Shown: in pieces, positions 1 through 64,000 of the stretch | Layout: each line of letters starts with the position of its first letter | Numbering within the stretch: position 1 is the first letter of the stretch | NCBI GenBank assembly: GCA_048885925.1 | Contig: JBHLLG010000001.1 | Location: forward strand, 291,105 to 355,104 | Direction: 5' to 3' | Length of the DNA stretch: 64,000 nucleotides | Origin: Candidatus Hermodarchaeota archaeon | GTDB lineage: Archaea > Asgardarchaeota > Lokiarchaeia > Sigyniarchaeales > SOKP01 | Made by a program: the position numbers and the translations under genes | Notes under the pieces: generated by a model | What the model was told of the DNA's origin: nothing | What the model saw: only the letters and a program-made list of their open reading frames with translations | The model's database searches: none

Positions 1-225
1 ATTAAAAGAAAAATAAAAGATAGCTACTGTGACGGTAGAAGAATATAAAAATCGTAGTTCACTAGAAGAATTTAATAAGAAAGGACCAAACCATAATATT
101 CTTTTGTTTTAAAACCGGGGATGGAATGCCCCAATCTCTTTTTTTAAAGTAATATCATGAGAGAAAAATCATAAGAAATGTTAAAATGAAGGATTATTCA
201 ATATTATACTAGAGGTAAATATAAA

Positions 226-2712
226 ATGATGGAATCACTTACTTTTGAACCACGTGAAATTGTTAAACAACCTTCTACGGAAAGAATTCGACTATTACGT
301 GATAAATATTTATCGGAACCTTTGATGATCGACCCTGAGTATATTTATCGGTATATGGATGCTCATCGTAAAACTGATGGAATGAATGTTCTAGAAAGAA
401 GGGCTGAATGTCATGCTTATGCTTTGGAGAATATAACATCATTTATAAGAGATAATGAACTTATTGTTGGAAGTAAAACTAGATTCGTTCGTGGGGCTAT
501 TCCTTATTGTAATTATGCTTCTAATTATATTCTAAGAGTTTTTGAAAAGGAGCAACAAGAAGCTCAAGATAGTGTGACAGATTTAGGAGAAGGAGGTGGG
601 ATTGCTAAAGGAAGGGAACTTGCTCAATCAGGAGACTTTGAGATTTTTTCTCACAAATTTCTAATATCAAAAAGTGATAAAAAGAAGCTGAAAGAATGTG
701 CAGAATATTTTAGAGGTAAAAACATGCAAGATGTGGGTGATGCTTTATGGAAGACGACTTTTTCCGAAGCAGATTATATAGAAAAAGGTTGGGAAGCAGT
801 TTTATACTCAGCCCCCCATGATCCTGCTCCTGAAGGAAGATACGTTCTTGATTTCGAAACAGCATTGAATGAAGGTTTTTTAAAAATTATTGATAGAATG
901 AAAAATAATATCTTAAAAACACGAATAACTGACTTTAAATCAGCAGAAAAAGTATACTTTTGGAAAGCTGGAATAAGAGTACTAGAGGCAACAATTAATT
1001 GGGCTAATAATTATGCTAAAGAAGCAGAAAGATTAGCACAAATAGAAATGGATCCAAAAAGAAAACAAGAATTACTATTAATCGCTAATCATTGTAAATG
1101 GGTACCAAAAAATCCACCAAGAAACTTTAAGGAAGCTATACAAGCTTTTTGGTTTATTTACTTAGCTGGTCATATTGAGGGAGCTCATCTTGGGTATTCA
1201 CCTGGAAGATTCGATAGATATATGTATTCATTCTATAAGAAAGATACTAAAATTACTGATAATGAAGTACTAGAGTTATTAGAAGCATTACGCATAAAAA
1301 TGACAGAAATTGAATATGTGGCTTCCTTCTCATGGGAGGGACTTGGATCAGGAAATTTATTTCAAAATATGATTATTGGTGGGACCGATGAAAATGGAAG
1401 AAGAGGTGATAACGAATTATCGATATTAATTCTGAAAGCAGCTATTAATTGCCAGACTATACAACCAACCTTATCAATATGGTATGATGATTCTCTTAGT
1501 GAGGAATTTCTTTTAAAAGCAGTCGAATGCGTGAAAACTGGATGCGGTTTCCCAGCCTGGTTTAATCTCAAGATCTATATCCAACATGAATTACAAAAAT
1601 CTGGATTACCAGTTCCTGTTATTAGGCAATATGCTGCTATGGGAGGCTGTACCGAACCAACCATGGAAGGGATGAGTTATGGAATCGTTCAAGCAGGATT
1701 TATTAATCATGGGAAATTACTTGAATTAGCAATGTATGGGGGAAAAGATCCACGCACAGGTTTACAATTCACTGAAACAAAGATTCCTCAAAACTATGAA
1801 GAATTAATTAAGACTTATAAGATTCATTTAGAAATAGCTATACAGAATTGGCAATCTTACTGGAATATCGTTATGGCAGCTCATCGACAAACTTGTAACC
1901 TAATTTATTCTTCTGTTTTAATCCGCGATTGTATAGAAAGAGGTTTATCTCTTGATGATGGTGGAGCAATTTGTAATGAAGTACCAACTACTCTTTCCAC
2001 AGGGATGGTAAATGTTGCGAATTCTCTTGCTGCAGTAAAAAAGCTTGTAGAAGATCAAAGACTATATACAATGTTAGAAGTTATGGAATCTTGTAAGATT
2101 AATTTTAAGAACAACGATGATATGAGAAGAAAAACTCTTGATGCTCCTAAATGGGGTAATAATGATGATTATGTTGATGAGATTTTTGTTGATCTTTTTA
2201 ATACCTACTGCGATTTTGTAAAGAATGGGATTAATTATTTAGGTAAACCATATGATCCATCAATGCTAGCAATTAGTACTCATACACCATTTGGGAAAGT
2301 AACTGGAGCAACACCTGATGGTAGACTTGCAGGAGTTTCCTTATGCGATGGAGTAACATCACCATTCCCCGGAACTGATATTAATGGGCCAGTTGCTACA
2401 ATCTTATCAGCAGCGAAAGTTGACCATACCAAAATACGAGGTGGACTTCACAACATGAAATTCCATCCTAGCGCTCTAAAAGGAATTTCAGGTTCAAAAA
2501 AATTAATTTCCTTAATTAAAACATATTTTGATTTCCTTGGTTTTCAATTGCAATTTAATGTGGTTGATACTAAGATGCTAAGGGATGCCCAAAAGAATCC
2601 AGATAAATATCGTGATTTAATTGTTCGAGTCGCTGGATTTAGTGCTTTCTTTGTTGAATTAAGTAAGTCTATTCAAGACCAAGTTATTGAAAGAACTGAA
2701 TTAATGTTTTGA
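226..2712 (+). CDS. Glycyl radical enzyme (PFL2/dehydratase-like), substrate unknown
   Basis: C-terminal glycyl radical motif LIVRVAGFSAFF, Cys loop MGGCTEP, SPGRFDRY, 828 aa; activase immediately downstream. Confidence 0.93.
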   Translation: MMESLTFEPREIVKQPSTERIRLLRDKYLSEPLMIDPEYIYRYMDAHRKTDGMNVLERRAECHAYALENITSFIRDNELIVGSKTRFVRGAIPYCNYASNYILRVFEKEQQEAQDSVTDLGEGGGIAKGRELAQSGDFEIFSHKFLISKSDKKKLKECAEYFRGKNMQDVGDALWKTTFSEADYIEKGWEAVLYSAPHDPAPEGRYVLDFETALNEGFLKIIDRMKNNILKTRITDFKSAEKVYFWKAGIRVLEATINWANNYAKEAERLAQIEMDPKRKQELLLIANHCKWVPKNPPRNFKEAIQAFWFIYLAGHIEGAHLGYSPGRFDRYMYSFYKKDTKITDNEVLELLEALRIKMTEIEYVASFSWEGLGSGNLFQNMIIGGTDENGRRGDNELSILILKAAINCQTIQPTLSIWYDDSLSEEFLLKAVECVKTGCGFPAWFNLKIYIQHELQKSGLPVPVIRQYAAMGGCTEPTMEGMSYGIVQAGFINHGKLLELAMYGGKDPRTGLQFTETKIPQNYEELIKTYKIHLEIAIQNWQSYWNIVMAAHRQTCNLIYSSVLIRDCIERGLSLDDGGAICNEVPTTLSTGMVNVANSLAAVKKLVEDQRLYTMLEVMESCKINFKNNDDMRRKTLDAPKWGNNDDYVDEIFVDLFNTYCDFVKNGINYLGKPYDPSMLAISTHTPFGKVTGATPDGRLAGVSLCDGVTSPFPGTDINGPVATILSAAKVDHTKIRGGLHNMKFHPSALKGISGSKKLISLIKTYFDFLGFQLQFNVVDTKMLRDAQKNPDKYRDLIVRVAGFSAFFVELSKSIQDQVIERTELMF

Positions 2713-3665
2713 TGACGTTGGTGCCAGATTTAACAAATCCAATATCCTTCAAAAATGAACAAACAATAATTTTTAATATACAAGATTATTGTGTGGATGA
2801 TGGACCAGGAATAAGAACAGTTGTCTTTTTTAAGGGTTGTTATCTTCGATGTGCTTGGTGTTCGAACCCAGAAAGTCAATTATTTGAACCAGAAATTGTT
2901 TATTCAGAAATAAAATGCAAAAAATGTAGAAAATGTGAAAAAGCTTGTCCTTATTTTTATATTGATTTTTCCAATTTAGAATTCCCACTTATCAATAGAA
3001 AGAATTGTTCAATTTGTGAATCAAAGATATGTACAAAAGTATGCCCTGAGAATGCTTTAAAAATCTGTGGATACCCTATTACAGTTTTAGAGTTATTTGA
3101 GAGAGTAAAAAAGAATTCATTGTTATTCAGGAATTCAGGAGGTGGGATAACACTTTCGGGTGGTGAACCACTAGCCCATACAGACTTTATTAGGGAATTC
3201 TTAAAGAAGACTATGGCAATAGGGTTTTCTGTTGGGATAGAAACTTGTGGTTATTTTAATTGGGAAAAAGTAGTTGATCTTATACCAAATATTGATTTTT
3301 TCTTTTTTGACTTGAAGATTATGGATTCAGAGTCTCATAAAGCATTAACAGGGGTAAATAATGAAAAGATTCACTTAAATCTTAAAAAATTAAGTCAAAA
3401 TGAACTTAATAAGATTGCTATTACAGTCCCAATTGTTCCAGGAATTAATGATTATTTAGAAAACATTAAAAAGATCATCAATTTATGCACAGAATTAGGA
3501 ATCAAAAAAATTCGGTTTCTTAGATATCATGAATGGGGAAGAGGTAAATATGAAGAATTGGGGCGTCAATATTTATTAAATAAAAAATTGAAACTTCAAG
3601 AAAGTGATCTTAAGACCTTCGAAGTATTAGCTAGAAAAGCTGGTTTACAAGTTACCATTATTTAG
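2709..3665 (+). CDS. Glycyl-radical enzyme activating radical SAM protein with ferredoxin-like insert
   Basis: DGPGIRTVVFFKGCYLRCAWCSNPES, extra Cys clusters, GGITLSGGEPL; true start probably ATG at 2712. Confidence 0.93.
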   Translation: MMTLVPDLTNPISFKNEQTIIFNIQDYCVDDGPGIRTVVFFKGCYLRCAWCSNPESQLFEPEIVYSEIKCKKCRKCEKACPYFYIDFSNLEFPLINRKNCSICESKICTKVCPENALKICGYPITVLELFERVKKNSLLFRNSGGGITLSGGEPLAHTDFIREFLKKTMAIGFSVGIETCGYFNWEKVVDLIPNIDFFFFDLKIMDSESHKALTGVNNEKIHLNLKKLSQNELNKIAITVPIVPGINDYLENIKKIINLCTELGIKKIRFLRYHEWGRGKYEELGRQYLLNKKLKLQESDLKTFEVLARKAGLQVTII

Positions 3666-3874
3666 TATAAAATCATTAAGATCGATTTTGCAAAAAAAAT
3701 CATTCAAATGTAAACATATTTCATGGATTTTAAGTTTGGTCATTAACCTTCTGGTTCTTTGTCTAAATCTATTTATAGTGTAATTCTTGTAGTTCAATAA
3801 AAAGAAATAAGTAAAAATTCGAAATATATACAAAATATAATTTTATTTAAAAAAAAATAAGAATAAAAAAAGAG

Positions 3875-4255
3875 TTAATCTTCTAATAATATTTTTAATC
3901 CTTGTTTATACTGATGGGGAGTAACGCCATGTAATAGTGCTTGATGTATTTTTTTAATGTTCATCTTGTCATTAGAATTTGTTGTAGAAGCAAGTGGCTT
4001 TAACAGGTGGTATAATGAAAATTCAGAATCTTTTATCATTCCGAAGTAGCCTCCATAGGCATGGAATAGATTTGCCATGAATTCAAGGTCTTGCGGTGAA
4101 TTATCTCTATAGCATTTTTCACACACTACACCAAAAGTAAGTCCTTCTTTGTAAATTTTTGCCTCTCTCCCGATATGATTTCGGCATATCCCACATTGTA
4201 CACCACGATTGGTATGGGGATCAAGTGAGTCCAGATGTATTGAATTAAGCTCCAT
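3875..4255 (-). CDS. Small Zn-finger hypothetical protein
   Basis: CGIC...CEKC; C-terminal LLHGVTP. Confidence 0.7.
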   Translation of the reverse strand: MELNSIHLDSLDPHTNRGVQCGICRNHIGREAKIYKEGLTFGVVCEKCYRDNSPQDLEFMANLFHAYGGYFGMIKDSEFSLYHLLKPLASTTNSNDKMNIKKIHQALLHGVTPHQYKQGLKILLED

Positions 4256-4345
4256 AGTATACCTATAGACTGAAGATATTTAAAAAAAAAATGTTTTACA
4301 TACAAAAATCATTAAATTTTGTGTGTTTGGTGTTAGGGAATTATA

Positions 4346-5068
4346 TTAGAGGATATTGATACCTTTCTCATTAATAAGATAATCAAAATTTAACCGAGAA
4401 GAATTGAAGAAGATCCGAAGCTTTTTTTTTTTGGTGTTATAGTTATTACTAAGCTCTATATCTATTGTTTTTATTCTATGATATAATTTATAGAAGAATG
4501 GTCTATTGTATTGATCCTTAGGACTATAGGTTAATTCATGGATCAAGACGAGAACAATTCCTTTTAATTTACAAAATAAAAGGAGGGGCATCAACTGTGT
4601 ATCATAAAAGCTGTTTAGCAATGATGATACATTTGATATATTCGTGTATTGCATTAGCTGAAATCGGAGATGATGAGAGATGTTATCAATAACAATATAT
4701 CGAAGATTGGGAGGAAGAACCGTAGAAGGAGTTAAAATCTTCTCGATTATTGAAGTTTGTTGTTTATAACTCGAAATTGGATCTTTTTTTGGAATCACAT
4801 ATATATTTTGCTGGATATATTGTGATTCTTCACTTTGCTCTTGGAACAATTGTGATAATCGCTTAAAAGGAAATCTCTCACCTGCTTGAATCCAAACACA
4901 AGAATCATGATAGGGTTTTTTATCTACTAAAAAGTTTCCGATAATAAACATTGCAAGTGTGGTTTTACCAGTACCCGACTCTCCCGAAATAGATATAATA
5001 TAATGATGAGTACACAGTTTCTTAATTCCTTGAATAAAATCTACTGCGGAACAGGTATTAATCGTCAT
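4346..5068 (-). CDS. RadB/RecA-superfamily ATPase (RadA paralog without N-terminal domain)
   Basis: Walker A GESGTGKTT, Walker B YIVIDNI, CVWI..GERFPFKRL, 240 aa. Confidence 0.8.
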   Translation of the reverse strand: MTINTCSAVDFIQGIKKLCTHHYIISISGESGTGKTTLAMFIIGNFLVDKKPYHDSCVWIQAGERFPFKRLSQLFQEQSEESQYIQQNIYVIPKKDPISSYKQQTSIIEKILTPSTVLPPNLRYIVIDNISHHLRFQLMQYTNISNVSSLLNSFYDTQLMPLLLFCKLKGIVLVLIHELTYSPKDQYNRPFFYKLYHRIKTIDIELSNNYNTKKKKLRIFFNSSRLNFDYLINEKGINIL

Positions 5069-5402
5069 TTAATAAGCTCTGGATCTCTCTTTTGGTCTTA
5101 TCAATATAGCTTTCCTTTTGATTTTGTTCATGTTCATTATGAGATGGAGTTTTTGAAGCATTATCAGAGGAAAATAACTGCTGGATCATCATGAAGGTAA
5201 TTAAATCATTCATTCGATTATCTTGCTCCGATTGCTTTCCACTTAAAAAGCGAAATATACCACTTGAAGAGCTCGATTTTCGGGACTTAAAAAAAATAAA
5301 CACCCCAACAAATAACGCAATAATAACGACTGCATATACTGGGTTCTGCTGGTAAAAAAGAAAAAACCCTATAATTAATACAATATAACACAATCCTTTC
5401 AT
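5058..5402 (-). CDS. Small two-TM membrane protein
   Basis: Two N-terminal hydrophobic helices; overlaps the next gene in the operon. Confidence 0.7.
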   Translation of the reverse strand: MKGLCYIVLIIGFFLFYQQNPVYAVVIIALFVGVFIFFKSRKSSSSSGIFRFLSGKQSEQDNRMNDLITFMMIQQLFSSDNASKTPSHNEHEQNQKESYIDKTKREIQSLLNDD

Positions 5403-5410
5403 TTTTTATC

Positions 5411-6163
5411 TCACCACTCTCGATGTGGTTTTTTTGGTGTGTAATGACGGCGGGTAAAGCCTTTAAAATGTACTCTTGAAGGTTTTTGATAATTTCGTGA
5501 TGATAATTTATAGATAATACTCTTGATGCCAAAAACACTCCCTTTCAATGCAAAATAAATTCCGGCAATACTAAGATAATAAAATACATCTAAAATGAAT
5601 TGAACTTGGGTAAAGAGGAGAATCCCCCATAAAATCAGCCCTGAGCATATGATTAATAGGATTTGATACATCGAATGAGAGGGATCTAATCGAAAGGCTT
5701 GATCAATACACCGAAAATCTTGCGTAGACGGAGCAGCACCAAGTATTAATGAAATACATAAGAATCCCGCAACAATTCTCAACAATAAAATGTACACAGG
5801 ACTAAGCATAATAAAAAAGAAAAGGAGTATAAGCCATGTGGAAATATATAAAGGAGCTATGCAAATAACAATTGCTTGCAAAAAACTCTCGAGTTTCTCA
5901 GGTTTCACTACTCCATGCGGAGAACGAAACCCATTTTTTTCATTCCTCCATTTTATTGAGATACTTTCTGGCTTGGTTCCGACCGCTACACTCATTACCC
6001 AATGTGAAATTTCATGAACTACCACTCCTACAAATTCTAACCGTAATAGAATTGGATAAAAAGGACCTAATACCCTCTTTCCTTTTAATAGGATGTTCCT
6101 TACTAAAAGTGAAATACATAAGATTATAAAAAAAATAACTAATTCTTCTAGCATGGTATTCAA
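5411..6163 (-). CDS. Membrane zinc metalloprotease-like protein (M50/M50B-like)
   Basis: HExxH (VVVHEISH) within a hydrophobic segment, IAP motif, multiple TMs; GGAGG upstream. Confidence 0.7.
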   Translation of the reverse strand: MNTMLEELVIFFIILCISLLVRNILLKGKRVLGPFYPILLRLEFVGVVVHEISHWVMSVAVGTKPESISIKWRNEKNGFRSPHGVVKPEKLESFLQAIVICIAPLYISTWLILLFFFIMLSPVYILLLRIVAGFLCISLILGAAPSTQDFRCIDQAFRLDPSHSMYQILLIICSGLILWGILLFTQVQFILDVFYYLSIAGIYFALKGSVFGIKSIIYKLSSRNYQKPSRVHFKGFTRRHYTPKKPHREW

Positions 6164-6577
6164 TACTAGCCTCCTAATTTAAAGAAAAAAAAATATTTTT
6201 CCTTTCGATACCATCTATAATTTATCGTTAGAAGCGCTAGGCTCCCCATTCTTGTATTTCTTAAGATCAAAGTTAGTAAAAGGTGTTCGATCACTATAGA
6301 AAAATCATTAGTTTAGGACGCTGTAATAAATTTCTTCTTTAAAAAAGAACCCAAGGCTTCACGGGAATAGTAAAAAAACATAAAATTAATACACTAAATT
6401 CTAAGATATGCTTAGACAAAAGTGTCAAAGGGTCAAATGAAAAAATGAGAAAAAGTTCCCCATTCCCAAAATTGAATTTGATGAGTAGGCGCCCTCTCCT
6501 CATAAATTTAATCACAGAAGATAATATTTAAAAGGCAAACTGGTACCCAAATATTCTTTAGAAAAATAAGAAAAATA

Positions 6578-7822
6578 GTGATCAAAGCAGTGGCAAGTAT
6601 TAAATCATTTCAAGAAAGTGCCCTCTCTCTAGATTCTTCCTTCTTAAAATGTGATATTTGTAGTTCGGAAGATATTCAGGAGGTTCGAGAGGGGTATGTG
6701 TGTTTAAATTGTGCTGTCGTATTAGAAGTTCAAAAATTGCAATATGATAGACCTTATAATGAAGATATAATACAATATGCAAAGGGTGTAGGCAGAACAG
6801 AAATAGGAACAAGGCGAGAAAGAGTAATCTCGCCTATTTCTATTAAATTACGTAGAATAAGTAAATATAATAAATTAATTGATAACGAACTAGCAGTTAA
6901 GGATACGGCGAGGGCTGAAATTGCAAGAATTTTTGGTTGTTTGGACTTAGCAGATTATAATGATGTAAAAACCATGGTTTTAAAGAGATCTTTATCAATT
7001 CGAAGAAATTTTCAATCGGGAACTAAGTATCGGAGTATAGAAAAATTAGTGACGATTGTTACTTATTTATGTTTAAAACTGCGAAGTATCCCTGTAAATC
7101 CATATAAATTATTAGAAAGTTCTAAGATTTCTAAAAAAGAATTTAATGATTTTATCTTACAGGTTCGAAGATATCTACCTGAATATGAAGAGCGAAATAG
7201 ACAGAAATATATAATTCATCGGATTTCAGAAGTATTTGAGCATTTTGGCTTGGGAATGCCATATTTTTACCTAGCAAAGAAAATTCTGTTTAGATTATGG
7301 CATGGAATTAAAAATACTACAGATGATGCGGTATGCGGATTAGTAAGTTCAATTGCATTAATCTGTTCTGACGAGAAAGGTGTTACGGTAAATTCTATCT
7401 GTAATTATCTGGGTATTAGAATGAGCACTGTACAATCACAGGTTAAAAAAAAACTTTTTGATCGTTTCAAAATAGAAGGGTTCGTAAGTTTGATAAGATC
7501 ATCTGATCTTTTGAAAATCCTTATTCGGAAGCTTGGATTGATAGAATGTGAGGCACCAGAAATAGTTATCACTTCTGATAGGATTAAAATTGTAGTTGGA
7601 GCTATAACCAAGATATTTAATGGTCATCATAATATTAATTACTATTTTTTTGCTTTAAGAGGAAATGACCATACTCCTACAGTTATTACTCTTAAAATCA
7701 ATGAATTTATTTTCAAAATCAATAATTCTAAAAACATGAAAGGGAATCGACTTCCCAATTTGCTTGAATTTGAAATATATAAGTATTTTCCCCATAAAGG
7801 GCCACCACTCAAAGTTAAATAG
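6578..7822 (+). CDS. Divergent TFB/TFIIB-like factor with C-terminal extension
   Basis: Zn ribbon CDIC...CLNC followed by two cyclin-like repeats; likely start GTG 6590 after AGTGAT. Confidence 0.75.
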   Translation: MIKAVASIKSFQESALSLDSSFLKCDICSSEDIQEVREGYVCLNCAVVLEVQKLQYDRPYNEDIIQYAKGVGRTEIGTRRERVISPISIKLRRISKYNKLIDNELAVKDTARAEIARIFGCLDLADYNDVKTMVLKRSLSIRRNFQSGTKYRSIEKLVTIVTYLCLKLRSIPVNPYKLLESSKISKKEFNDFILQVRRYLPEYEERNRQKYIIHRISEVFEHFGLGMPYFYLAKKILFRLWHGIKNTTDDAVCGLVSSIALICSDEKGVTVNSICNYLGIRMSTVQSQVKKKLFDRFKIEGFVSLIRSSDLLKILIRKLGLIECEAPEIVITSDRIKIVVGAITKIFNGHHNINYYFFALRGNDHTPTVITLKINEFIFKINNSKNMKGNRLPNLLEFEIYKYFPHKGPPLKVK

Positions 7823-7879
7823 AATGAGATCTTTACCTTTCAAAAGTGTAATAAATATCCTATTTTTTCTTCTTTTTCT

Positions 7880-8563
7880 ATGTTCCTATCTAATTTAGAT
7901 GTAAATTATGATTTTTTCTTTTTATATGACTATAATATTTTATATAGAATGACCGTGTCTTCGGAGTACAACCATGTCAATCCTGCACAATTTCGAAAAG
8001 GAGTGCACCTCATACATAAAATAGTCGATATTCTAGATGAATTTAAGCATAATTATAGTAAAAAGTTAAATTTTTCTAAATTGGCAGAACTTTTAAAGAT
8101 ACCAAAATCTGAAGTTGATGATCTTATTGCACTCCTTCTTAATGTTCAGGAGAAATTTGAAACTACCTTTAAAAATTACCATTTGACAAAAAAACGGGAA
8201 CAGGGGCAGTTATTTTTAGTAGTGGAAGAGAGGATTTCTATTCCACCAGTAAGAATCCCACAAGATATTATCTTATCTCAATCTCATTACAAACTATACA
8301 ATGATATTTTTTATATGTTTAGGTATTTGAATAGAGGGAAAGGATTTGATCTATCCGCTAATGGAACTGAGTTATCAACAAATATAAGACAATTAATCAG
8401 CCATCATCCCTATTTATTTGAGATAAAAGAAAGTGGTCTTATTTATCCCTCTACTTTAGGTATGAAATTAGGTGACCTTATTATCTCCTATAATAAAGGA
8501 AATAGACTAATTGAGCGGCTTGAACTTGATAATCATATAATAATGGTGAAAGAGAATGGGTGA
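7880..8563 (+). CDS. Hypothetical protein with probable HTH
   Basis: LNFSKLAELLKIPKSEV resembles an HTH; likely start ATG 7949; overlaps Hef start. Confidence 0.6.
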   Translation: MFLSNLDVNYDFFFLYDYNILYRMTVSSEYNHVNPAQFRKGVHLIHKIVDILDEFKHNYSKKLNFSKLAELLKIPKSEVDDLIALLLNVQEKFETTFKNYHLTKKREQGQLFLVVEERISIPPVRIPQDIILSQSHYKLYNDIFYMFRYLNRGKGFDLSANGTELSTNIRQLISHHPYLFEIKESGLIYPSTLGMKLGDLIISYNKGNRLIERLELDNHIIMVKENG

Positions 8564-10697
8564 ACTCCAAGAAAAGAATTTTTTTAATAAACAATCATTC
8601 ACTCAACACGGGCTTGAGATACGAGAATATCAGGTGAAAATCGCCCAACAATGTATCGATAAAAATTCATTAGTAGTATTACCCACGGGGCTTGGAAAAA
8701 CCATTATCGCAGTATTAGTATCGAGTGAGATATTAAAAAAATTCCCTCCCGAAAGTAAGATTATTGTCCTTGCTCCAACAAGACCGTTAATCAATCAACA
8801 TTATGATACATTTCTCAAATATCTCAAGATTGCAGAAGATCAATATGCTATTTTGACGGGGAAGACACTTCCTGATAAAAGGCAAGAAATATTTCAAACC
8901 CATCAAATTCTATTTTACACACCTCAGACGTTAAGGAATGATTTGGTTAATAAGAAATATACTCTAAATGATACTGCTTTATTGGTTATCGATGAAGCCC
9001 ATCATGCTTCTGGTGATTATCCCTATCCGATCATCTCTGATATTTATGTAGACCATAATCCTGATGGAATTATTTTGGCATTAACTGCATCTCCAGGATC
9101 TTCTAAGAAAAAGATTGAAACCTTATGTAGTAATTTACATATTCCTCTCGAAAATATTCATATCAGAACAAGAAAAGATGAGGATGTTGCAACCTATATC
9201 AAACCGATGGATATTTATAAGATAGGAGTTGATTTAACTCCTTTAATGGAAGGGGTCTATCATGCCCTTACAATTGTATTGGAAGAACGATTGCATTATC
9301 TTTCTCAACTGAATTTTTTAGAGCAAAAAGGAGAACACTTACATACAAAGATAATTCGAAAAGATTTACTAAAATTAAATACTGAGTTAGTTTCACTTCT
9401 ACAAAGTAATGGTGATAAAACCGGAGTGTATAGTGCTTTATCTATTAACGCCCAAGCCTTGATTGTATATCATATGCTTGAATTGGTAGAACAGCAAGGC
9501 TTAAACATACTATTAGATTATATTGAAAAATTAAAAAAAGAGGCACATAAAAAATCCAGCTCAAAAGCAAACAAGATATTAGCAGCAGATCAAAGACTTC
9601 ACGCTGTCCATATGGAATTACGAAAGAATGCAGAACTCTCTCCTGAAAATCTCATCCATCCAAAATATCCTGTATTAGTCAAAATTATTCAAGAAGAATT
9701 ACGATATAATCCTCAATCGCGAATCTTAGTCTTTATAAAATTACGTGATTCGGTGAAAAATATTGTAAAAAATCTAAAAGAACATGAAATAATAAAAACA
9801 AAACGATTTGTTGGCCAAGCAACTAAAGGACAAGATGATAAAGGATTAACTCAGAAACAGCAAATTGAGATTTTAGACAAGTTTAAGAATGGAACATATA
9901 ATACTTTAGTTGGGACAAATGTAGCAGAAGAGGGACTAGACATAGCGGAGTGCGATCTAGTTATTTTCTATGATGTTGTTGCTTCAGAGATTCGATATAT
10001 TCAGAGAAAAGGGAGAACTGCCCGTCATCGGGAAGGAAAAGTAGTTATCTTATACTGTAAAGGAACAAGGGATGAAATGTATCTTAAAATCGCATTATCT
10101 AAGCTTACTCGAATGAATATTACCTTAAAAAATCCGCAACAATTTAAAGAATCTTGTATTAGAAGCTCACGATCATTCCTAAACTCAGGAGAGATTCCTA
10201 AAGAGCAAAAAATAGAAAAACCGAAGATCAATGTAGAAAAATCCGACCTCTCAAGTTCAAAAAAGCAATATCAATCCAATTTAGAATCTTTTTTAGAAGC
10301 AAAAATTCAAAAAAGTCTAATACAGGTTAGCAAATATTTCCCAATGAAATTTGGAATACTTAAGAAATTACAAGAAATGAATATTAAATATGATATAGTG
10401 AATTCCGACTTACATCTAGTATTGTATAACAAAGTGTTAGTTCAGATATTTACACCTTCCCAAATTATACTTGATGAATTTATCAATACTGCTAAAGATC
10501 TTCAACAAATATCTTCTCTTTTTATCGCTATAGTTGATTTTATAGACTTTAAAGAAGATGTTGAAGGCGCGAAGAAAATTTTCAAATGTAGGTTACAAGA
10601 AATCAGTCAAGAACACCATATACAAATAATCTCAATCGACAATGAAGAAGAACTATTTTTTATTTTAAAAAGTATTATTACAACAACACTGGAGTGA
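8556..10697 (+). CDS. hef: Hef/FANCM-family helicase with degenerate C-terminal nuclease domain
   Basis: IREYQ, LPTGLGKT, DEAHHA, LTASPG, NVAEEGLDI, QRKGRTAR; no recognisable ERK motif of the ERCC4 nuclease. Confidence 0.88.
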   Translation: MGELQEKNFFNKQSFTQHGLEIREYQVKIAQQCIDKNSLVVLPTGLGKTIIAVLVSSEILKKFPPESKIIVLAPTRPLINQHYDTFLKYLKIAEDQYAILTGKTLPDKRQEIFQTHQILFYTPQTLRNDLVNKKYTLNDTALLVIDEAHHASGDYPYPIISDIYVDHNPDGIILALTASPGSSKKKIETLCSNLHIPLENIHIRTRKDEDVATYIKPMDIYKIGVDLTPLMEGVYHALTIVLEERLHYLSQLNFLEQKGEHLHTKIIRKDLLKLNTELVSLLQSNGDKTGVYSALSINAQALIVYHMLELVEQQGLNILLDYIEKLKKEAHKKSSSKANKILAADQRLHAVHMELRKNAELSPENLIHPKYPVLVKIIQEELRYNPQSRILVFIKLRDSVKNIVKNLKEHEIIKTKRFVGQATKGQDDKGLTQKQQIEILDKFKNGTYNTLVGTNVAEEGLDIAECDLVIFYDVVASEIRYIQRKGRTARHREGKVVILYCKGTRDEMYLKIALSKLTRMNITLKNPQQFKESCIRSSRSFLNSGEIPKEQKIEKPKINVEKSDLSSSKKQYQSNLESFLEAKIQKSLIQVSKYFPMKFGILKKLQEMNIKYDIVNSDLHLVLYNKVLVQIFTPSQIILDEFINTAKDLQQISSLFIAIVDFIDFKEDVEGAKKIFKCRLQEISQEHHIQIISIDNEEELFFILKSIITTTLE

Positions 10698-11227
10698 AAA
10701 AAATGGAAGAGGAAGGATGGCAAAAAGATACAACCCCCTATATCATATTTGCCTGTAAAAAGTGCCAGCAGTATATATTCGCAAAAACAACTCAAAAGAC
10801 AAAAAAGTGCTTACGGTGTGGTCGATTCCATAGAGTATCCGATATTAGTAATAATGGAGACCTTGTGAGAGGAATGAAAAATGCTCTTGAGATTATCAAA
10901 AAAAGACAAGAAGAATTTGTAATAGAGGCGGTAGGACAAGTGCCTGAGTTTAGAAGTCAATTCGATTTTAAATTAATTCAGGAATTCAAATATCAGAAGA
11001 ACCTCCATGCAGAAGATAATGATAATTATGAAAGGAAGTTTCAAGAAATGCTCATAGAATTAACCAAACTCTATAAAACGTTCCCACTTTATATTATAGA
11101 AATTTGGGCAGAAAAGTATAGAATTCCAAATGAAGAATTAAAAATTCTTATGAGAAATCTTCAGAGACAAGGAATTTTAATAAAAGTGAAGAATCACTCA
11201 TACAAGTTTAAAATTCGAAAAGAATGA
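10694..11227 (+). CDS. Zn-ribbon (DUF1922-like) protein with C-terminal winged-helix-like region
   Basis: YIIFACKKCQQY...KTKKCLRCGR; overlaps hef stop. Confidence 0.65.
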   Translation: MKKMEEEGWQKDTTPYIIFACKKCQQYIFAKTTQKTKKCLRCGRFHRVSDISNNGDLVRGMKNALEIIKKRQEEFVIEAVGQVPEFRSQFDFKLIQEFKYQKNLHAEDNDNYERKFQEMLIELTKLYKTFPLYIIEIWAEKYRIPNEELKILMRNLQRQGILIKVKNHSYKFKIRKE

Positions 11228-11259
11228 TATTTCTCAATAGAGATGAGAAAGAAAATATT

Positions 11260-11493
11260 TTATTTTCTTCTTAAGCTTGACTTAAATTCATTTCGAAGTA
11301 GAGTCTGATATACAGGGTGCCTTTCACGAAAAGGAATCTTTTCTTGACCATAATAAATGAATTTTTCAGTGTTTTGAATCGCTGAGAAAGGGATAATGAT
11401 ATCTTTAAGATTGTATTCAATATTTACTTTTTGTGGCTGAATCTCTTGAATTTTTTTATCCTTTAATCTAGAGCTAATTTTTGATAACCCCAA
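11260..11493 (-). CDS. Small basic protein, ERHPVY paralog 1
   Basis: Shares YxGxEKxxF[RK]ERHPVY...L..EF with two neighbours. Confidence 0.75.
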   Translation of the reverse strand: MGLSKISSRLKDKKIQEIQPQKVNIEYNLKDIIIPFSAIQNTEKFIYYGQEKIPFRERHPVYQTLLRNEFKSSLRRK

Positions 11494-11541
11494 AAACTAT
11501 TTTTAATCCAATTATTAATTGTAATTATTTAAACAAAAAAT

Positions 11542-11769
11542 TCAGAATGAAAGATGAGTAAAAAATCGTTTTTTCAAAATAGATTTCTTGTTAGACACTT
11601 TCCTTACTTTATAGGGGAATTCTCCCAATAAAATAGCTTGATACACTGGATGTCTTTCCTTGAAGGGAATTTTCTCATTTCCTTCATATAAAAGATAAGG
11701 AATTGACCTTAGCTTAAATTGTTGGTCAGAATCGTCTTGTATTTTTTTATTTATGGTTTTAGAGCTCAT
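11542..11769 (-). CDS. Small basic protein, ERHPVY paralog 2
   Basis: YEGNEKIPFKERHPVYQAILLGEF. Confidence 0.75.
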   Translation of the reverse strand: MSSKTINKKIQDDSDQQFKLRSIPYLLYEGNEKIPFKERHPVYQAILLGEFPYKVRKVSNKKSILKKRFFTHLSF

Positions 11770-11857
11770 AATTCTTCAAATTATTTTTCATTGAATGCCT
11801 TTTAATATAGGAGAAGATTGAAAAAATTTAAATAAAAATTATGAGCCTTTGAAGATT

Positions 11858-12190
11858 TTATGATTTTCTTATAAATTTTCTGATAATACTAACAGATTGT
11901 CTTTTCTTCATGCCAAACTCATTTAAAAGAAGTTGTTTATATACTGGATGTCTTTCTCTGAAGCTAGATTTTTCAATTCCATCATATATATATGAAGGTT
12001 CTTTATATTCACTCTCAAATTTTGAAAATGGAATTACGATCAAATTAAAATTTATAAACTCTTCTTCTAGATTATCTTTATTAGGGAAGATATAGATGCT
12101 ATTTTTTTTTAGTTGAGAGCTCATAATTATTTCACTTTCATATATTTTTTTCTTATACATAAAACCTAGATTTGGATATATAAAATCCAT
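11858..12190 (-). CDS. Small basic protein, ERHPVY paralog 3
   Basis: YDGIEKSSFRERHPVYKQLLLNEF; real start probably MSSQ at 12124. Confidence 0.75.
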   Translation of the reverse strand: MDFIYPNLGFMYKKKIYESEIIMSSQLKKNSIYIFPNKDNLEEEFINFNLIVIPFSKFESEYKEPSYIYDGIEKSSFRERHPVYKQLLLNEFGMKKRQSVSIIRKFIRKS

Positions 12191-12226
12191 TGGAATGAAA
12201 TTGAAGTCTTTATCTTTTTAATTTTT

Positions 12227-12502
12227 TTATTCTTTCTTACTTTTATCTTTTAATTTTTTCAGGTATAATTTCATAAAATATCGTTCACTTTCACAAAAAT
12301 CGAATTTTTGTTTTTTAGAAAGATTTGAACAATTTAATAATATTGCATGAATTCTTTGAAGTGTTATAAGATTTTCATCACAGATATTCTCAATTTCTGT
12401 ATTATTTTTTTTTAGATTGGTTTTATCTGAATTTTGTAAAACTCTTGTGTTAGAGATTACTTCTTTGATCTTAATCCTTTCTTTTTCGATTTTTGTATCC
12501 AT
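12227..12502 (-). CDS. Small hypothetical protein
   Basis: Start overlaps helicase stop (translational coupling). Confidence 0.6.
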   Translation of the reverse strand: MDTKIEKERIKIKEVISNTRVLQNSDKTNLKKNNTEIENICDENLITLQRIHAILLNCSNLSKKQKFDFCESERYFMKLYLKKLKDKSKKE

Positions 12503-15045
12503 TATTTCTTGTGATTCTTGATTATTTTTTTACAAAGATTTATTCCTAATCCCGTTTTTTGATTTAAGACAAAAGGGCTTTCTTTTTTTACTTGAGAGGC
12601 AGTATGATATCCTGCATTATACAAAAGTCGCGCCCTTACTCGGGCAACATCATTTAATCGCATCACTAAATCAAATAACTCCTCGTGGATTCCATAATGC
12701 AATCGAATTTTTAGCGTTTCTGCCATTTCTGCAACAGAGACTAACTTATCATGCAGATCAGTACCATGAGTGCTTAAATTACTAGCGATAATTCCAATAA
12801 AGGTAATTATTCTTTCTAGATTATCTCTTACAGAAAATAAATCTCCCGCCATAATGTTGTATTTATCTAAGATTTCATCAATTGGTTCTTCATCTGCCCA
12901 TTCTAAAATCGGTTGTAGCATTTTCGTATCCTTTACTCTGAATTCTGCTCTTAAAATGTCAAAAGCCACTTTAATCAGTTCTTGGAAGCTATTAATCTCA
13001 CTATATTCCAATTTGTAGCGGATTATCACTCCTGATACAGGGTATAAATACAATCGTATAATGAGTTTTCCAAATTGAGAGCATTTGATGGTTCTATCTT
13101 CATTTTTTATAATTAATCCTTTCTCAAACAAGTAGGATAAGATATACTGATTCTTTATTGATTTAGGAATAATGGAATCTACATATTTCTGAAAGTTTGC
13201 ATCTGGTAATTGGACAAGGTAGATTAAGAAGCTAGAAACATGATCACAAAACTCAAAACTAAACTCATCATTAGCAAAGTTATCGGAAATACCATTTTGA
13301 ACCCCGCAAGTACATTGAATTCCCGTGTCGATGTCAAATTGACAAAAATATACCCCATACGAGGTCTTAATATACCCAGAGATATTGGAATCGTTGAATT
13401 TAGTTAATTTAATCTGATAATTGTTTTCTTTTAATGACTGGATTTTAGCAGGATTTGCATGTAATTTTAAGATATTTATAGGAGTAATTTCTTTTATCAT
13501 TAAGAGCTGTTCAATAGGTATTTGTTGTTCTTTCATTTTATGTTTAATTCCATACCAAAAGTATGTTTTTTCAAAAAATTGTTTTAATAACTTTAATGTG
13601 ATATTTTTTTCCTCATAAATTCTTAAAAGAACTTGTTCTTTGAGTGTATTAATTTTGTTTAACCCTGATGTTAAATCATTATATTTTGGTATAAGGATTT
13701 TTGTAATTGGTTGTGTTTGAAAGAAATGATCTTCTACCCACATTTTTTCCTCAATGTCGTGTACTAAAATGATACCATACCCTACTGAATCAAGACCAGG
13801 ACGTCCTGCTCTTCCTAATATTTGAAATACTTCATTCGCAGAAAAAGATTTAAAATAGGAAAACCCATCTCCGTTTTCATGAAATCCTGAAAAATTCTTA
13901 ATATTATGCCCAGAAGTAACATACTTTTTAAAATCTTTTAAAATAACAACCCGAGCTGGAGTATTAATGCCCGCTGATAATGTGGTAGTACAGCAAATAA
14001 CTTTAATAATTCGTTTTCGGAAATAATCTTCTACTAGTTTTCTTTCTTTTGGTAAAAGTCCAGCATGATGAAAAGCCACTCCCGATTTGATGACTTTTTG
14101 AAGATCTTTATGCCCTCCTCTGATTGAACTCAATTGCTTTTCTAAATTTTTACATATTTTCAGCTCATTCTCACTTACTACCTTTTTAACGAGGGATTTA
14201 AGATTCTCTGCTGATTGTTGGGTCTTTTTTCGTTTATTGAGAAAAATAAGTAATTGTCCATCTTTTCCTAATATTGATTTTACAATTCTTTTGATGGTAG
14301 AATCCTTGTTTTGAGTAATTTCGATCTTATAATGAAGAGGCACAGGTCGAGTATCAGATTGAATCAGTGTAGTGTCATTCCCCAATGAAGACAACCACGA
14401 ATTAAAAAATTCAGGATTAGCAATAGTGGCTGAAAGCCCAAGGATTTGAGGATTATGTAAGAATTCATTTAATCTTACAATCAAGGATTCTAATCGTGGA
14501 CCTCTATCTGATTCCCCTATGATATGGATCTCATCAATAATAATAGTTGAAATATCATAAATCCACTCCTTATCATAGAAATTTCTCAGGATCGAATCCA
14601 TTTTCTCATAAGTAGTTATAATCATATCTGCTTTTTCTAGTTTTGAATCATCCACATCATAATCTCCTATGGAAAGCTCCACATGAACATTAAAGCGCTC
14701 ATAATTTTTTTTAAAATGAAAATATTTTTCTGTGGCTAATGCTTTGTAAGGGACTAAATATACTGATTTTCCGAAATTCTGAAATACATTATTTATTGCA
14801 CACACTTCACCGATTAATGTTTTACCACTTCCAGAAGGTGCACATACTAAAAATGATTTCCGAAAAAATAATCCTTTTTTGATGGTCTCTTTTTGAATCT
14901 CCCGTAATTGGAAGATTTTACTTTCAAATAGTACTCGTAAAATCCGTTCATCCTGAATAAATTTAAAAATTTCTTTATCAATATCATCCTTGACTTTTTC
15001 TTTTTCCACTTTATCGGTAAAGTCGGTTAGTGTTATTAAAAGCAC
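12502..15045 (-). CDS. Ski2/Hel308-like SF2 helicase with SWIM Zn-finger insertion
   Basis: APSGSGKT, DEIH, LSAT, AFHHAGL, TLSAGINTPA, QILGRAGRPG; insertion CTCG...FCDHV; C-terminal HhH-like region. Confidence 0.88.
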   Translation of the reverse strand: MLLITLTDFTDKVEKEKVKDDIDKEIFKFIQDERILRVLFESKIFQLREIQKETIKKGLFFRKSFLVCAPSGSGKTLIGEVCAINNVFQNFGKSVYLVPYKALATEKYFHFKKNYERFNVHVELSIGDYDVDDSKLEKADMIITTYEKMDSILRNFYDKEWIYDISTIIIDEIHIIGESDRGPRLESLIVRLNEFLHNPQILGLSATIANPEFFNSWLSSLGNDTTLIQSDTRPVPLHYKIEITQNKDSTIKRIVKSILGKDGQLLIFLNKRKKTQQSAENLKSLVKKVVSENELKICKNLEKQLSSIRGGHKDLQKVIKSGVAFHHAGLLPKERKLVEDYFRKRIIKVICCTTTLSAGINTPARVVILKDFKKYVTSGHNIKNFSGFHENGDGFSYFKSFSANEVFQILGRAGRPGLDSVGYGIILVHDIEEKMWVEDHFFQTQPITKILIPKYNDLTSGLNKINTLKEQVLLRIYEEKNITLKLLKQFFEKTYFWYGIKHKMKEQQIPIEQLLMIKEITPINILKLHANPAKIQSLKENNYQIKLTKFNDSNISGYIKTSYGVYFCQFDIDTGIQCTCGVQNGISDNFANDEFSFEFCDHVSSFLIYLVQLPDANFQKYVDSIIPKSIKNQYILSYLFEKGLIIKNEDRTIKCSQFGKLIIRLYLYPVSGVIIRYKLEYSEINSFQELIKVAFDILRAEFRVKDTKMLQPILEWADEEPIDEILDKYNIMAGDLFSVRDNLERIITFIGIIASNLSTHGTDLHDKLVSVAEMAETLKIRLHYGIHEELFDLVMRLNDVARVRARLLYNAGYHTASQVKKESPFVLNQKTGLGINLCKKIIKNHKK

Positions 15046-15048
15046 CTC

Positions 15049-15354
15049 TTAATAGGGATTTGTCCACTTTTTCATACATTGACTAAATGTTTCTGAATCT
15101 CGCGAAATTTCTATGCTTTTGATAACGCTTAAATTTCTAATTTGTAAATTTGAACTAATATAGCAGATTAACGCATGCAAAGGGGTACCATGAATATGAA
15201 TGTGAGGAAAATATATTGTTGGTTGTAACGTATTTAATGTCCCAATTTCTATTCCTAATGAAATATTTTTCTTACAAAAGGGGCATACGACTTTTTTTTT
15301 CACGTTTTTTTTTACTTCATTGGTATTTTTTATTTTTCCGAATGCAACGACGAT
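15049..15354 (-). CDS. Small Zn-binding protein (CPFC; HIHIHG..LHAL)
   Basis: Track start GTG 15303; frame stays open to ATC 15354, which follows GATGTGAT. Confidence 0.65.
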   Translation of the reverse strand: MVVAFGKIKNTNEVKKNVKKKVVCPFCKKNISLGIEIGTLNTLQPTIYFPHIHIHGTPLHALICYISSNLQIRNLSVIKSIEISRDSETFSQCMKKWTNPY

Positions 15355-15539
15355 AACTTATCACATCAAATTTAATTATAGTTACTTAATAAAACCATGA
15401 AATTTAAAGAAAAAAGCGAAAGAATGATCTATCTTATAAAAAGGAGGTTAAAGACAAAGACAAAATTGAAAGATAGAATCCTTGATAAAAAAGAAATTAA
15501 AATGGATATTACAATAAAATTTTTTATTTTTAGAAAAAG

Positions 15540-15672
15540 TGTCTAGCTCCCGATACTACCAGACGCAAGAACGCGTCTATAAAACAAAATAGGGGGAGGA
15601 GGGCGAAATTAGAGTGTAAGAAATTACACTACCAAAAGACAAAAATCCAGGGTGTAATTCGGGAGCTAAACA
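15540..15672 (-). ncRNA. Candidate structured RNA or leader with alternative folds
   Basis: 14-bp closing stem UGUUUAGCUCCCGA/UCGGGAGCUAGACA (G-U on minus strand), internal hairpins, T-run after it, TTTAAATA on minus strand near 15734-15741. Confidence 0.5.
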
Positions 15673-15809
15673 TGAATTTTGATTTTGAGTCATGCACATT
15701 TTTGCCATTTCTAAGATTATAATTCAATAACTCTATTTAAAATTGTAGCTTATAAAAAAATTCTCTGATTTTTTAATTTTTTCTTTAAATATGAATAGAA
15801 GATATTAGG

Positions 15810-17621
15810 ATGATATATATGACTGTCTTAGAGGATCAGCTTCCTAGGAAAAAAGAGGATACTGAGATTTATGAAGAACAGTTGGCTTCAGATTCTCTTA
15901 CGATTTCTTTTAAAAAAGGAGATTTAACCGTTATTAAAGGCATAGGTCCTAATGTTGCAGAGAAACTGAAAGCACAAGGATATATTACTGTAGAAGATAT
16001 TGCAAATGCAAATGTACGCCAAATTTCATTGATTAAAGGTATAGGACTTTCGACTGCAGAAAAATTTATTGAAAATGCAAAAGCATATTTACAAATTCAT
16101 AATAAAGACTTATCAACTTTTTCTATACCTCAAATATCTGACACTAGTTCAAATGAATATTCAGTAGAGGAGGTAAAGAAGGATGAGAGCGTTCCACTTG
16201 AGATAATTGATGAAACACCATGTAAGGTTGAGATAAAACCATGGTTTGATCCAAAATACAAGATTTCACGATTAGGAAAAAGTTATGATGTTAAGAAAGA
16301 AAGAGTTCTAGGAGATAATATAGAAGAAATAGATGAAAATTTGGATGAAAATCGTGATATACCAAAAGATTATGAAGATGAAGAATCATTACATAAAGGT
16401 TTTATTGAAGAACCGAGTTTTTTACCAAGAAACGAGTCTTCAAATTCTACTCAAATAGAAATGATAGATATTCAAATTTCAAGAGATCTTGAACGTTTAG
16501 GGTTTTACCTTCTTAAAAAGACACCAGAATTACGTCAATTATTTCTAGGAATAGATATGTTGGCTATTAAGCTTGTTCGTGCAAAAGAATTTTTAGACTT
16601 CATCTACATTATTCCTTTAAAAATCAGCACACTAAAAGGAGTTTTAGTTGTATCTGAGACTACCATTGAATATCGCCCTACTACCGAGGAAAAAGATACT
16701 CTTTTTAAAATGAGGGGAGTGCCAGAATCAATTTTAAAGGGACTTCACAATTCAGGACAAAAGATTTTTCAAGACATTTTGAATATTGGGACGCTTTACA
16801 AGCTTATTAAACAATATCTACAAATTGATATCTCCCTTAAAAAGACAGTAATCCGTGAAACTCTGTTTTTTCATTCTGGTCCGTTACAATATCGATTTTT
16901 ATTGGAACCAATCCTGATCTCCCAAGGAACTGTAGGATTCACAGAGAAATTAATTCCGTTTGCGTATCACAAACACACTAATATCCATATTATTGAAGTA
17001 TCTCAGTTATCGAATTTCTTAGATTATATTGATCAAAAATACTTGCTTATAGAAAATTATACACAACAGAAGACTTCGATTGAGCTCCATGAAGAATCGA
17101 TGTACAAATTCTCAAAAGATATAAGAAATTTTTCGGCTCCTTTTATGCTGTTTGGATTTGTATTTTTATCATTATTGATATTTCAGGCGTATTCAGTTTT
17201 ATCTATATTCATTAGTTTAGGATATGGAGTTTCAGCACTGTATGGTATTGGATTTGGCTATCTGTATTTAAAGTATCATCAGCAAAAAGTGGCTATTAAG
17301 AATGAGCTGTCCACTCCTTACTATCAGAGAAAGTATGAATTCAAAAAGCCTGATTTGGACTTAATCGCAGAAGAATTTAGCCCAAAACTTATGGAACAAT
17401 TCATTTATGAATGTGTCAATAAAGAAATAGCTTCTAATATCATTTCTAAAATAGAACGAGAGAATGCTGAAGCTTATTTCTCAAGCAAAGTAGCCCAAAA
17501 GACAATAGAAGAAGATTCGCTATTTGAGGCTGAAACCCCAACTCCTCTTGTAAAGGAGAAAAGAAATTCTGAGTTTACTGAGCAATTATCAGATAAATTT
17601 AGTTCGTTTCTGGAGGATTAA
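15810..17621 (+). CDS. Membrane protein with N-terminal tandem helix-hairpin-helix DNA-binding domain
   Basis: IKGIGPNVAEKL and IKGIGLSTAEKF HhH motifs, acidic linker, two TMs near the C-terminus. Confidence 0.8.
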   Translation: MIYMTVLEDQLPRKKEDTEIYEEQLASDSLTISFKKGDLTVIKGIGPNVAEKLKAQGYITVEDIANANVRQISLIKGIGLSTAEKFIENAKAYLQIHNKDLSTFSIPQISDTSSNEYSVEEVKKDESVPLEIIDETPCKVEIKPWFDPKYKISRLGKSYDVKKERVLGDNIEEIDENLDENRDIPKDYEDEESLHKGFIEEPSFLPRNESSNSTQIEMIDIQISRDLERLGFYLLKKTPELRQLFLGIDMLAIKLVRAKEFLDFIYIIPLKISTLKGVLVVSETTIEYRPTTEEKDTLFKMRGVPESILKGLHNSGQKIFQDILNIGTLYKLIKQYLQIDISLKKTVIRETLFFHSGPLQYRFLLEPILISQGTVGFTEKLIPFAYHKHTNIHIIEVSQLSNFLDYIDQKYLLIENYTQQKTSIELHEESMYKFSKDIRNFSAPFMLFGFVFLSLLIFQAYSVLSIFISLGYGVSALYGIGFGYLYLKYHQQKVAIKNELSTPYYQRKYEFKKPDLDLIAEEFSPKLMEQFIYECVNKEIASNIISKIERENAEAYFSSKVAQKTIEEDSLFEAETPTPLVKEKRNSEFTEQLSDKFSSFLED

Positions 17622-17623
17622 AA

Positions 17624-18295
17624 ATGAAGTTAAGATCAGTACAAACATTTCGAGTATTATTTCTAATTGGGCTTATTTTGTTGTTATTTTCCGTGTTTTT
17701 ACAGTGGTATTCTTTTCAAATATATAACTTGGATCACGAGCTTCTGGTATCATGGGACTATACTATGTTTAGTGGATGGAACACACCCTTAGTCTATAGT
17801 TCATTTTTCAATGAGTCAATGAAACCAATAAATAACGGATCTCCGTTAATGTTTACGATCCTTCTTGCTGGTGGGATTATTTTATCCGGCTATGTCATCC
17901 TTTTTCATGACATTGAAAATGCTATAAATCCCGATTCCTGTTATAAATTTGGATACCTTCTTGCCTTTGTAGTTGCCGTAATTTTTGTTTATATTTGCAT
18001 TTTTCCTGCTTTATACATAATATCCAATAATTTAATGTTTCCTTTTTTTACCGTTGTAAATAATGATGCTGGACTTATCTCTTATTATAGTATTGGACCT
18101 GGATATCTCTTACAACTAATTACATTTCCATTATTATTTCCTTATTGCTTTTTTTACATTGCCACAATTCGAAAATTCAAACAACAGGACAATACACCCG
18201 AAAAAAAAGTAGAAAAATTAATAACAAAATCGCAAGATGTTCTGGATTTAGATAAACTCATTGCCGAAGAAGAATTAAAGCAAAAAATAGGGTGA
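17624..18295 (+). CDS. Four-TM membrane protein
   Basis: Hydrophobic helices; FLQWY and SIGPGYLL motifs; operonic. Confidence 0.75.
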   Translation: MKLRSVQTFRVLFLIGLILLLFSVFLQWYSFQIYNLDHELLVSWDYTMFSGWNTPLVYSSFFNESMKPINNGSPLMFTILLAGGIILSGYVILFHDIENAINPDSCYKFGYLLAFVVAVIFVYICIFPALYIISNNLMFPFFTVVNNDAGLISYYSIGPGYLLQLITFPLLFPYCFFYIATIRKFKQQDNTPEKKVEKLITKSQDVLDLDKLIAEEELKQKIG

Positions 18296-18302
18296 GAAAA
18301 AG

Positions 18303-19160
18303 ATGGAACAAGAGATAATTGATATAAAGCTGAAAAATCTAATTCAAGTGTGTAAGGAAACACAAAATTTTAAAAAATTAGCTGTAGTAAGTTTTGTTCT
18401 CACAGATAATACTATTGAAAAAATAGGAATTAATCTTGGGTTGAGACCTCGTAATAGATCCTCAGGAGAAAAAGTGTATGAATATATGGAGTTGATTAAC
18501 ACTTTTCTTCTTAAAAATTTAAATATTACTGTTTTTCGCGAAGAGTGGATAGAGACAGTGAAGGATTACGAAATATTATTTCTTAGAAGCAAGGGAAGAC
18601 TTCCCCATGATTATATTAAGATGATGTTTATCCTATATTACGAATTACGAAAATTGGATGTCCCAAATGTCTATAAAACTATAAAATCTGATGATTTTTT
18701 TTGTTATTCTGAAGTAGGATTGTACTCTTACTTAACTCCTATGTCAAAAAAAAAGAAAGATCAAAATAATCTTACTCCTCTCATGTTACAAAAACTTCGA
18801 GAAAAGGAGAAAGTTCTTCAAAAAGAATTAAGTTGTGCTTTTAATAGTGAAAAATTAGAAACTATGATACATTTGCACAACGTTAAACAATCCATTTCTC
18901 AAGATAGAAAGGGGAAATTCACGATTCAAGGAACTCTTAAGGATAACCTTAATTATCAATATACTGTAGAGAAAATAGTGGGATATTTTTTTTTAGGATT
19001 AATTGTTTTATTAATAGCTCTGGGAAGTGTTATAATCTATGAAGTAAGTGTACTTCCCTCCTATGTAGGAGTTATAGACCTTTTTGCATTTATTTTTTTT
19101 GGAAGCTCAATTCCTTTAATTTGGGCATATATGAAATATTTAAAAAAACAGAGCGTGTAA
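18303..19160 (+). CDS. Hypothetical protein with two C-terminal TMs
   Basis: Soluble N-terminus, hydrophobic hairpin at C-terminus; operonic. Confidence 0.7.
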   Translation: MEQEIIDIKLKNLIQVCKETQNFKKLAVVSFVLTDNTIEKIGINLGLRPRNRSSGEKVYEYMELINTFLLKNLNITVFREEWIETVKDYEILFLRSKGRLPHDYIKMMFILYYELRKLDVPNVYKTIKSDDFFCYSEVGLYSYLTPMSKKKKDQNNLTPLMLQKLREKEKVLQKELSCAFNSEKLETMIHLHNVKQSISQDRKGKFTIQGTLKDNLNYQYTVEKIVGYFFLGLIVLLIALGSVIIYEVSVLPSYVGVIDLFAFIFFGSSIPLIWAYMKYLKKQSV

Positions 19161-19161
19161 T

Positions 19162-22100
19162 ATGGTAAAAGGTTATGATACAGAAGATGAAATGTTTGAA
19201 ATAAGTACAAGAAAGAAAAAAAAAGTTGTTATTGAAGAGAAAGGGGTTCCAAAACACCGCTTTAGACTTTGGGATGACAACCCCTCCTTTAAGGATATCA
19301 ATACTACCTTTTCATATATCAAATTAGGATTTTTATCTGTTATGGTAATGTTCATTATTATCTCAAGTTACCTGTTATTTGGAAATGTATGGGGGGCGGT
19401 TGGCTTTGGGATTTTTTGTCTTGTAATTTTTATAGGGATATTTCATGAGGAGTTTCATGGCTTGCGATATTTATTCCGCTTTGGTACAACACTAACAATT
19501 AATCTCTTTGAAGATTTTGTATTCTGGTATGAAAAAGAAGCACCAAAAACATTGTATCTCTCCAATAAAAAGGATTTAATCCATATAGCACTTCAGATCT
19601 ACAAAATAACCGTGATACCTGAAAAAATTCATGCTGCAATCGTGAATTTTGTAAGAGCTATGGGGTCAAAAGATATTAGACTCTCCTATTCATATCAAAT
19701 AGTACAAAAACCGATTATCCCTTTAGATTATACGAATATATCCCGGGAGACCGCATTAAAATCACTTCATTCCAAAGAAGCAACCATTTACTTTATTGTC
19801 TTTTACCGTGAAAAAGGATTGCTCACTCAACATAAGATAGATCATATGAACTATTTTATTACAAAATATTCCAATAATCTAAAAAGTAATTTAGTAAGTA
19901 ATTTCCATCATTTTAAGACAAAATGTCTTTCTCGAGATGCTCTCGTTAATGCGATTCGTACTTTTTTTGTGAAAACAGACATTTCTTCGAAACAAAATAA
20001 TACAAAAACTTCTCACCATTATATTAATAAAGCTCATTTTCTGGGAAAACTTTCCATAACTTGTATATTGCTTATTTACATTGATATAGTCTTGTTTACC
20101 ATAAAATTATTTTATGGCTATATCTTGCTTATAAATTCTGTGTTTATTGTATCATTTTTATTTATTTGGTGGAGAGTTGCATTCTTTCAAATAACTAAAC
20201 GAAGGTTGTACCATAATCATAAATATGTAGTGGTAAATCCCTTTAAAAATTTGAGGGTTCATTTTAGTAAGATATATCCTTACACTCTTTTTATTCACAT
20301 TGATCAAAGGGTATTACTCGGAATGAAGATGGTCAACCTAAAACATGTATTTAAATCTCCCTATTGTGATATAGGCAAATTCATTGAAAGTCTCAATAAC
20401 CAAAACGTTTATTTTAGTTATACTCTTCGAAATGGGGCTTTAGAATATTATTATGTCTATAAGTATGGATTAAAACATATGTATGAGAAAGTAAAGAAAA
20501 AGATGTTATTTCATCCATATAAACGAATAAAAAATGAAGAAGATAGCGAAGTATGGTTAGGATATCGCGCCGGGATGTGGTATAGCCTCCTCACGATGTC
20601 TGCTAATATCTACCGCTTTACTTCTAAAATTCATAATGATCTTCTCAGAGAAGTAGAAAATGAGCTGGTGAGACAGATTGATACTTTAAAAGGAGCGTTT
20701 AATGGTAATTCTTACGGATACCAACTTGAAGATTTAAGAGGAGCTACATTACTTTCGGGATTTCTTTTTTCATGTCTAAAATATAACGGATTTCGTCTAA
20801 ATGGGTCTCATCTCAATTATATTATGATGCAAGGAACCACTATGTACTCCTTAACCGCCATTGCTGATATACTAAAAAAAGGAGTAGAAGCAGAAATTCC
20901 TGCTGAATTTAACACTCCTCTCTATCTAGAAAATTTTCTAACAATTGGTTATACGATTAATACAGAGGTTTTAGAATCTGAAGTCCCCGTAGGATTTACT
21001 CATGACCAGATAAAAAACCTATTGATTATCAATGGAGAGACAAAACAACGAGAATTAATATGCCTGAAAATTGTGGCAGAATTAATAAAAGTTCAACTTC
21101 CTTCCCTTATTTTTGATTATTCAGGTATATGGTCTAAATTAATGAGCTATTTTAGATATACCCGTTATGAACAGGATATCTTGTATTTTAAATACAGAAG
21201 CGCCTTTGTTATTGATCCTATCAGTTCCGATATTCCTCATGATAAAAATCAGATTGAGTATATTAACTATATGCTATATGCTTTCGGATTAGCGTTAAAG
21301 AAAGACGATCGTACAATAGAAATGTTCCGAAATATTTTACAAAGACATCCTGATGAGGATCTAAAAACCATAGTAACTTCCCTAAAAAATCAAAGTGAGT
21401 GGGAAAAAAGCCCTATTAGTGATGTATTACTTTCCTTACTCTCTGATTTTTCTCAGGAAGATCTTTCTTATTTTCAGTCAGCTCAAACCAAAGGAATTGT
21501 GCCTAATGATTTTATTCGAAATAACAAGACAGTTATCATCGATTTATCCGCTATTAAAGAGCTTAATAAAAAATCCTATTTAACATTCACAATATTGGCT
21601 AAAATCATTCATTATATTAATCAGGGGGGAAAGTTCTATGAAAAATGTATCATAGTGCCGAATGTTGACAATTTCTTTGATTTTTTTTATCTTGATATAA
21701 AAAGAAATTATGATAAAGTGGATCTGTTTTTGAAGCCTTTATTTGATAATAATTTTGGATTAATTGTTACTGCCAATCAAATTCATTATCTTCATGCCAA
21801 TTTTCTTCTCTATTTTCATAATTATATAACATTGAGGGCAACTGATAATCGAGATGTGAGTATACTGAGGAATATAATGAATTTAAACGAGCTTGAAGGA
21901 ACGGGATATTACTCAGATTCTCGTAAGAATTCATATCAAGTGCTTTACTTAAAAAACCTAAAAGACAATAAAGTATTGATCCGTAGGGATGATATCGCCC
22001 AACTATTTCCGGCATTAATAGCATGGGAAGATCTTGATGAATCCCCTCTTATGTCCTATGTAGAAATTGTGAGACATATGAAAGATCAAGGGTATGATGT

Positions 22101-22989
22101 GCATTTTAGCGAGAAAAAAATATTAGAACATGCCAAGCGAACAATATTCGAAATTGATCTGGATAATTATTATATCTATGTAGAAGAAGTGATTCAATTC
22201 TTAGATTATGTAAAAACTATAGATCAAATGAGTCTTTACAATAAAAATCTTAAGGAGAGTTTAAAAAAAATTATCTATCTAAAACTTTCGAGAGCTAATA
22301 TGAAAAAAGAGCACATGAAAAAGGTACGGGATGGGTTGTTAGATGTATTAATCAAACAAGGATATCTAGTTGAACATCATCCCAGACAGGCAAGTGGTTC
22401 ACAAACAATAAGAACATCATATTGCGTTGGAGAGCGCTATCAACAAGCTTTAAAAGAATATTTTAAGACAAAAGGAAAGGCACAGACTGATATTAATGTT
22501 GAGATCATGGAAAAGGCAACTACGCAGACTCCCCGTCTCACAGATATATTTAAGGTATCCCAACCACCTAGAAAATATATTATCCAAAAAGAGAATCTCC
22601 AACTAGCATTAATGCGTGAATTTAGCCATTTTCATTTTGATATATTTAAAATGTATCGCTATATCAAACATGAAGATTATGCCCAGGTATTAAAGATCGG
22701 ACATGATTTAATTAGTCAATTTTTAACAGGGGTATACAGAGATTATAATAATATGAATGGGGAAGTTACTGCCCCTATTTTTTCACAATTTCTAGAATAT
22801 TTAGTGACCTTCGAGCATTTTCCGTTTACCTTAGCAGAACTTCATAACTATATTGAAAAGTATAAATTAATCGATGTTCAAGCAGGAGGACCATTAGCCA
22901 TAGAAGTATATCAGTTTCTTTACATTTTTTTTATTCGAATTTTAAATTACATTTACAAGGGATATAATAACAATGGAATCAACAAATAA
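19162..22989 (+). CDS. Large membrane protein with degenerate VirB4/HerA/FtsK-like P-loop domain
   Basis: Two TM pairs; pseudo-Walker A LLIINGETKQRE then LIFDYSG, TVIIDLS, pseudo-Walker B CIIVPNVD, GLIVTANQ. Confidence 0.6.
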   Translation: MVKGYDTEDEMFEISTRKKKKVVIEEKGVPKHRFRLWDDNPSFKDINTTFSYIKLGFLSVMVMFIIISSYLLFGNVWGAVGFGIFCLVIFIGIFHEEFHGLRYLFRFGTTLTINLFEDFVFWYEKEAPKTLYLSNKKDLIHIALQIYKITVIPEKIHAAIVNFVRAMGSKDIRLSYSYQIVQKPIIPLDYTNISRETALKSLHSKEATIYFIVFYREKGLLTQHKIDHMNYFITKYSNNLKSNLVSNFHHFKTKCLSRDALVNAIRTFFVKTDISSKQNNTKTSHHYINKAHFLGKLSITCILLIYIDIVLFTIKLFYGYILLINSVFIVSFLFIWWRVAFFQITKRRLYHNHKYVVVNPFKNLRVHFSKIYPYTLFIHIDQRVLLGMKMVNLKHVFKSPYCDIGKFIESLNNQNVYFSYTLRNGALEYYYVYKYGLKHMYEKVKKKMLFHPYKRIKNEEDSEVWLGYRAGMWYSLLTMSANIYRFTSKIHNDLLREVENELVRQIDTLKGAFNGNSYGYQLEDLRGATLLSGFLFSCLKYNGFRLNGSHLNYIMMQGTTMYSLTAIADILKKGVEAEIPAEFNTPLYLENFLTIGYTINTEVLESEVPVGFTHDQIKNLLIINGETKQRELICLKIVAELIKVQLPSLIFDYSGIWSKLMSYFRYTRYEQDILYFKYRSAFVIDPISSDIPHDKNQIEYINYMLYAFGLALKKDDRTIEMFRNILQRHPDEDLKTIVTSLKNQSEWEKSPISDVLLSLLSDFSQEDLSYFQSAQTKGIVPNDFIRNNKTVIIDLSAIKELNKKSYLTFTILAKIIHYINQGGKFYEKCIIVPNVDNFFDFFYLDIKRNYDKVDLFLKPLFDNNFGLIVTANQIHYLHANFLLYFHNYITLRATDNRDVSILRNIMNLNELEGTGYYSDSRKNSYQVLYLKNLKDNKVLIRRDDIAQLFPALIAWEDLDESPLMSYVEIVRHMKDQGYDVHFSEKKILEHAKRTIFEIDLDNYYIYVEEVIQFLDYVKTIDQMSLYNKNLKESLKKIIYLKLSRANMKKEHMKKVRDGLLDVLIKQGYLVEHHPRQASGSQTIRTSYCVGERYQQALKEYFKTKGKAQTDINVEIMEKATTQTPRLTDIFKVSQPPRKYIIQKENLQLALMREFSHFHFDIFKMYRYIKHEDYAQVLKIGHDLISQFLTGVYRDYNNMNGEVTAPIFSQFLEYLVTFEHFPFTLAELHNYIEKYKLIDVQAGGPLAIEVYQFLYIFFIRILNYIYKGYNNNGINK

Positions 22990-23311
22990 ATTCATACATG
23001 AAAATTTGGAAGCGATCTTATTTGATGAAGATCGGCTTACCTCATTAAAAGAAGCCATTCATAAAGTCGCAATGGGAAAACTTTCGACTCGAGCTTTTAA
23101 GGATCTGTTTCTTAAATCTCAAATTCAGTTGTTTGAAAAATTAGTGGATTTTTTTCCTTTCTGTGTTAAAAATATGAATACTGCCCTCTCTTTGGATACG
23201 ATCACAAATCAAAAAGATCTTTCTCCTGAGTTAGAAGAAAAGGATAATGTTATTAAAGAAATTGGAATAAGGATACAAAGAATTTATGAGAAATTAAAAG
23301 AAAAGATATAA
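22973..23311 (+). CDS. Small helical hypothetical protein
   Basis: Overlaps previous stop; T-rich tract follows. Confidence 0.65.
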   Translation: MESTNKFIHENLEAILFDEDRLTSLKEAIHKVAMGKLSTRAFKDLFLKSQIQLFEKLVDFFPFCVKNMNTALSLDTITNQKDLSPELEEKDNVIKEIGIRIQRIYEKLKEKI

Positions 23312-23483
23312 AAGAATTTTCACAATCTCTTTTTCTCTCTTCAGAATTGGAAAAAACACTATAAAAGGTATTTAAAGAAAAAAAATTGCATCCTATTTCT
23401 TCTTTTTTATTTAAATATACTCGGCAATTTTGATGTTAAATAGGAGTAAGCCTCCCATTTAATACTCAATATAACAAAATTGA

Positions 23484-24767
23484 TTGACCATGTTATCAGT
23501 TTCCTATGATGAAATGTTTATGAACTTCACTCAACAGTTTTTACAGTCATTCGAAAAAATTGCTAATTGTGATTTTCAAGTAGGTACCCATTTTGATTTC
23601 GAAATTGAGGGAAGAACTCAAAAGAAGCGTATCAATCCTCTTATTCGATTAGCGACACCAGAAGATATCGATGAAATTATTTTTACTTATAGAGATATTT
23701 ATGAAGATTCATATCCCTATAAAGAAATGGAAGATCCAGGAGAAATTCGAAGAATGATTAAGAGTCCTAATGTTGAGTGGCTTATTTTTGAGACTTTATC
23801 TGGTGAAATTGTTGGAAGTTTTACCTTTATACTTGACTTTGAGAAAAAACTAGGAAATATTCGAGGATTTGTCATAAAGAAGAAATTCTTAGGAAAAGTT
23901 GATATTATGAAGATGGCTATGGGCTCCATCATCGCCATGTATAAGAAATATAATGATAGAATTTTTCGGTGGTACGGAGAATGCAGAACTGCTCATACCA
24001 AATCTCAACATTTTTGCAGTGCGTTTGGGTTTAAACCTGTTGGTTTCTATCCTTGTAAGGATATTTTCTATAATAAAGTTGAGTCTGACTTATTAATTGT
24101 AAGTTATGACGAAAGGGCTTTGACTACGCTGCGATGTAAAAATACCCCAAAAATTCTTCCTGAAGTTCTTAATGGGTTTTTATATTCTGATAGGCGCTAT
24201 CATTTAGGTTCATGCAAAATTGAAAATTTCAATAATGTTAGTTATAATAATCTCAAAATTAAAAAATTAGGAAAAATGCTTTTGAGAAACATATCAAAAG
24301 ATCGATTTGGCTATGAAACGATTATATTTTCTTTTGATAATTCAGATTCTTACTTTGAATTTTTATATACTCCTACTGTTCAGAATTTTGAAAAAACATC
24401 TTATAAAGTAAATTCGATAGAAGAACTTTATGTATTTGTTAAAGAATTTTTGAAATACGGAAAGCAATATAATATCCGTTATTGCGAAGCTTTTGTCTCT
24501 GCATATAAACCTAATCATCAAAAATTATTTTATGATTTAGGTCTTTATCCACGAGGTTATGTTCCAAGCTGGAATTATAATCATCAAACAAGGAAATTTG
24601 ACGATTTTATCTTATTCAATTGGTATCGGGGAGAGATCGTAGATATTCAGTTGCTCGATGAAGGTAAAGATCTTTTAGATATACTAGGAGTTCAATATTC
24701 CTGTGAATCGCGAAGTATTCAACAGAAACATATGAAATTGTCACATTTATCTCCTTTGAAATTATGA
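23484..24767 (+). CDS. GNAT-family acetyltransferase-like protein
   Basis: IRLATPEDIDEI, ECRTAHTKSQ, FGFKPVGFYP; second GNAT-like half. Confidence 0.7.
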   Translation: MTMLSVSYDEMFMNFTQQFLQSFEKIANCDFQVGTHFDFEIEGRTQKKRINPLIRLATPEDIDEIIFTYRDIYEDSYPYKEMEDPGEIRRMIKSPNVEWLIFETLSGEIVGSFTFILDFEKKLGNIRGFVIKKKFLGKVDIMKMAMGSIIAMYKKYNDRIFRWYGECRTAHTKSQHFCSAFGFKPVGFYPCKDIFYNKVESDLLIVSYDERALTTLRCKNTPKILPEVLNGFLYSDRRYHLGSCKIENFNNVSYNNLKIKKLGKMLLRNISKDRFGYETIIFSFDNSDSYFEFLYTPTVQNFEKTSYKVNSIEELYVFVKEFLKYGKQYNIRYCEAFVSAYKPNHQKLFYDLGLYPRGYVPSWNYNHQTRKFDDFILFNWYRGEIVDIQLLDEGKDLLDILGVQYSCESRSIQQKHMKLSHLSPLKL

Positions 24768-24857
24768 AATCTTAATTAATTCGTATTTTCTTTTAAATTA
24801 ATATACTTTAAATAACCCAAGGCTATAATCATTAAAAAATAGGAGTAATTACTTATA

Positions 24858-25727
24858 TTATTCAACAAACTCTTCCATCTTTAATTCTTTTTTTATTAAG
24901 TAATTTGATTTTTTATAAAGACCAGTAAATATAGTGATGAATATAAATATATCTATTGATTCTGCTATAATGACAAATAAAGAAGATTCACCGACAATAA
25001 ATTGTATTATCGGCCTTAAAATGGATGTGATTAAATAGAAGCCAAATCCAATCATGAGGATAAAGGTGTTAACTTGGGATAATCGTTGATTTCTCCACGC
25101 AAAATTAAACAACCACACAATCGCGATCAATGAAGGAAGAATTGTAATTGGATATATGATGGGAGAATTTTCTATAGTTAAAACAAAAATATCGACAATT
25201 ATTTCAATAGCAACAATTATTATTAAAATCCAGGTTCTAACCGTATTGAGAGTGTTTTCGTTATTCAGTCTTTTGAACCTTTGCCTCAATGAGAGTGAAA
25301 ATAAAATCATAAAAATACTAAGGGACATCATTGGGAGGAGATTTAAGATTGCGATAAGATATCGAGCTTTCATAACAAGGAGCAGTAATTCTTGATCTAA
25401 CTGAAAGTAACTAAAATCAATGAATAAGTCTAATAATTTTCCAAAAATAAGCAGTAAGAAAAAGATACCGAACAGAAAAGGGATATCTGAGAAATATTGT
25501 TTTTCTTGTTTAAACCATCTATAGAAGGTATAGATTGCCATTAAAGAAACAAGAAACACACGAATCCCTATAGTTATGACAATTGTTAAGGTCCCTTCGT
25601 GGGTTTGGTAAGTTTCAACTAAAATAGCCCAATTAAAAATATATAGAAACGAGATAGCAATGATTCCAATTATAATACTACATACCAATAAAGGCAAAAA
25701 AGTTAATTTTATTTTTTGAAAAGTCAT
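24858..25727 (-). CDS. Multi-pass membrane protein
   Basis: About 8 hydrophobic helices. Confidence 0.75.
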   Translation of the reverse strand: MTFQKIKLTFLPLLVCSIIIGIIAISFLYIFNWAILVETYQTHEGTLTIVITIGIRVFLVSLMAIYTFYRWFKQEKQYFSDIPFLFGIFFLLLIFGKLLDLFIDFSYFQLDQELLLLVMKARYLIAILNLLPMMSLSIFMILFSLSLRQRFKRLNNENTLNTVRTWILIIIVAIEIIVDIFVLTIENSPIIYPITILPSLIAIVWLFNFAWRNQRLSQVNTFILMIGFGFYLITSILRPIIQFIVGESSLFVIIAESIDIFIFITIFTGLYKKSNYLIKKELKMEEFVE

Positions 25728-25893
25728 ACACTCTATTTTTCACCTAACTATAAAAATTAATATTTTTTTTAAAAAACAATATTTTAAAGGGCAAAGAAAG
25801 CTATTTCTTGAGTTTTCAAAATTAGACTTTTATTTTTTTCCTTTATATATAATAGGAAAAGAGTAGTATCATAAAATATTTTTAATTTAAAAT

Positions 25894-27042
25894 GTGAATT
25901 TACTGATGCAAGTAGTAGAAAAAATAGATTTAACAACATCGTTTGACCTTGAGGAAATTAGGATTGCATTACAAGACACTCTGTATGTGCCAAATATTTA
26001 TGTAAAAAGCAAAGTAATTGATGAAATTATCCTTTATTTAAAGAAATGTTTTTCCGAACCAGAGTATAAAATGAAACCAATTATTGCATATTATAATGGA
26101 AGGGTCTTAGGATTTGTACTTTGTTGTATTGAACCTCATTATACTAGTTACAGTAGAAAATGTGGTACCTTTGGATGGTTACAAGCAGATTCTTTAGAAA
26201 TTTGTAGGCATTTAATGAGAGAATGTGAGCAATTTATCAAGGAAAATAAAATTAGAAGAATTAGAGGTCCTATTAACTTTCCTAAAAGTATGGGAGGAAT
26301 GGGAATACAATTTTTAGGTTTCCGAGAACAAATGCTTTATGGAGTGGGATTTACAGATCCTCAATCAAAAGTTCTAGAATGCTTAGAGGCTTTAGGATAT
26401 CAGAAAGAATCTGAATATACTTGTGTTTATGTCGCTCAAAGAAGTTGGACAAAAGGAAAAAAAGTCGATAAAAATATTGTTCTTAAATATCTCACTTTGG
26501 ATGAATTGTATAATCATATTGAAGCTATTGAAAATTTGGCTGCGAATTCATTGTATCAAATAATGCCTGACTCCTCGGGAATTAACCGCATTTATGAAGT
26601 CTTTGATGCGTACCGTAAACAACCTAAGTCTTTTTATAAACTCAAGACAGAATTTAACCCAAGAGATTACACAAATATACCAGAGTTTATAGAAGCTTGG
26701 GAAAATTGTGACCTCGAGAAGATTGAAGCTCAACCTACGGCTTTTGATAGAAAGACTGGAGAATTAGTAGGCATTATTTTGACCCTACCTGATTTATTTG
26801 AGACTTGGACTGGAAATCCAATTACTCGTGTGAATGTAGATACCGCAATGATAAAAAAAGGCTATTATGGAAAGGGTATTTTTTCAGCACTTAATAATAT
26901 TGGTCAAATCACGTATAGTCTACGAGGTGCCTATTATTATGAAGGAACATACATATGGTCTAATAACTCACGGGCAATTGACACAATATTTCCCCATTGT
27001 AAACCGATACGAAAACACTATGTAATGCAAAAACGTATTTAA
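25894..27042 (+). CDS. GNAT-fold protein (YghO-like)
   Basis: GTFGW...IRRIRGPINF, YYGKGIFSAL, EGTYIWSNN. Confidence 0.65.
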   Translation: MNLLMQVVEKIDLTTSFDLEEIRIALQDTLYVPNIYVKSKVIDEIILYLKKCFSEPEYKMKPIIAYYNGRVLGFVLCCIEPHYTSYSRKCGTFGWLQADSLEICRHLMRECEQFIKENKIRRIRGPINFPKSMGGMGIQFLGFREQMLYGVGFTDPQSKVLECLEALGYQKESEYTCVYVAQRSWTKGKKVDKNIVLKYLTLDELYNHIEAIENLAANSLYQIMPDSSGINRIYEVFDAYRKQPKSFYKLKTEFNPRDYTNIPEFIEAWENCDLEKIEAQPTAFDRKTGELVGIILTLPDLFETWTGNPITRVNVDTAMIKKGYYGKGIFSALNNIGQITYSLRGAYYYEGTYIWSNNSRAIDTIFPHCKPIRKHYVMQKRI

Positions 27043-27096
27043 TACATAAAATTACAATTTATTTTATTAAACAAAAAAAAATTAGAGATTTTCTTA

Positions 27097-28260
27097 TTAT
27101 ATTGGAATTGTAGGTTGCGCCTGTTTTTTCTTTCGGTACATATCGATATTTTTTCTTATTGAATTTCTATTTGGATCTTTTTCTACTTGAGTATTGATAT
27201 ACTCAACTATTTCTTCTTGAGTAACTCCAATCTGATTGAAAAAGGTATTTACCGCTTCTGTTTTGAATTTGTTTTCAAGAATTAAAGGAGCTACCATTTT
27301 TAATGTTCGCAACCATTTCTTTCGTGACTCTGGATTTTGACGTACCAATTCAGCATATTGACAAGCATATAAGATACCACCGTATCTGTTTAAGTCATAG
27401 AACGTAGCAGCATGGATCACATTGCAATTGGTAAGTAATGGATCAGAATGACCTTTTTTAATATAGTTTTTTGACTCTACTAAGGCAATAATATCTTGTT
27501 CTCGATATGGGATTATGTGGTAAGGAAGTAACACACGAGGAATGATTCCACTCTGTATTTCTTCTGGAGTTAAATACCATCTATGGTCATATTCGTTAAA
27601 AGAAGGATCATTGAAAACTAAGTCTGGCATCCAATTTTCAATAACTTCTTTCTGTGGCATTTCATAGAAATAGCGAAAGGTTTGGTCAGGTGAATAACCA
27701 AATAATACATAAGAAATTTCCCGTTTTATTGCTTCTTTTACTACAATACTATGGATTAAATCAGAACAATGATCACATATGCAACGTGCTAAAAAGGTCT
27801 CATTAGATGTATGATTAAAGAAATGCCATTTATAGAGTTTGGCAAACGTGCTTTTACAATCTTCAATAACCACATGTTCCACCCGAATTCGATCCAATGT
27901 ATCTTTGATATTAGTTTTCGCAATCTCTGTCATAAAACCTGTATCTGAAGTAACAGTTAAAGGAGTTAATCCTATATCATTTACCAGATAATCTAAAAGT
28001 GCTGTTGAGTCCTTTCCTCCGGAATACCCTAAAATGCAATCATATTCTCTTTGACCATGATTTTTTTGCATATCTTTTACCACTAACTCCCAATCTTTTA
28101 GAGCCTTGTTCTTTCTTTCCATAGTAATTATAGTTCGAAAATAATTGACATTTTGATAGGTGGAGTCTGCACAGAAATTACAAAGTCTATCTGAATTCAA
28201 TTTAATTCCCAAAAACCCTTCAGGTAAAATACATTTTTGGCATATATGTTGTTGTATCAT
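27097..28260 (-). CDS. PP-loop ATPase, N-acetyl sugar amidotransferase (WbuX-like) family
   Basis: CQKCILP, LCNFC, YDCILGYSGGKDST, CDHC. Confidence 0.75.
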   Translation of the reverse strand: MIQQHICQKCILPEGFLGIKLNSDRLCNFCADSTYQNVNYFRTIITMERKNKALKDWELVVKDMQKNHGQREYDCILGYSGGKDSTALLDYLVNDIGLTPLTVTSDTGFMTEIAKTNIKDTLDRIRVEHVVIEDCKSTFAKLYKWHFFNHTSNETFLARCICDHCSDLIHSIVVKEAIKREISYVLFGYSPDQTFRYFYEMPQKEVIENWMPDLVFNDPSFNEYDHRWYLTPEEIQSGIIPRVLLPYHIIPYREQDIIALVESKNYIKKGHSDPLLTNCNVIHAATFYDLNRYGGILYACQYAELVRQNPESRKKWLRTLKMVAPLILENKFKTEAVNTFFNQIGVTQEEIVEYINTQVEKDPNRNSIRKNIDMYRKKKQAQPTIPI

Positions 28261-28489
28261 GTAATCACTTTTTAGAAAGTTCTATGATCTAATTAGATAG
28301 TTGTATTTAAAGGAAAAATAAATAAAATCTTTCAATTTCGTTTCAGATTGTAAATTAGACTTTATTAAATAGAATTATGATAAAATAGTCCATATTTTGA
28401 GTAAATTATCTGTGGTTTCTTCCGATGTTATTTGAAGGTTTAAGATAATCTCACTTTCATAAATTTATATTACTTCTACTAATATAAAA

Positions 28490-29596
28490 TTATGAAAAAT
28501 CAAACTTGTATTTGTCTAATCCCATCTCTTTCTGCATTTTTAGAATATCTTCTTGTATACTTTTGTTTAAAGGAATACCTTTCTCTTTTCTTTCAAGTTC
28601 AGCAAAATATTCTTTTTCTCCAGCGGTATATATTCGATCCTCATATGGTATTTTCCTTGAGTCTCTAAGATCTCTCATGACATTACCGGCTGTTCTTTTG
28701 AATGATTGTAATCCAGAAAAATTTTCAAGGTTAATCGCCAAGAAAAAGTGACCAACTTTAAGCCTTTTTTGACCATCCTCAACGATTCCAAGAGTGTCTT
28801 TTAAAAAAATACCCTCTTGTAAAGCAGCAGAGAGAAGTTCAACGACAGTTGCATAGCCATATCCTTTATATCCCGCTGTTTCTTCTCCCTTACCTCCTAA
28901 TGGCAATAGTGATGCTTTTCTTTCTAACATCTTTTTTAAAACTTTGTTAGGATTTGTTAAAATTTCACCATTTTCATCAATCACAGTATTTTCTGGAAGT
29001 AGTTTATTAATTCGAGCATTTACTTCAACTTTTCCTCTCTGTATGATTGAGGTAGCACAATCAAGAAGAAAAGGAAATTCCTCATCAGTAGGAGCTCCTA
29101 TTGTTAGTGGATTCGTTCCCAACATTGGTTCAGATCCAAAAGTTGGAGGAATAGATGGTCTCGCATTAGTAGTTACTATACCAATCATTCCTTCCTTTAT
29201 TGCCATAAGTGAATAATACCCAGCTATCCCAAAATGTGTAGAATTTCTAACTGCTACTGCTCCTAATCCATATTGTTTTGCTTTCTCAATTGCCATTTTC
29301 ATAGCCTTATAAGCGATTACATGACCCATTCCACAATTTCCATCTAAAAGGGCAGTCGTAAGGGTTTCTTTTATAACATCAATTTTAGTTATTGACTCGT
29401 AAATTCCTTCCTTAATTCGATCGTAATACATTTTACATCTCTGAATACCGTGTGACTCAATCCCTCTTAAATCGGAAGTAATTAGAACATTAGATATAAT
29501 AGTCGCATCTTCTTTAGGCACTCCAAGACCTTGAAAAACATCTCTCATAAAATTTTCAAGCTGATTAACATCAATATATACAATATCTTCCGACAT
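28490..29596 (-). CDS. Ldh_2-family malate/lactate/sulfolactate dehydrogenase
   Basis: DLRGIESHG, NSTHFGIAGYY, GTNPL, GYKGYG. Confidence 0.9.
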   Translation of the reverse strand: MSEDIVYIDVNQLENFMRDVFQGLGVPKEDATIISNVLITSDLRGIESHGIQRCKMYYDRIKEGIYESITKIDVIKETLTTALLDGNCGMGHVIAYKAMKMAIEKAKQYGLGAVAVRNSTHFGIAGYYSLMAIKEGMIGIVTTNARPSIPPTFGSEPMLGTNPLTIGAPTDEEFPFLLDCATSIIQRGKVEVNARINKLLPENTVIDENGEILTNPNKVLKKMLERKASLLPLGGKGEETAGYKGYGYATVVELLSAALQEGIFLKDTLGIVEDGQKRLKVGHFFLAINLENFSGLQSFKRTAGNVMRDLRDSRKIPYEDRIYTAGEKEYFAELERKEKGIPLNKSIQEDILKMQKEMGLDKYKFDFS

Positions 29597-29844
29597 TTTA
29601 GAAATTATTTTCTCGTGTTTGGTTATATTATATTTTTAAAACATTAAATCCGTTTAATTTTTACTTCTAAATAATAATTCTTATTATGAAATAAATAGTA
29701 ATATTCTTTTTCGTAATTCTATAAATATTTTCACTAAATGAAATATTTTCCACATATTATTTCCGTATATATATTACCAATTATACTAGCCTTTGTGATA
29801 CTATACAATGAATAATAGGATAATTATATATATTTAAGAAAGTT

Positions 29845-30702
29845 ATGAAGGAAAAAGAAAAACTGAAATGCCCGTTATGTAGTATTAAATTCATCCCGAG
29901 GACTTTTTACCCCGAAGAGTCAACATTTTCAAATACAGATGGAAAGATTTTATCTGGATTTGATGGTTATATAAGTTCTAGAGGCGTGAAACCATCTGAA
30001 GTAATCTTAGGTTCTTGGATTACATATTGTCCAAATTGCAATTATATTATGAAATTTGTTAAGGAAATTGTGAAAAAAGAAAAAATCCAATCACCAACCT
30101 TAGCAGCTAAAGATATTAAAGAAAAATATAATAATTATTACTTTGGATTTCCTTTTGAGGATTATTCACAATATTTAGCCAATGTTGCTAAGAATGTGAA
30201 TAAAAGTATTGAAAGCTCTCTTAAAGATTTGGATTTAAGTGTTTGGGAAAGTATGTATGATATTGAGGATACTTTTAAATTACTAGTTAGGTTTTATGCT
30301 AATCTAGAAAATTACTGCAACTCACAGAATCCAACAGATAAGGAGGCAGATTTACCGAGTAAAATAAAATTATTAAACATTTCTAAAGACTTGGAGAAAA
30401 CTTTAATAGAATTAAATGAAATAAGAAATCAAACTATTCAAGGAAAATATGAATTATCTGATAATGATAAAGATGAGATAAATAAAGCTGTTGTGAATTT
30501 TATATTAAATTTGATTGAAAGGCATATCAAGCCGCAAATTGATAGTAAAAAATTGAAAAATACATATAATTATATCGATTTAAAAGATCTTTATTCTGAA
30601 ATCAAAGCATTCCTTATTAGTTACTTAAACAGTTTTTTTAATCATGGAAAATCTGCTAATAATCAAATTAAACCATTTTTAGATCAAATCCTCTTAAATT
30701 GA
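29845..30702 (+). CDS. Hypothetical protein with N-terminal Zn-binding CxxC pairs
   Basis: CPLC...CPNC, helical C-terminus. Confidence 0.7.
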   Translation: MKEKEKLKCPLCSIKFIPRTFYPEESTFSNTDGKILSGFDGYISSRGVKPSEVILGSWITYCPNCNYIMKFVKEIVKKEKIQSPTLAAKDIKEKYNNYYFGFPFEDYSQYLANVAKNVNKSIESSLKDLDLSVWESMYDIEDTFKLLVRFYANLENYCNSQNPTDKEADLPSKIKLLNISKDLEKTLIELNEIRNQTIQGKYELSDNDKDEINKAVVNFILNLIERHIKPQIDSKKLKNTYNYIDLKDLYSEIKAFLISYLNSFFNHGKSANNQIKPFLDQILLN

Positions 30703-30794
30703 GGGAATTATCTTCAATTTCTTATTTTATCATTACTGGCATGTTATCACCATGCTATTTCTTTTTTTGAATCTCCGTTTCTAATTTTAAGTTT

Positions 30795-30959
30795 ATGATA
30801 TTAAATGATTTAAATACTAAAGTTAAAGGTAAATTCTACAAGGAAGTTACTATTGATGATGATGATGGAGAGGATATCGTATATGTATTTCCAGATACAA
30901 AAGAATTCCTATCAATAATTAGGAGAAAAGAAATTAAAAACAATTTGAGATCCAAATAA
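30795..30959 (+). CDS. Possible 54-aa ORF or gene remnant
   Basis: MILNDLNTKVKGKFYKEVTIDDDDGEDIVYVFPDTKEFLSIIRRKEIKNNLRSK read by eye; below the track cutoff. Confidence 0.3.
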   Translation: MILNDLNTKVKGKFYKEVTIDDDDGEDIVYVFPDTKEFLSIIRRKEIKNNLRSK

Positions 30960-31038
30960 TAAACAGGTTAAAAAGATAAAGAAATTTTAGTTGATTTATT
31001 GAAGGTATAACTTTAAATTTTATAGTGAATTATTATTC

Positions 31039-31317
31039 GTGGCCAACTTGGGCATGGCTGAAACCCCTTCTGCTGGGTGGACCACAAAATGCTCATAGTG
31101 GAAATTGCCTGAATTCAGATTTCATAAGCATTATTATCCAAGCTTATATTCCGTAGAAGCTGTCCCCATGATGGTGGGTGTCAGGGCAGTACCTTTTGTA
31201 GGAAAGGTATAAGCTCGTAATTAGAAAACCGGATAGGCCAGGGATGGAGCAGCCGTAACTATAGGCGTTCACGCTTCATGGTTAAGGCAGTGGAGGTGTA
31301 TGAGATTATTTGGTCAT
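31039..31317 (+). ncRNA. ffs: Archaeal SRP (7S) RNA
   Basis: Helix 8 UAGG-CCA-GGGA-UGG-AGCAG; helix 6 UACCUUUU-GUAG-GAAAGGUA; terminal helix GUGGCCAA/UUGGUCAU; TTTAAAT about 25 nt upstream; GC-rich island. Confidence 0.9.
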
Positions 31318-31349
31318 AATAGTAGGATTGAAATCGAGGTTTAGGTTTT

Positions 31350-31814
31350 TTATTCTTTCGGATTATTAGTACTCTTTTTATCAAATTTTAATCTATATTT
31401 ACATTTTTTATTATTGGATTTGAGAATACATTCATTAATTTCTAATTTGTATGTATAATCGGAATTTAGTGAAGCTAATATTGCAGTTGTATAAGGGATA
31501 CATATTGTTTCTTGGATAAGTTTAGCACGTTCTGAATTATGTTTTCCTCCAATAGGGCAAAAACTTTTAGAATACTTAAGTGAAACCTCAAGATTATTGT
31601 CATCTAAACTTTTAATTGTAGTTTTAGCATTGAGAACATTATAAATTTTCTTTAAACCGCTTTGTACTTCTGTAATACCCCTAGATTTAAGAATTTTGCC
31701 TAATTTAGCACCTAAACTAGTTGAGATTGACTTTGGAAGATTCTCACCACCGATATCAATCATTTGGTAAATAAAGTTTTGAAAAAACTTTAATGCATCT
31801 CGGTTTTTTGACAT
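31350..31814 (-). CDS. V4R/MetOD1-like domain protein, paralog 1
   Basis: DALKFFQ..MIDIGG.NLPK, FCPIGG, ICIPY, C..C. Confidence 0.75.
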   Translation of the reverse strand: MSKNRDALKFFQNFIYQMIDIGGENLPKSISTSLGAKLGKILKSRGITEVQSGLKKIYNVLNAKTTIKSLDDNNLEVSLKYSKSFCPIGGKHNSERAKLIQETICIPYTTAILASLNSDYTYKLEINECILKSNNKKCKYRLKFDKKSTNNPKE

Positions 31815-32004
31815 AATAATGATTCTATAATTTTAATAAAATAAAGAAAAGTATAGTTAAATCTCTACTTTTAGATATATAAAAATTATTATCAAAATTA
31901 TTTATTTAACAATAAAATAGAAAAGTTAAAGATTTCCAATAAATGTCTAATATTTTAATTAAGAAATGCCGAATTTAGTAGAAATTTAATGAAATTTATA
32001 ACTT

Positions 32005-32463
32005 TTATATATTATCAGATTTATTTTTAATTTTAAGAATATAATGGCAGCTTTTTTGATTCTTAAGTGGAATGCAATTTACGATATCTTCTCCAAAAAT
32101 GAATTGAGGAAAGATCTCATTTAAAAATCCTCGCATATAGGGAATACAAACGCTTTCTTGAAAAATTGAAGCTCGAGAGGGATTATATGACCCCCCGATT
32201 GGACAAAATCTCTTGGGAAATTTTACGATTACTTCATAATTATTCTCATCTAATTGTTTTATCACGGGTTTTCCATTCAATGCAGTATAAACTTGTTTTA
32301 ATGCGGTTTCAATTTCCAGAGTCAATCCTCGATCTTTATACATTTTCCCTAATTTTGAGCCAATCTTAGTAGAGATGGCTTTTGGTAAATTATTTCCTCC
32401 AATATCAACCATCTCTTTAATATATGTTTGAAAGAACTTTAAAGCATCCTTATTTTTTAGCAT
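32005..32463 (-). CDS. V4R/MetOD1-like domain protein, paralog 2
   Basis: Same motifs as its neighbours. Confidence 0.75.
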   Translation of the reverse strand: MLKNKDALKFFQTYIKEMVDIGGNNLPKAISTKIGSKLGKMYKDRGLTLEIETALKQVYTALNGKPVIKQLDENNYEVIVKFPKRFCPIGGSYNPSRASIFQESVCIPYMRGFLNEIFPQFIFGEDIVNCIPLKNQKSCHYILKIKNKSDNI

Positions 32464-32633
32464 AATTATAACACGTGCGTTTAAAAATAATAAAGATAAA
32501 TCAAGATAAATCTCTATTTTAAATTATTTAAGATTTGCTATTAGAATTATTTTTTTGATAATAAAAAAGGAAAGAAGATCTCTAAGATTTTAACAAGGAA
32601 AATTCAAAAATAGAATTAGGAAAAACCTTCAAT

Positions 32634-33095
32634 TCATGTCATGTAATCTCTATTCTTCTTATTTTTGATTTTTAGAATATAATGACAGGTACGTTGATTA
32701 TTAAGGGGTATGCAATTTAAAATTTCTGATTCAAATGTAAATTGGGGAAAAAGTTCATTTAAAAAACCCCGTGTATAAGGAATACAAATATTTTCTTGGA
32801 AAATCGAAGCTCGGGAGGGATTATACACCCCTCCTATTGGACAGAATTTTTTTGAGTACCGAAGAATTACTTCATATGTATTCTCATCTAACTTTTTTAC
32901 TACTGGTTTTGCTTTAAGTTTAGAATATACTTGTTTTAAAGCAATACCAAGATCTAAAGCTAGTCCCCTTTCTCTATATAATTTACCTAATTTTGAACCT
33001 GATTTAGTGGAAATAGCTTTAGGTAAATTCCTTCCACCAATATCAATCATTTCTTTAATATATGCTTGGAAAAATTTTAAAGCGTCCTTTGCGAT
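32634..33095 (-). CDS. V4R/MetOD1-like domain protein, paralog 3 (proposed ATC start)
   Basis: Homology (KDALKFFQAYIKE) extends upstream of the track ATG to ATC 33095, preceded by GAGGTGA. Confidence 0.75.
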   Translation of the reverse strand: MAKDALKFFQAYIKEMIDIGGRNLPKAISTKSGSKLGKLYRERGLALDLGIALKQVYSKLKAKPVVKKLDENTYEVILRYSKKFCPIGGVYNPSRASIFQENICIPYTRGFLNELFPQFTFESEILNCIPLNNQRTCHYILKIKNKKNRDYMT

Positions 33096-33215
33096 AAACT
33101 CACCTCAAATAACCTTTAACCCTAATTTACAAGAGGAAACGAGAAATACCAATATATAAATTTATCCATTAATGTCCAATTTGTAATAGGAAAAAGTAGA
33201 ATTCAGTTAGTAAAA

Positions 33216-33821
33216 TTAATGTCTTTCATTTTTTAAAGTAAATCTTAAAAGCAGGTCTTTATCTTCTTCAGCATAATTTATTCCTATTCTTTTATTAACC
33301 ACAATAGAATTATCTTTAACTTTTTCACCTTGAATGAAAAACAGTTTTGAGCTATTAGAACAGGAATCCTTCCCATTAAATTCATCCTTTGTTATTTTAA
33401 AAGCCATACATATTTTTCCAGGGCCATCAGTTAAATTCTTAAAATTTTTTCCAATTATAACATTTCTATTTTCAGTCATCAACTCAATTCCTTCAATAGG
33501 AAATAATTGTCTAATCAGTACCGCACAGGGCATTCCTTCTGGTTCGGTTATAACATTTAAACAATAATACATTCCATATATCAAATAAATATAAAGCGTT
33601 CCAGGCTTCATATACATTATTTTAGTCCTTTTAGTCTTTTTATAATTATAAGAATGACTAGCTTTATCATCTGGTCCAAAGTAGGCTTCTACTTCCGTAA
33701 TTCTCCCAACAATGCGCCCTTTTTTTGTTTCTCTTACTAAAAAATTACCAAGTAATTCTCTTGCTACTAGTTCAGTAGACCGCGTAAAAAATTCTCTCTT
33801 AATTCTTTTAGATTCTATCAT
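33216..33821 (-). CDS. mpg: 3-methyladenine DNA glycosylase (MPG/AAG)
   Basis: VARELLG, GRITEVEAY, DKASHS, YLIYGMYYCLNV, GPGK, RIGI. Confidence 0.93.
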   Translation of the reverse strand: MIESKRIKREFFTRSTELVARELLGNFLVRETKKGRIVGRITEVEAYFGPDDKASHSYNYKKTKRTKIMYMKPGTLYIYLIYGMYYCLNVITEPEGMPCAVLIRQLFPIEGIELMTENRNVIIGKNFKNLTDGPGKICMAFKITKDEFNGKDSCSNSSKLFFIQGEKVKDNSIVVNKRIGINYAEEDKDLLLRFTLKNERH

Positions 33822-33916
33822 GAATCAAGACATTTTTTAAGAATTCGGTATTTAACAAAATTAACGTTACTATAAAGTATAATTTAGATTAATTATAAGA
33901 ATTTAAGGGATATAAA

Positions 33917-35002
33917 ATCAAGGCACCAGAGAGAGTATTAAAAGCAATAAATCATGAAGAACCAGACAGAGTTCCAGCTTTTGAAAGCGGCTTTACAAAT
34001 AATACAATTGTAAGACATTATGGCGTTGATCCTAGTGGTGGTCGAGGTTATAGGATAATGTATGAATTCTTTCGAAAAGTTCAAATTGACTTAGTGTTAA
34101 GTTATGTTAGTCTTTTACTTAGAAAGACCATCAAACTTGGTAAATTTTACGTTGATGAATATGGACGATTAATGAAGATTGATACTCAAAAAGATGGAAC
34201 TGTAATATTAGCTTATCAAGGTGGTTATTTAAAGTCTTTTGAAGATTATGAGAGTTGGGAAAAGCCAGATCCTCATTCTGAACAAAGGTTAAAATGGTTT
34301 TTAAATGGTAGAGCTGTACAAGAAGATTTGAATAATGAAGTTTTTTCAATTCCGGCGACAGCAAGCATTTTAGAAGGCCCCCTGGAGGGTTTTGGACTTC
34401 AAACCTTTTCAAGAATATTATCCCGCCCAAAGCAAGCGAGAAAAATTTTTGATGATTATGGGACTTTCACAGTAGAACTTGTGAAAATCTTGGCTGAAAA
34501 TGATGCTCAAATTATATTATTATGGGATGATTATGGATTCAAGAATGGTTTGTTTATGAAGCCAAGTAATTTTCATAAGTATGTATTTCCTTGGTTAAAA
34601 CGAGTATGCGATGCTGCTCACAAACGTGATTGTAAAATTATGTTACATTCTGATGGTGATATATTAGAGATTTTTGAAGATATTGTAAATTGTGGAGTGG
34701 ATATCATAAACCCTATTGAACCAACCACGAATAATCCTGATTATGATATTTTTAAACTTCATAAAAAATTTGGAGATAAAATAACTTTTTCTGGAAATGT
34801 TAGTCCTGTATCATTGGCATTAGGAGAAATTTCTGAAATTGAGCGATATTCTAAAAAACTAATTCGTGAATTAGCTCCTGGTGGAGGTTATTTATTTGGT
34901 TCTGGACATAGCATCCATCCAGCTGTGACAGTTGACCGTTTTGAAGCCATGCAGAATGTTAAAATAAAGTATGGAAAATATCCTATAAAGATCCCAGATT
35001 AA
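33917..35002 (+). CDS. Uroporphyrinogen decarboxylase/MtaA-family protein (proposed ATC start)
   Basis: N-terminus IKAPERVLKAINHEEPDRVP upstream of the track start; WDDYG, LHSDG, GGGYLFGSGHSI. Confidence 0.85.
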   Translation: MKAPERVLKAINHEEPDRVPAFESGFTNNTIVRHYGVDPSGGRGYRIMYEFFRKVQIDLVLSYVSLLLRKTIKLGKFYVDEYGRLMKIDTQKDGTVILAYQGGYLKSFEDYESWEKPDPHSEQRLKWFLNGRAVQEDLNNEVFSIPATASILEGPLEGFGLQTFSRILSRPKQARKIFDDYGTFTVELVKILAENDAQIILLWDDYGFKNGLFMKPSNFHKYVFPWLKRVCDAAHKRDCKIMLHSDGDILEIFEDIVNCGVDIINPIEPTTNNPDYDIFKLHKKFGDKITFSGNVSPVSLALGEISEIERYSKKLIRELAPGGGYLFGSGHSIHPAVTVDRFEAMQNVKIKYGKYPIKIPD

Positions 35003-35025
35003 TAATTATTCAAATTATTTGTATT

Positions 35026-36186
35026 TTAATAATTCCTAAATTCATTTGCAGCATCGAACATTGCTGCAATATTTTGAGGTGGAACCTCGGCTGTGATATT
35101 ATGAATATTTGCCGCAACAAATCCGCCCCCAGGTTTAAAGCACTCAAAATTTCGTTTTACTTCTTCTTGAATCTGTTGTGGAGTGCCAAAAGGAAGTGTT
35201 CCTTGTGTATTGCACATTCCTCCCCAAAATGTGATTTGATCGCCAAACCTTTTTTTTAAGCTACATGGTTCCATATCGTACGCAGAGATTTGGACCGGAT
35301 TACAAATGTCATATCCAATTTCTGCCCAATGAGGAATAAATAATGGAATGGAGCCGCAACTATGGTAATTAATTTTAACATCTGCTAACTCATGAACTCT
35401 ATTAGAAAGCTTTTTTTCAATAGGCTTTATTATCTTTTCATAGACCTTTAAATTCATCCATGGACCTGCTTGAGTTGCTAAATCTCCATTTATACACACA
35501 ATATCTAAAAATTCACCAACTTCGTTCAAAAAAGTTGTGATATAGTCTGTCCAATAAGTTAAAAATCCTTCCATCGCCGCAATTATTAATTCTGGCTTCG
35601 TAAGTAGATATCTTAATGCTTTAGTAAATCCAAAGATAAAAGTTGTATATTCAAAAACACAACCTGCGGTATGTGTAGTTAAAGCATAATTAGTTGTTTC
35701 ATATAATTTTTTAGCATAATTCTTTAATCCTTTAAATGGGGATTTATCTCTACCATCAGGCCAATCATAATTTTCAATCTCACTTACTGTTTTAAAATCA
35801 GAAAAAGGATGAATAACTGGATCATAATATAATATCTCATCTAAATCCTTATTCGCAAAATTACCCCAAAAACAACCAAATTGATCATAAACTCCTACAT
35901 ACTTTCCTTCATATTCTACTTTAACATCTTTAACATTTATAATACTATCAAGAGGACGGACATATCTAGTGTCAATTTTTAACTTTTCTAATAATTCTTC
36001 ACAGGGAACTGCTAACTGTTGAACAAAATCATGGTATTGGATATTTTTATCTTCAATTCCGAGGTATTCTATCAGTCTTTTATAGGCTTTAATGTGGATT
36101 CCAGAAACGTTACCCCCTAAATCAAGAGGAACCATATCTGGTTCTTTATGATTTAATGTTGAATTTACTCTTTCCCGTGAATTCAT
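35026..36186 (-). CDS. Uroporphyrinogen decarboxylase/MtaA-family protein
   Basis: MNSRERV..LNHKEPD.VP, YHSCG, FWGG, GGGFVAANIHNI. Confidence 0.88.
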   Translation of the reverse strand: MNSRERVNSTLNHKEPDMVPLDLGGNVSGIHIKAYKRLIEYLGIEDKNIQYHDFVQQLAVPCEELLEKLKIDTRYVRPLDSIINVKDVKVEYEGKYVGVYDQFGCFWGNFANKDLDEILYYDPVIHPFSDFKTVSEIENYDWPDGRDKSPFKGLKNYAKKLYETTNYALTTHTAGCVFEYTTFIFGFTKALRYLLTKPELIIAAMEGFLTYWTDYITTFLNEVGEFLDIVCINGDLATQAGPWMNLKVYEKIIKPIEKKLSNRVHELADVKINYHSCGSIPLFIPHWAEIGYDICNPVQISAYDMEPCSLKKRFGDQITFWGGMCNTQGTLPFGTPQQIQEEVKRNFECFKPGGGFVAANIHNITAEVPPQNIAAMFDAANEFRNY

Positions 36187-36298
36187 AAATATATATTAAT
36201 TTTTTTAATTTTTAAATAGTATTGTAAGAAAAGTACAAAAATTTAGATTGATCACTGTTTTTTAGGACCTTAAGAATTAAATGACAATAATTCACTTT

Positions 36299-37837
36299 TT
36301 AAAAAATGACTTTTTCTAGATATACTCGTTTCCGGAGCATTCGTAAGAGTTGATCATCTAAACGAGCTAACTCTATACGTTCAGCAATAACAGCTTTTGA
36401 ATCTTTAAATCTCTCCCACTTATCGATATGCTTTTGTAATTCATCTTGTTCATTTAAAATTCTTACGATTAGTAACTTTATACCGTATTTTTCAGCTATT
36501 CGATGAGCTTTAATTAAAGATCGTTGAGCTTCGTTTAAGTCCAAGGTGATTAATTCTAATTTAGCTTGTAATAGGTATGTTTCAGCTAATAATGAATATG
36601 AATGATATTTTTTTGCATTCTCTATTAAGTGGTTTACATGCAGCTGTATCATATCGAGTAATTTTAGATCATTAGTATTTTTTAGATTAATTAATAGTAA
36701 ATCACAGAGTTCGAGCAATGCAGCAATATAAACGCCAAAATCAATAACCTCTTCATTTATTATTTGCTCTAATAATTTTTTAGCAGTAGTAAGATTGAGC
36801 ACTTGGGGATCTTTTTTAAATATTAGGGCTTTATTAAACCTAAATAACAGATTAATTAATTTTAGGGTCTTTTCTTCTTTATATATTTGTTTTAAACGGT
36901 TGAAATATAGAAGTGCTTGTTTGAGATCACTCTTTTCAAGTGTTAAACGAATTAGACTGTCGAGAACAAAGCAAATGCCTTTAGATTCCCCGATTTCTTC
37001 ATATAAAGCTAAGCTTCTCGTAAAATATCTTTGAGCACGATCAAATTCTCCCTTTTGTGTATAGATGCATCCTAGATTATTAAGAGTTGCACTAAAATGC
37101 GATTTATTATTAAGACGTTTAAAGATTTTACGAGCCTTCTTTGTATATTTAATACAATTATCTAACTCACCCTTCTCACCATATATCACAGAAAGATTGA
37201 GAAAACTCCATACTATAATTGTTTGATTTTGCATTAATTTTGCTATTTCAAGACATTGGTCAATATAAAATAGTGCACGATCAATTTCACCTTTAGATGT
37301 ATAATAATCTCCAAGTAACATAAGACATTTGAAAATTATTCCCTTATTATCTGTTTCTTTTCCCAATTCTAGACCCTGTTTTAAAAATTTAACTTGTAGT
37401 TCTCGTTTTATTTTATCCCTGTAGGTTAAACCTTTAAGTAAAGCTATCCAAGCTTCTCTTTTTTTAATTTCTAATGAAGATTCATCATTTAGTGTTTTAA
37501 GCAATCTTTCACCTTGTTCAAGGATATCAAGCACATCATCTAATCTTCTAAGCCAATATAAAGCTCTACATTTAAGAATAAAAGCATCAACTATTCGTAT
37601 TTTTTTCGCAATTTTTTGACTTTCTTGAGCAATTCGTTCAGCCAGACTGACAACCTCATTATATTGCCCTAACATTACCATAGCTGAACCTTGAATGAGA
37701 TCGCTTGAAAGCTGTTCAATTGGAGAAAGGCTTCCCTTTTTTTCAAGATCAGATATGATCTGTAGAACCTCTTCATATTTCCCTTCTTCATCAAGTTTTT
37801 CTGCTAATTGTAAATCCTTATTTATTGAACTCTGCAT
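36299..37837 (-). CDS. TPR-repeat protein (cassette 1)
   Basis: TPR motifs such as TLNNLGCIYTQKGEFDRA; paralog of 39882-41297. Confidence 0.85.
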   Translation of the reverse strand: MQSSINKDLQLAEKLDEEGKYEEVLQIISDLEKKGSLSPIEQLSSDLIQGSAMVMLGQYNEVVSLAERIAQESQKIAKKIRIVDAFILKCRALYWLRRLDDVLDILEQGERLLKTLNDESSLEIKKREAWIALLKGLTYRDKIKRELQVKFLKQGLELGKETDNKGIIFKCLMLLGDYYTSKGEIDRALFYIDQCLEIAKLMQNQTIIVWSFLNLSVIYGEKGELDNCIKYTKKARKIFKRLNNKSHFSATLNNLGCIYTQKGEFDRAQRYFTRSLALYEEIGESKGICFVLDSLIRLTLEKSDLKQALLYFNRLKQIYKEEKTLKLINLLFRFNKALIFKKDPQVLNLTTAKKLLEQIINEEVIDFGVYIAALLELCDLLLINLKNTNDLKLLDMIQLHVNHLIENAKKYHSYSLLAETYLLQAKLELITLDLNEAQRSLIKAHRIAEKYGIKLLIVRILNEQDELQKHIDKWERFKDSKAVIAERIELARLDDQLLRMLRKRVYLEKVIF

Positions 37838-37957
37838 ATATCAAAAAGTCGTAATAAAATTTGAATTCTTAAAGAATTGTGGATTAATAAGAAATAAGAT
37901 TAAGTTAATATAAAACTATTCTTCTTTTAAGGCTAGTAATATCAGATATGATTTTGA

Positions 37958-38713
37958 TTATTCTCTCTTTAAAAACATCTCTTTTTTCAATTCAAATATA
38001 GCCTTTAAAGGTATTGATGCGTCAAAATAAACAAATGCATTCTCTGTATTTAGTTCTTGTTCTCTCGCAAGTTTCTCTAATTTTAACAAATATTCTAAAC
38101 GAATATCTAAGAATTTATTGAAATATTCAGGGTTAAAATATAGAATATTAAACCAAGGTTCATTTTTATCTGAAAGGTACATTTCATAAATTTGTTTTGC
38201 ATGATCTATATCATCCAATTGGTCTTCAAAAATATTTAGTAGGGGAGTCAAGAGATCAAGTAACTTATGGTAATTATAAATAGCACTTCTATAATTATTA
38301 ATTTTTGATATATAGAATTTTCTGAGCTCAATGGGATCTTTCGAGTATTCTAATTCGTCTATATTTGTTAAATTTCTCTCTTTAATTTCTTCATTTATTC
38401 TATAGAATTTAGCTGGAATTTTTTCTCCTTCATTTTTTTTCTTTTTCGCTCTTCTTGATTTAACTAAACCGTCTTGTTCCATCTGTATTAATACTCTTGA
38501 TACAGTAGCTTTGCTTTGTTTTACTAGGTGTGAGATTTCTGTCACATTCAATTCATTATGTAGTTTTAGAATCATCCAAATTTCATAACGTAATTTATGT
38601 TTATCTATTAATTGGATCCAATCTTGTTCTATTATTGCATCCTTGTAATAAATTTGTTTGTTAGATAAACCTTTAACATTTTTCTCCATATTATTGTTCA
38701 TATTATAATCCAC
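37958..38713 (-). CDS. ArsR/MarR-like winged-HTH regulator (cassette 1)
   Basis: ELNVTEISHLVKQSKATVSRVLIQMEQDGLV. Confidence 0.85.
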   Translation of the reverse strand: MDYNMNNNMEKNVKGLSNKQIYYKDAIIEQDWIQLIDKHKLRYEIWMILKLHNELNVTEISHLVKQSKATVSRVLIQMEQDGLVKSRRAKKKKNEGEKIPAKFYRINEEIKERNLTNIDELEYSKDPIELRKFYISKINNYRSAIYNYHKLLDLLTPLLNIFEDQLDDIDHAKQIYEMYLSDKNEPWFNILYFNPEYFNKFLDIRLEYLLKLEKLAREQELNTENAFVYFDASIPLKAIFELKKEMFLKRE

Positions 38714-38849
38714 TTTAACTAAGTCGTTAACTTTTTTTAACTTTTATAAATATAAATAAATTTCTTTCACAATTTTATAAGTAAGACGGGGAAAAAGTCT
38801 CTTAATTTTTTATATTAATTTAATCATATATATAAAAGTAATAATAACA

Positions 38850-38918
38850 TTTAAATATGAGCCTTTCCATTTATTAATATGATGAGCCGTCTCAGATTTC
38901 GGGATAATGGAACGGCTT
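38850..38918 (+). promoter_or_regulatory. TATA box plus tandem palindromic operator-like sites (N11 spacing)
   Basis: TTTAAATA, then TCCAT-N11-ATGAG and CTCAG-N11-ATGGA; homologous to 42182-42254. Confidence 0.6.
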
Positions 38919-38977
38919 TTTGGAATAATTAAACCACAAAAATTTTCTAATAAATAATTGAAAAAGAGGTAATAAAA

Positions 38978-39364
38978 ATGACTAAAGAGATTTTAAAAAT
39001 AACTAAAATAGTTTTTGTCCTTCAAGCTATAGTTGGTGTGATTTTTGGACTGTTTTTTGTATTTGGTGCGGAAATGATGTTTGAAATATATAATTGGCCT
39101 TATAATGCACCAGTTTTTAGCAGATTACTTGGAATGGACTTTATTGCACTTGCATTTCTACTTTTATTATCATATCGAGAGAATGAATGGGAAAAAGTAA
39201 AAAATATTGTAATTTATATGATTGTTTGGACAGTTTTAAACTCAATAGCATTCATCGTACTTCATATCATATTTGCGCTTCCTATATTAAATTTAACTAA
39301 TATAGTTCAGTACATTATATTCGCTGTGTTATATTGCTATATATTTATACAACAACGAAAATGA
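38978..39364 (+). CDS. Four-TM small membrane protein (cassette 1 cargo)
   Basis: Hydrophobic; WPYNAPVFSRLLG; GAGGT upstream. Confidence 0.8.
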   Translation: MTKEILKITKIVFVLQAIVGVIFGLFFVFGAEMMFEIYNWPYNAPVFSRLLGMDFIALAFLLLLSYRENEWEKVKNIVIYMIVWTVLNSIAFIVLHIIFALPILNLTNIVQYIIFAVLYCYIFIQQRK

Positions 39365-39392
39365 AGGGACTCAAATTTTAAATCAAAATAAA

Positions 39393-39462
39393 AGAATGGA
39401 GGAATAAGTTTTAACATCAGGATTCTCGAATGACCACACCTAAACCAATCTTCCTCCATTCT
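39393..39462. repeat. Conserved stem-loop element, copy 1
   Basis: 12-bp perfect stem AGAATGGAGGAA/TTCCTCCATTCT enclosing TTCTCGAATGACCACACCTAAA. Confidence 0.75.
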
Positions 39463-39505
39463 ATATATCCTTTTTTTTTATTTAAACTTAGTTGAGAAAA
39501 AAATA

Positions 39506-39676
39506 TTATTTATTTCTTTTTTTAATAAAGTCTTCTATAAGGAAGAATTCAAGTTTCGCATTACAAGCTACAAATGGAAATTTTACGGTAATTGATAATT
39601 CTTGGATAATTTCAGTTCCATCTAAAGAAAAAATTTTGCCTCCTGCTTCTTGTAATATTAATGTTCCTGCTGCAAG
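39506..39676 (-). pseudogene. Diverged 3' fragment of an inositol monophosphatase/FBPase gene
   Basis: LAAGTLILQEAGGKIFSLDGTEIIQELSITVKFPFVACNAKLE matches the C-terminus of 43243-44073; in-frame stop just upstream. Confidence 0.85.
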
Positions 39677-39881
39677 TATTTACTCTTTATCTTGAATTCA
39701 TTAGTAAATAGTCATATAATTAATTATAAATATTTTTTATAATCTTGAATTTGAAAAATGTATAAATATTAACTAAATAATTTTAGTATCCATTTTTTTA
39801 GAAGTTAAAAATTGGTTAAAAAAAAAATAATTAAAAACAATTTTTACATTATATATATGAAATATTTTCCCTTCTTGGAAG

Positions 39882-41297
39882 TTAATTCTTATGTCGCTTT
39901 TTAAGCATACGCCTTATTTGGTTATTTAAGTTTGCTAAATCCAAACGATTTGATAAATTGGCATTAGATCTTTTTAAATTATCCCATTTATTTAATGCCT
40001 TAGATAGTTCCTCTTTTTCAGTTTTAATCTGTGTAAGTAAAAGATCTAAGCCGTATTTTTCAGCTATATGAAATGCTTGAGCAACTAATTGCTGAGCTTT
40101 TTCAAATTCAAAAGTTACTAACTTTAATTTAGCTTGAAATAAGTGAGTTTCAGCCAATAACCAGTAAGACTTTTGTTCCTTAGCGATGTCAAGTAGTTGT
40201 TGAATATAGAGGTTAATATCATCTAGAATTTTAATATTATTAGTCTGATATAATTCTAATAGAAATAATTCACAGAGATTTAGTAAAGCAACAATTTTTC
40301 CTTCATAAGTTATTTTATTCTTTTCAAGTTCTTTTTTAAATAACTCTATTGCTCTTATTTTATCAGCATCATTCGGGCTCTTTTTCAGCACTATTGCTTT
40401 CGTCAGATCGTATATATTGTATCCTAACAGATTTTTATCCCTTCGATCAATAAATTTTTTCATGGATTCTAAACATTCTTGAGCAGTTTCAAAAGAATCC
40501 ATCTCGATAGCTAATCGGCATAAACTATCTAGAATAGCAGTAGTTTTAAAGCTATTAATTTCTTCGCAATAAGTTAAACTCTCTTTTAAATATTTCATCG
40601 CTTGATTAAAGTCTCCCTTTTCTTGGAATATAGTCCCGATATTGTTTAGGGCTCCTATAATATTTTGTTTGTCGTTTATTTCTTTTGCAAGTTTTAACCT
40701 TTGTTCATTATAATTTTGAGCAGTATCAAAATCTCCTTTCCAATGAAAAAAATAACCAAGAATTCCTGCATTAAGCATAATTAATCTTTTATTATTAATT
40801 TCATGCGCAATTTGTAAACCCAACTCTCCGTGTCTAAAAGATGAATTTAAATCACCTTTCCTAGCATAAAGATAGCCTTTTAGATACATTAAATAAGCAT
40901 TTCTTTCTTTGAAATCAATGGGTGAAATTCCATCAAGCTTGTTAAGAATCTGTTCAGCTTCAATTATTATATCAAATCCCTCATTATATCTATCAGAGTA
41001 TCTTAAAATATTGCATTTACTCAGAATTATATCTAGAGTAAGAAGATTTTCTTTTAATTGTTGACAATCTTTATAAGCCAGTTCAACATATTTGATCGCT
41101 TCATCCATATATCCTTGTTCAAAAAGGAGAGAGCCTTTAAGATAATAACATTCAATTTGTTCTTGAAATGAAAGCTCTTTCTCATTTTCAAGTTTATTTA
41201 TAATTTGGAGAGCTTTTGCGAATTCTCCATTATCCTTGAGTTGGTTCACATGGGTTAACCGTTCTGAAATTGAATATTCCATATTCTTAAAGCTCAT
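39882..41297 (-). CDS. TPR-repeat protein (cassette 2)
   Basis: ALNNIGTIFQEKGDFNQA; SYWLLAET..QAKL shared with the paralog. Confidence 0.85.
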   Translation of the reverse strand: MSFKNMEYSISERLTHVNQLKDNGEFAKALQIINKLENEKELSFQEQIECYYLKGSLLFEQGYMDEAIKYVELAYKDCQQLKENLLTLDIILSKCNILRYSDRYNEGFDIIIEAEQILNKLDGISPIDFKERNAYLMYLKGYLYARKGDLNSSFRHGELGLQIAHEINNKRLIMLNAGILGYFFHWKGDFDTAQNYNEQRLKLAKEINDKQNIIGALNNIGTIFQEKGDFNQAMKYLKESLTYCEEINSFKTTAILDSLCRLAIEMDSFETAQECLESMKKFIDRRDKNLLGYNIYDLTKAIVLKKSPNDADKIRAIELFKKELEKNKITYEGKIVALLNLCELFLLELYQTNNIKILDDINLYIQQLLDIAKEQKSYWLLAETHLFQAKLKLVTFEFEKAQQLVAQAFHIAEKYGLDLLLTQIKTEKEELSKALNKWDNLKRSNANLSNRLDLANLNNQIRRMLKKRHKN

Positions 41298-41316
41298 ATT
41301 GATATAATTCTATTTA

Positions 41317-42012
41317 TTATTTTTGCTTCAACTTTTTATTTAGTTCAAAAAACGCGGAATAGGGTAATGAAAGATCAAAATATTCAATAGTATTTTCTTC
41401 ATCTAATTCTTTTTCCATTAATAATTTTTGAAGTTTCATCATATACTCAATACGTAAGTCTAAGAAGTCCTTATATCGCTTTTCGTCAATCCGAATATAA
41501 AAAGATGTTGGCTCATTCATCTCTGATAAAAATTCCTTATACGTAATTTTAGCTTGTTCGATATTTTCAATATCTTTTAATTGTTCCTCAAGATAAATTA
41601 ACAATGTTTTCAAGTATTCAAATCGCTTTTCCAAGTCTTTCATGATTTTTCTAAATTCATTAATCTTTGAAAAATAATAATTTTTTATTTGTTCTGGTTC
41701 TTTAGGTAAATTATTTTCATCCCATTCCTCTTCAACCTCTTGAAATTTTGGATTAATTCGAAAAAATTTCGGTGGAATTTTTTCTCCTTTCTCTTTTCCT
41801 CCACGTCTTGATAATAAAAGCCCATCGTCTTTCATTCCTTTTAAAACTCGCGATACTGTCGACTTACTCTGTTTTACATAATATGTTATTTCTGTAACAT
41901 TTAATTCATTATAAAGATCCAGAACCATCCAAATATCATGGCGTAAGGGATGTTCATCAATTAATTCTATCCAACTTTTTCCTGTATCATGGCGTAATTT
42001 ATTATTAGACAT
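41317..42012 (-). CDS. ArsR/MarR-like winged-HTH regulator (cassette 2)
   Basis: ELNVTEITYYVKQSKSTVSRVLKGMKDDGLL. Confidence 0.85.
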   Translation of the reverse strand: MSNNKLRHDTGKSWIELIDEHPLRHDIWMVLDLYNELNVTEITYYVKQSKSTVSRVLKGMKDDGLLLSRRGGKEKGEKIPPKFFRINPKFQEVEEEWDENNLPKEPEQIKNYYFSKINEFRKIMKDLEKRFEYLKTLLIYLEEQLKDIENIEQAKITYKEFLSEMNEPTSFYIRIDEKRYKDFLDLRIEYMMKLQKLLMEKELDEENTIEYFDLSLPYSAFFELNKKLKQK

Positions 42013-42181
42013 TATTTCACCTTGTTGATTTCATATTCACACTCAATTTAAATTAATTTTTGTTATTGGGATGGTTCGCCTTTTTTGTCGGTTCTATTCC
42101 AAGATTTTAATCGTAAAACATAAAAATTTTTCATATTTCCTAAAAAACATTTTCCCTATATATATATAAGTAACCATAACA

Positions 42182-42254
42182 TTTAAATATGACCCTTCCC
42201 ATATTAAATATTGAATGGGTCGTCCCATGCTTCTGTCCCGATGGGACGGTCCAT
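42182..42254 (+). promoter_or_regulatory. TATA box plus tandem palindromic operator-like sites (N12 spacing)
   Basis: TTTAAATA, then CCCAT-N12-ATGGG twice with a 26-bp period. Confidence 0.65.
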
Positions 42255-42289
42255 AATTAAAATATTTTTAAATTAAAAAAAAAATAAAG

Positions 42290-43018
42290 GTGACTCTTAA
42301 AATGAAAAATTATAAAATTGTAGGGATAGTTGTACTTAGTGTATTCTTTATTCTTCCGTTTTTTGTTGTTAATGCTAAATGTACCACAACCATAGGAGAT
42401 ACATCATTTCCTGCTGAAGTAGGTGATGTTATTGTTTGGGAAGTTCTTCATTCAGCTGGTGTTTCCGGTGATGTGGATGATATGGTAAATTTTACAACCG
42501 AAGCAATATATCAAGGTCAACATGCTAGTGTGAATGCGCTATTAGTAAATTGTACACTTGGGTACTATGATGCTGAAGCCTCTCAATGGACCACTACATA
42601 TGACAATAACTTTTATATGGCTGCCAATGAAACTCAAAATTACTTAAATGTAAGCTCTCATTTTATGGATCTGGCGATATTATATGTAATTCCCACACCC
42701 ATAAATTTATCATCAATTGCATTACTATTATCTAGAAATCCTCAGGTTACTAGCTACGAGGTATATAGTGATAAAGTTTATCTTTACGGGGATAAAATAC
42801 ATAAATTATGGTTCAGTTCTTCAGGCATTTTGACAAGATACGAAGGTTTCGCTGGTGGCTATCCTTTTTTTAAAATAGCGTTACCTGAGGACCCTGAGGA
42901 CCCTAAGGGCGGGGGTGGTGCCATTCCTTTTGGATTTTACTTCTTAATTTTTGCATTAATTAGTATTGTAGCCCTTGTCTATTATAAAAAAAAAAAAACG
43001 CATATAGAGACAATTTAA
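42290..43018 (+). CDS. Secreted, C-terminally anchored surface protein (cassette 2 cargo)
   Basis: Signal peptide (start ATG 42302), NxS/T sites, PEDPEDPKGGGG linker, IPFG-TM-KKKK tail. Confidence 0.8.
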   Translation: MTLKMKNYKIVGIVVLSVFFILPFFVVNAKCTTTIGDTSFPAEVGDVIVWEVLHSAGVSGDVDDMVNFTTEAIYQGQHASVNALLVNCTLGYYDAEASQWTTTYDNNFYMAANETQNYLNVSSHFMDLAILYVIPTPINLSSIALLLSRNPQVTSYEVYSDKVYLYGDKIHKLWFSSSGILTRYEGFAGGYPFFKIALPEDPEDPKGGGGAIPFGFYFLIFALISIVALVYYKKKKTHIETI

Positions 43019-43090
43019 ATTCATGAAATCAGTTGAGAATAATATAAATGGAGAGAAAAATCAGTTGAGGGTTGTAATCTCTAAATCAAA

Positions 43091-43170
43091 ATATAGGAAA
43101 AGGAGGAAAAAGTTTAGATAAATGGCTTCTCGAATGACCACACCTAAATCTCTATTCCTCCATTCTATAT
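43091..43170. repeat. Conserved stem-loop element, copy 2
   Basis: GGAGGAA/TTCCTCC stem enclosing the identical 22-mer at 43127-43148. Confidence 0.75.
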
Positions 43171-43242
43171 TACTTTTTTTTATTTTTAAAGTTTGTTAAT
43201 AAATTTAAAATGGATCTATCAAAGTAAGAACAACTATTTTTA

Positions 43243-44073
43243 CTAATTATATTTAAAAATTAACTCATTTTTAAGAAATAGTTCTAATTTAGCGTTACAC
43301 GCAATAAAAGGAAATTTTACATTTATTGATAAATCTGTATTAATTTCTTTTCCATCTAAAGCAAAGATTTTACCTCCTGCCTCATTTAAAATTAAGATTC
43401 CAGCAGCTACATCTACTAGTCGATTACTCTTTCTCAGATTAATGAAAGCCTCTAAACGACCACTTGCTACAAGACATAAAGTTAAAGCGCTACTTCCTAA
43501 AATTCTTACTCGATAAAATTTACGAATGATGGGACTTAATTTTTGTAAATTCTCCATTAGATTTTTCATTGGTAGATTAAGCTCAAAATAACAATTTTGT
43601 GAAAGATCTAAATCAGAAACATGGATTTTTGAATCATTAAGGAAGGCTCCATTTCCTTTTTTTGCCCAATACATATCTTTAGTGTTAAGATTAAGAACAA
43701 CAGCTTTTTTTATGTCATCAACTTTTTTACCAACTGCATAAGCTAATGATACAGAACAGTATGGAATACCTTTAACGGCATTATTTGACCCATCTAAAGG
43801 ATCAACAATTAAGACATCCAGATTCTCTTTTGCTTTCTCTGCATCTCCAATATATTTTTCGCCTAATTCTTCACTTATTAACAGTAAATTCACATTCGCT
43901 TTTTCTAAAGTCTCAACTATAATATTTTCAGCAACAAGGTCAATATTCATTGAGATATCTCCGCCTGCACCTCTTTTGGATTTTATAGCAGCCTCTTTTG
44001 TTCCCATTAGAGGATTTACTTTTTCAAATACATTTAAAGCAAGCTTTTTCAAGAAATCAATATTAAGTTCCAT
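43243..44073 (-). CDS. suhB: Inositol monophosphatase / FBPase
   Basis: SEE, VDPLDGSNN, RILGSSAL, DVAAGILILNEAGG. Confidence 0.9.
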   Translation of the reverse strand: MELNIDFLKKLALNVFEKVNPLMGTKEAAIKSKRGAGGDISMNIDLVAENIIVETLEKANVNLLLISEELGEKYIGDAEKAKENLDVLIVDPLDGSNNAVKGIPYCSVSLAYAVGKKVDDIKKAVVLNLNTKDMYWAKKGNGAFLNDSKIHVSDLDLSQNCYFELNLPMKNLMENLQKLSPIIRKFYRVRILGSSALTLCLVASGRLEAFINLRKSNRLVDVAAGILILNEAGGKIFALDGKEINTDLSINVKFPFIACNAKLELFLKNELIFKYN

Positions 44074-44158
44074 AAATGATAAACTCTAAAATAGTTCAAT
44101 CAAGTAATAAAAAGTAACTAAATATTTTACATTTCTTAATACTGAAAAATTTACTTAA

Positions 44159-44887
44159 TTATTTTCCTAAAATCTTATGCTTTTCAATTATCCATTTATC
44201 TACAATTAGTTTTTGAGATTCTTTTTTTTCATTAGCATCATATTCACTATATATAGTGCTTTTCGGTATCCAAAATTCTTCTCCAGAATCCAAAATAATC
44301 AATAATGCTTTTGGGCTTTCAACTTTAATTTTTGCTTTGATTTCAAGTGGTTCTCTCGAATCACTAAATTCTGTAGTTTCAACAATATGTAATCCATCTC
44401 TAGCTGTAATATGTTCTGTAAACACCCTATATTCTTCTTCCTCATCTATCTCTACTGTCTCTTTTACTCTTTTTTTAATAGTACCACTTGTAGCAAATTC
44501 AATTTTCTCTTTTAATATGTGATCTAACAACAAAGTCAGGAAATTCAAATTTGGAAATCGGATTTTTTTGTTGTAATCGCCTATCTTAATACGCAAAACT
44601 TGACGAGATTCATCTTCCCATCCAACATAAATTTCTGTTTTTCTTTCTTTAAAAACGTGATAACCTCTCCAGTTAGCAGTTCTTCTATTTAAAACCTCTA
44701 AAATACATATAATCTCTTCAATAGTTAATCTTACTGTCTTTCCCTCTTTCTCAGAGATTTTCTCCCAAGAGTGATCTTCCTTTCTGCTTATACAACTTAG
44801 AAAAATATAGGGAACTTCTTTTGACGGACTTGTAATAATCACACTTGTTTTTTGTCCAAAGAATGTTTTGGTATGAAAATCTGCCAA
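44159..44887 (-). CDS. Hypothetical protein, possibly ssDNA-binding (PC4/Whirly-like N-terminus)
   Basis: SWEK..EGKTVRLTIEE pattern; small C-terminal ESPKALL...FWIPKS domain. Confidence 0.55.
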   Translation of the reverse strand: MADFHTKTFFGQKTSVIITSPSKEVPYIFLSCISRKEDHSWEKISEKEGKTVRLTIEEIICILEVLNRRTANWRGYHVFKERKTEIYVGWEDESRQVLRIKIGDYNKKIRFPNLNFLTLLLDHILKEKIEFATSGTIKKRVKETVEIDEEEEYRVFTEHITARDGLHIVETTEFSDSREPLEIKAKIKVESPKALLIILDSGEEFWIPKSTIYSEYDANEKKESQKLIVDKWIIEKHKILGK

Positions 44888-45072
44888 TAGAATGCACTTT
44901 GATAGATTTTAATAAATAACAACTTATTAGTTATGAAACTTATATTAATTTATTGATTTAAATATGATTAATCAAGGATCTTGTTTCTATAAATAAAATT
45001 TTGAAATAAGTAAAAGTTTTATTAAATTTGATTTTATGTAACTACAAATTAATTCTTTTTATATGATTTGAA

Positions 45073-45816
45073 ATGAAAAATAAAGAAGAAATTGAAAAGA
45101 AGATTCAAATAAGTGGTTCAGGTGATTTTACAGAATTCGAAGAACATATAAGCATTACGGGATATGCTGAAATTTCTGGTGGAAAAACAGAAAAATCTAT
45201 GAGAATATCTGGTTCAGGAAGTATTAATGGAGATTTGGAATGTAATGGTCTTACATCTTCAGGTAAAGTTAAAGGTTCAGGAAACTTTACGTCTCATGCG
45301 GATATAAGTAGTTCAGGCTCATTCAATATAGCTGGATTTCTATATGGAAACGCAGATGCTGATTTTTCTGGTTCTACAGAAATAGGAAATCTTGTTAATA
45401 TTCAAGGATCTTTAATTGTATCAGGTTCTTTTAAAGTAGGACATTTCGTAAGAGGAGAAGAAGGGATTAGATTGTCTGGTTCTTCAAATATTAATGGAAA
45501 TTTATCTTCTGAAAAAGATATAAAGGTTGATGGATCAACTTATATTGAAGGAAATGTAGTTGGTGAAAATGTTCTTTTTGGTTTTACTGAAAAGACCAAG
45601 AAAAAACAACATTATAAAGTTCATGGAAGTATACATGCTAAAAGTACTGTAAATGTCGTAAAAATCCATGTAGATGGAGATATTAAAGGTAAAGACATAA
45701 CAATAGGGAGAGGATCAGAAATTCTTGGAAATATTTACTATGTTGATAATATTGATATTGGTAAAAAAGTAAAATTGACTTCTGAACCAAAAAAAATTAA
45801 GTTAGATGAGTTATAA
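45073..45816 (+). CDS. Bactofilin-like polymer-forming beta-helix protein
   Basis: Repeated ISGSGSINGDL-type units; IKGKDITIG. Confidence 0.75.
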   Translation: MKNKEEIEKKIQISGSGDFTEFEEHISITGYAEISGGKTEKSMRISGSGSINGDLECNGLTSSGKVKGSGNFTSHADISSSGSFNIAGFLYGNADADFSGSTEIGNLVNIQGSLIVSGSFKVGHFVRGEEGIRLSGSSNINGNLSSEKDIKVDGSTYIEGNVVGENVLFGFTEKTKKKQHYKVHGSIHAKSTVNVVKIHVDGDIKGKDITIGRGSEILGNIYYVDNIDIGKKVKLTSEPKKIKLDEL

Positions 45817-45840
45817 ACTATTAATTAACCTTATTTTTAA

Positions 45841-46146
45841 TTACATTAATTCTATTTCTACAAGAACAGATTCAGGGATTTGAATTTTCATTATAAGATG
45901 CATACTTCTCTCATTGGCGATTATTTCGAATAAACGTTTATGAATACGCATCTCAAATTTTGCCCAAGTACTAGTCCCTTGACCACTTGGTGCCTTTCTT
46001 ACAGGTACTCGTAATCTCTTGGTGGGAAGAGGAATTGGACCATTTTTGCGAATACCCTGAGATTTACAAACACCAATAACTTGATCGCATACTGATTGTA
46101 ATGCGTCTAATTGGGTGGATGACAATCGTATGCGAGCTTTTTGTAT
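45841..46146 (-). CDS. rps10: 30S ribosomal protein S10 (uS10), proposed ATA start
   Basis: GPIPLPTKRL, RKAPSGQG, FEMRIHKRL; N-terminus (I)QKARIRLSST after GGTGAT. Confidence 0.95.
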   Translation of the reverse strand: MQKARIRLSSTQLDALQSVCDQVIGVCKSQGIRKNGPIPLPTKRLRVPVRKAPSGQGTSTWAKFEMRIHKRLFEIIANERSMHLIMKIQIPESVLVEIELM

Positions 46147-46621
46147 TGTTTATCACCGATAAAATTTATTTAATATATACCGTCAAATCTTAAATTAAAT
46201 CCAATAATGCAATATCGAAAATTATTCCTATTAAATAAATTTTTTTATCTAATTATCAAAGAGCTATTTGAATAATGTCAAGTAAATCCCAAAAAGAGAA
46301 AATAGATTATAAATATACTCTCCCTACATAATTGCTAAATCTTCCGTTTCTACATTAGAGATTATTATTATTCCAAATTAAGGGTATGAAGAATAAAATC
46401 ATGTTAAATTATAAATAGGGTTTAAGACAATAATTTCTGTACATAAATTCTATTTTTTATTACAACCAATAAAATATATCTAACTTCTGTTATATGTGAG
46501 CTTTATTCAATTTCTGATATAATTACATATTCATGATTATTCTATAAATCACCAAAAACGTTAAATAGAACACTCAATAATTAGTTTATAAAACTATCTA
46601 TTCAAACCTAGTGAAATCATA

Positions 46622-47560
46622 ATGAATTCTAATCGGAGTATGAAAATGAAAATTATAATGGTTGTTATATTCATTTTTGCCTTAGTACCTAGTTTTAATA
46701 ACAATCTTAATAATAAAAATAGTGATACGATTAATTTAATTAATGAAAATGTGAAAAGCTCTTCAGTATCTGAAAGAATTCATATAAATGGTAATGTAGG
46801 GTGGCTTAATTTTAAAAATGACGGAAAATGTTCAGGACAAGGCACTTATTCAGACCCTTATGTCATAGAAGATTTGATTATTAATGGAAGCGGTTCTGGA
46901 AGCTGCGTGTTCATAGAAAATTCCGATGTCTATTTTAGAATTGAAAATTGTACCTTCTTTAACTCAGGAAATGGAGAAATTGATTCAGGAATTAAGTTGA
47001 GTTATGTTTATAATGGATATATTGTCAACATTACCTCATACAATTGTAGAAGCGGGATATTTTTATCTTATAGTGATAACAATACCATTATAGGAAATAT
47101 ATTTCTTAATAATTTTTATGGGATCCTTATCGAATACTCTGATAACAATCTTTTTTATCTCAATAATATTGGAGGTTTTATTACTATATTTTTTAGTTAT
47201 TCAACTTTTACATTTAACTCACTTAAAAAAATGCTCTACACATATCAGGATCAAAACTATACCAATTATCTAGGAAATTACTGGAGCGATTATGATGAAC
47301 CTGATAGAGATAATGATGGAATTGGAGACTGGAACAAGCATGTCCTTGCATTCGAAACCGGTTATCATCTTTATGACTATTATCCGTTGATGGAACCCAC
47401 TCGGAATTATGAAATTCATAAAATCGTGGAATCGGAAGAAGAAACTAATGGAGAGAAAATTTCTGGATACAGTCTATTATTTCTTATAGGGATCAGTTGC
47501 ACAGTAGTAGTCTTTATATTCAAAAGATTAAAGGAGCAATATAAATTTAATTCTAAATAA
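46622..47560 (+). CDS. Secreted parallel beta-helix (NosD/CASH) protein with Loki-CTERM-like tail
   Basis: PYVIEDLII, GIFLSYSDNNTI repeats, GNYWSDY, DGIGD, ISGY-TM tail. Confidence 0.85.
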   Translation: MNSNRSMKMKIIMVVIFIFALVPSFNNNLNNKNSDTINLINENVKSSSVSERIHINGNVGWLNFKNDGKCSGQGTYSDPYVIEDLIINGSGSGSCVFIENSDVYFRIENCTFFNSGNGEIDSGIKLSYVYNGYIVNITSYNCRSGIFLSYSDNNTIIGNIFLNNFYGILIEYSDNNLFYLNNIGGFITIFFSYSTFTFNSLKKMLYTYQDQNYTNYLGNYWSDYDEPDRDNDGIGDWNKHVLAFETGYHLYDYYPLMEPTRNYEIHKIVESEEETNGEKISGYSLLFLIGISCTVVVFIFKRLKEQYKFNSK

Positions 47561-47667
47561 TTATCACATCAAAAAATGAATTTCTATTTATTTTATTTTT
47601 ACGCGTTCAACAATTAAATGGTTTTATAAGCTCAAGAGGGTCTATGGATAAAAAAAATATTATCTAT

Positions 47668-48801
47668 TCATGTATTAAATCCCAATAAGAATTTATTACC
47701 AAGATTTACATTTTCAAGATATTTTTTTGCTACTTTTAAGCAATGTTCTACTTGTCTTCGTGGAGTAATTCCTAAGTCCCTCATTTGATAAGCTCCATGA
47801 AATATTAATAAACTAAAAGGGATTTCAGGGTTTATTGAACCCACAAACTCTGCAATGAGCTTAACTTCTTCATGAGTCGTATAGCCTGGAACCATCAACG
47901 TACATGCACTTATTTCTGGCATCTCTGGCCCTCTGGATCCAAAATAATTTTCTGCTAAGAATTTGAAATTATCAAGAGTTCTTTTATTACTTATACCGCA
48001 TAAAGCAATATTTAATTTTTCATTAAAAGTCTTTAAATCAAATTTGATATTTCCTCCAGTTTTAACAGCGATTTTCATACAATTTTCAATCCAATCTTTA
48101 TTTCCAGAACCATTGCATTCCCAACAAATCCGCATAACCCTATTATTACACTTTTCAAGAATCTTATCTGCTAAATTAATTGAGAAGGGTAACTGTGCTT
48201 CTGGAGTACCTCCAAAATAACATAAACAAGTAATTTTTGTATTTTTTACAATTTGATTAGCTAAGGTTTCAACATCAAATAAATATTTTTTTGAAAAGAG
48301 CTTATGGGAGGCATTTTGGCAAAATAAGCAGTCAAAAGTACACCCATATAGAAAAGCAGCGTAGCTATATGTGCCAAATTCAGGTCCTTTATAATTTGAA
48401 TAATCTGGATAGCCAGATGACGTACCAGCAGGGCAAAACCAGCTATTACAACAGTTAGTAGGATTAGGATCTATATATCCATGAATGTACCCTTTCGATT
48501 TTGATGGATACGGCAAGTTTCCTGAAGATCTTGCTTGAGTATTTCTTAATCCACAGTAGCTAATATCATTGTTAGATAAAGAACATTCATTTATACATAA
48601 ATTACATTTTAACTTAATGTTTGGTCTTTCTGCCTTAGGAGGTTTCTCTGGCAAATCTACAAGCTGACGGACTTGTTTATGAATATTTAATATATGGGGT
48701 TTAACCTCGTCCCAATCTCCTTCCAAAATGCAATTTCTGCATACTTGTAGAATTTCAGAAATTTCCCTTTCAGCTTTCCCGCAAAATTTACATGTACCCA
48801 T
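47668..48801 (-). CDS. Radical SAM protein (PFL-activase-like) with N-terminal Cys clusters
   Basis: GCTFDCLFCQN, YFGGTPE. Confidence 0.85.
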   Translation of the reverse strand: MGTCKFCGKAEREISEILQVCRNCILEGDWDEVKPHILNIHKQVRQLVDLPEKPPKAERPNIKLKCNLCINECSLSNNDISYCGLRNTQARSSGNLPYPSKSKGYIHGYIDPNPTNCCNSWFCPAGTSSGYPDYSNYKGPEFGTYSYAAFLYGCTFDCLFCQNASHKLFSKKYLFDVETLANQIVKNTKITCLCYFGGTPEAQLPFSINLADKILEKCNNRVMRICWECNGSGNKDWIENCMKIAVKTGGNIKFDLKTFNEKLNIALCGISNKRTLDNFKFLAENYFGSRGPEMPEISACTLMVPGYTTHEEVKLIAEFVGSINPEIPFSLLIFHGAYQMRDLGITPRRQVEHCLKVAKKYLENVNLGNKFLLGFNT

Positions 48802-48803
48802 AT

Positions 48804-49463
48804 TTACAACTTTTTTCTTAATATTAAGTAAGTTTGACCAGACTTTTGTTTTGGATTACTTTTTACCATAAATCCTTCAAATCCGTTGTTAACAAATGAT
48901 TTATTAAAGATTTTTAGCTCCTGTTCATCTTTAGGGTAAAACTCAATTATTATTCTTCCACTTTTTTTTAAGATTTTGTAAAGGTATTTCGCTGTGTCAT
49001 TTATCAGCTTTACTTTCTCACCATAATTTTGTAATCCATGTATTATAAAATTATATGAAGATATTGATACTATATGATCAATTGAATTGACTTTGATCGG
49101 TAAAAAATTAATATCTGCTAAGATTAACTCTAAATCTTTATACTCCTCATAATCACGCTTCTTCTCTTTTGCTTTTGATAACATATCAAATAAAAGATCT
49201 ATTCCAATAACTTTAAAACCATTTTGCATTAGAACTTCAGAAGAGAATCCCGTACCACATCCCAAATCTAAAATTAGATTCGTATCTCCCATCTTCTTCC
49301 CATCACTTTCATTAGTATTTAACTCTTCATCGAAAAGATACTGAATACTCAAAAATGTGGCCCTTTTTTGATTTCGAGCCATCCATTTTGAACTATTATA
49401 TTCATCAGCTTTATCATCAATATAATCATCTGGAAATATAGGAAGTTGATTTTTTCTTACCAA
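48804..49463 (-). CDS. SAM-dependent methyltransferase, Bud23/WBSCR22-like
   Basis: LILDLGCGTGFS, SISS, EFYPKDEQE, GFEG....P, YLIL. Confidence 0.75.
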   Translation of the reverse strand: MVRKNQLPIFPDDYIDDKADEYNSSKWMARNQKRATFLSIQYLFDEELNTNESDGKKMGDTNLILDLGCGTGFSSEVLMQNGFKVIGIDLLFDMLSKAKEKKRDYEEYKDLELILADINFLPIKVNSIDHIVSISSYNFIIHGLQNYGEKVKLINDTAKYLYKILKKSGRIIIEFYPKDEQELKIFNKSFVNNGFEGFMVKSNPKQKSGQTYLILRKKL

Positions 49464-49580
49464 TGATGATCACAAAGGTAAAAAAAAAGCTTATTTATAT
49501 AACTGACTAAATTCAATATAACATAGTAAAAAATTATTACACTCAAATCAAGTTAAATAAAAAAATAAATAGGATTTGTT

Positions 49581-49982
49581 ATGTCCGCAAAAAGTAAGAA
49601 TACTATTCTCATTGTTGACGATGAACCTGATATCGTCAATCTTACCGAGAAATTTTTGAAATTAGGGGATTTTGATACAATCACAAGTAATAATGCAAAA
49701 GAAGCCATGAAAATGGTAGAAGAAAATTATGAAAAAATTGCTCTAATATTACTAGATATAATGATGCCTGGAAAGAGTGGATACAGCGTTTTGGAGGAGG
49801 TCAAAAACAATGAAAGGTTTAAGGATATCCTTGTAGTTTTATTTACTGTAAAGAGTTTTAATGAAGACGTTCAAAAGGGTAAGAAGCTAGGAGCTGATGC
49901 TTATATCACAAAACCTTTCTCCGGCAAAGAACTTTTGAGTAGGATAAAAGAAATTCTTGAAAATAAACAGCTGAGAAATTAA
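49581..49982 (+). CDS. Standalone response regulator receiver
   Basis: ILIVDDE, LLDIMMPG, YITKPF. Confidence 0.92.
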   Translation: MSAKSKNTILIVDDEPDIVNLTEKFLKLGDFDTITSNNAKEAMKMVEENYEKIALILLDIMMPGKSGYSVLEEVKNNERFKDILVVLFTVKSFNEDVQKGKKLGADAYITKPFSGKELLSRIKEILENKQLRN

Positions 49983-50154
49983 ATTAATTTTGAGAGTTTC
50001 AAAAATTTCATTTTATTTTTAAATTTTCTTGAATAAGACTTAACTTTTATTAAGTTTATATTTAAATATCACATCAATTAGAAAAAGCTTTAAATATTTT
50101 TAAGAAACTTATCTTTAATATTGAAATATTAATCTTAAATAATAGAGAGAGTTA

Positions 50155-50838
50155 ATGACAATGGTATATGAAGCTGAATCTGATAGAATTCCGTTTTTCA
50201 AGCAATATTTTTCTGTTATCATATTAGTTGCAAACATAATTGTATTCATCTGGCAGATATTAGATCCCACAGGAAATATGCACATTGAGTATGCTTTCGT
50301 CCCCTCAGAGTTTTTTAGAGGGGAAGAATTATGGACGTTACTTACTTCTATGTTTATGCATGGAGATATTATACACATTATCATGAACATGTGGTTTTTT
50401 ATAGTAATAACTGACAATTGTGAACACGCAATGGGACATATCACATATCTTATTACTTACCTAATATGCGGTCTTTGCGGCAGTATTCTCCACGCTTTAA
50501 GTACCCTAATTATTCCCGTATGGGGGGACTTTTTGGCAGATATTCCTTCTTTAGGCGCTTCAGGAGCGATTTTTGGATTAATGGCTGTATATGCTGTTCT
50601 TTTTCCACATAATAAATTTTATCTTCCAGGACTGTTTATGCAAAGAATAAGTGCGGCATACTTCATAATTACATATTTTATAGCAGAATTAACTTATGCT
50701 ATAGTTTCTCTATTGGATCCTTTTGCTATTGGGCAAACTGCACATTTTGCTCACGTGGGTGGTTTCATAGCGGGTCTAATAATAGCTGGAATATATAAAG
50801 GTGTGAAAGGTACGTCATACAAAAAGAAAAAGAAATAA
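50155..50838 (+). CDS. Rhomboid-family intramembrane serine protease
   Basis: TSMFMHG..HI.MNM, GASGA, AHVGG. Confidence 0.92.
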   Translation: MTMVYEAESDRIPFFKQYFSVIILVANIIVFIWQILDPTGNMHIEYAFVPSEFFRGEELWTLLTSMFMHGDIIHIIMNMWFFIVITDNCEHAMGHITYLITYLICGLCGSILHALSTLIIPVWGDFLADIPSLGASGAIFGLMAVYAVLFPHNKFYLPGLFMQRISAAYFIITYFIAELTYAIVSLLDPFAIGQTAHFAHVGGFIAGLIIAGIYKGVKGTSYKKKKK

Positions 50839-50950
50839 ATTTAAATTTCCAATCTCTTCTCATTTTTTTTCATTAAATTCTATCTATAATGATTAATTTT
50901 TAGTTTTAATCGTCTAAATGATAATATTGTGAATATTCAATTTAAAATAT

Positions 50951-51433
50951 CTATGGCGGACTGACACGGAGTATTAGAGATGACATTATGAATCCGAAGA
51001 ACCAATATAAAAAGTAGATAATCAATATGATAATTATACAAATCCCAAATTTTTTTAGTTGCGCTGGTGAGGTAAGGAACACTCCAATGAGGCCAAATAC
51101 ACTACCAATTAGTGTAAGAAGAGGTCCAGGAAAACTTAAATAATAAGGAGGCCCCAAAAAATTGATCATTATCGCGAATAATCCAATAAAAAAAGAAATA
51201 AGCATTCCACCGAGGTGATATTTTAAAGCTACAAGTGCTAAAATGATTGTAAACACTCCAAGTGCGATTTCACCTAGAGCAGCGAACCCCGAAGCAATAT
51301 TTAAAGGAATTTTCTCTACTCCTGTGTAGATAATGAGAATTCCACCAATCAGGCATATGATCGGACCAATGATTGATAATACTATGGCGACGATCTCTTT
51401 GGGAGGGGTTTTCGGTTCTGAGATTATATCCAC
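50951..51433 (-). CDS. Membrane protein
   Basis: About 5 hydrophobic helices. Confidence 0.7.
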   Translation of the reverse strand: MDIISEPKTPPKEIVAIVLSIIGPIICLIGGILIIYTGVEKIPLNIASGFAALGEIALGVFTIILALVALKYHLGGMLISFFIGLFAIMINFLGPPYYLSFPGPLLTLIGSVFGLIGVFLTSPAQLKKFGICIIIILIIYFLYWFFGFIMSSLILRVSPP

Positions 51434-51466
51434 CTTCCAATTAACACTTCTAAAAATTGGATTAGA

Positions 51467-51579
51467 TTACTAGTAAAACTTAGGTTTATTTAAAGATTTT
51501 GGAATTTATTTACCTATAATTTATTAATTTTACTGGTAAATTTAATGATTTTACTGGTATTTTATTCTCTTTATTGGTA
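51467..51579. promoter_or_regulatory. Phased TTACTGGTA-like repeats in a divergent intergenic region
   Basis: Copies start at 51467, 51530, 51551 and 51571. Confidence 0.4.
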
Positions 51580-51751
51580 ATTAGATCTTTTTTAATATAG
51601 AGTGAAAAAGTAAGAAGTAAAAATAAATATAGCTAAAATTTTTCTTTAATCATTTTCTAAAATTTTATATCTTTAATTTTCCGAGAAAATTATTTATATA
51701 AGCACAATTTGAAAACTAATTATCAAGAATTTTTTTTAAAAGGTAAGATAT

Positions 51752-52933
51752 TTGAAATCTAGTAATAAAGATGTATCAAAAATAGAAATTAATAAGTTTG
51801 AAAGGCGTTATGATCTTGATTGGTTGAGAGTTCTTGCCACAATATTAGTGTTTTTATTTCATTGTTCAAGATTTTTTGATCTTTTGGATTGGCATGTAAA
51901 AAATGATGAGCAAGATATTGGTATTACAGTAGCTCAAGTAATGTTATCTGGATTTGGGATGCCAATTTTCTTTATTATTGCGGGAATGGCAACATTTTAT
52001 GCTTTAAGTTATGTAAAAAGCGGATTATATTTAAAAGATAGAGTTATACGTCTTGGGATACCTTTAGTAGTAGGAATGTTTACACACGTATCTATACAAG
52101 TCTATCTTGAAAAAGTAAGTTGGGGTACCTTTAAAGGTTCATTTTTTGAATTTTATCCTCTCTATTTTAAAGGATTACAGGGATTTGGTGGAAATTTCGC
52201 ATGGACAGGGTATCATTTATGGTTCTTACTGGTTCTTCTTATTTTTACATTTATAACTATAAAACCTTTTAATTATCTAAGAAAAGAAGAAAATCTGATT
52301 AAAATTTCAAGATTACCTACTCTTTTACAAAAACCAGGAATGATATTATTACTGGCAATTCCTTTAATTTTCTTAGAATTCATTAATATTTTTATTGAAT
52401 ATCTGGAATTTGGAAGCTGGAATCTTTTCTCATATTTATTAGTTTTTATTTATGGATATATATTTGCTTCTAATAATAAATTTAAACAAGTTATTGAGAA
52501 AAGTAGGAATATTAGCATAGTTTTTGGCGTTATTACAACAATTTTAATTCTTATAATTATGATTTTTTTTCAAGATCAGCTATTGGATGATTCATTACAG
52601 CTTAGTGACTTTTTATTTTATGGTTTGCGTGTAATAAATGGATGGAGCTGGATGATTGTTGTTATAGGTTTATTTAGTGAATACCTCAATAGAGATCATA
52701 AATCACGTAAATTTTTGAACGAAATTGTCATGCCATTTTATGTACTCCATCAGACTATAATAATAATAGTTGGATTCTATATTGTCAGTTTGGATTTGAA
52801 CATTTTAGCAAAATTCCTTATCATCAGCTCATTATCGTTTGTGATTATTATGGGTTTAGTTTTAATTATAAGAAAAGTAAATGTCTTAAGATTTATATTT
52901 GGGATGAGAATTAAAAGAAAAAATAAAACGTAG
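51752..52933 (+). CDS. Acyltransferase-3 (OpgC/MdoC-like) membrane protein
   Basis: RRYDLDWLRV, MPIFF..AG, HLWFL, PFYVLHQ. Confidence 0.88.
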   Translation: MKSSNKDVSKIEINKFERRYDLDWLRVLATILVFLFHCSRFFDLLDWHVKNDEQDIGITVAQVMLSGFGMPIFFIIAGMATFYALSYVKSGLYLKDRVIRLGIPLVVGMFTHVSIQVYLEKVSWGTFKGSFFEFYPLYFKGLQGFGGNFAWTGYHLWFLLVLLIFTFITIKPFNYLRKEENLIKISRLPTLLQKPGMILLLAIPLIFLEFINIFIEYLEFGSWNLFSYLLVFIYGYIFASNNKFKQVIEKSRNISIVFGVITTILILIIMIFFQDQLLDDSLQLSDFLFYGLRVINGWSWMIVVIGLFSEYLNRDHKSRKFLNEIVMPFYVLHQTIIIIVGFYIVSLDLNILAKFLIISSLSFVIIMGLVLIIRKVNVLRFIFGMRIKRKNKT

Positions 52934-53027
52934 TTTAATATATTTTTCTTATTTTTTTTTCTAAAATTTTTTCAATAATGAGTAATTTAGAACTATAATA
53001 GTTTAAATACTATTTACACTGATAAAA

Positions 53028-54389
53028 ATGCCTACTCGTATTGTTGTAATTGGAATGGGATATGTCGGAATCCCTATGGCAGCTTTACTTGCTGATGTAG
53101 AGGATTTTTATGTAACTGGAATTCAACGAAGATCTCAAAGATCGGGATGGAAAATAGATTGGTTAAACCAAGGAAAGAACCCCTTTGAAGGTGAAGAGCC
53201 AGGTTTGGATGAACTAATTGCTAGAATTGTAAAGAATGGTAAATTTAAAGTTACTGATAAATATGATGCTGTTGATGAAGCTGATTATATTCTAATTGAT
53301 GTACAAACTCCAGTAGACGATGATAAAATTCCAAGATATGAATCCTTGCTTGAAGTTTCACAAAAACTCTCAAAACATATAAAAAAGGGAGTGACTATTA
53401 TCCTTGAATCTACTGTGGCACCAGGTACAACCAATAATATAGTAAAACCAATATTAGAAGAGGGGAGTGGATTAATAAGGGGTAAAGATTTTTACCTTGT
53501 ATTTTCATTTGAAAGAGTTATGCCTGGAAAATTGTTGGAATATATAACAGACTTTCCACGTGTTATTGGAGGAGGATGCCCAGAAGCAAATGAGAGCGCC
53601 AAATTTCTGTATGGAAAAGTTGTTAAAAAAGAACTTCAAGTGACCGATACTCTCACTGCAGAATTAACTAAATGCGTTGAAAATGCTTATAGGGATGTCA
53701 ATATCGCATTTGCCAACGAAATGGCTTTACTATGTGAAGATTTTAATAGAAATATCTATGAAATTGTCGAGCTAATAAATCAAAGACATGATAGGATGAT
53801 GCATTATCCTGGTAGTGGTGTAGGGGGGCATTGTCTCACTAAGGATCCTTGGTTATTATTACATGGCTATGATAAATACACAGAAAAGAAAAATAAAGAA
53901 AAAATAAAACTTATACCAAATTCAAGAAATCTCAATGATTATATGCCGTATCATATGGTAGAATTAATGGAAGATGTGTTTAGAGAAGCCCATAAATTAG
54001 TAGACAATATTAAAATAGTTCTTTTGGGTGTTTCCTATAAAGCAGACACAGATGATACCCGTAATACACCTACAGAGAATATAGTAAAGGTTCTTCAAGG
54101 TCGATATCATTCTCATAATATTGTGTATATTGCTCACGATCCTTACGTTAATGAAAGAGATTATAAATTAACAAAATTAACTAATGATTTTAATGAAGCT
54201 GTTTCTGATGCTGATGTTTTAATTTTTGCTACAAACCATAGTGAATATTATAAGATCGAATTAGATGATCTCAAAAAGAAAGTTAGAACTCCAATAATTA
54301 TTGACGGTAGAAATATTTTTAGCAAGAAAAAAGTTGAAGAAAAGGGATTTATATATCGAAAAGTTGGAGAAGGTCCTAATGCGCCTTAA
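53028..54389 (+). CDS. Nucleotide-sugar dehydrogenase (UDP-GlcNAc/ManNAc dehydrogenase family)
   Basis: GMGYVG, ESTVAPGTT, ENAYRDVNIAFANE, GVGGHCL.KDP. Confidence 0.92.
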   Translation: MPTRIVVIGMGYVGIPMAALLADVEDFYVTGIQRRSQRSGWKIDWLNQGKNPFEGEEPGLDELIARIVKNGKFKVTDKYDAVDEADYILIDVQTPVDDDKIPRYESLLEVSQKLSKHIKKGVTIILESTVAPGTTNNIVKPILEEGSGLIRGKDFYLVFSFERVMPGKLLEYITDFPRVIGGGCPEANESAKFLYGKVVKKELQVTDTLTAELTKCVENAYRDVNIAFANEMALLCEDFNRNIYEIVELINQRHDRMMHYPGSGVGGHCLTKDPWLLLHGYDKYTEKKNKEKIKLIPNSRNLNDYMPYHMVELMEDVFREAHKLVDNIKIVLLGVSYKADTDDTRNTPTENIVKVLQGRYHSHNIVYIAHDPYVNERDYKLTKLTNDFNEAVSDADVLIFATNHSEYYKIELDDLKKKVRTPIIIDGRNIFSKKKVEEKGFIYRKVGEGPNAP

Positions 54390-54410
54390 AAATTAGGAAG
54401 ATAAAAAAGA

Positions 54411-54464
54411 TAAGGTTTCAAATCTCATAGTTCTTGCGGAACTCATAACTAAATCCTAACATTT
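54411..54464 (-). ncRNA. 3'-UTR hairpin B, SECIS-like candidate
   Basis: UAGGAUUUAGUU-AUGA-GUUC-CGCAA-GAAC-UAU-GA-GAUU; homologous to 54779-54830. Confidence 0.55.
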
Positions 54465-54491
54465 AATGATTTAATTTATTGAGATTTATTA

Positions 54492-54629
54492 TTATTCATC
54501 CGGAACATTTTGTTTTTTTAGTTTTCGGAGTTTTTGGGCTCTACGGTACCACATACTAAGCATCCCTCAACTTGTACTGTAACAATCATCATCAAATTCT
54601 ATATCAAAATAATCTTCTTGGTCAGTCAT
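54492..54629 (-). CDS. Putative 45-aa selenoprotein B
   Basis: MTDQEDYFDIEFDDDCYSTS(TGA)GMLSMWYRRAQKLRKLKKQNVPDE; TGA at 54567-54569. Confidence 0.6.
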
Positions 54630-54778
54630 TTTAATCATCTAAATTTCATTCTAATTCTTTCGAAATAAATTAAAAATTAAAGAGTGATGATTATGAATAA
54701 TAAATATTATCTTTGAATCGACAATTATTTATAAAAATTAATCAAATTCTATTGATTTAATATAAAAAAGGAACATAG

Positions 54779-54830
54779 TAAGTTTAATCTCGAATTCTTG
54801 GCGGAATTCATGGGATTAAATTCTAGATTT
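54779..54830 (-). ncRNA. 3'-UTR hairpin A, SECIS-like candidate
   Basis: UUUAAUC-CC-AUGA-AUUC-CGCCAA-GAAU-UC-GA-GAUUAAA. Confidence 0.55.
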
Positions 54831-54837
54831 TAACAAT

Positions 54838-54987
54838 TTAATCCTTGAGATTTTTTAATAATTTTTTATGTTTGTATTTTTTTCTGAGATTTCTAAAACC
54901 TTGGATAATTCCATCAATTAATCCTCACCCTGTACAAAAGAATTCTTCTTTTTCTGAATTATCTAATCTATCTTTCCATTCTGACAA
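54838..54987 (-). CDS. Putative 49-aa CxxU selenoprotein A
   Basis: MSEWKDRLDNSEKEEFFCTG(TGA)GLIDGIIQGFRNLRKKYKHKKLLKNLKD; TTG start after AAGTGA; TGA at 54925-54927. Confidence 0.62.
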
Positions 54988-55164
54988 GTCTTTCACTTGT
55001 TTTTGTATATTTATTTGGGAAAAATTTGAAGAAATAAATAACTTACCATTTTCAATAATAAGAAATATAAGAGCTTCATATAACTCATATCTTTATTAGA
55101 AAATTACAATCAATAAATTTTTAAAAATAGAACCTTACATATATTTAAAATTATAAATTTCAAA

Positions 55165-55854
55165 ATGTTGATTTATATGCTCTTTGATTATTGGGATGTA
55201 ATTGGCGCTTTTTTTAATTGGGTAGCAGAATCTGCGGCAATAATGATGGTTTTAAGTGGTTTAATGGCAATTACATGGTTTGGGTATGAGCGAAAACGAA
55301 GAGGGTCATTTCTAAAAAGAAAATCCGGAGTGGAAAAATTTGATATTACAAAATTTCTTCGAGGAATGTCTTATATAGGCTTAGTTCTCGGGATATTTGT
55401 CATTTGGAGCGGGATAATGGGATTGATTTTAGACATAGCTCCTAGTTTAAGATATGAAGAAGTAAATCCTGGGGAAGGGGCAAACCATTTTACCTGTATA
55501 TTTCTAATTGTTATCGGAATTGTCATGTTTTTCAAACCGATTTCAGATTTACCTCTCTCCAGTATATTAGGTCTTTTAGCAGGCACTGCAACAGCTTTTA
55601 TTATTTCATTGGTTATTCCTGATTCTATTGCCGATTTAGTTGGAACCAAGGTATTAAAATGGACATTAGTAATTATATTTATCATTGTAACGGTTATCGT
55701 TGGACTTACGTCTAAATTCTATATCGGAACACTACAAAAAATATCAAAATTTCTCAGCTGGCCTCCAATCGCTTTTATTATCGTGGTATTTTGCTTGGTT
55801 CAAGGTTTGTGTTTATTGCTTGGTGGTTTTAGTATCTTCGCGAATCTTCTATAA
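55165..55854 (+). CDS. Multi-pass membrane protein
   Basis: About 6 TMs; divergent from the UGA micro-ORFs. Confidence 0.8.
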   Translation: MLIYMLFDYWDVIGAFFNWVAESAAIMMVLSGLMAITWFGYERKRRGSFLKRKSGVEKFDITKFLRGMSYIGLVLGIFVIWSGIMGLILDIAPSLRYEEVNPGEGANHFTCIFLIVIGIVMFFKPISDLPLSSILGLLAGTATAFIISLVIPDSIADLVGTKVLKWTLVIIFIIVTVIVGLTSKFYIGTLQKISKFLSWPPIAFIIVVFCLVQGLCLLLGGFSIFANLL

Positions 55855-56201
55855 TTAAAAGTTCTTTTTTTTATTTCTTTCTTAATTCCTTTATAATCTA
55901 GTGATCGTAATTATTTGACAATTTTAATGAATGGTAAAAGTTTATGTATTTAGTATTATAAAGATTAATTATTAATATGGTGCTAAGCTATTAAATCAAT
56001 GCATCCAGTAATTATAATCACAATTTTAGGGAATCTATCGACTTGAACTTTCTTCCTTAGATGAAATGGATATATAAGAAAGATCGCATCGTAATTCTTA
56101 ATAGCATAAGGTTCTTTTAAGATGGAATTAATTTTGAAGATTATTTACTAATTTTAATAAATGTTAAATCTATATCTACCTTAACAAGGAGATTTAAAAA
56201 A

Positions 56202-56480
56202 ATGGCTGGAATAAAAGAGTTAAAGAAAGAACTTTCTGAAATGCGGTTAAGCATGGAGCGGTTGACAGAAGAATTACATGAAACGAATCTAGCAATAAAG
56301 GAGTCATTAGAATTAACTTCTAAAACTATCAAAGAAGCAAGTGAAACATTTTCAAAAACGTTGGAAGAAACGATGGAAAGAATGTCAGATTTGACAATTC
56401 AAATGAATGTAAGAGATACTATTCTTAAAAGCCTTGGTATTGATGGAATGATTCCAGATTTCTTGAAGAAAAAGAAATAA
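56202..56480 (+). CDS. Small coiled-coil protein
   Basis: Heptad pattern; AGGAG upstream. Confidence 0.75.
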   Translation: MAGIKELKKELSEMRLSMERLTEELHETNLAIKESLELTSKTIKEASETFSKTLEETMERMSDLTIQMNVRDTILKSLGIDGMIPDFLKKKK

Positions 56481-56483
56481 ATT

Positions 56484-56678
56484 TTAAATTTTTTGTTCTT
56501 TCTCCCATCTCTTAACGACAAAATACAAGATGACAAGCGAAACAATATAAATTATTGTAATTAACGTCCATAAGGTTATTTCATTGAGATTTTCAGCAAT
56601 AGCACCCATAATTGCCTTATATATAAAAAAAATGCTAAATAGCGCTAATAACCGAATTCCAGATCTTACTTTATCCAT
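56484..56678 (-). CDS. Small two-TM protein
   Basis: Two hydrophobic helices. Confidence 0.7.
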   Translation of the reverse strand: MDKVRSGIRLLALFSIFFIYKAIMGAIAENLNEITLWTLITIIYIVSLVILYFVVKRWEKEQKI

Positions 56679-56766
56679 GATTCATTACAAACTTATAATT
56701 AATATTTAAAATAATATAATACTTAAAACTAATATCATAATAAAGAATAATATAATAAAGGATATT

Positions 56767-56979
56767 TTGTATAAAATGTCAGAAAAAACTCCTCCTATTT
56801 GTTATACCTGTGGTAATACATGTGAAGATAAAATGGAAAACACTCATTACTGTATATGTGATATTGCTATATGCCATGATTGTATCAATTCTGTAAAAAA
56901 AAATAATCAAATTTGGATTTGTCCTAATTGTAAAGAAGAAAATAATATAGAAGATAGTAAATTGTTCCGATCAAGTTAA
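56767..56979 (+). CDS. Standalone C4C4 RING-like Zn finger
   Basis: C-x2-C-x13-C-x-C-x4-C-x2-C-x12-C-x2-C; probable start ATG 56776. Confidence 0.75.
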   Translation: MYKMSEKTPPICYTCGNTCEDKMENTHYCICDIAICHDCINSVKKNNQIWICPNCKEENNIEDSKLFRSS

Positions 56980-57190
56980 TTTAATAAATCTTTAATTTAA
57001 ATTCAAATTGTTTAATACAAGATATTTAGCCTATGATGAAAATAGATTAATTATGACGTCCTTATGATAAAATTGAGGAAAACTGAGGCTAAAGAAAAGC
57101 TAATTTTTAGAAAACTAATAAAAACTCACAAAGATATAAAGCTTTGTTTATTTTAACATCATAAGAAAATTAATTTATTTATGATTTTCA

Positions 57191-57679
57191 TTGCCAGATA
57201 ACATTATATCCAAAGTAGTCGAATTAGAAAATTGTAATAAAGATAAATTTATTGAAGCCTTTTTTAAACCAGAGTTTTGGTTAATAATAAATCCTGCTAA
57301 AAAGATGGAAGCCAAATTCACTGCTCCAAATGTTTTATATACAAAGATCGTAGATGACATAATTAATATAAAAGTTGAGATGGAAGGGGAATTAGTTCTT
57401 CAAGATCTAGGAGAACAAGAAGGAGATAAAGGACGAATGATTAACATGAATGTTCGAAATAATAAGGATGTTAAAGAATTAGAGGGACGAATTAGAATAA
57501 AAGCAATATCTCCTAACAGATCGAAAATTGGAGTCTTTATTGATAGTTTTACACTGAGTAGTAACTTTCTTGGTTTGATTGGAAGAAGTGTGGCAGAACT
57601 TACGTTAAGAACGAAAATAACTGAAATGCTACGTAATTTAGAGCGTTGGTTGAAAAAAAACTCATTTGATGACTTATGA
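57191..57679 (+). CDS. Hypothetical protein, possibly SRPBCC/START-like fold
   Basis: Size, beta-rich core and long C-terminal helix (TEMLRNLERWL). Confidence 0.55.
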   Translation: MPDNIISKVVELENCNKDKFIEAFFKPEFWLIINPAKKMEAKFTAPNVLYTKIVDDIINIKVEMEGELVLQDLGEQEGDKGRMINMNVRNNKDVKELEGRIRIKAISPNRSKIGVFIDSFTLSSNFLGLIGRSVAELTLRTKITEMLRNLERWLKKNSFDDL

Positions 57680-57754
57680 TTGTATTCATATAATATATTA
57701 ATTAATATAAAAGATTAATATCAATTAGAATATCTTTAAAAATAGGGTTAAGAA

Positions 57755-58603
57755 ATGAATATTTGGGTGATGGAATCAGACTCGGGTATTACTCTTGTCT
57801 ATAAGCCCTACATGGACTTTCCAGTAAATGAAGATTTAGTGTCAGGGCTTTTAACAGCTCTAAATCAATTTACAATGGTAGAATTCAAGCAAGGAATAGA
57901 ATCTATTGAGATGGGAGGGCTAAGATGGGTATATATACTAGATAAAGAAACTAATCTTTTATTTATAGGAGCAGATGCTAAAGATGTAACTGCTGAAATA
58001 TTAAGAGCTCGTTTAGATGTAATCCGCCATACATTTATTCAGCAATATGCACAAAAAGGAAATCGATGGGGGAGTAAATGGGCAGGAAATGTTGAGATCT
58101 ATAAACCCTTTGAAGATGTGATTGATGAATATTATACCCAATGGAAACAGGCAGAACGTATTACAACCGTAGCTGAATTTTTTGATTTTTTAGGGATTTT
58201 TCAACAAATATTAAATTTAGTAATTAATGTAATTGAAGGTCATTTATCTGAAGAAAAGAAACAGATTATTTATGAGAGAATTGAAAAGATTTTCAAGCAC
58301 TATTCAAACTTAGAAGTTGTCAAAAAAAATCCAGAATTGAGGAAAATTTCGTTTGAAAGAACAAGGGGATTTAATATTATTAATATAGACCCTATGAATT
58401 GCGATATGTACCTTGTGGAGAAGCAATTAATTGGGCTAAATAGAAGAATTGTCGAAATTCTAAAAGAAGAAGAAGGATACTTCTCAAGTCTGAAATACTT
58501 TATTAAAGAAAACATATTTGATTATTTGATATCAAATTTTAACCTGCTTAATGATCTTAATTTATTCACATTTTTACTTCAATTATTTTTAGTAAAATCA
58601 TAA
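57755..58603 (+). CDS. Longin-like domain protein
   Basis: IWVMESDSGITLVY...DLVSGLLTALNQF...IESIEMGG pattern typical of Asgard longin-like domains. Confidence 0.65.
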   Translation: MNIWVMESDSGITLVYKPYMDFPVNEDLVSGLLTALNQFTMVEFKQGIESIEMGGLRWVYILDKETNLLFIGADAKDVTAEILRARLDVIRHTFIQQYAQKGNRWGSKWAGNVEIYKPFEDVIDEYYTQWKQAERITTVAEFFDFLGIFQQILNLVINVIEGHLSEEKKQIIYERIEKIFKHYSNLEVVKKNPELRKISFERTRGFNIINIDPMNCDMYLVEKQLIGLNRRIVEILKEEEGYFSSLKYFIKENIFDYLISNFNLLNDLNLFTFLLQLFLVKS

Positions 58604-58772
58604 AATTTTAGCTTATTCCATAAACTGAGGTAAAAAAAAAAAGATCTAATCGTTTGCATAAAATATTCAAATGATTTTTTACTATAAATAAAATAGGTCT
58701 ATTTTATAAGATTTATTAGATGTTGATTATTTACTTTATTAATTATTTTCTATTTATTGACTTCTAACAATA

Positions 58773-60071
58773 ATGGACCTCGTTCTTCTTATAATAATTT
58801 TCGTTTTATTTTTTTTAATTATTTTAAGTTATACAAAAGCAGATTTAGATTTTGTGGCTATTTCTCTTCTTTGTTGTTTTATAGCTGCAACAATTACCGG
58901 TATGACAAAAGGCTTGGATCTAATTCATTTCATCAAAGAAATTGAATGGGAAGCAATTATAATAATACTCAGTATGAGTTTAATAACAAAAATAGCTCAA
59001 GATTCAAATATTTTAGAATTTGTAGCAGTAAAACTCTTTAAATTGTCAAGAGGTAATCAAAGAGTGTTCTTTTGGCTTCTATGTGTAATAACCACACTTT
59101 TAGCTTCTATTATAAGTGATGTAGTTGTAGTCTTAATTTTAGCTCCTATCGTGGTCCGACTTTGTCATTTTCTTAAAATTAGATCTGGAACTTATCTTTT
59201 AGGTATGACAATCTGTATCAACATTGGTTCAATTATTACTCCTTTTTCTAGTGGTGAAAATATTATTATTTCTACAGCATTTAACCTTAACACACTTTAC
59301 TTTATACAATTTTTTTGGGGTTTTTCATTCTTTCTATTATTTGCTACAATCTTCTTATTGGATAAATTTTTTCTAAGTAAGGAGCCTAAAATTGAAGAAA
59401 TGCAAAAAAAATTTGTCATGGATCTAATAGATACAGATATTATGGTGAAAAATAAAAAAATGTTCTATTTCAATAGTATTGCTATAATAATTACTATTAC
59501 ACTTTTCGCAATTTTACCGTTTTTATATCTAACAGCCGCAGTTTCTGCTTTAATTTTGGTTATAGTAAATAAAAGTTATACAAAAAAACCTATGAGTGAA
59601 CTTTTAAAAGATGTTGAATGGGAAATCTTATTTTTTTTCATTTCTTTATATGTAGTTATTGAATGTCTTTTACAAGCAGGTTTTAAAGAAATTTTTGAGG
59701 CAATACCATTTGAAACAATAAACCCCTTTCTCTTATCGTTTCTTATCTTAATAATTATCAGCTCTATCTCTGGAATTGTTGCAAATACACCGACAGCTTT
59801 AATTTTTATTCCAATAATAACAACCTTAATAGAAGATTTTAATTTTTCATCAGTGCCTTTGCTTTTTGCGTTCATTATCGGAATTAATCTAGGAGGAAAT
59901 TTTATTCCACAAGGGGCAGCATGCGATATGATGACTTTGAAGATTGCAAGAGATTCAGGAGTAGATAATTTAGATTATAAGCGTTTATTAAAAATGGGAG
60001 CTATGTTTGCTTTTATTCATATTGGAATCTCAATATTATTTATACTTATTTTAGTTCCAATTTTTGGGTAA
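58773..60071 (+). CDS. ArsB/NhaD/SLC13-type ion transporter
   Basis: INIGSIITPFSSGENIII, NTP, NLGGNFIPQGA; about 11 TMs. Confidence 0.85.
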   Translation: MDLVLLIIIFVLFFLIILSYTKADLDFVAISLLCCFIAATITGMTKGLDLIHFIKEIEWEAIIIILSMSLITKIAQDSNILEFVAVKLFKLSRGNQRVFFWLLCVITTLLASIISDVVVVLILAPIVVRLCHFLKIRSGTYLLGMTICINIGSIITPFSSGENIIISTAFNLNTLYFIQFFWGFSFFLLFATIFLLDKFFLSKEPKIEEMQKKFVMDLIDTDIMVKNKKMFYFNSIAIIITITLFAILPFLYLTAAVSALILVIVNKSYTKKPMSELLKDVEWEILFFFISLYVVIECLLQAGFKEIFEAIPFETINPFLLSFLILIIISSISGIVANTPTALIFIPIITTLIEDFNFSSVPLLFAFIIGINLGGNFIPQGAACDMMTLKIARDSGVDNLDYKRLLKMGAMFAFIHIGISILFILILVPIFG

Positions 60072-60131
60072 TTAAAAAATCCAAAAAAATAAAAAAGGAA
60101 AATATTGCAAAACAATTTATGTTTTCTTAAA

Positions 60132-61382
60132 TTAAAGCCATCCTCTAAGGCGCATTGCATCGATCACACGCTCAAGAGCGATCATATAAGCACCCATTCG
60201 ATTATGGGTGTTAAATTTCTTAGTTTGTTCAACAGTGGAACGGTATGCTCTTGTCATTACTCGATCTAACGCTTCAAAAACTTCTTTTTCTGTCCAAAAA
60301 TATCTATAATAACCTTGAACCATTTCAAAATAAGAAACAGTAACTCCTCCTGCATTACATAAAAAGTCAGGAATTACCTGAATTCCTTTCTCAAAAAGGA
60401 TTTGGTCTGCATCTGGTGTAGTAGGTCCATTAGCAAGTTCGGCGACAATTTTGCATTTAATATTATTTGCATTTTCTTTAGTAATAACATTTTCTAGAGC
60501 AGCAGGAACAAGAATATCACATTCTAATTCTAACAAATCTTCATTAGTTATTTCTTTAGTCCCATCTAAACCAATGACTGATCTTGTTTTACTCTTATGA
60601 TCTGCTGCTTTTTGAGCATTAAGTCCATTATTATTAAAGATGCCACCTCTTGAGTCTGAAACTGCGATAATGTTACAGTTAAAGTCAGTTTGTAAGATCT
60701 TTGCTGCCCAAGAGCCTGCATTTCCATAACCTTGAACTGCTACTCTTGCACCATTCAAATTTAATCCAATATCATTTGCTGCTTCTCTTATTGTATAGAT
60801 ACCACCTTGTGCTGTTGCTATGGATCTACCAGCACTACCACCTAATGGAAGTGGTTTTCCTGTGATAACAGAAGGAGCGTGATGACGCACTATTTTTTCG
60901 TATTCATCTTGCATCCAAGCCATAATTTGAGGATTTGTATATACATCTGGGGCGGGAACATCAATATTTGGTCCAATAAAATCCGCAAGTTGTCGAATGT
61001 AGCTTCTGGCAAGTGTTTCAAGTTCTCTATTACTCATTTTCCTTGGATCACATATTATCCCTCCTTTTGCACCTCCTAAAGGAATATCAACACAGGCTGT
61101 TTTCCATGTCATCCATGCAGATAAAGCTTTTACAAGTGAAGCACTTTCTTCCGGGTGCCATCTAATTCCTCCCTTCATAGGTCCACGTGCGGAATTATAC
61201 TGAGATCTAAAACCTTTAAAAGTTTTTATTGTTCCATTATCCATTTTCATGGTAATCTTGATTTCAATGAATCTTTCGGGCTCACTAAGTGCGGTATATG
61301 TATCATTGTCATAATTAGCTAACTGACAAGCATCATGAAGTTGTGTTTTTGCAATGTTAAATGGGTCCAAATTTTCACTCAT
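60132..61382 (-). CDS. gdhA: Glutamate dehydrogenase (Glu/Leu/Phe/Val family)
   Basis: GPMKGGIRWHP, GGAKGG, DVPAPD, QGYGNAG, ANGP, NAGGVTVSYFE. Confidence 0.95.
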   Translation of the reverse strand: MSENLDPFNIAKTQLHDACQLANYDNDTYTALSEPERFIEIKITMKMDNGTIKTFKGFRSQYNSARGPMKGGIRWHPEESASLVKALSAWMTWKTACVDIPLGGAKGGIICDPRKMSNRELETLARSYIRQLADFIGPNIDVPAPDVYTNPQIMAWMQDEYEKIVRHHAPSVITGKPLPLGGSAGRSIATAQGGIYTIREAANDIGLNLNGARVAVQGYGNAGSWAAKILQTDFNCNIIAVSDSRGGIFNNNGLNAQKAADHKSKTRSVIGLDGTKEITNEDLLELECDILVPAALENVITKENANNIKCKIVAELANGPTTPDADQILFEKGIQVIPDFLCNAGGVTVSYFEMVQGYYRYFWTEKEVFEALDRVMTRAYRSTVEQTKKFNTHNRMGAYMIALERVIDAMRLRGWL

Positions 61383-61588
61383 TTTACTCTTACACCTTTA
61401 TATTCTGCTTTTCTCTTTAAAAAAATGAATTTTTTTCAATTTCAATAACAATAGAAATATATTTTCTGAAGAGATTTTAAACTTCTTTTTATTTAAAATG
61501 AATAATACTTAATTAAATAGAATAATAAAAATAAAAGTTTGCGTGGGAAAGATCTGGGAATTTTTGAGTAATTTCAAAAAAGAGATTT

Positions 61589-64000
61589 TTAGGTAGTAAT
61601 GAGACCAAATTTATTTTTTAAATATTCGTGAATAGCTTTTGCTGCTTGTTTTCCTGCCCCCATTGCAGAAATCACCGTAGCAGAACCTGAAACAATATCA
61701 CCCCCCGCATAAATTCCTTCTATATTAGTCCTGCTATTTTCATCAGTTTCAATATACCCCCATTTAGTTAGTTTTAAATCAGGAAGCGATTTAGTCAAAA
61801 TTGGATTAGCATTAGTGCCAATACCTAGTATAACAGTATCAGTTTCAATTAAGAATTCTGATCCCTCAATTTCAATTGGTTTACGCCTTCCAGATTCATC
61901 TGGTTCACCTAAACGCATTTTAATCGCTTGAATTTGTTTTACATTATCATTTTCATCTCCTATAAATCTTAAAGGACTAGTTAAAAATTGAAATTCAATA
62001 CCTTCTTCTGCGGCATGATGATATTCTTCTCTTCTTGCAGGCATTTCTAATTCTGATCTTCTATAAACAACTATTACTCTTTTTGCACCTAATCGTTTCG
62101 CAACCCTAGAAGCATCAAGAGCAGTATTTCCACCTCCTATAATAGTTACTATTTCACCCACTCTAATTGGTGTATCATATTCGGGGAATTTATACGCTTT
62201 CATTAAATTGGCTCTAGTAAGGAACTCATTTGCAGTTAAGACACCATTTAAATTCAATCCAGGAATTTTAGGAAACATAGGAAGCCCAGCTCCTACTCCA
62301 ATGAAAAAAGCTTTGTATCCCATATCCTTTAAATCTTGGATGGTTAATGTTTTACCAATTATTGTATTATATTGAACTTTAACATTAATCATTTTTAATG
62401 TTTCAATTTCATCGTTAACAATTTCTTTAGGCAATCTGAATTCAGGAATACCATAGGTTAATACACCACCTCCCGCATGAAAAGCTTCAAAAATAGTGAC
62501 ATCATAGCCCATTCTGGCAAGTTCTCCAGCACATGTCAATCCTGCCGGACCCGCACCTATAACTGCAACTTTAAGATTATTTGGAGGTTTACATTCAGGG
62601 CATTCTTTTAATTGGTTTTCCCTTTCCCAATCAGCTATAAATCTTTCTAAATATCCAATTGCAATTGGTTCTTCCAAATAATTCAGTAAACAAGCTTTCT
62701 CACATTGAGTTTCTTGAGGGCATACTCTTCCACATATAGCAGGTAATAAATTATAGTCTTTCATAACTCTAAGAGCTTCAATGAATTTCTCTTCTCTAAG
62801 TAATCTTACAAATTGTGGTATATCTATATTTACGGGACATCCTAAAACACATTGTGGCATACCACATTGTAAACACCTCTTGGATTCCAATTTCACCATA
62901 TCTAAAGTTAATCCTTTAGGAACTTCTTGAAAATTTGTAACTCTTACTTTTGGTTCCTGTTCTATCATTTTTGGTCTCTGTATCTCCTTGTAAATCTTTT
63001 GCTTTGAATTACTAACTCTACATAATATCCTAAAACTGTTGCTTTCCTCTTCTATATCTTTTTTTTTAATTAATTGAAGATCTAAAGCTTTTTGAAATAA
63101 TTTAGCACCCATTTTAGTTCTAATTATTACTGTTGACCATCCAGGTTCGGATCCAATAGAACCTACAGCAATATCTGCTTGTTCTGAAGTAAGATCATCA
63201 CAAAAAAAGCATCCTAATCTACCATATGTTTTTAATTTTTTTACAGGTATTGTATAAATAGAATTATCTTTATGAAAAGCGTAAAATCGTCCTTTATCTA
63301 TATCCATTTTTCTAATAACATTCGGAGATATCTGAAATTCAATTTTCAAAAGATTTTTTATTTGTTCATAATCAAATGATTCCATACAGAATAATCCAAT
63401 TTTTAATGAAATATTATCATAAAAAGGTCTATTAATTGGATAAAAAGATACTTTTTTCAGTGCTTCCATCATACATGGAGTACCAACTATAGCAATATTA
63501 TTATAAAGTTTTGACCTATGTAATAATTTTAAAGAAGGGGCATTAGTATATTTTGTACCTGCAGTTCTTAATAATTCATTTTCGTGATCAATCAAAACTG
63601 GTAAAGGTTTGTGAGGTTCATCTGATACACTTACTGCTAAAGCAGCGTTTATCATTTTTTCTTGAAAGGCTGTTTTAAGTAAGGTAGTTACAATCCCACC
63701 ATCTTGAGCCATGCTCTTTATACTGTCATCATTGGTCTGTGCAGAATATATATTATAATAATGGTTTAATTCGTCTATATTCTTAATACTTGCTTCATTA
63801 TTCTCCTGATATTGCTTTAGAATCTTAGGAAAAAAAGATCTTGGACAACATGTAAAACATAGACCACAATGGAAACAAAGATCTTCATTAATTTCAAATG
63901 TATGACTTGTATAATTAATCGCATGCACAGGACATATAGAATCACACAAACCACAGCCACAGCATATCTTGCTATCTGTAATTATTGAAACATTGGGAAA
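61589..64000 (-). CDS. FrhB/FdhB-like F420-binding domain fused to GltD/NfnB(SudA)-like NADPH flavoprotein; 5' end beyond window
   Basis: Ferredoxin CCGCGLC, AQDGGIVT, GTPC, GLFCME; RCLQC, GRVCPQE.QCE, GAGPAG, GGGNTALD, AGGDIVSG. Confidence 0.88.
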   Translation of the reverse strand, partial: FPNVSIITDSKICCGCGLCDSICPVHAINYTSHTFEINEDLCFHCGLCFTCCPRSFFPKILKQYQENNEASIKNIDELNHYYNIYSAQTNDDSIKSMAQDGGIVTTLLKTAFQEKMINAALAVSVSDEPHKPLPVLIDHENELLRTAGTKYTNAPSLKLLHRSKLYNNIAIVGTPCMMEALKKVSFYPINRPFYDNISLKIGLFCMESFDYEQIKNLLKIEFQISPNVIRKMDIDKGRFYAFHKDNSIYTIPVKKLKTYGRLGCFFCDDLTSEQADIAVGSIGSEPGWSTVIIRTKMGAKLFQKALDLQLIKKKDIEEESNSFRILCRVSNSKQKIYKEIQRPKMIEQEPKVRVTNFQEVPKGLTLDMVKLESKRCLQCGMPQCVLGCPVNIDIPQFVRLLREEKFIEALRVMKDYNLLPAICGRVCPQETQCEKACLLNYLEEPIAIGYLERFIADWERENQLKECPECKPPNNLKVAVIGAGPAGLTCAGELARMGYDVTIFEAFHAGGGVLTYGIPEFRLPKEIVNDEIETLKMINVKVQYNTIIGKTLTIQDLKDMGYKAFFIGVGAGLPMFPKIPGLNLNGVLTANEFLTRANLMKAYKFPEYDTPIRVGEIVTIIGGGNTALDASRVAKRLGAKRVIVVYRRSELEMPARREEYHHAAEEGIEFQFLTSPLRFIGDENDNVKQIQAIKMRLGEPDESGRRKPIEIEGSEFLIETDTVILGIGTNANPILTKSLPDLKLTKWGYIETDENSRTNIEGIYAGGDIVSGSATVISAMGAGKQAAKAIHEYLKNKFGLITT

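What the first reader, a model, noticed from the sequence alone, without database searches (positions are those of the whole stretch)
54411..54996. Tandem pair of unannotated UGA-recoded micro-proteins (putative new selenoproteins), each with its own 3' SECIS-like hairpin
Seen: two minus-strand ORFs missed by the track. A (54987-54838) reads MSEWKDRLDNSEKEEFFCTG-UGA-GLIDGIIQGFRNLRKKYKHKKLLKNLKD; B (54629-54492) reads MTDQEDYFDIEFDDDCYSTS-UGA-GMLSMWYRRAQKLRKLKKQNVPDE. In both, UGA is codon 21, follows a Cys (CxxU in A, CxxxxU in B), precedes Gly, and separates an acidic N-half from a basic, amphipathic-looking C-half. Each is followed by a homologous hairpin and a T-run. Established: Lokiarchaeota encode Sec using 3'-UTR SECIS elements, and CxxU is a classic redox motif. 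Their reported selenoproteins are SelD, peroxiredoxin-like, Hdr, Vhu and Fdh types, which these do not resemble. Inference: a new family of tiny selenopeptides (redox or membrane-associated switch, Se sensor, or RiPP-like precursor).
Basis: partly seen in the sequence, partly recalled or inferred. Interest (0 to 1): 0.93.

Follow-up and report, generated by a model that had tools for sequence, protein, structure and literature searches.

The report
Two new small archaeal selenoproteins
Two tiny neighbouring genes in a Lokiarchaeon-type archaeon most likely encode previously unreported selenocysteine proteins, and each is followed by a conserved RNA signal that looks like a new form of the signal telling the ribosome to read UGA as selenocysteine.

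Summary
ORF A (54987-54838) and ORF B (54629-54492), both on the minus strand, each carry UGA at codon 21.

Profile searches found A in 104 of 399 genomes of the phylum. All 104 lie in one family-level clade, and every hit carries one TGA. B was found in 63 of 160 genomes of the class. Its Sec column reads TGA 49 times and TGT (Cys) 4 times.

In the 16 codons after UGA the frame is open in 50/50 (A) and 53/53 (B) sequences. pN/pS is 0.50 and 0.41 in frame, against 0.85-1.08 in the shifted frames.

The genome holds SepSecS, a UCA tRNA, an EFSec-like gene and Sec-containing SelD, and it uses TGA as an ordinary stop.

All 22 of its base pairs show compensatory changes across 116 copies. The element occurs only after these genes, is shared by A-B operons, and is lost after one Cys-form clade. 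Its long arm carries the apical-loop motif AAANNNUAG found in canonical lokiSECIS elements of the same genus, but it lacks the AUGA/GA core.

Protein function is unknown; a CxxU redox role is inferred. No expression data were available.

The parts
54838..54987 (-). ORF A: small selenoprotein candidate, 49 codons plus TAA, TTG start, motif CTGU. The last six codons and the stop overlap the RNA element.
   Evidence: Homologues with one TGA in 104/399 genomes of the phylum, all in one family-level clade. AF2 model: helix 3-10, loop with CTGU, helix 22-48, pLDDT 71.
54925..54927 (-). In-frame UGA of ORF A (codon 21), read as Sec.
   Evidence: TGA in 50/50 extracted A genes and one TGA in all 104 profile hits. 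The frame after it is open in 50/50, with pN/pS 0.50.
54776..54855 (-). 3' element of A, a three-way junction. P1 pairs 54852-54847 with 54791-54786. P2 pairs 54844-54835 with 54822-54813 and has the loop GUUAAAAUCUAG at 54834-54823. P3 pairs 54809-54804 with 54797-54792 and has the loop CGCCAA.
   Evidence: R1 model hit of 95.7 bits. Covariation. Loop invariants.
54764..54769 (-). T-run after element A, a likely archaeal transcription stop.
   Evidence: Sequence read. That oligo-T runs act as archaeal terminators is established knowledge, recalled and not tested here.
54492..54629 (-). ORF B: paralogous small selenoprotein candidate, 45 codons plus TAA, ATG start, motif CYSTSU.
   Evidence: Homologues in 63/160 genomes of the class. 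AF2 model: helix 23-41, pLDDT 66.
54567..54569 (-). In-frame UGA of ORF B (codon 21), read as Sec.
   Evidence: TGA 49 and TGT 4 among 53 extracted B genes. The frame after it is open in 53/53, with pN/pS 0.41.
54411..54489 (-). 3' element of B, a three-way junction. P1 pairs 54486-54481 with 54426-54421. P2 pairs 54476-54468 with 54455-54447 and has the loop AUUAAAUGUUAG at 54467-54456. P3 is AGUUC-CGCAA-GAACU at 54443-54429.
   Evidence: R1 model hit of 54.2 bits. The model was built from A-type copies only, so this hit is not circular.
54403..54408 (-). T-run after element B.
   Evidence: Sequence read.

Best explanation
A and B are paralogous genes for small selenoproteins of about 45-60 residues. 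In each, UGA at codon 21 is read as selenocysteine by the organism's archaeal/eukaryote-type Sec machinery.

The recoding signal is most likely the ~80-nt three-way-junction RNA that begins at or just before the stop codon. Its long arm P2 has a 9-10 bp stem and an 11-12 nt loop ending AAANNNUAG. That loop is the same apical motif carried by the canonical lokiSECIS elements of this genus. In place of the AUGA/GA kink-turn core, the base of the arm is held by a junction with a closing helix P1 (AUCUC/GAGAU) and a short hairpin P3 (loop YGY..).

In the protein, Sec sits just before a long amphipathic helix with a polybasic C-terminal tail. A Cys lies 3 residues (A) or 5 residues (B) upstream. 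The likely chemistry is therefore a redox-active selenylsulfide. The partner or substrate is unknown.

Shown here: conservation of the UGA, coding past the UGA, Sec/Cys exchange, presence of the machinery, the RNA structure and its exclusive link to these genes.

Inferred: that the residue inserted is Sec, that the element is the SECIS, and the redox role.
For: (1) Conservation of the UGA.
- A-family profile search: 104/399 genomes of the phylum, each hit with one TGA.
- B-family profile search: 63/160 genomes of the class.
- Sec-column codons in extracted genes: A is TGA 50/50; B is TGA 49 and TGT 4.

(2) Coding continues past the UGA.
- In the 16 codons after UGA, frame 0 is open in 50/50 (A) and 53/53 (B).
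- The +1 frame holds stops in 50/50 and 52/53; the +2 frame in 43/50 and 45/53.
- pN/pS is 0.50 and 0.41 in frame, against 0.85-1.08 in the shifted frames.
- No conserved start codon follows the UGA.

(3) Cys forms.
- G020, G028, G031 and G099 have TGT.
- Two metagenome proteins, P0008 and P0010, have Cys at that position.

(4) Sec machinery in the own genome.
- SepSecS scores 478 bits.
- A tRNA with a UCA anticodon and a long variable arm lies about 80 nt upstream of SepSecS.
- An EFSec-like gene scores 234.9 bits.
- SelD carries an in-frame TGA.
- VhuD and HdrA-like U-ORFs carry canonical lokiSECIS elements.
- TGA closes 222 of 1556 long open frames, so it is not reassigned genome-wide.

(5) The RNA element.
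- Across 116 copies, 95.1% of cells are paired, 22/22 pairs show compensatory changes, and 0/500 shuffles reach the observed values.
- G-U pairs are frequent, which fixes the functional strand as the sense strand of A and B.

(6) Link between the element and the UGA ORFs.
- The own genome has only the two copies; the next best hit scores 20 bits.
- All 19 of 19 single-copy elements examined in seven other genera directly follow an A-type C-x-G-U ORF.
- The seven g1 genomes without A or B also lack the element.
- The Cys-form B genes of G028, G031 and G099 have lost it.
- In genera g27 (4 loci) and g19 (1 locus), A and B lie about 20 nt apart and share one element placed after B. Published HdrA-VhuD pairs share one lokiSECIS in the same way (PMC4989117 section 11).

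(7) Shared apical loop.
- The only invariant bases of the element are AAA and UAG in the P2 loop.
- P2 loops end AAANNNUAG in 110/116 copies.
- Canonical lokiSECIS loops of the genus end AAA[UAC]NNUAG in 10/12, and identical 9-mers occur in both sets.
Against: - No AUGA/GA (or GA_[G/A]A) quartet flanks any stem, so the element fails the defining core of every described eukaryote-like or Loki SECIS. The GAA_A bulge of euryarchaeal SECIS is absent too (criteria from PMC11227280 section 7).
- Rfam gives no SECIS hit.
- G020 has Cys in B yet keeps an almost intact element, which scores 35.6 bits.
- The co-loss of Sec and the element rests on a single clade, so it counts as one evolutionary event.
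- The tRNA-Sec candidate scores 34.1 bits, under Rfam's cut-off of 47.
- PSTK was not found with TIGR03574.
- The A genes of G005 and G025 end in TGA, so one mRNA would need one UGA read as Sec and another read as stop.
- There is no transcript, proteomic or Se-labelling evidence.
- The AF2 models have only moderate confidence (pLDDT 71 and 66), and the redox role is pure inference.
Confidence: 0.72

Rival explanations
1. The ORFs are genuine Sec-recoded genes, but the three-way junction is not the SECIS. It would be a 3' stability or termination element, or a binding site for the basic proteins themselves, inherited with the gene. Sec insertion would be directed by something else.
For: The element lacks the AUGA/GA core. 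G020 keeps it next to a Cys codon. It always sits just before a T-run. Since A and B are paralogues, the shared 3' end could be simple descent.
Against: No other conserved structure lies in these short transcripts. The element is lost exactly where B became Cys in the G028/G031/G099 clade, while the neighbouring Sec-containing A keeps its copy. One element serves two UGA ORFs in operons. The loop motif is shared with canonical lokiSECIS elements.
Confidence: 0.12
2. UGA is recoded, but not as Sec. It would be context-dependent read-through by a near-cognate tRNA (Trp, Cys or Arg), possibly stimulated by the 3' element.
For: No direct evidence for selenium. The element differs from known SECIS elements. 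Databases hold W-translated versions, although these only reflect gene callers using a TGA=W code.
Against: The only natural replacement seen is Cys (TGT), the classic Sec exchange. A nearby Cys gives CxxU or CxxxxU. SepSecS was found in 39/40 genomes of the genus. The loop motif is shared with the SECIS elements of bona fide selenoprotein genes.
Confidence: 0.07
3. UGA is a true stop. The products would be 20-residue acidic micropeptides, and the conserved sequence downstream would be 3'-UTR RNA or a separately translated second peptide.
For: TGA is an ordinary stop in this genome. In B of this genome an ATG follows two codons after the TGA.
Against: The frame stays open for at least 16 codons in 103/103 genes, while the other frames are closed. 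pN/pS is 0.4-0.5 in frame only. The downstream ATG is not conserved: relatives read SLI, SFI, ALI there. Cys forms are read straight through.
Confidence: 0.05
4. The whole locus is a pair of structured non-coding RNAs, and the ORFs are incidental.
For: The 3' part is clearly a structured RNA. Weak C/D-box snoRNA hits appear on the opposite strand, at E 0.54 and 8.7 and far below the cut-offs.
Against: Amino-acid-level conservation with synonymous change lies upstream of the structured part. ATG starts are conserved. A Shine-Dalgarno-like GAGGTGA precedes B in operons.
Confidence: 0.03

Closest known systems
lokiSECIS / Asgard eSECIS-like type I element (Mariotti 2016, PMC4989117; Huang 2024, PMC11227280)
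   Same: It lies in the 3' UTR, at or within a few nt of the stop codon. It has a 9-10 bp stem capped by an 11-12 nt loop with an A-run and a terminal (U)AG. The same loop 9-mers occur in both kinds of element within this genus. One element can serve two adjacent UGA genes.
   Different: No AUGA on the 5' side and no GA/AA on the 3' side of the stem. Instead the arm sits in a three-way junction with a closing helix and an extra 5-6 bp hairpin. The A-run starts at loop position 4, not 1. It is not hit by the lokiSECIS-style pattern scans.
Loki SPS (SelD) SECIS, type II-like
   Same: It sets a precedent: one gene family in the same organisms uses a SECIS shape of its own, one that evades the general model (PMC4989117 sections 11 and 17).
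   Different: The SPS form keeps AUGA..GA, and its extra stem is in the apical region. This is seen downstream of the own SelD by eye, not formally modelled. In the element here, the extra hairpin is at the base.
Euryarchaeal SECIS (GAA_A bulge, Methanococcales)
   Same: A 3'-UTR stem-loop that directs Sec insertion in archaea.
   Different: No GAA_A bulge between two stems and no G-C-rich upper stem (criteria from PMC11227280 section 7).
Small CxxU selenoproteins of the thioredoxin-like Rdx group (SelW, SelT, SelH); the comparison is recalled, not tested by search
   Same: A CxxU motif placed just before an alpha-helix.
   Different: Only 45-60 residues and predicted to be two helices with no beta-sheet. 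No Pfam match: DUF3088 scores 16.3 bits against a cut-off of 26.4. The tail is polybasic.
Known Asgard selenoprotein families: SelD, FrhA/VhuU, HdrA, FrhD/VhuD, Prx-like, AhpF-N-like, DsbA-like
   Same: Same organisms and the same Sec machinery.
   Different: No sequence relation. This family is restricted to one family-level clade, 103/133 genomes there against 0/265 elsewhere in the phylum.

Membership tests
Selenoprotein gene (general bioinformatic criteria) | In-frame UGA conserved among orthologues | tested here: met
   A is TGA 50/50, and all 104 profile hits carry one TGA. B is TGA 49/53.
Selenoprotein gene (general bioinformatic criteria) | Protein-type conservation on both sides of the UGA | tested here: met
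   pN/pS after the UGA is 0.50 (A) and 0.41 (B) in frame, against 0.85-1.08 out of frame. The frame is open in 103/103 genes.
Selenoprotein gene (general bioinformatic criteria) | Homologues with Cys at the Sec position | tested here: met
   For B: TGT in G020, G028, G031 and G099, plus proteins P0008 and P0010. For A: none found among the 104 hits.
Selenoprotein gene (general bioinformatic criteria) | Sec machinery in the same genome | tested here: met
   SepSecS, a UCA tRNA, an EFSec-like gene and Sec-SelD were found. PSTK was not found with TIGR03574.
Selenoprotein gene (general bioinformatic criteria) | Selenium incorporated in the protein | not testable with these tools
   Needs 75Se labelling or mass spectrometry. 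No RNA run was listed.
lokiSECIS / eSECIS-like type I | Core 5'-(AU)GA ... [G/A]A-3' directly flanking the upper stem | tested here: not met
   P2 is flanked by AA on the 5' side and UAU or UUU on the 3' side. The AUGA before P3 in this genome varies in relatives (ACGA, AAGA, UUGA, UAGA). The first pair of P3 covaries GC 46 / AU 33, so it is a Watson-Crick pair.
lokiSECIS / eSECIS-like type I | Upper stem of 7-15 bp and apical loop of 8-20 nt | tested here: met
   P2 has 10 modelled pairs. Loop length is 12 nt in 86, 11 nt in 29 and 10 nt in 1 of 116 copies.
lokiSECIS / eSECIS-like type I | A-rich 5' part of the apical loop and a conserved G (mostly AG) at its end | tested here: met
   AAA is present in 116, 115 and 116 of 116 copies, and UAG in 113, 113 and 116 of 116. 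The 9-mers are shared with 12 canonical elements.
lokiSECIS / eSECIS-like type I | Location in the 3' UTR close to the stop codon of a UGA-containing gene | tested here: met
   The element starts from 11 nt before to 18 nt after the end of the ORF.
Euryarchaeal SECIS | GAA_A bulge between a lower and an upper stem | tested here: not met
   No such arrangement appears in the consensus.
Any Rfam family | Match at the gathering score | tested here: not met
   Only two sub-threshold C/D-box hits in 54000-55400, at E 0.54 and 8.7.
Known protein families (Pfam, NCBIfam) | Match over the curated cut-off | tested here: not met
   A: DUF3088 at 16.3 bits against 26.4, and Zn_Ribbon_TF at 15.3 against 29. 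B: no hit. NCBIfam: no hit for either.

The most novel reading that the evidence does not exclude
This is a kink-turn-less class of SECIS. In these Asgard archaea the determinant read by the Sec-insertion machinery would be the apical hairpin with its AAANNNUAG loop, not the AUGA/GA quartet, which a three-way junction can replace. The element serves a lineage-specific pair of mini-selenoproteins. These may pair through their amphipathic helices and bring two Sec residues together as a redox or selenium-handling switch.
Probability: 0.45. Interest if true: 0.88.

Novelty: new variant of a known kind. Interest (0 to 1): 0.8.

Why it matters
Surveys of Asgard selenoproteomes worked by homology to known families or by AUGA-type SECIS models (PMC4989117 sections 15 and 17; PMC11227280 sections 6 and 7). 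They report seven families. This would be an eighth, lineage-specific family, found in about 100 of 133 genomes of one clade and invisible to those methods.

The RNA result may matter more. Asgard archaea are held to bridge archaeal and eukaryotic Sec insertion, yet they lack SBP2 (heading of section 12 of PMC4989117; I read the heading only), and what recognises their SECIS is unknown. A natural element that keeps the apical loop but drops the kink-turn core splits the two features cleanly. That makes the question of which feature is read directly testable.

It also warns that UGA-interrupted micro-ORFs are being lost, or mistranslated with W, in public protein sets.

Tried and rejected
- **Rfam scan of 54000-55400.** No SECIS; only sub-threshold snoRNA hits on the other strand. 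Rejected as chance.
Rejected. The AUGA is not conserved, and the 3' GA is not adjacent to the 4-bp stem that reading needs.
- **A kink-turn or k-junction reading using the GA at the start of P3 and the GA of GAGAU.** Considered and set aside. The first P3 pair covaries as a Watson-Crick pair, GC 46 / AU 33.
- **Paralogues in the own genome.** None beyond the two ORFs themselves. An earlier phmmer --max run timed out and was replaced by blastp.
- **Repeat or mobile-element explanation.** blastn of the region against the genome found only short AT-rich words.
- **Genome-wide code change.** Rejected: TGA closes 222/1556 long frames.
- **Correlation of A/B with Sec machinery within the genus.** Uninformative, because SepSecS is in 39/40 genomes.
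- **Neighbour genes.** A UDP-glucose/GDP-mannose dehydrogenase-family gene is convergent and syntenic in 53/75 loci. A 229-aa membrane protein and a 92-aa coiled-coil ORF have no family. None gives a functional lead.
- **Expression.** No RNA holder was listed.
- **Literature.** Searches found no report of these proteins or of a three-way-junction SECIS. The groundwater-MAG study cited in PMC13188914 is not in the library.
- **Papers seen.**
  - PMC11227280: abstract, outline, sections 6, 7, 13, 14.
  - PMC4989117: abstract, outline, section 11, and passages of sections 15 and 17.
  - PMC13188914: passages only.
  - All others: search listing only.
Full report
**What is in the window.** On the minus strand, ORF A runs 54987..54838. 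It has a TTG start, an in-frame GTG at 54996, and 49 codons followed by TAA. ORF B runs 54629..54492, with an ATG start and 45 codons followed by TAA. Each has TGA as codon 21, at 54927-54925 and 54569-54567. Each TGA is preceded by a Cys (CTGU in A, CYSTSU in B) and followed by Gly. Each ORF is followed by a related hairpin and a T-run.

**The organism.** The window is G000:C1:291105-355104, in a 3.9-Mb genome of 29% GC in 181 contigs. Close relatives of the neighbouring dehydrogenase gene lie on contigs titled Promethearchaeota archaeon, including Loki_b31 and Loki_b32.

The genome carries Sec machinery:
- SepSecS at 478 bits.
- A tRNA about 80 nt upstream of SepSecS, with a UCA anticodon, a long variable arm and a CCA end. 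It scores 34.1 bits, under Rfam's cut-off of 47. ARAGORN did not call it.
- An EFSec-like gene on the same contig at 234.9 bits, against a cut-off of 242.
- SelD with an in-frame TGA at ..HGUSCK...

PSTK was not found with TIGR03574. TGA closes 222 of 1556 open frames of at least 300 codons, so it is an ordinary stop. Canonical lokiSECIS elements (AUGA, 9 bp, 11-nt loop, GA) follow VhuD-type and HdrA-type U-ORFs on C5, C11 and C23.

**Comparative evidence that the ORFs are read through.**
- Single-sequence searches of 60 relatives found A with one TGA in 31 of 35 same-genus genomes. They found B in 31 of 35: 28 with TGA and 3 without a stop. The alignments span the TGA.
- A profile of B found it in 63 of 160 genomes of the class. 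All lie in one family-level clade f1 (62/133 besides the own genome). None lies in the 26 genomes of other families.
- A profile of A found it in 104 of 399 genomes of the phylum. These were 103/133 in f1 and 0/265 elsewhere. Every hit carries one TGA.
- I extracted 50 A and 53 B genes from fetched loci. The Sec-column codon is TGA 50/50 in A. In B it is TGA 49 and TGT 4, the four being G020, G028, G031 and G099.
- In the 16 codons after the UGA, frame 0 is open in 50/50 and 53/53. The +1 frame has stops in 50/50 and 52/53, and the +2 frame in 43/50 and 45/53.
- pN/pS is 0.50 (A) and 0.41 (B) in frame, against 0.85-1.08 in the shifted frames.
- No start codon is conserved after the UGA.
- Large protein collections hold the family only in three forms: W-translated, i.e. 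called with TGA=W (P0003-P0007, P0009, P0011, P0012); Cys forms (P0008, P0010); and a C-terminal fragment (P0013).
- Pfam and NCBIfam give nothing over their cut-offs.

**The 3' element.**
- P1, AUCUC/GAGAU.
- P2, 9-10 bp with an 11-12 nt loop.
- P3, GARUUC-YGY..-GAAYUC.

I built a covariance model from 31 A-type copies. It recovered the B-type copies at 36-62 bits and, later, copies from other genera.

On 116 copies from 72 loci, 95.1% of cells pair and 22/22 pairs show compensatory changes. No shuffle out of 500 reaches the observed values, and slid registers fall to 21-63% paired. One caveat applies: that alignment was fitted to the model. An independent RNAalifold run on a MAFFT alignment did find P2, with 8 of its 10 pairs compensatory.

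In some A genes the last codons (..NLKE/D) double as the 5' strand of P1 and the start of P2.

**Is the element a SECIS?** Evidence for:
- The own genome has exactly two copies (95.7 and 54.2 bits); the next hit is at 20 bits.
- Across family f1 the element is in 100/134 genomes.
- All 19 of 19 single-copy elements examined in genera g18, g22, g23, g24, g27, g28 and g29 sit from 11 nt inside to 18 nt beyond an A-type ORF with C-[TSA]-G-U.
- The seven g1 genomes with neither A nor B have no element. G023 (A only) and G026 (B only) have one.
- In G028, G031 and G099, B has TGT and no element, while the adjacent Sec-containing A keeps its own.
- In g27 (G092, G094, G096, G097) and g19 (G071), A and B lie about 20 nt apart. 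A GAGGTGA precedes B, and the only element follows B. Published HdrA-VhuD pairs share one lokiSECIS in the same way (PMC4989117 section 11).
- The only invariant bases of the element are AAA and UAG in the P2 loop.
- P2 loops end AAANNNUAG in 110/116 copies. Of the 12 canonical lokiSECIS elements for which I hold DNA, 10 have loops ending AAA[UAC]NNUAG. The same 9-mers occur in both sets, for example AAAUAUUAG, AAAUGUUAG and AAAUGCUAG.

Evidence against:
- No AUGA/GA or GA_[G/A]A core flanks P2 or P3, which is the defining feature in PMC11227280 section 7.
- G020 keeps a near-intact element beside a Cys codon.
- The Sec-to-Cys co-loss is one clade, hence one evolutionary event.
- G016 has a third copy that I did not examine. 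G006 has five copies, at a second locus that is partly masked.
- G101 shows B and two elements but gave no A-profile hit at E 1e-4. I did not examine it.

**The proteins.** AF2 with the family alignments gives:
- A: helix 3-10, a loop carrying CTGU, and helix 22-48 (pLDDT 71).
- B: a long helix 23-41 right after U21-G22 (pLDDT 66).

Conserved features of A are MSEWK.., C-x-G-U, an invariant Asp four residues after Sec, hydrophobic positions with a roughly heptad spacing, and a polybasic tail. Conserved features of B are an acidic N-half, CY..U, MWY.RA.KL and a basic tail.

In one A subclade the Cys at -3 is missing and a Cys sits at -8. That flexibility is typical of a resolving Cys on a mobile loop. 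I infer a redox-active selenylsulfide at the N-cap of a helix.

**Comparison with what is known.** The published Asgard selenoproteome comprises seven families: SelD, FrhA/VhuU, HdrA, FrhD/VhuD, Prx-like, AhpF-N-like and DsbA-like (PMC11227280 section 13; passages of the 2026 review PMC13188914). The 2016 Loki study predicted no further candidates with its lokiSECIS-based and homology-based searches (PMC4989117 sections 15 and 17). Those methods could not have found this family. My literature searches found no description of it or of a junction-type SECIS.

**Verdict.** These are real, conserved, UGA-recoded micro-genes, and very probably selenoproteins of a new, clade-restricted family. Their 3' element is a well-supported structured RNA that works like a SECIS and shares the lokiSECIS apical loop. 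It fails the core-motif membership test, so I file it as a new variant rather than as a member. Function, expression and selenium content remain to be shown.

Noticed in passing
G000 contigs C5, C11, C23, C42 (outside the window): Canonical selenoprotein genes of the same genome. VhuD-type and HdrA-type U-ORFs are followed by AUGA + 9 bp + AAAAAU.UUAG + 9 bp + GA. SelD carries an in-frame TGA and a different, type II-looking structure downstream.
   Followed up: partly
G000:C8:83730-85185 and C8:76648-77568: A tRNA with a UCA anticodon and a long variable arm sits about 80 nt upstream of SepSecS. It scores under Rfam's tRNA-Sec cut-off and is not called by ARAGORN. An EFSec-like gene lies about 6 kb away. 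PSTK was not detected with TIGR03574.
   Followed up: partly
window 53028-54389 (+) and loci L127-L201: The UDP-glucose/GDP-mannose dehydrogenase-family gene is convergent with the selenoprotein gene(s). The element lies 20-130 nt past its stop in 53 of 75 Promethearchaeota loci and in 0 of 5 non-Asgard loci. Many of these loci belong to genomes already counted elsewhere in this report.
   Followed up: partly
loci L131, L144, L145, L152, L168, L177, L178 (public contigs): Contigs titled Odinarchaeota, Hodarchaeota, Thorarchaeota or 'Nanopelagicaceae bacterium' carry a dehydrogenase 77-89% identical to this Promethearchaeota gene. Six of them (all but L177) also carry the element, so those bins are probably mislabelled.
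   Followed up: no
L028 (G025) and L051 (G005), A genes: The A gene ends in TGA where relatives have TAG; the next in-frame stop is TAG five codons later. The same mRNA would then hold one UGA read as Sec and one acting as a stop or giving a short extension.
   Followed up: no
L058 (G006:C1:189000-192600) and G016: G006 has a second locus with one A-type and two B-type elements, five in all. The A ORF there lies in a masked N stretch. G016 has a third element somewhere outside the A-B locus.
   Followed up: no
proteins P0003-P0007, P0009, P0011-P0013: Public protein sets hold B-family members with W at the Sec position, that is, short contigs called with a TGA=W code. They also hold a C-terminal fragment started at an internal ATG. 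These are systematic mis-annotations of the family.
   Followed up: partly
window 54838-54855 (-): The last codons of ORF A (..NLKD) and its stop codon also form the 5' strand of P1 and the start of P2. The conserved C-terminal NLKE/D of many A proteins may therefore reflect RNA constraint rather than protein constraint.
   Followed up: partly
window 56202-56480 (+): A 92-aa coiled-coil-like ORF with no family. Its antisense translation reappears upstream of the A gene in several g28 loci (G141, G137, G115, G149), which suggests a second conserved neighbour.
   Followed up: no
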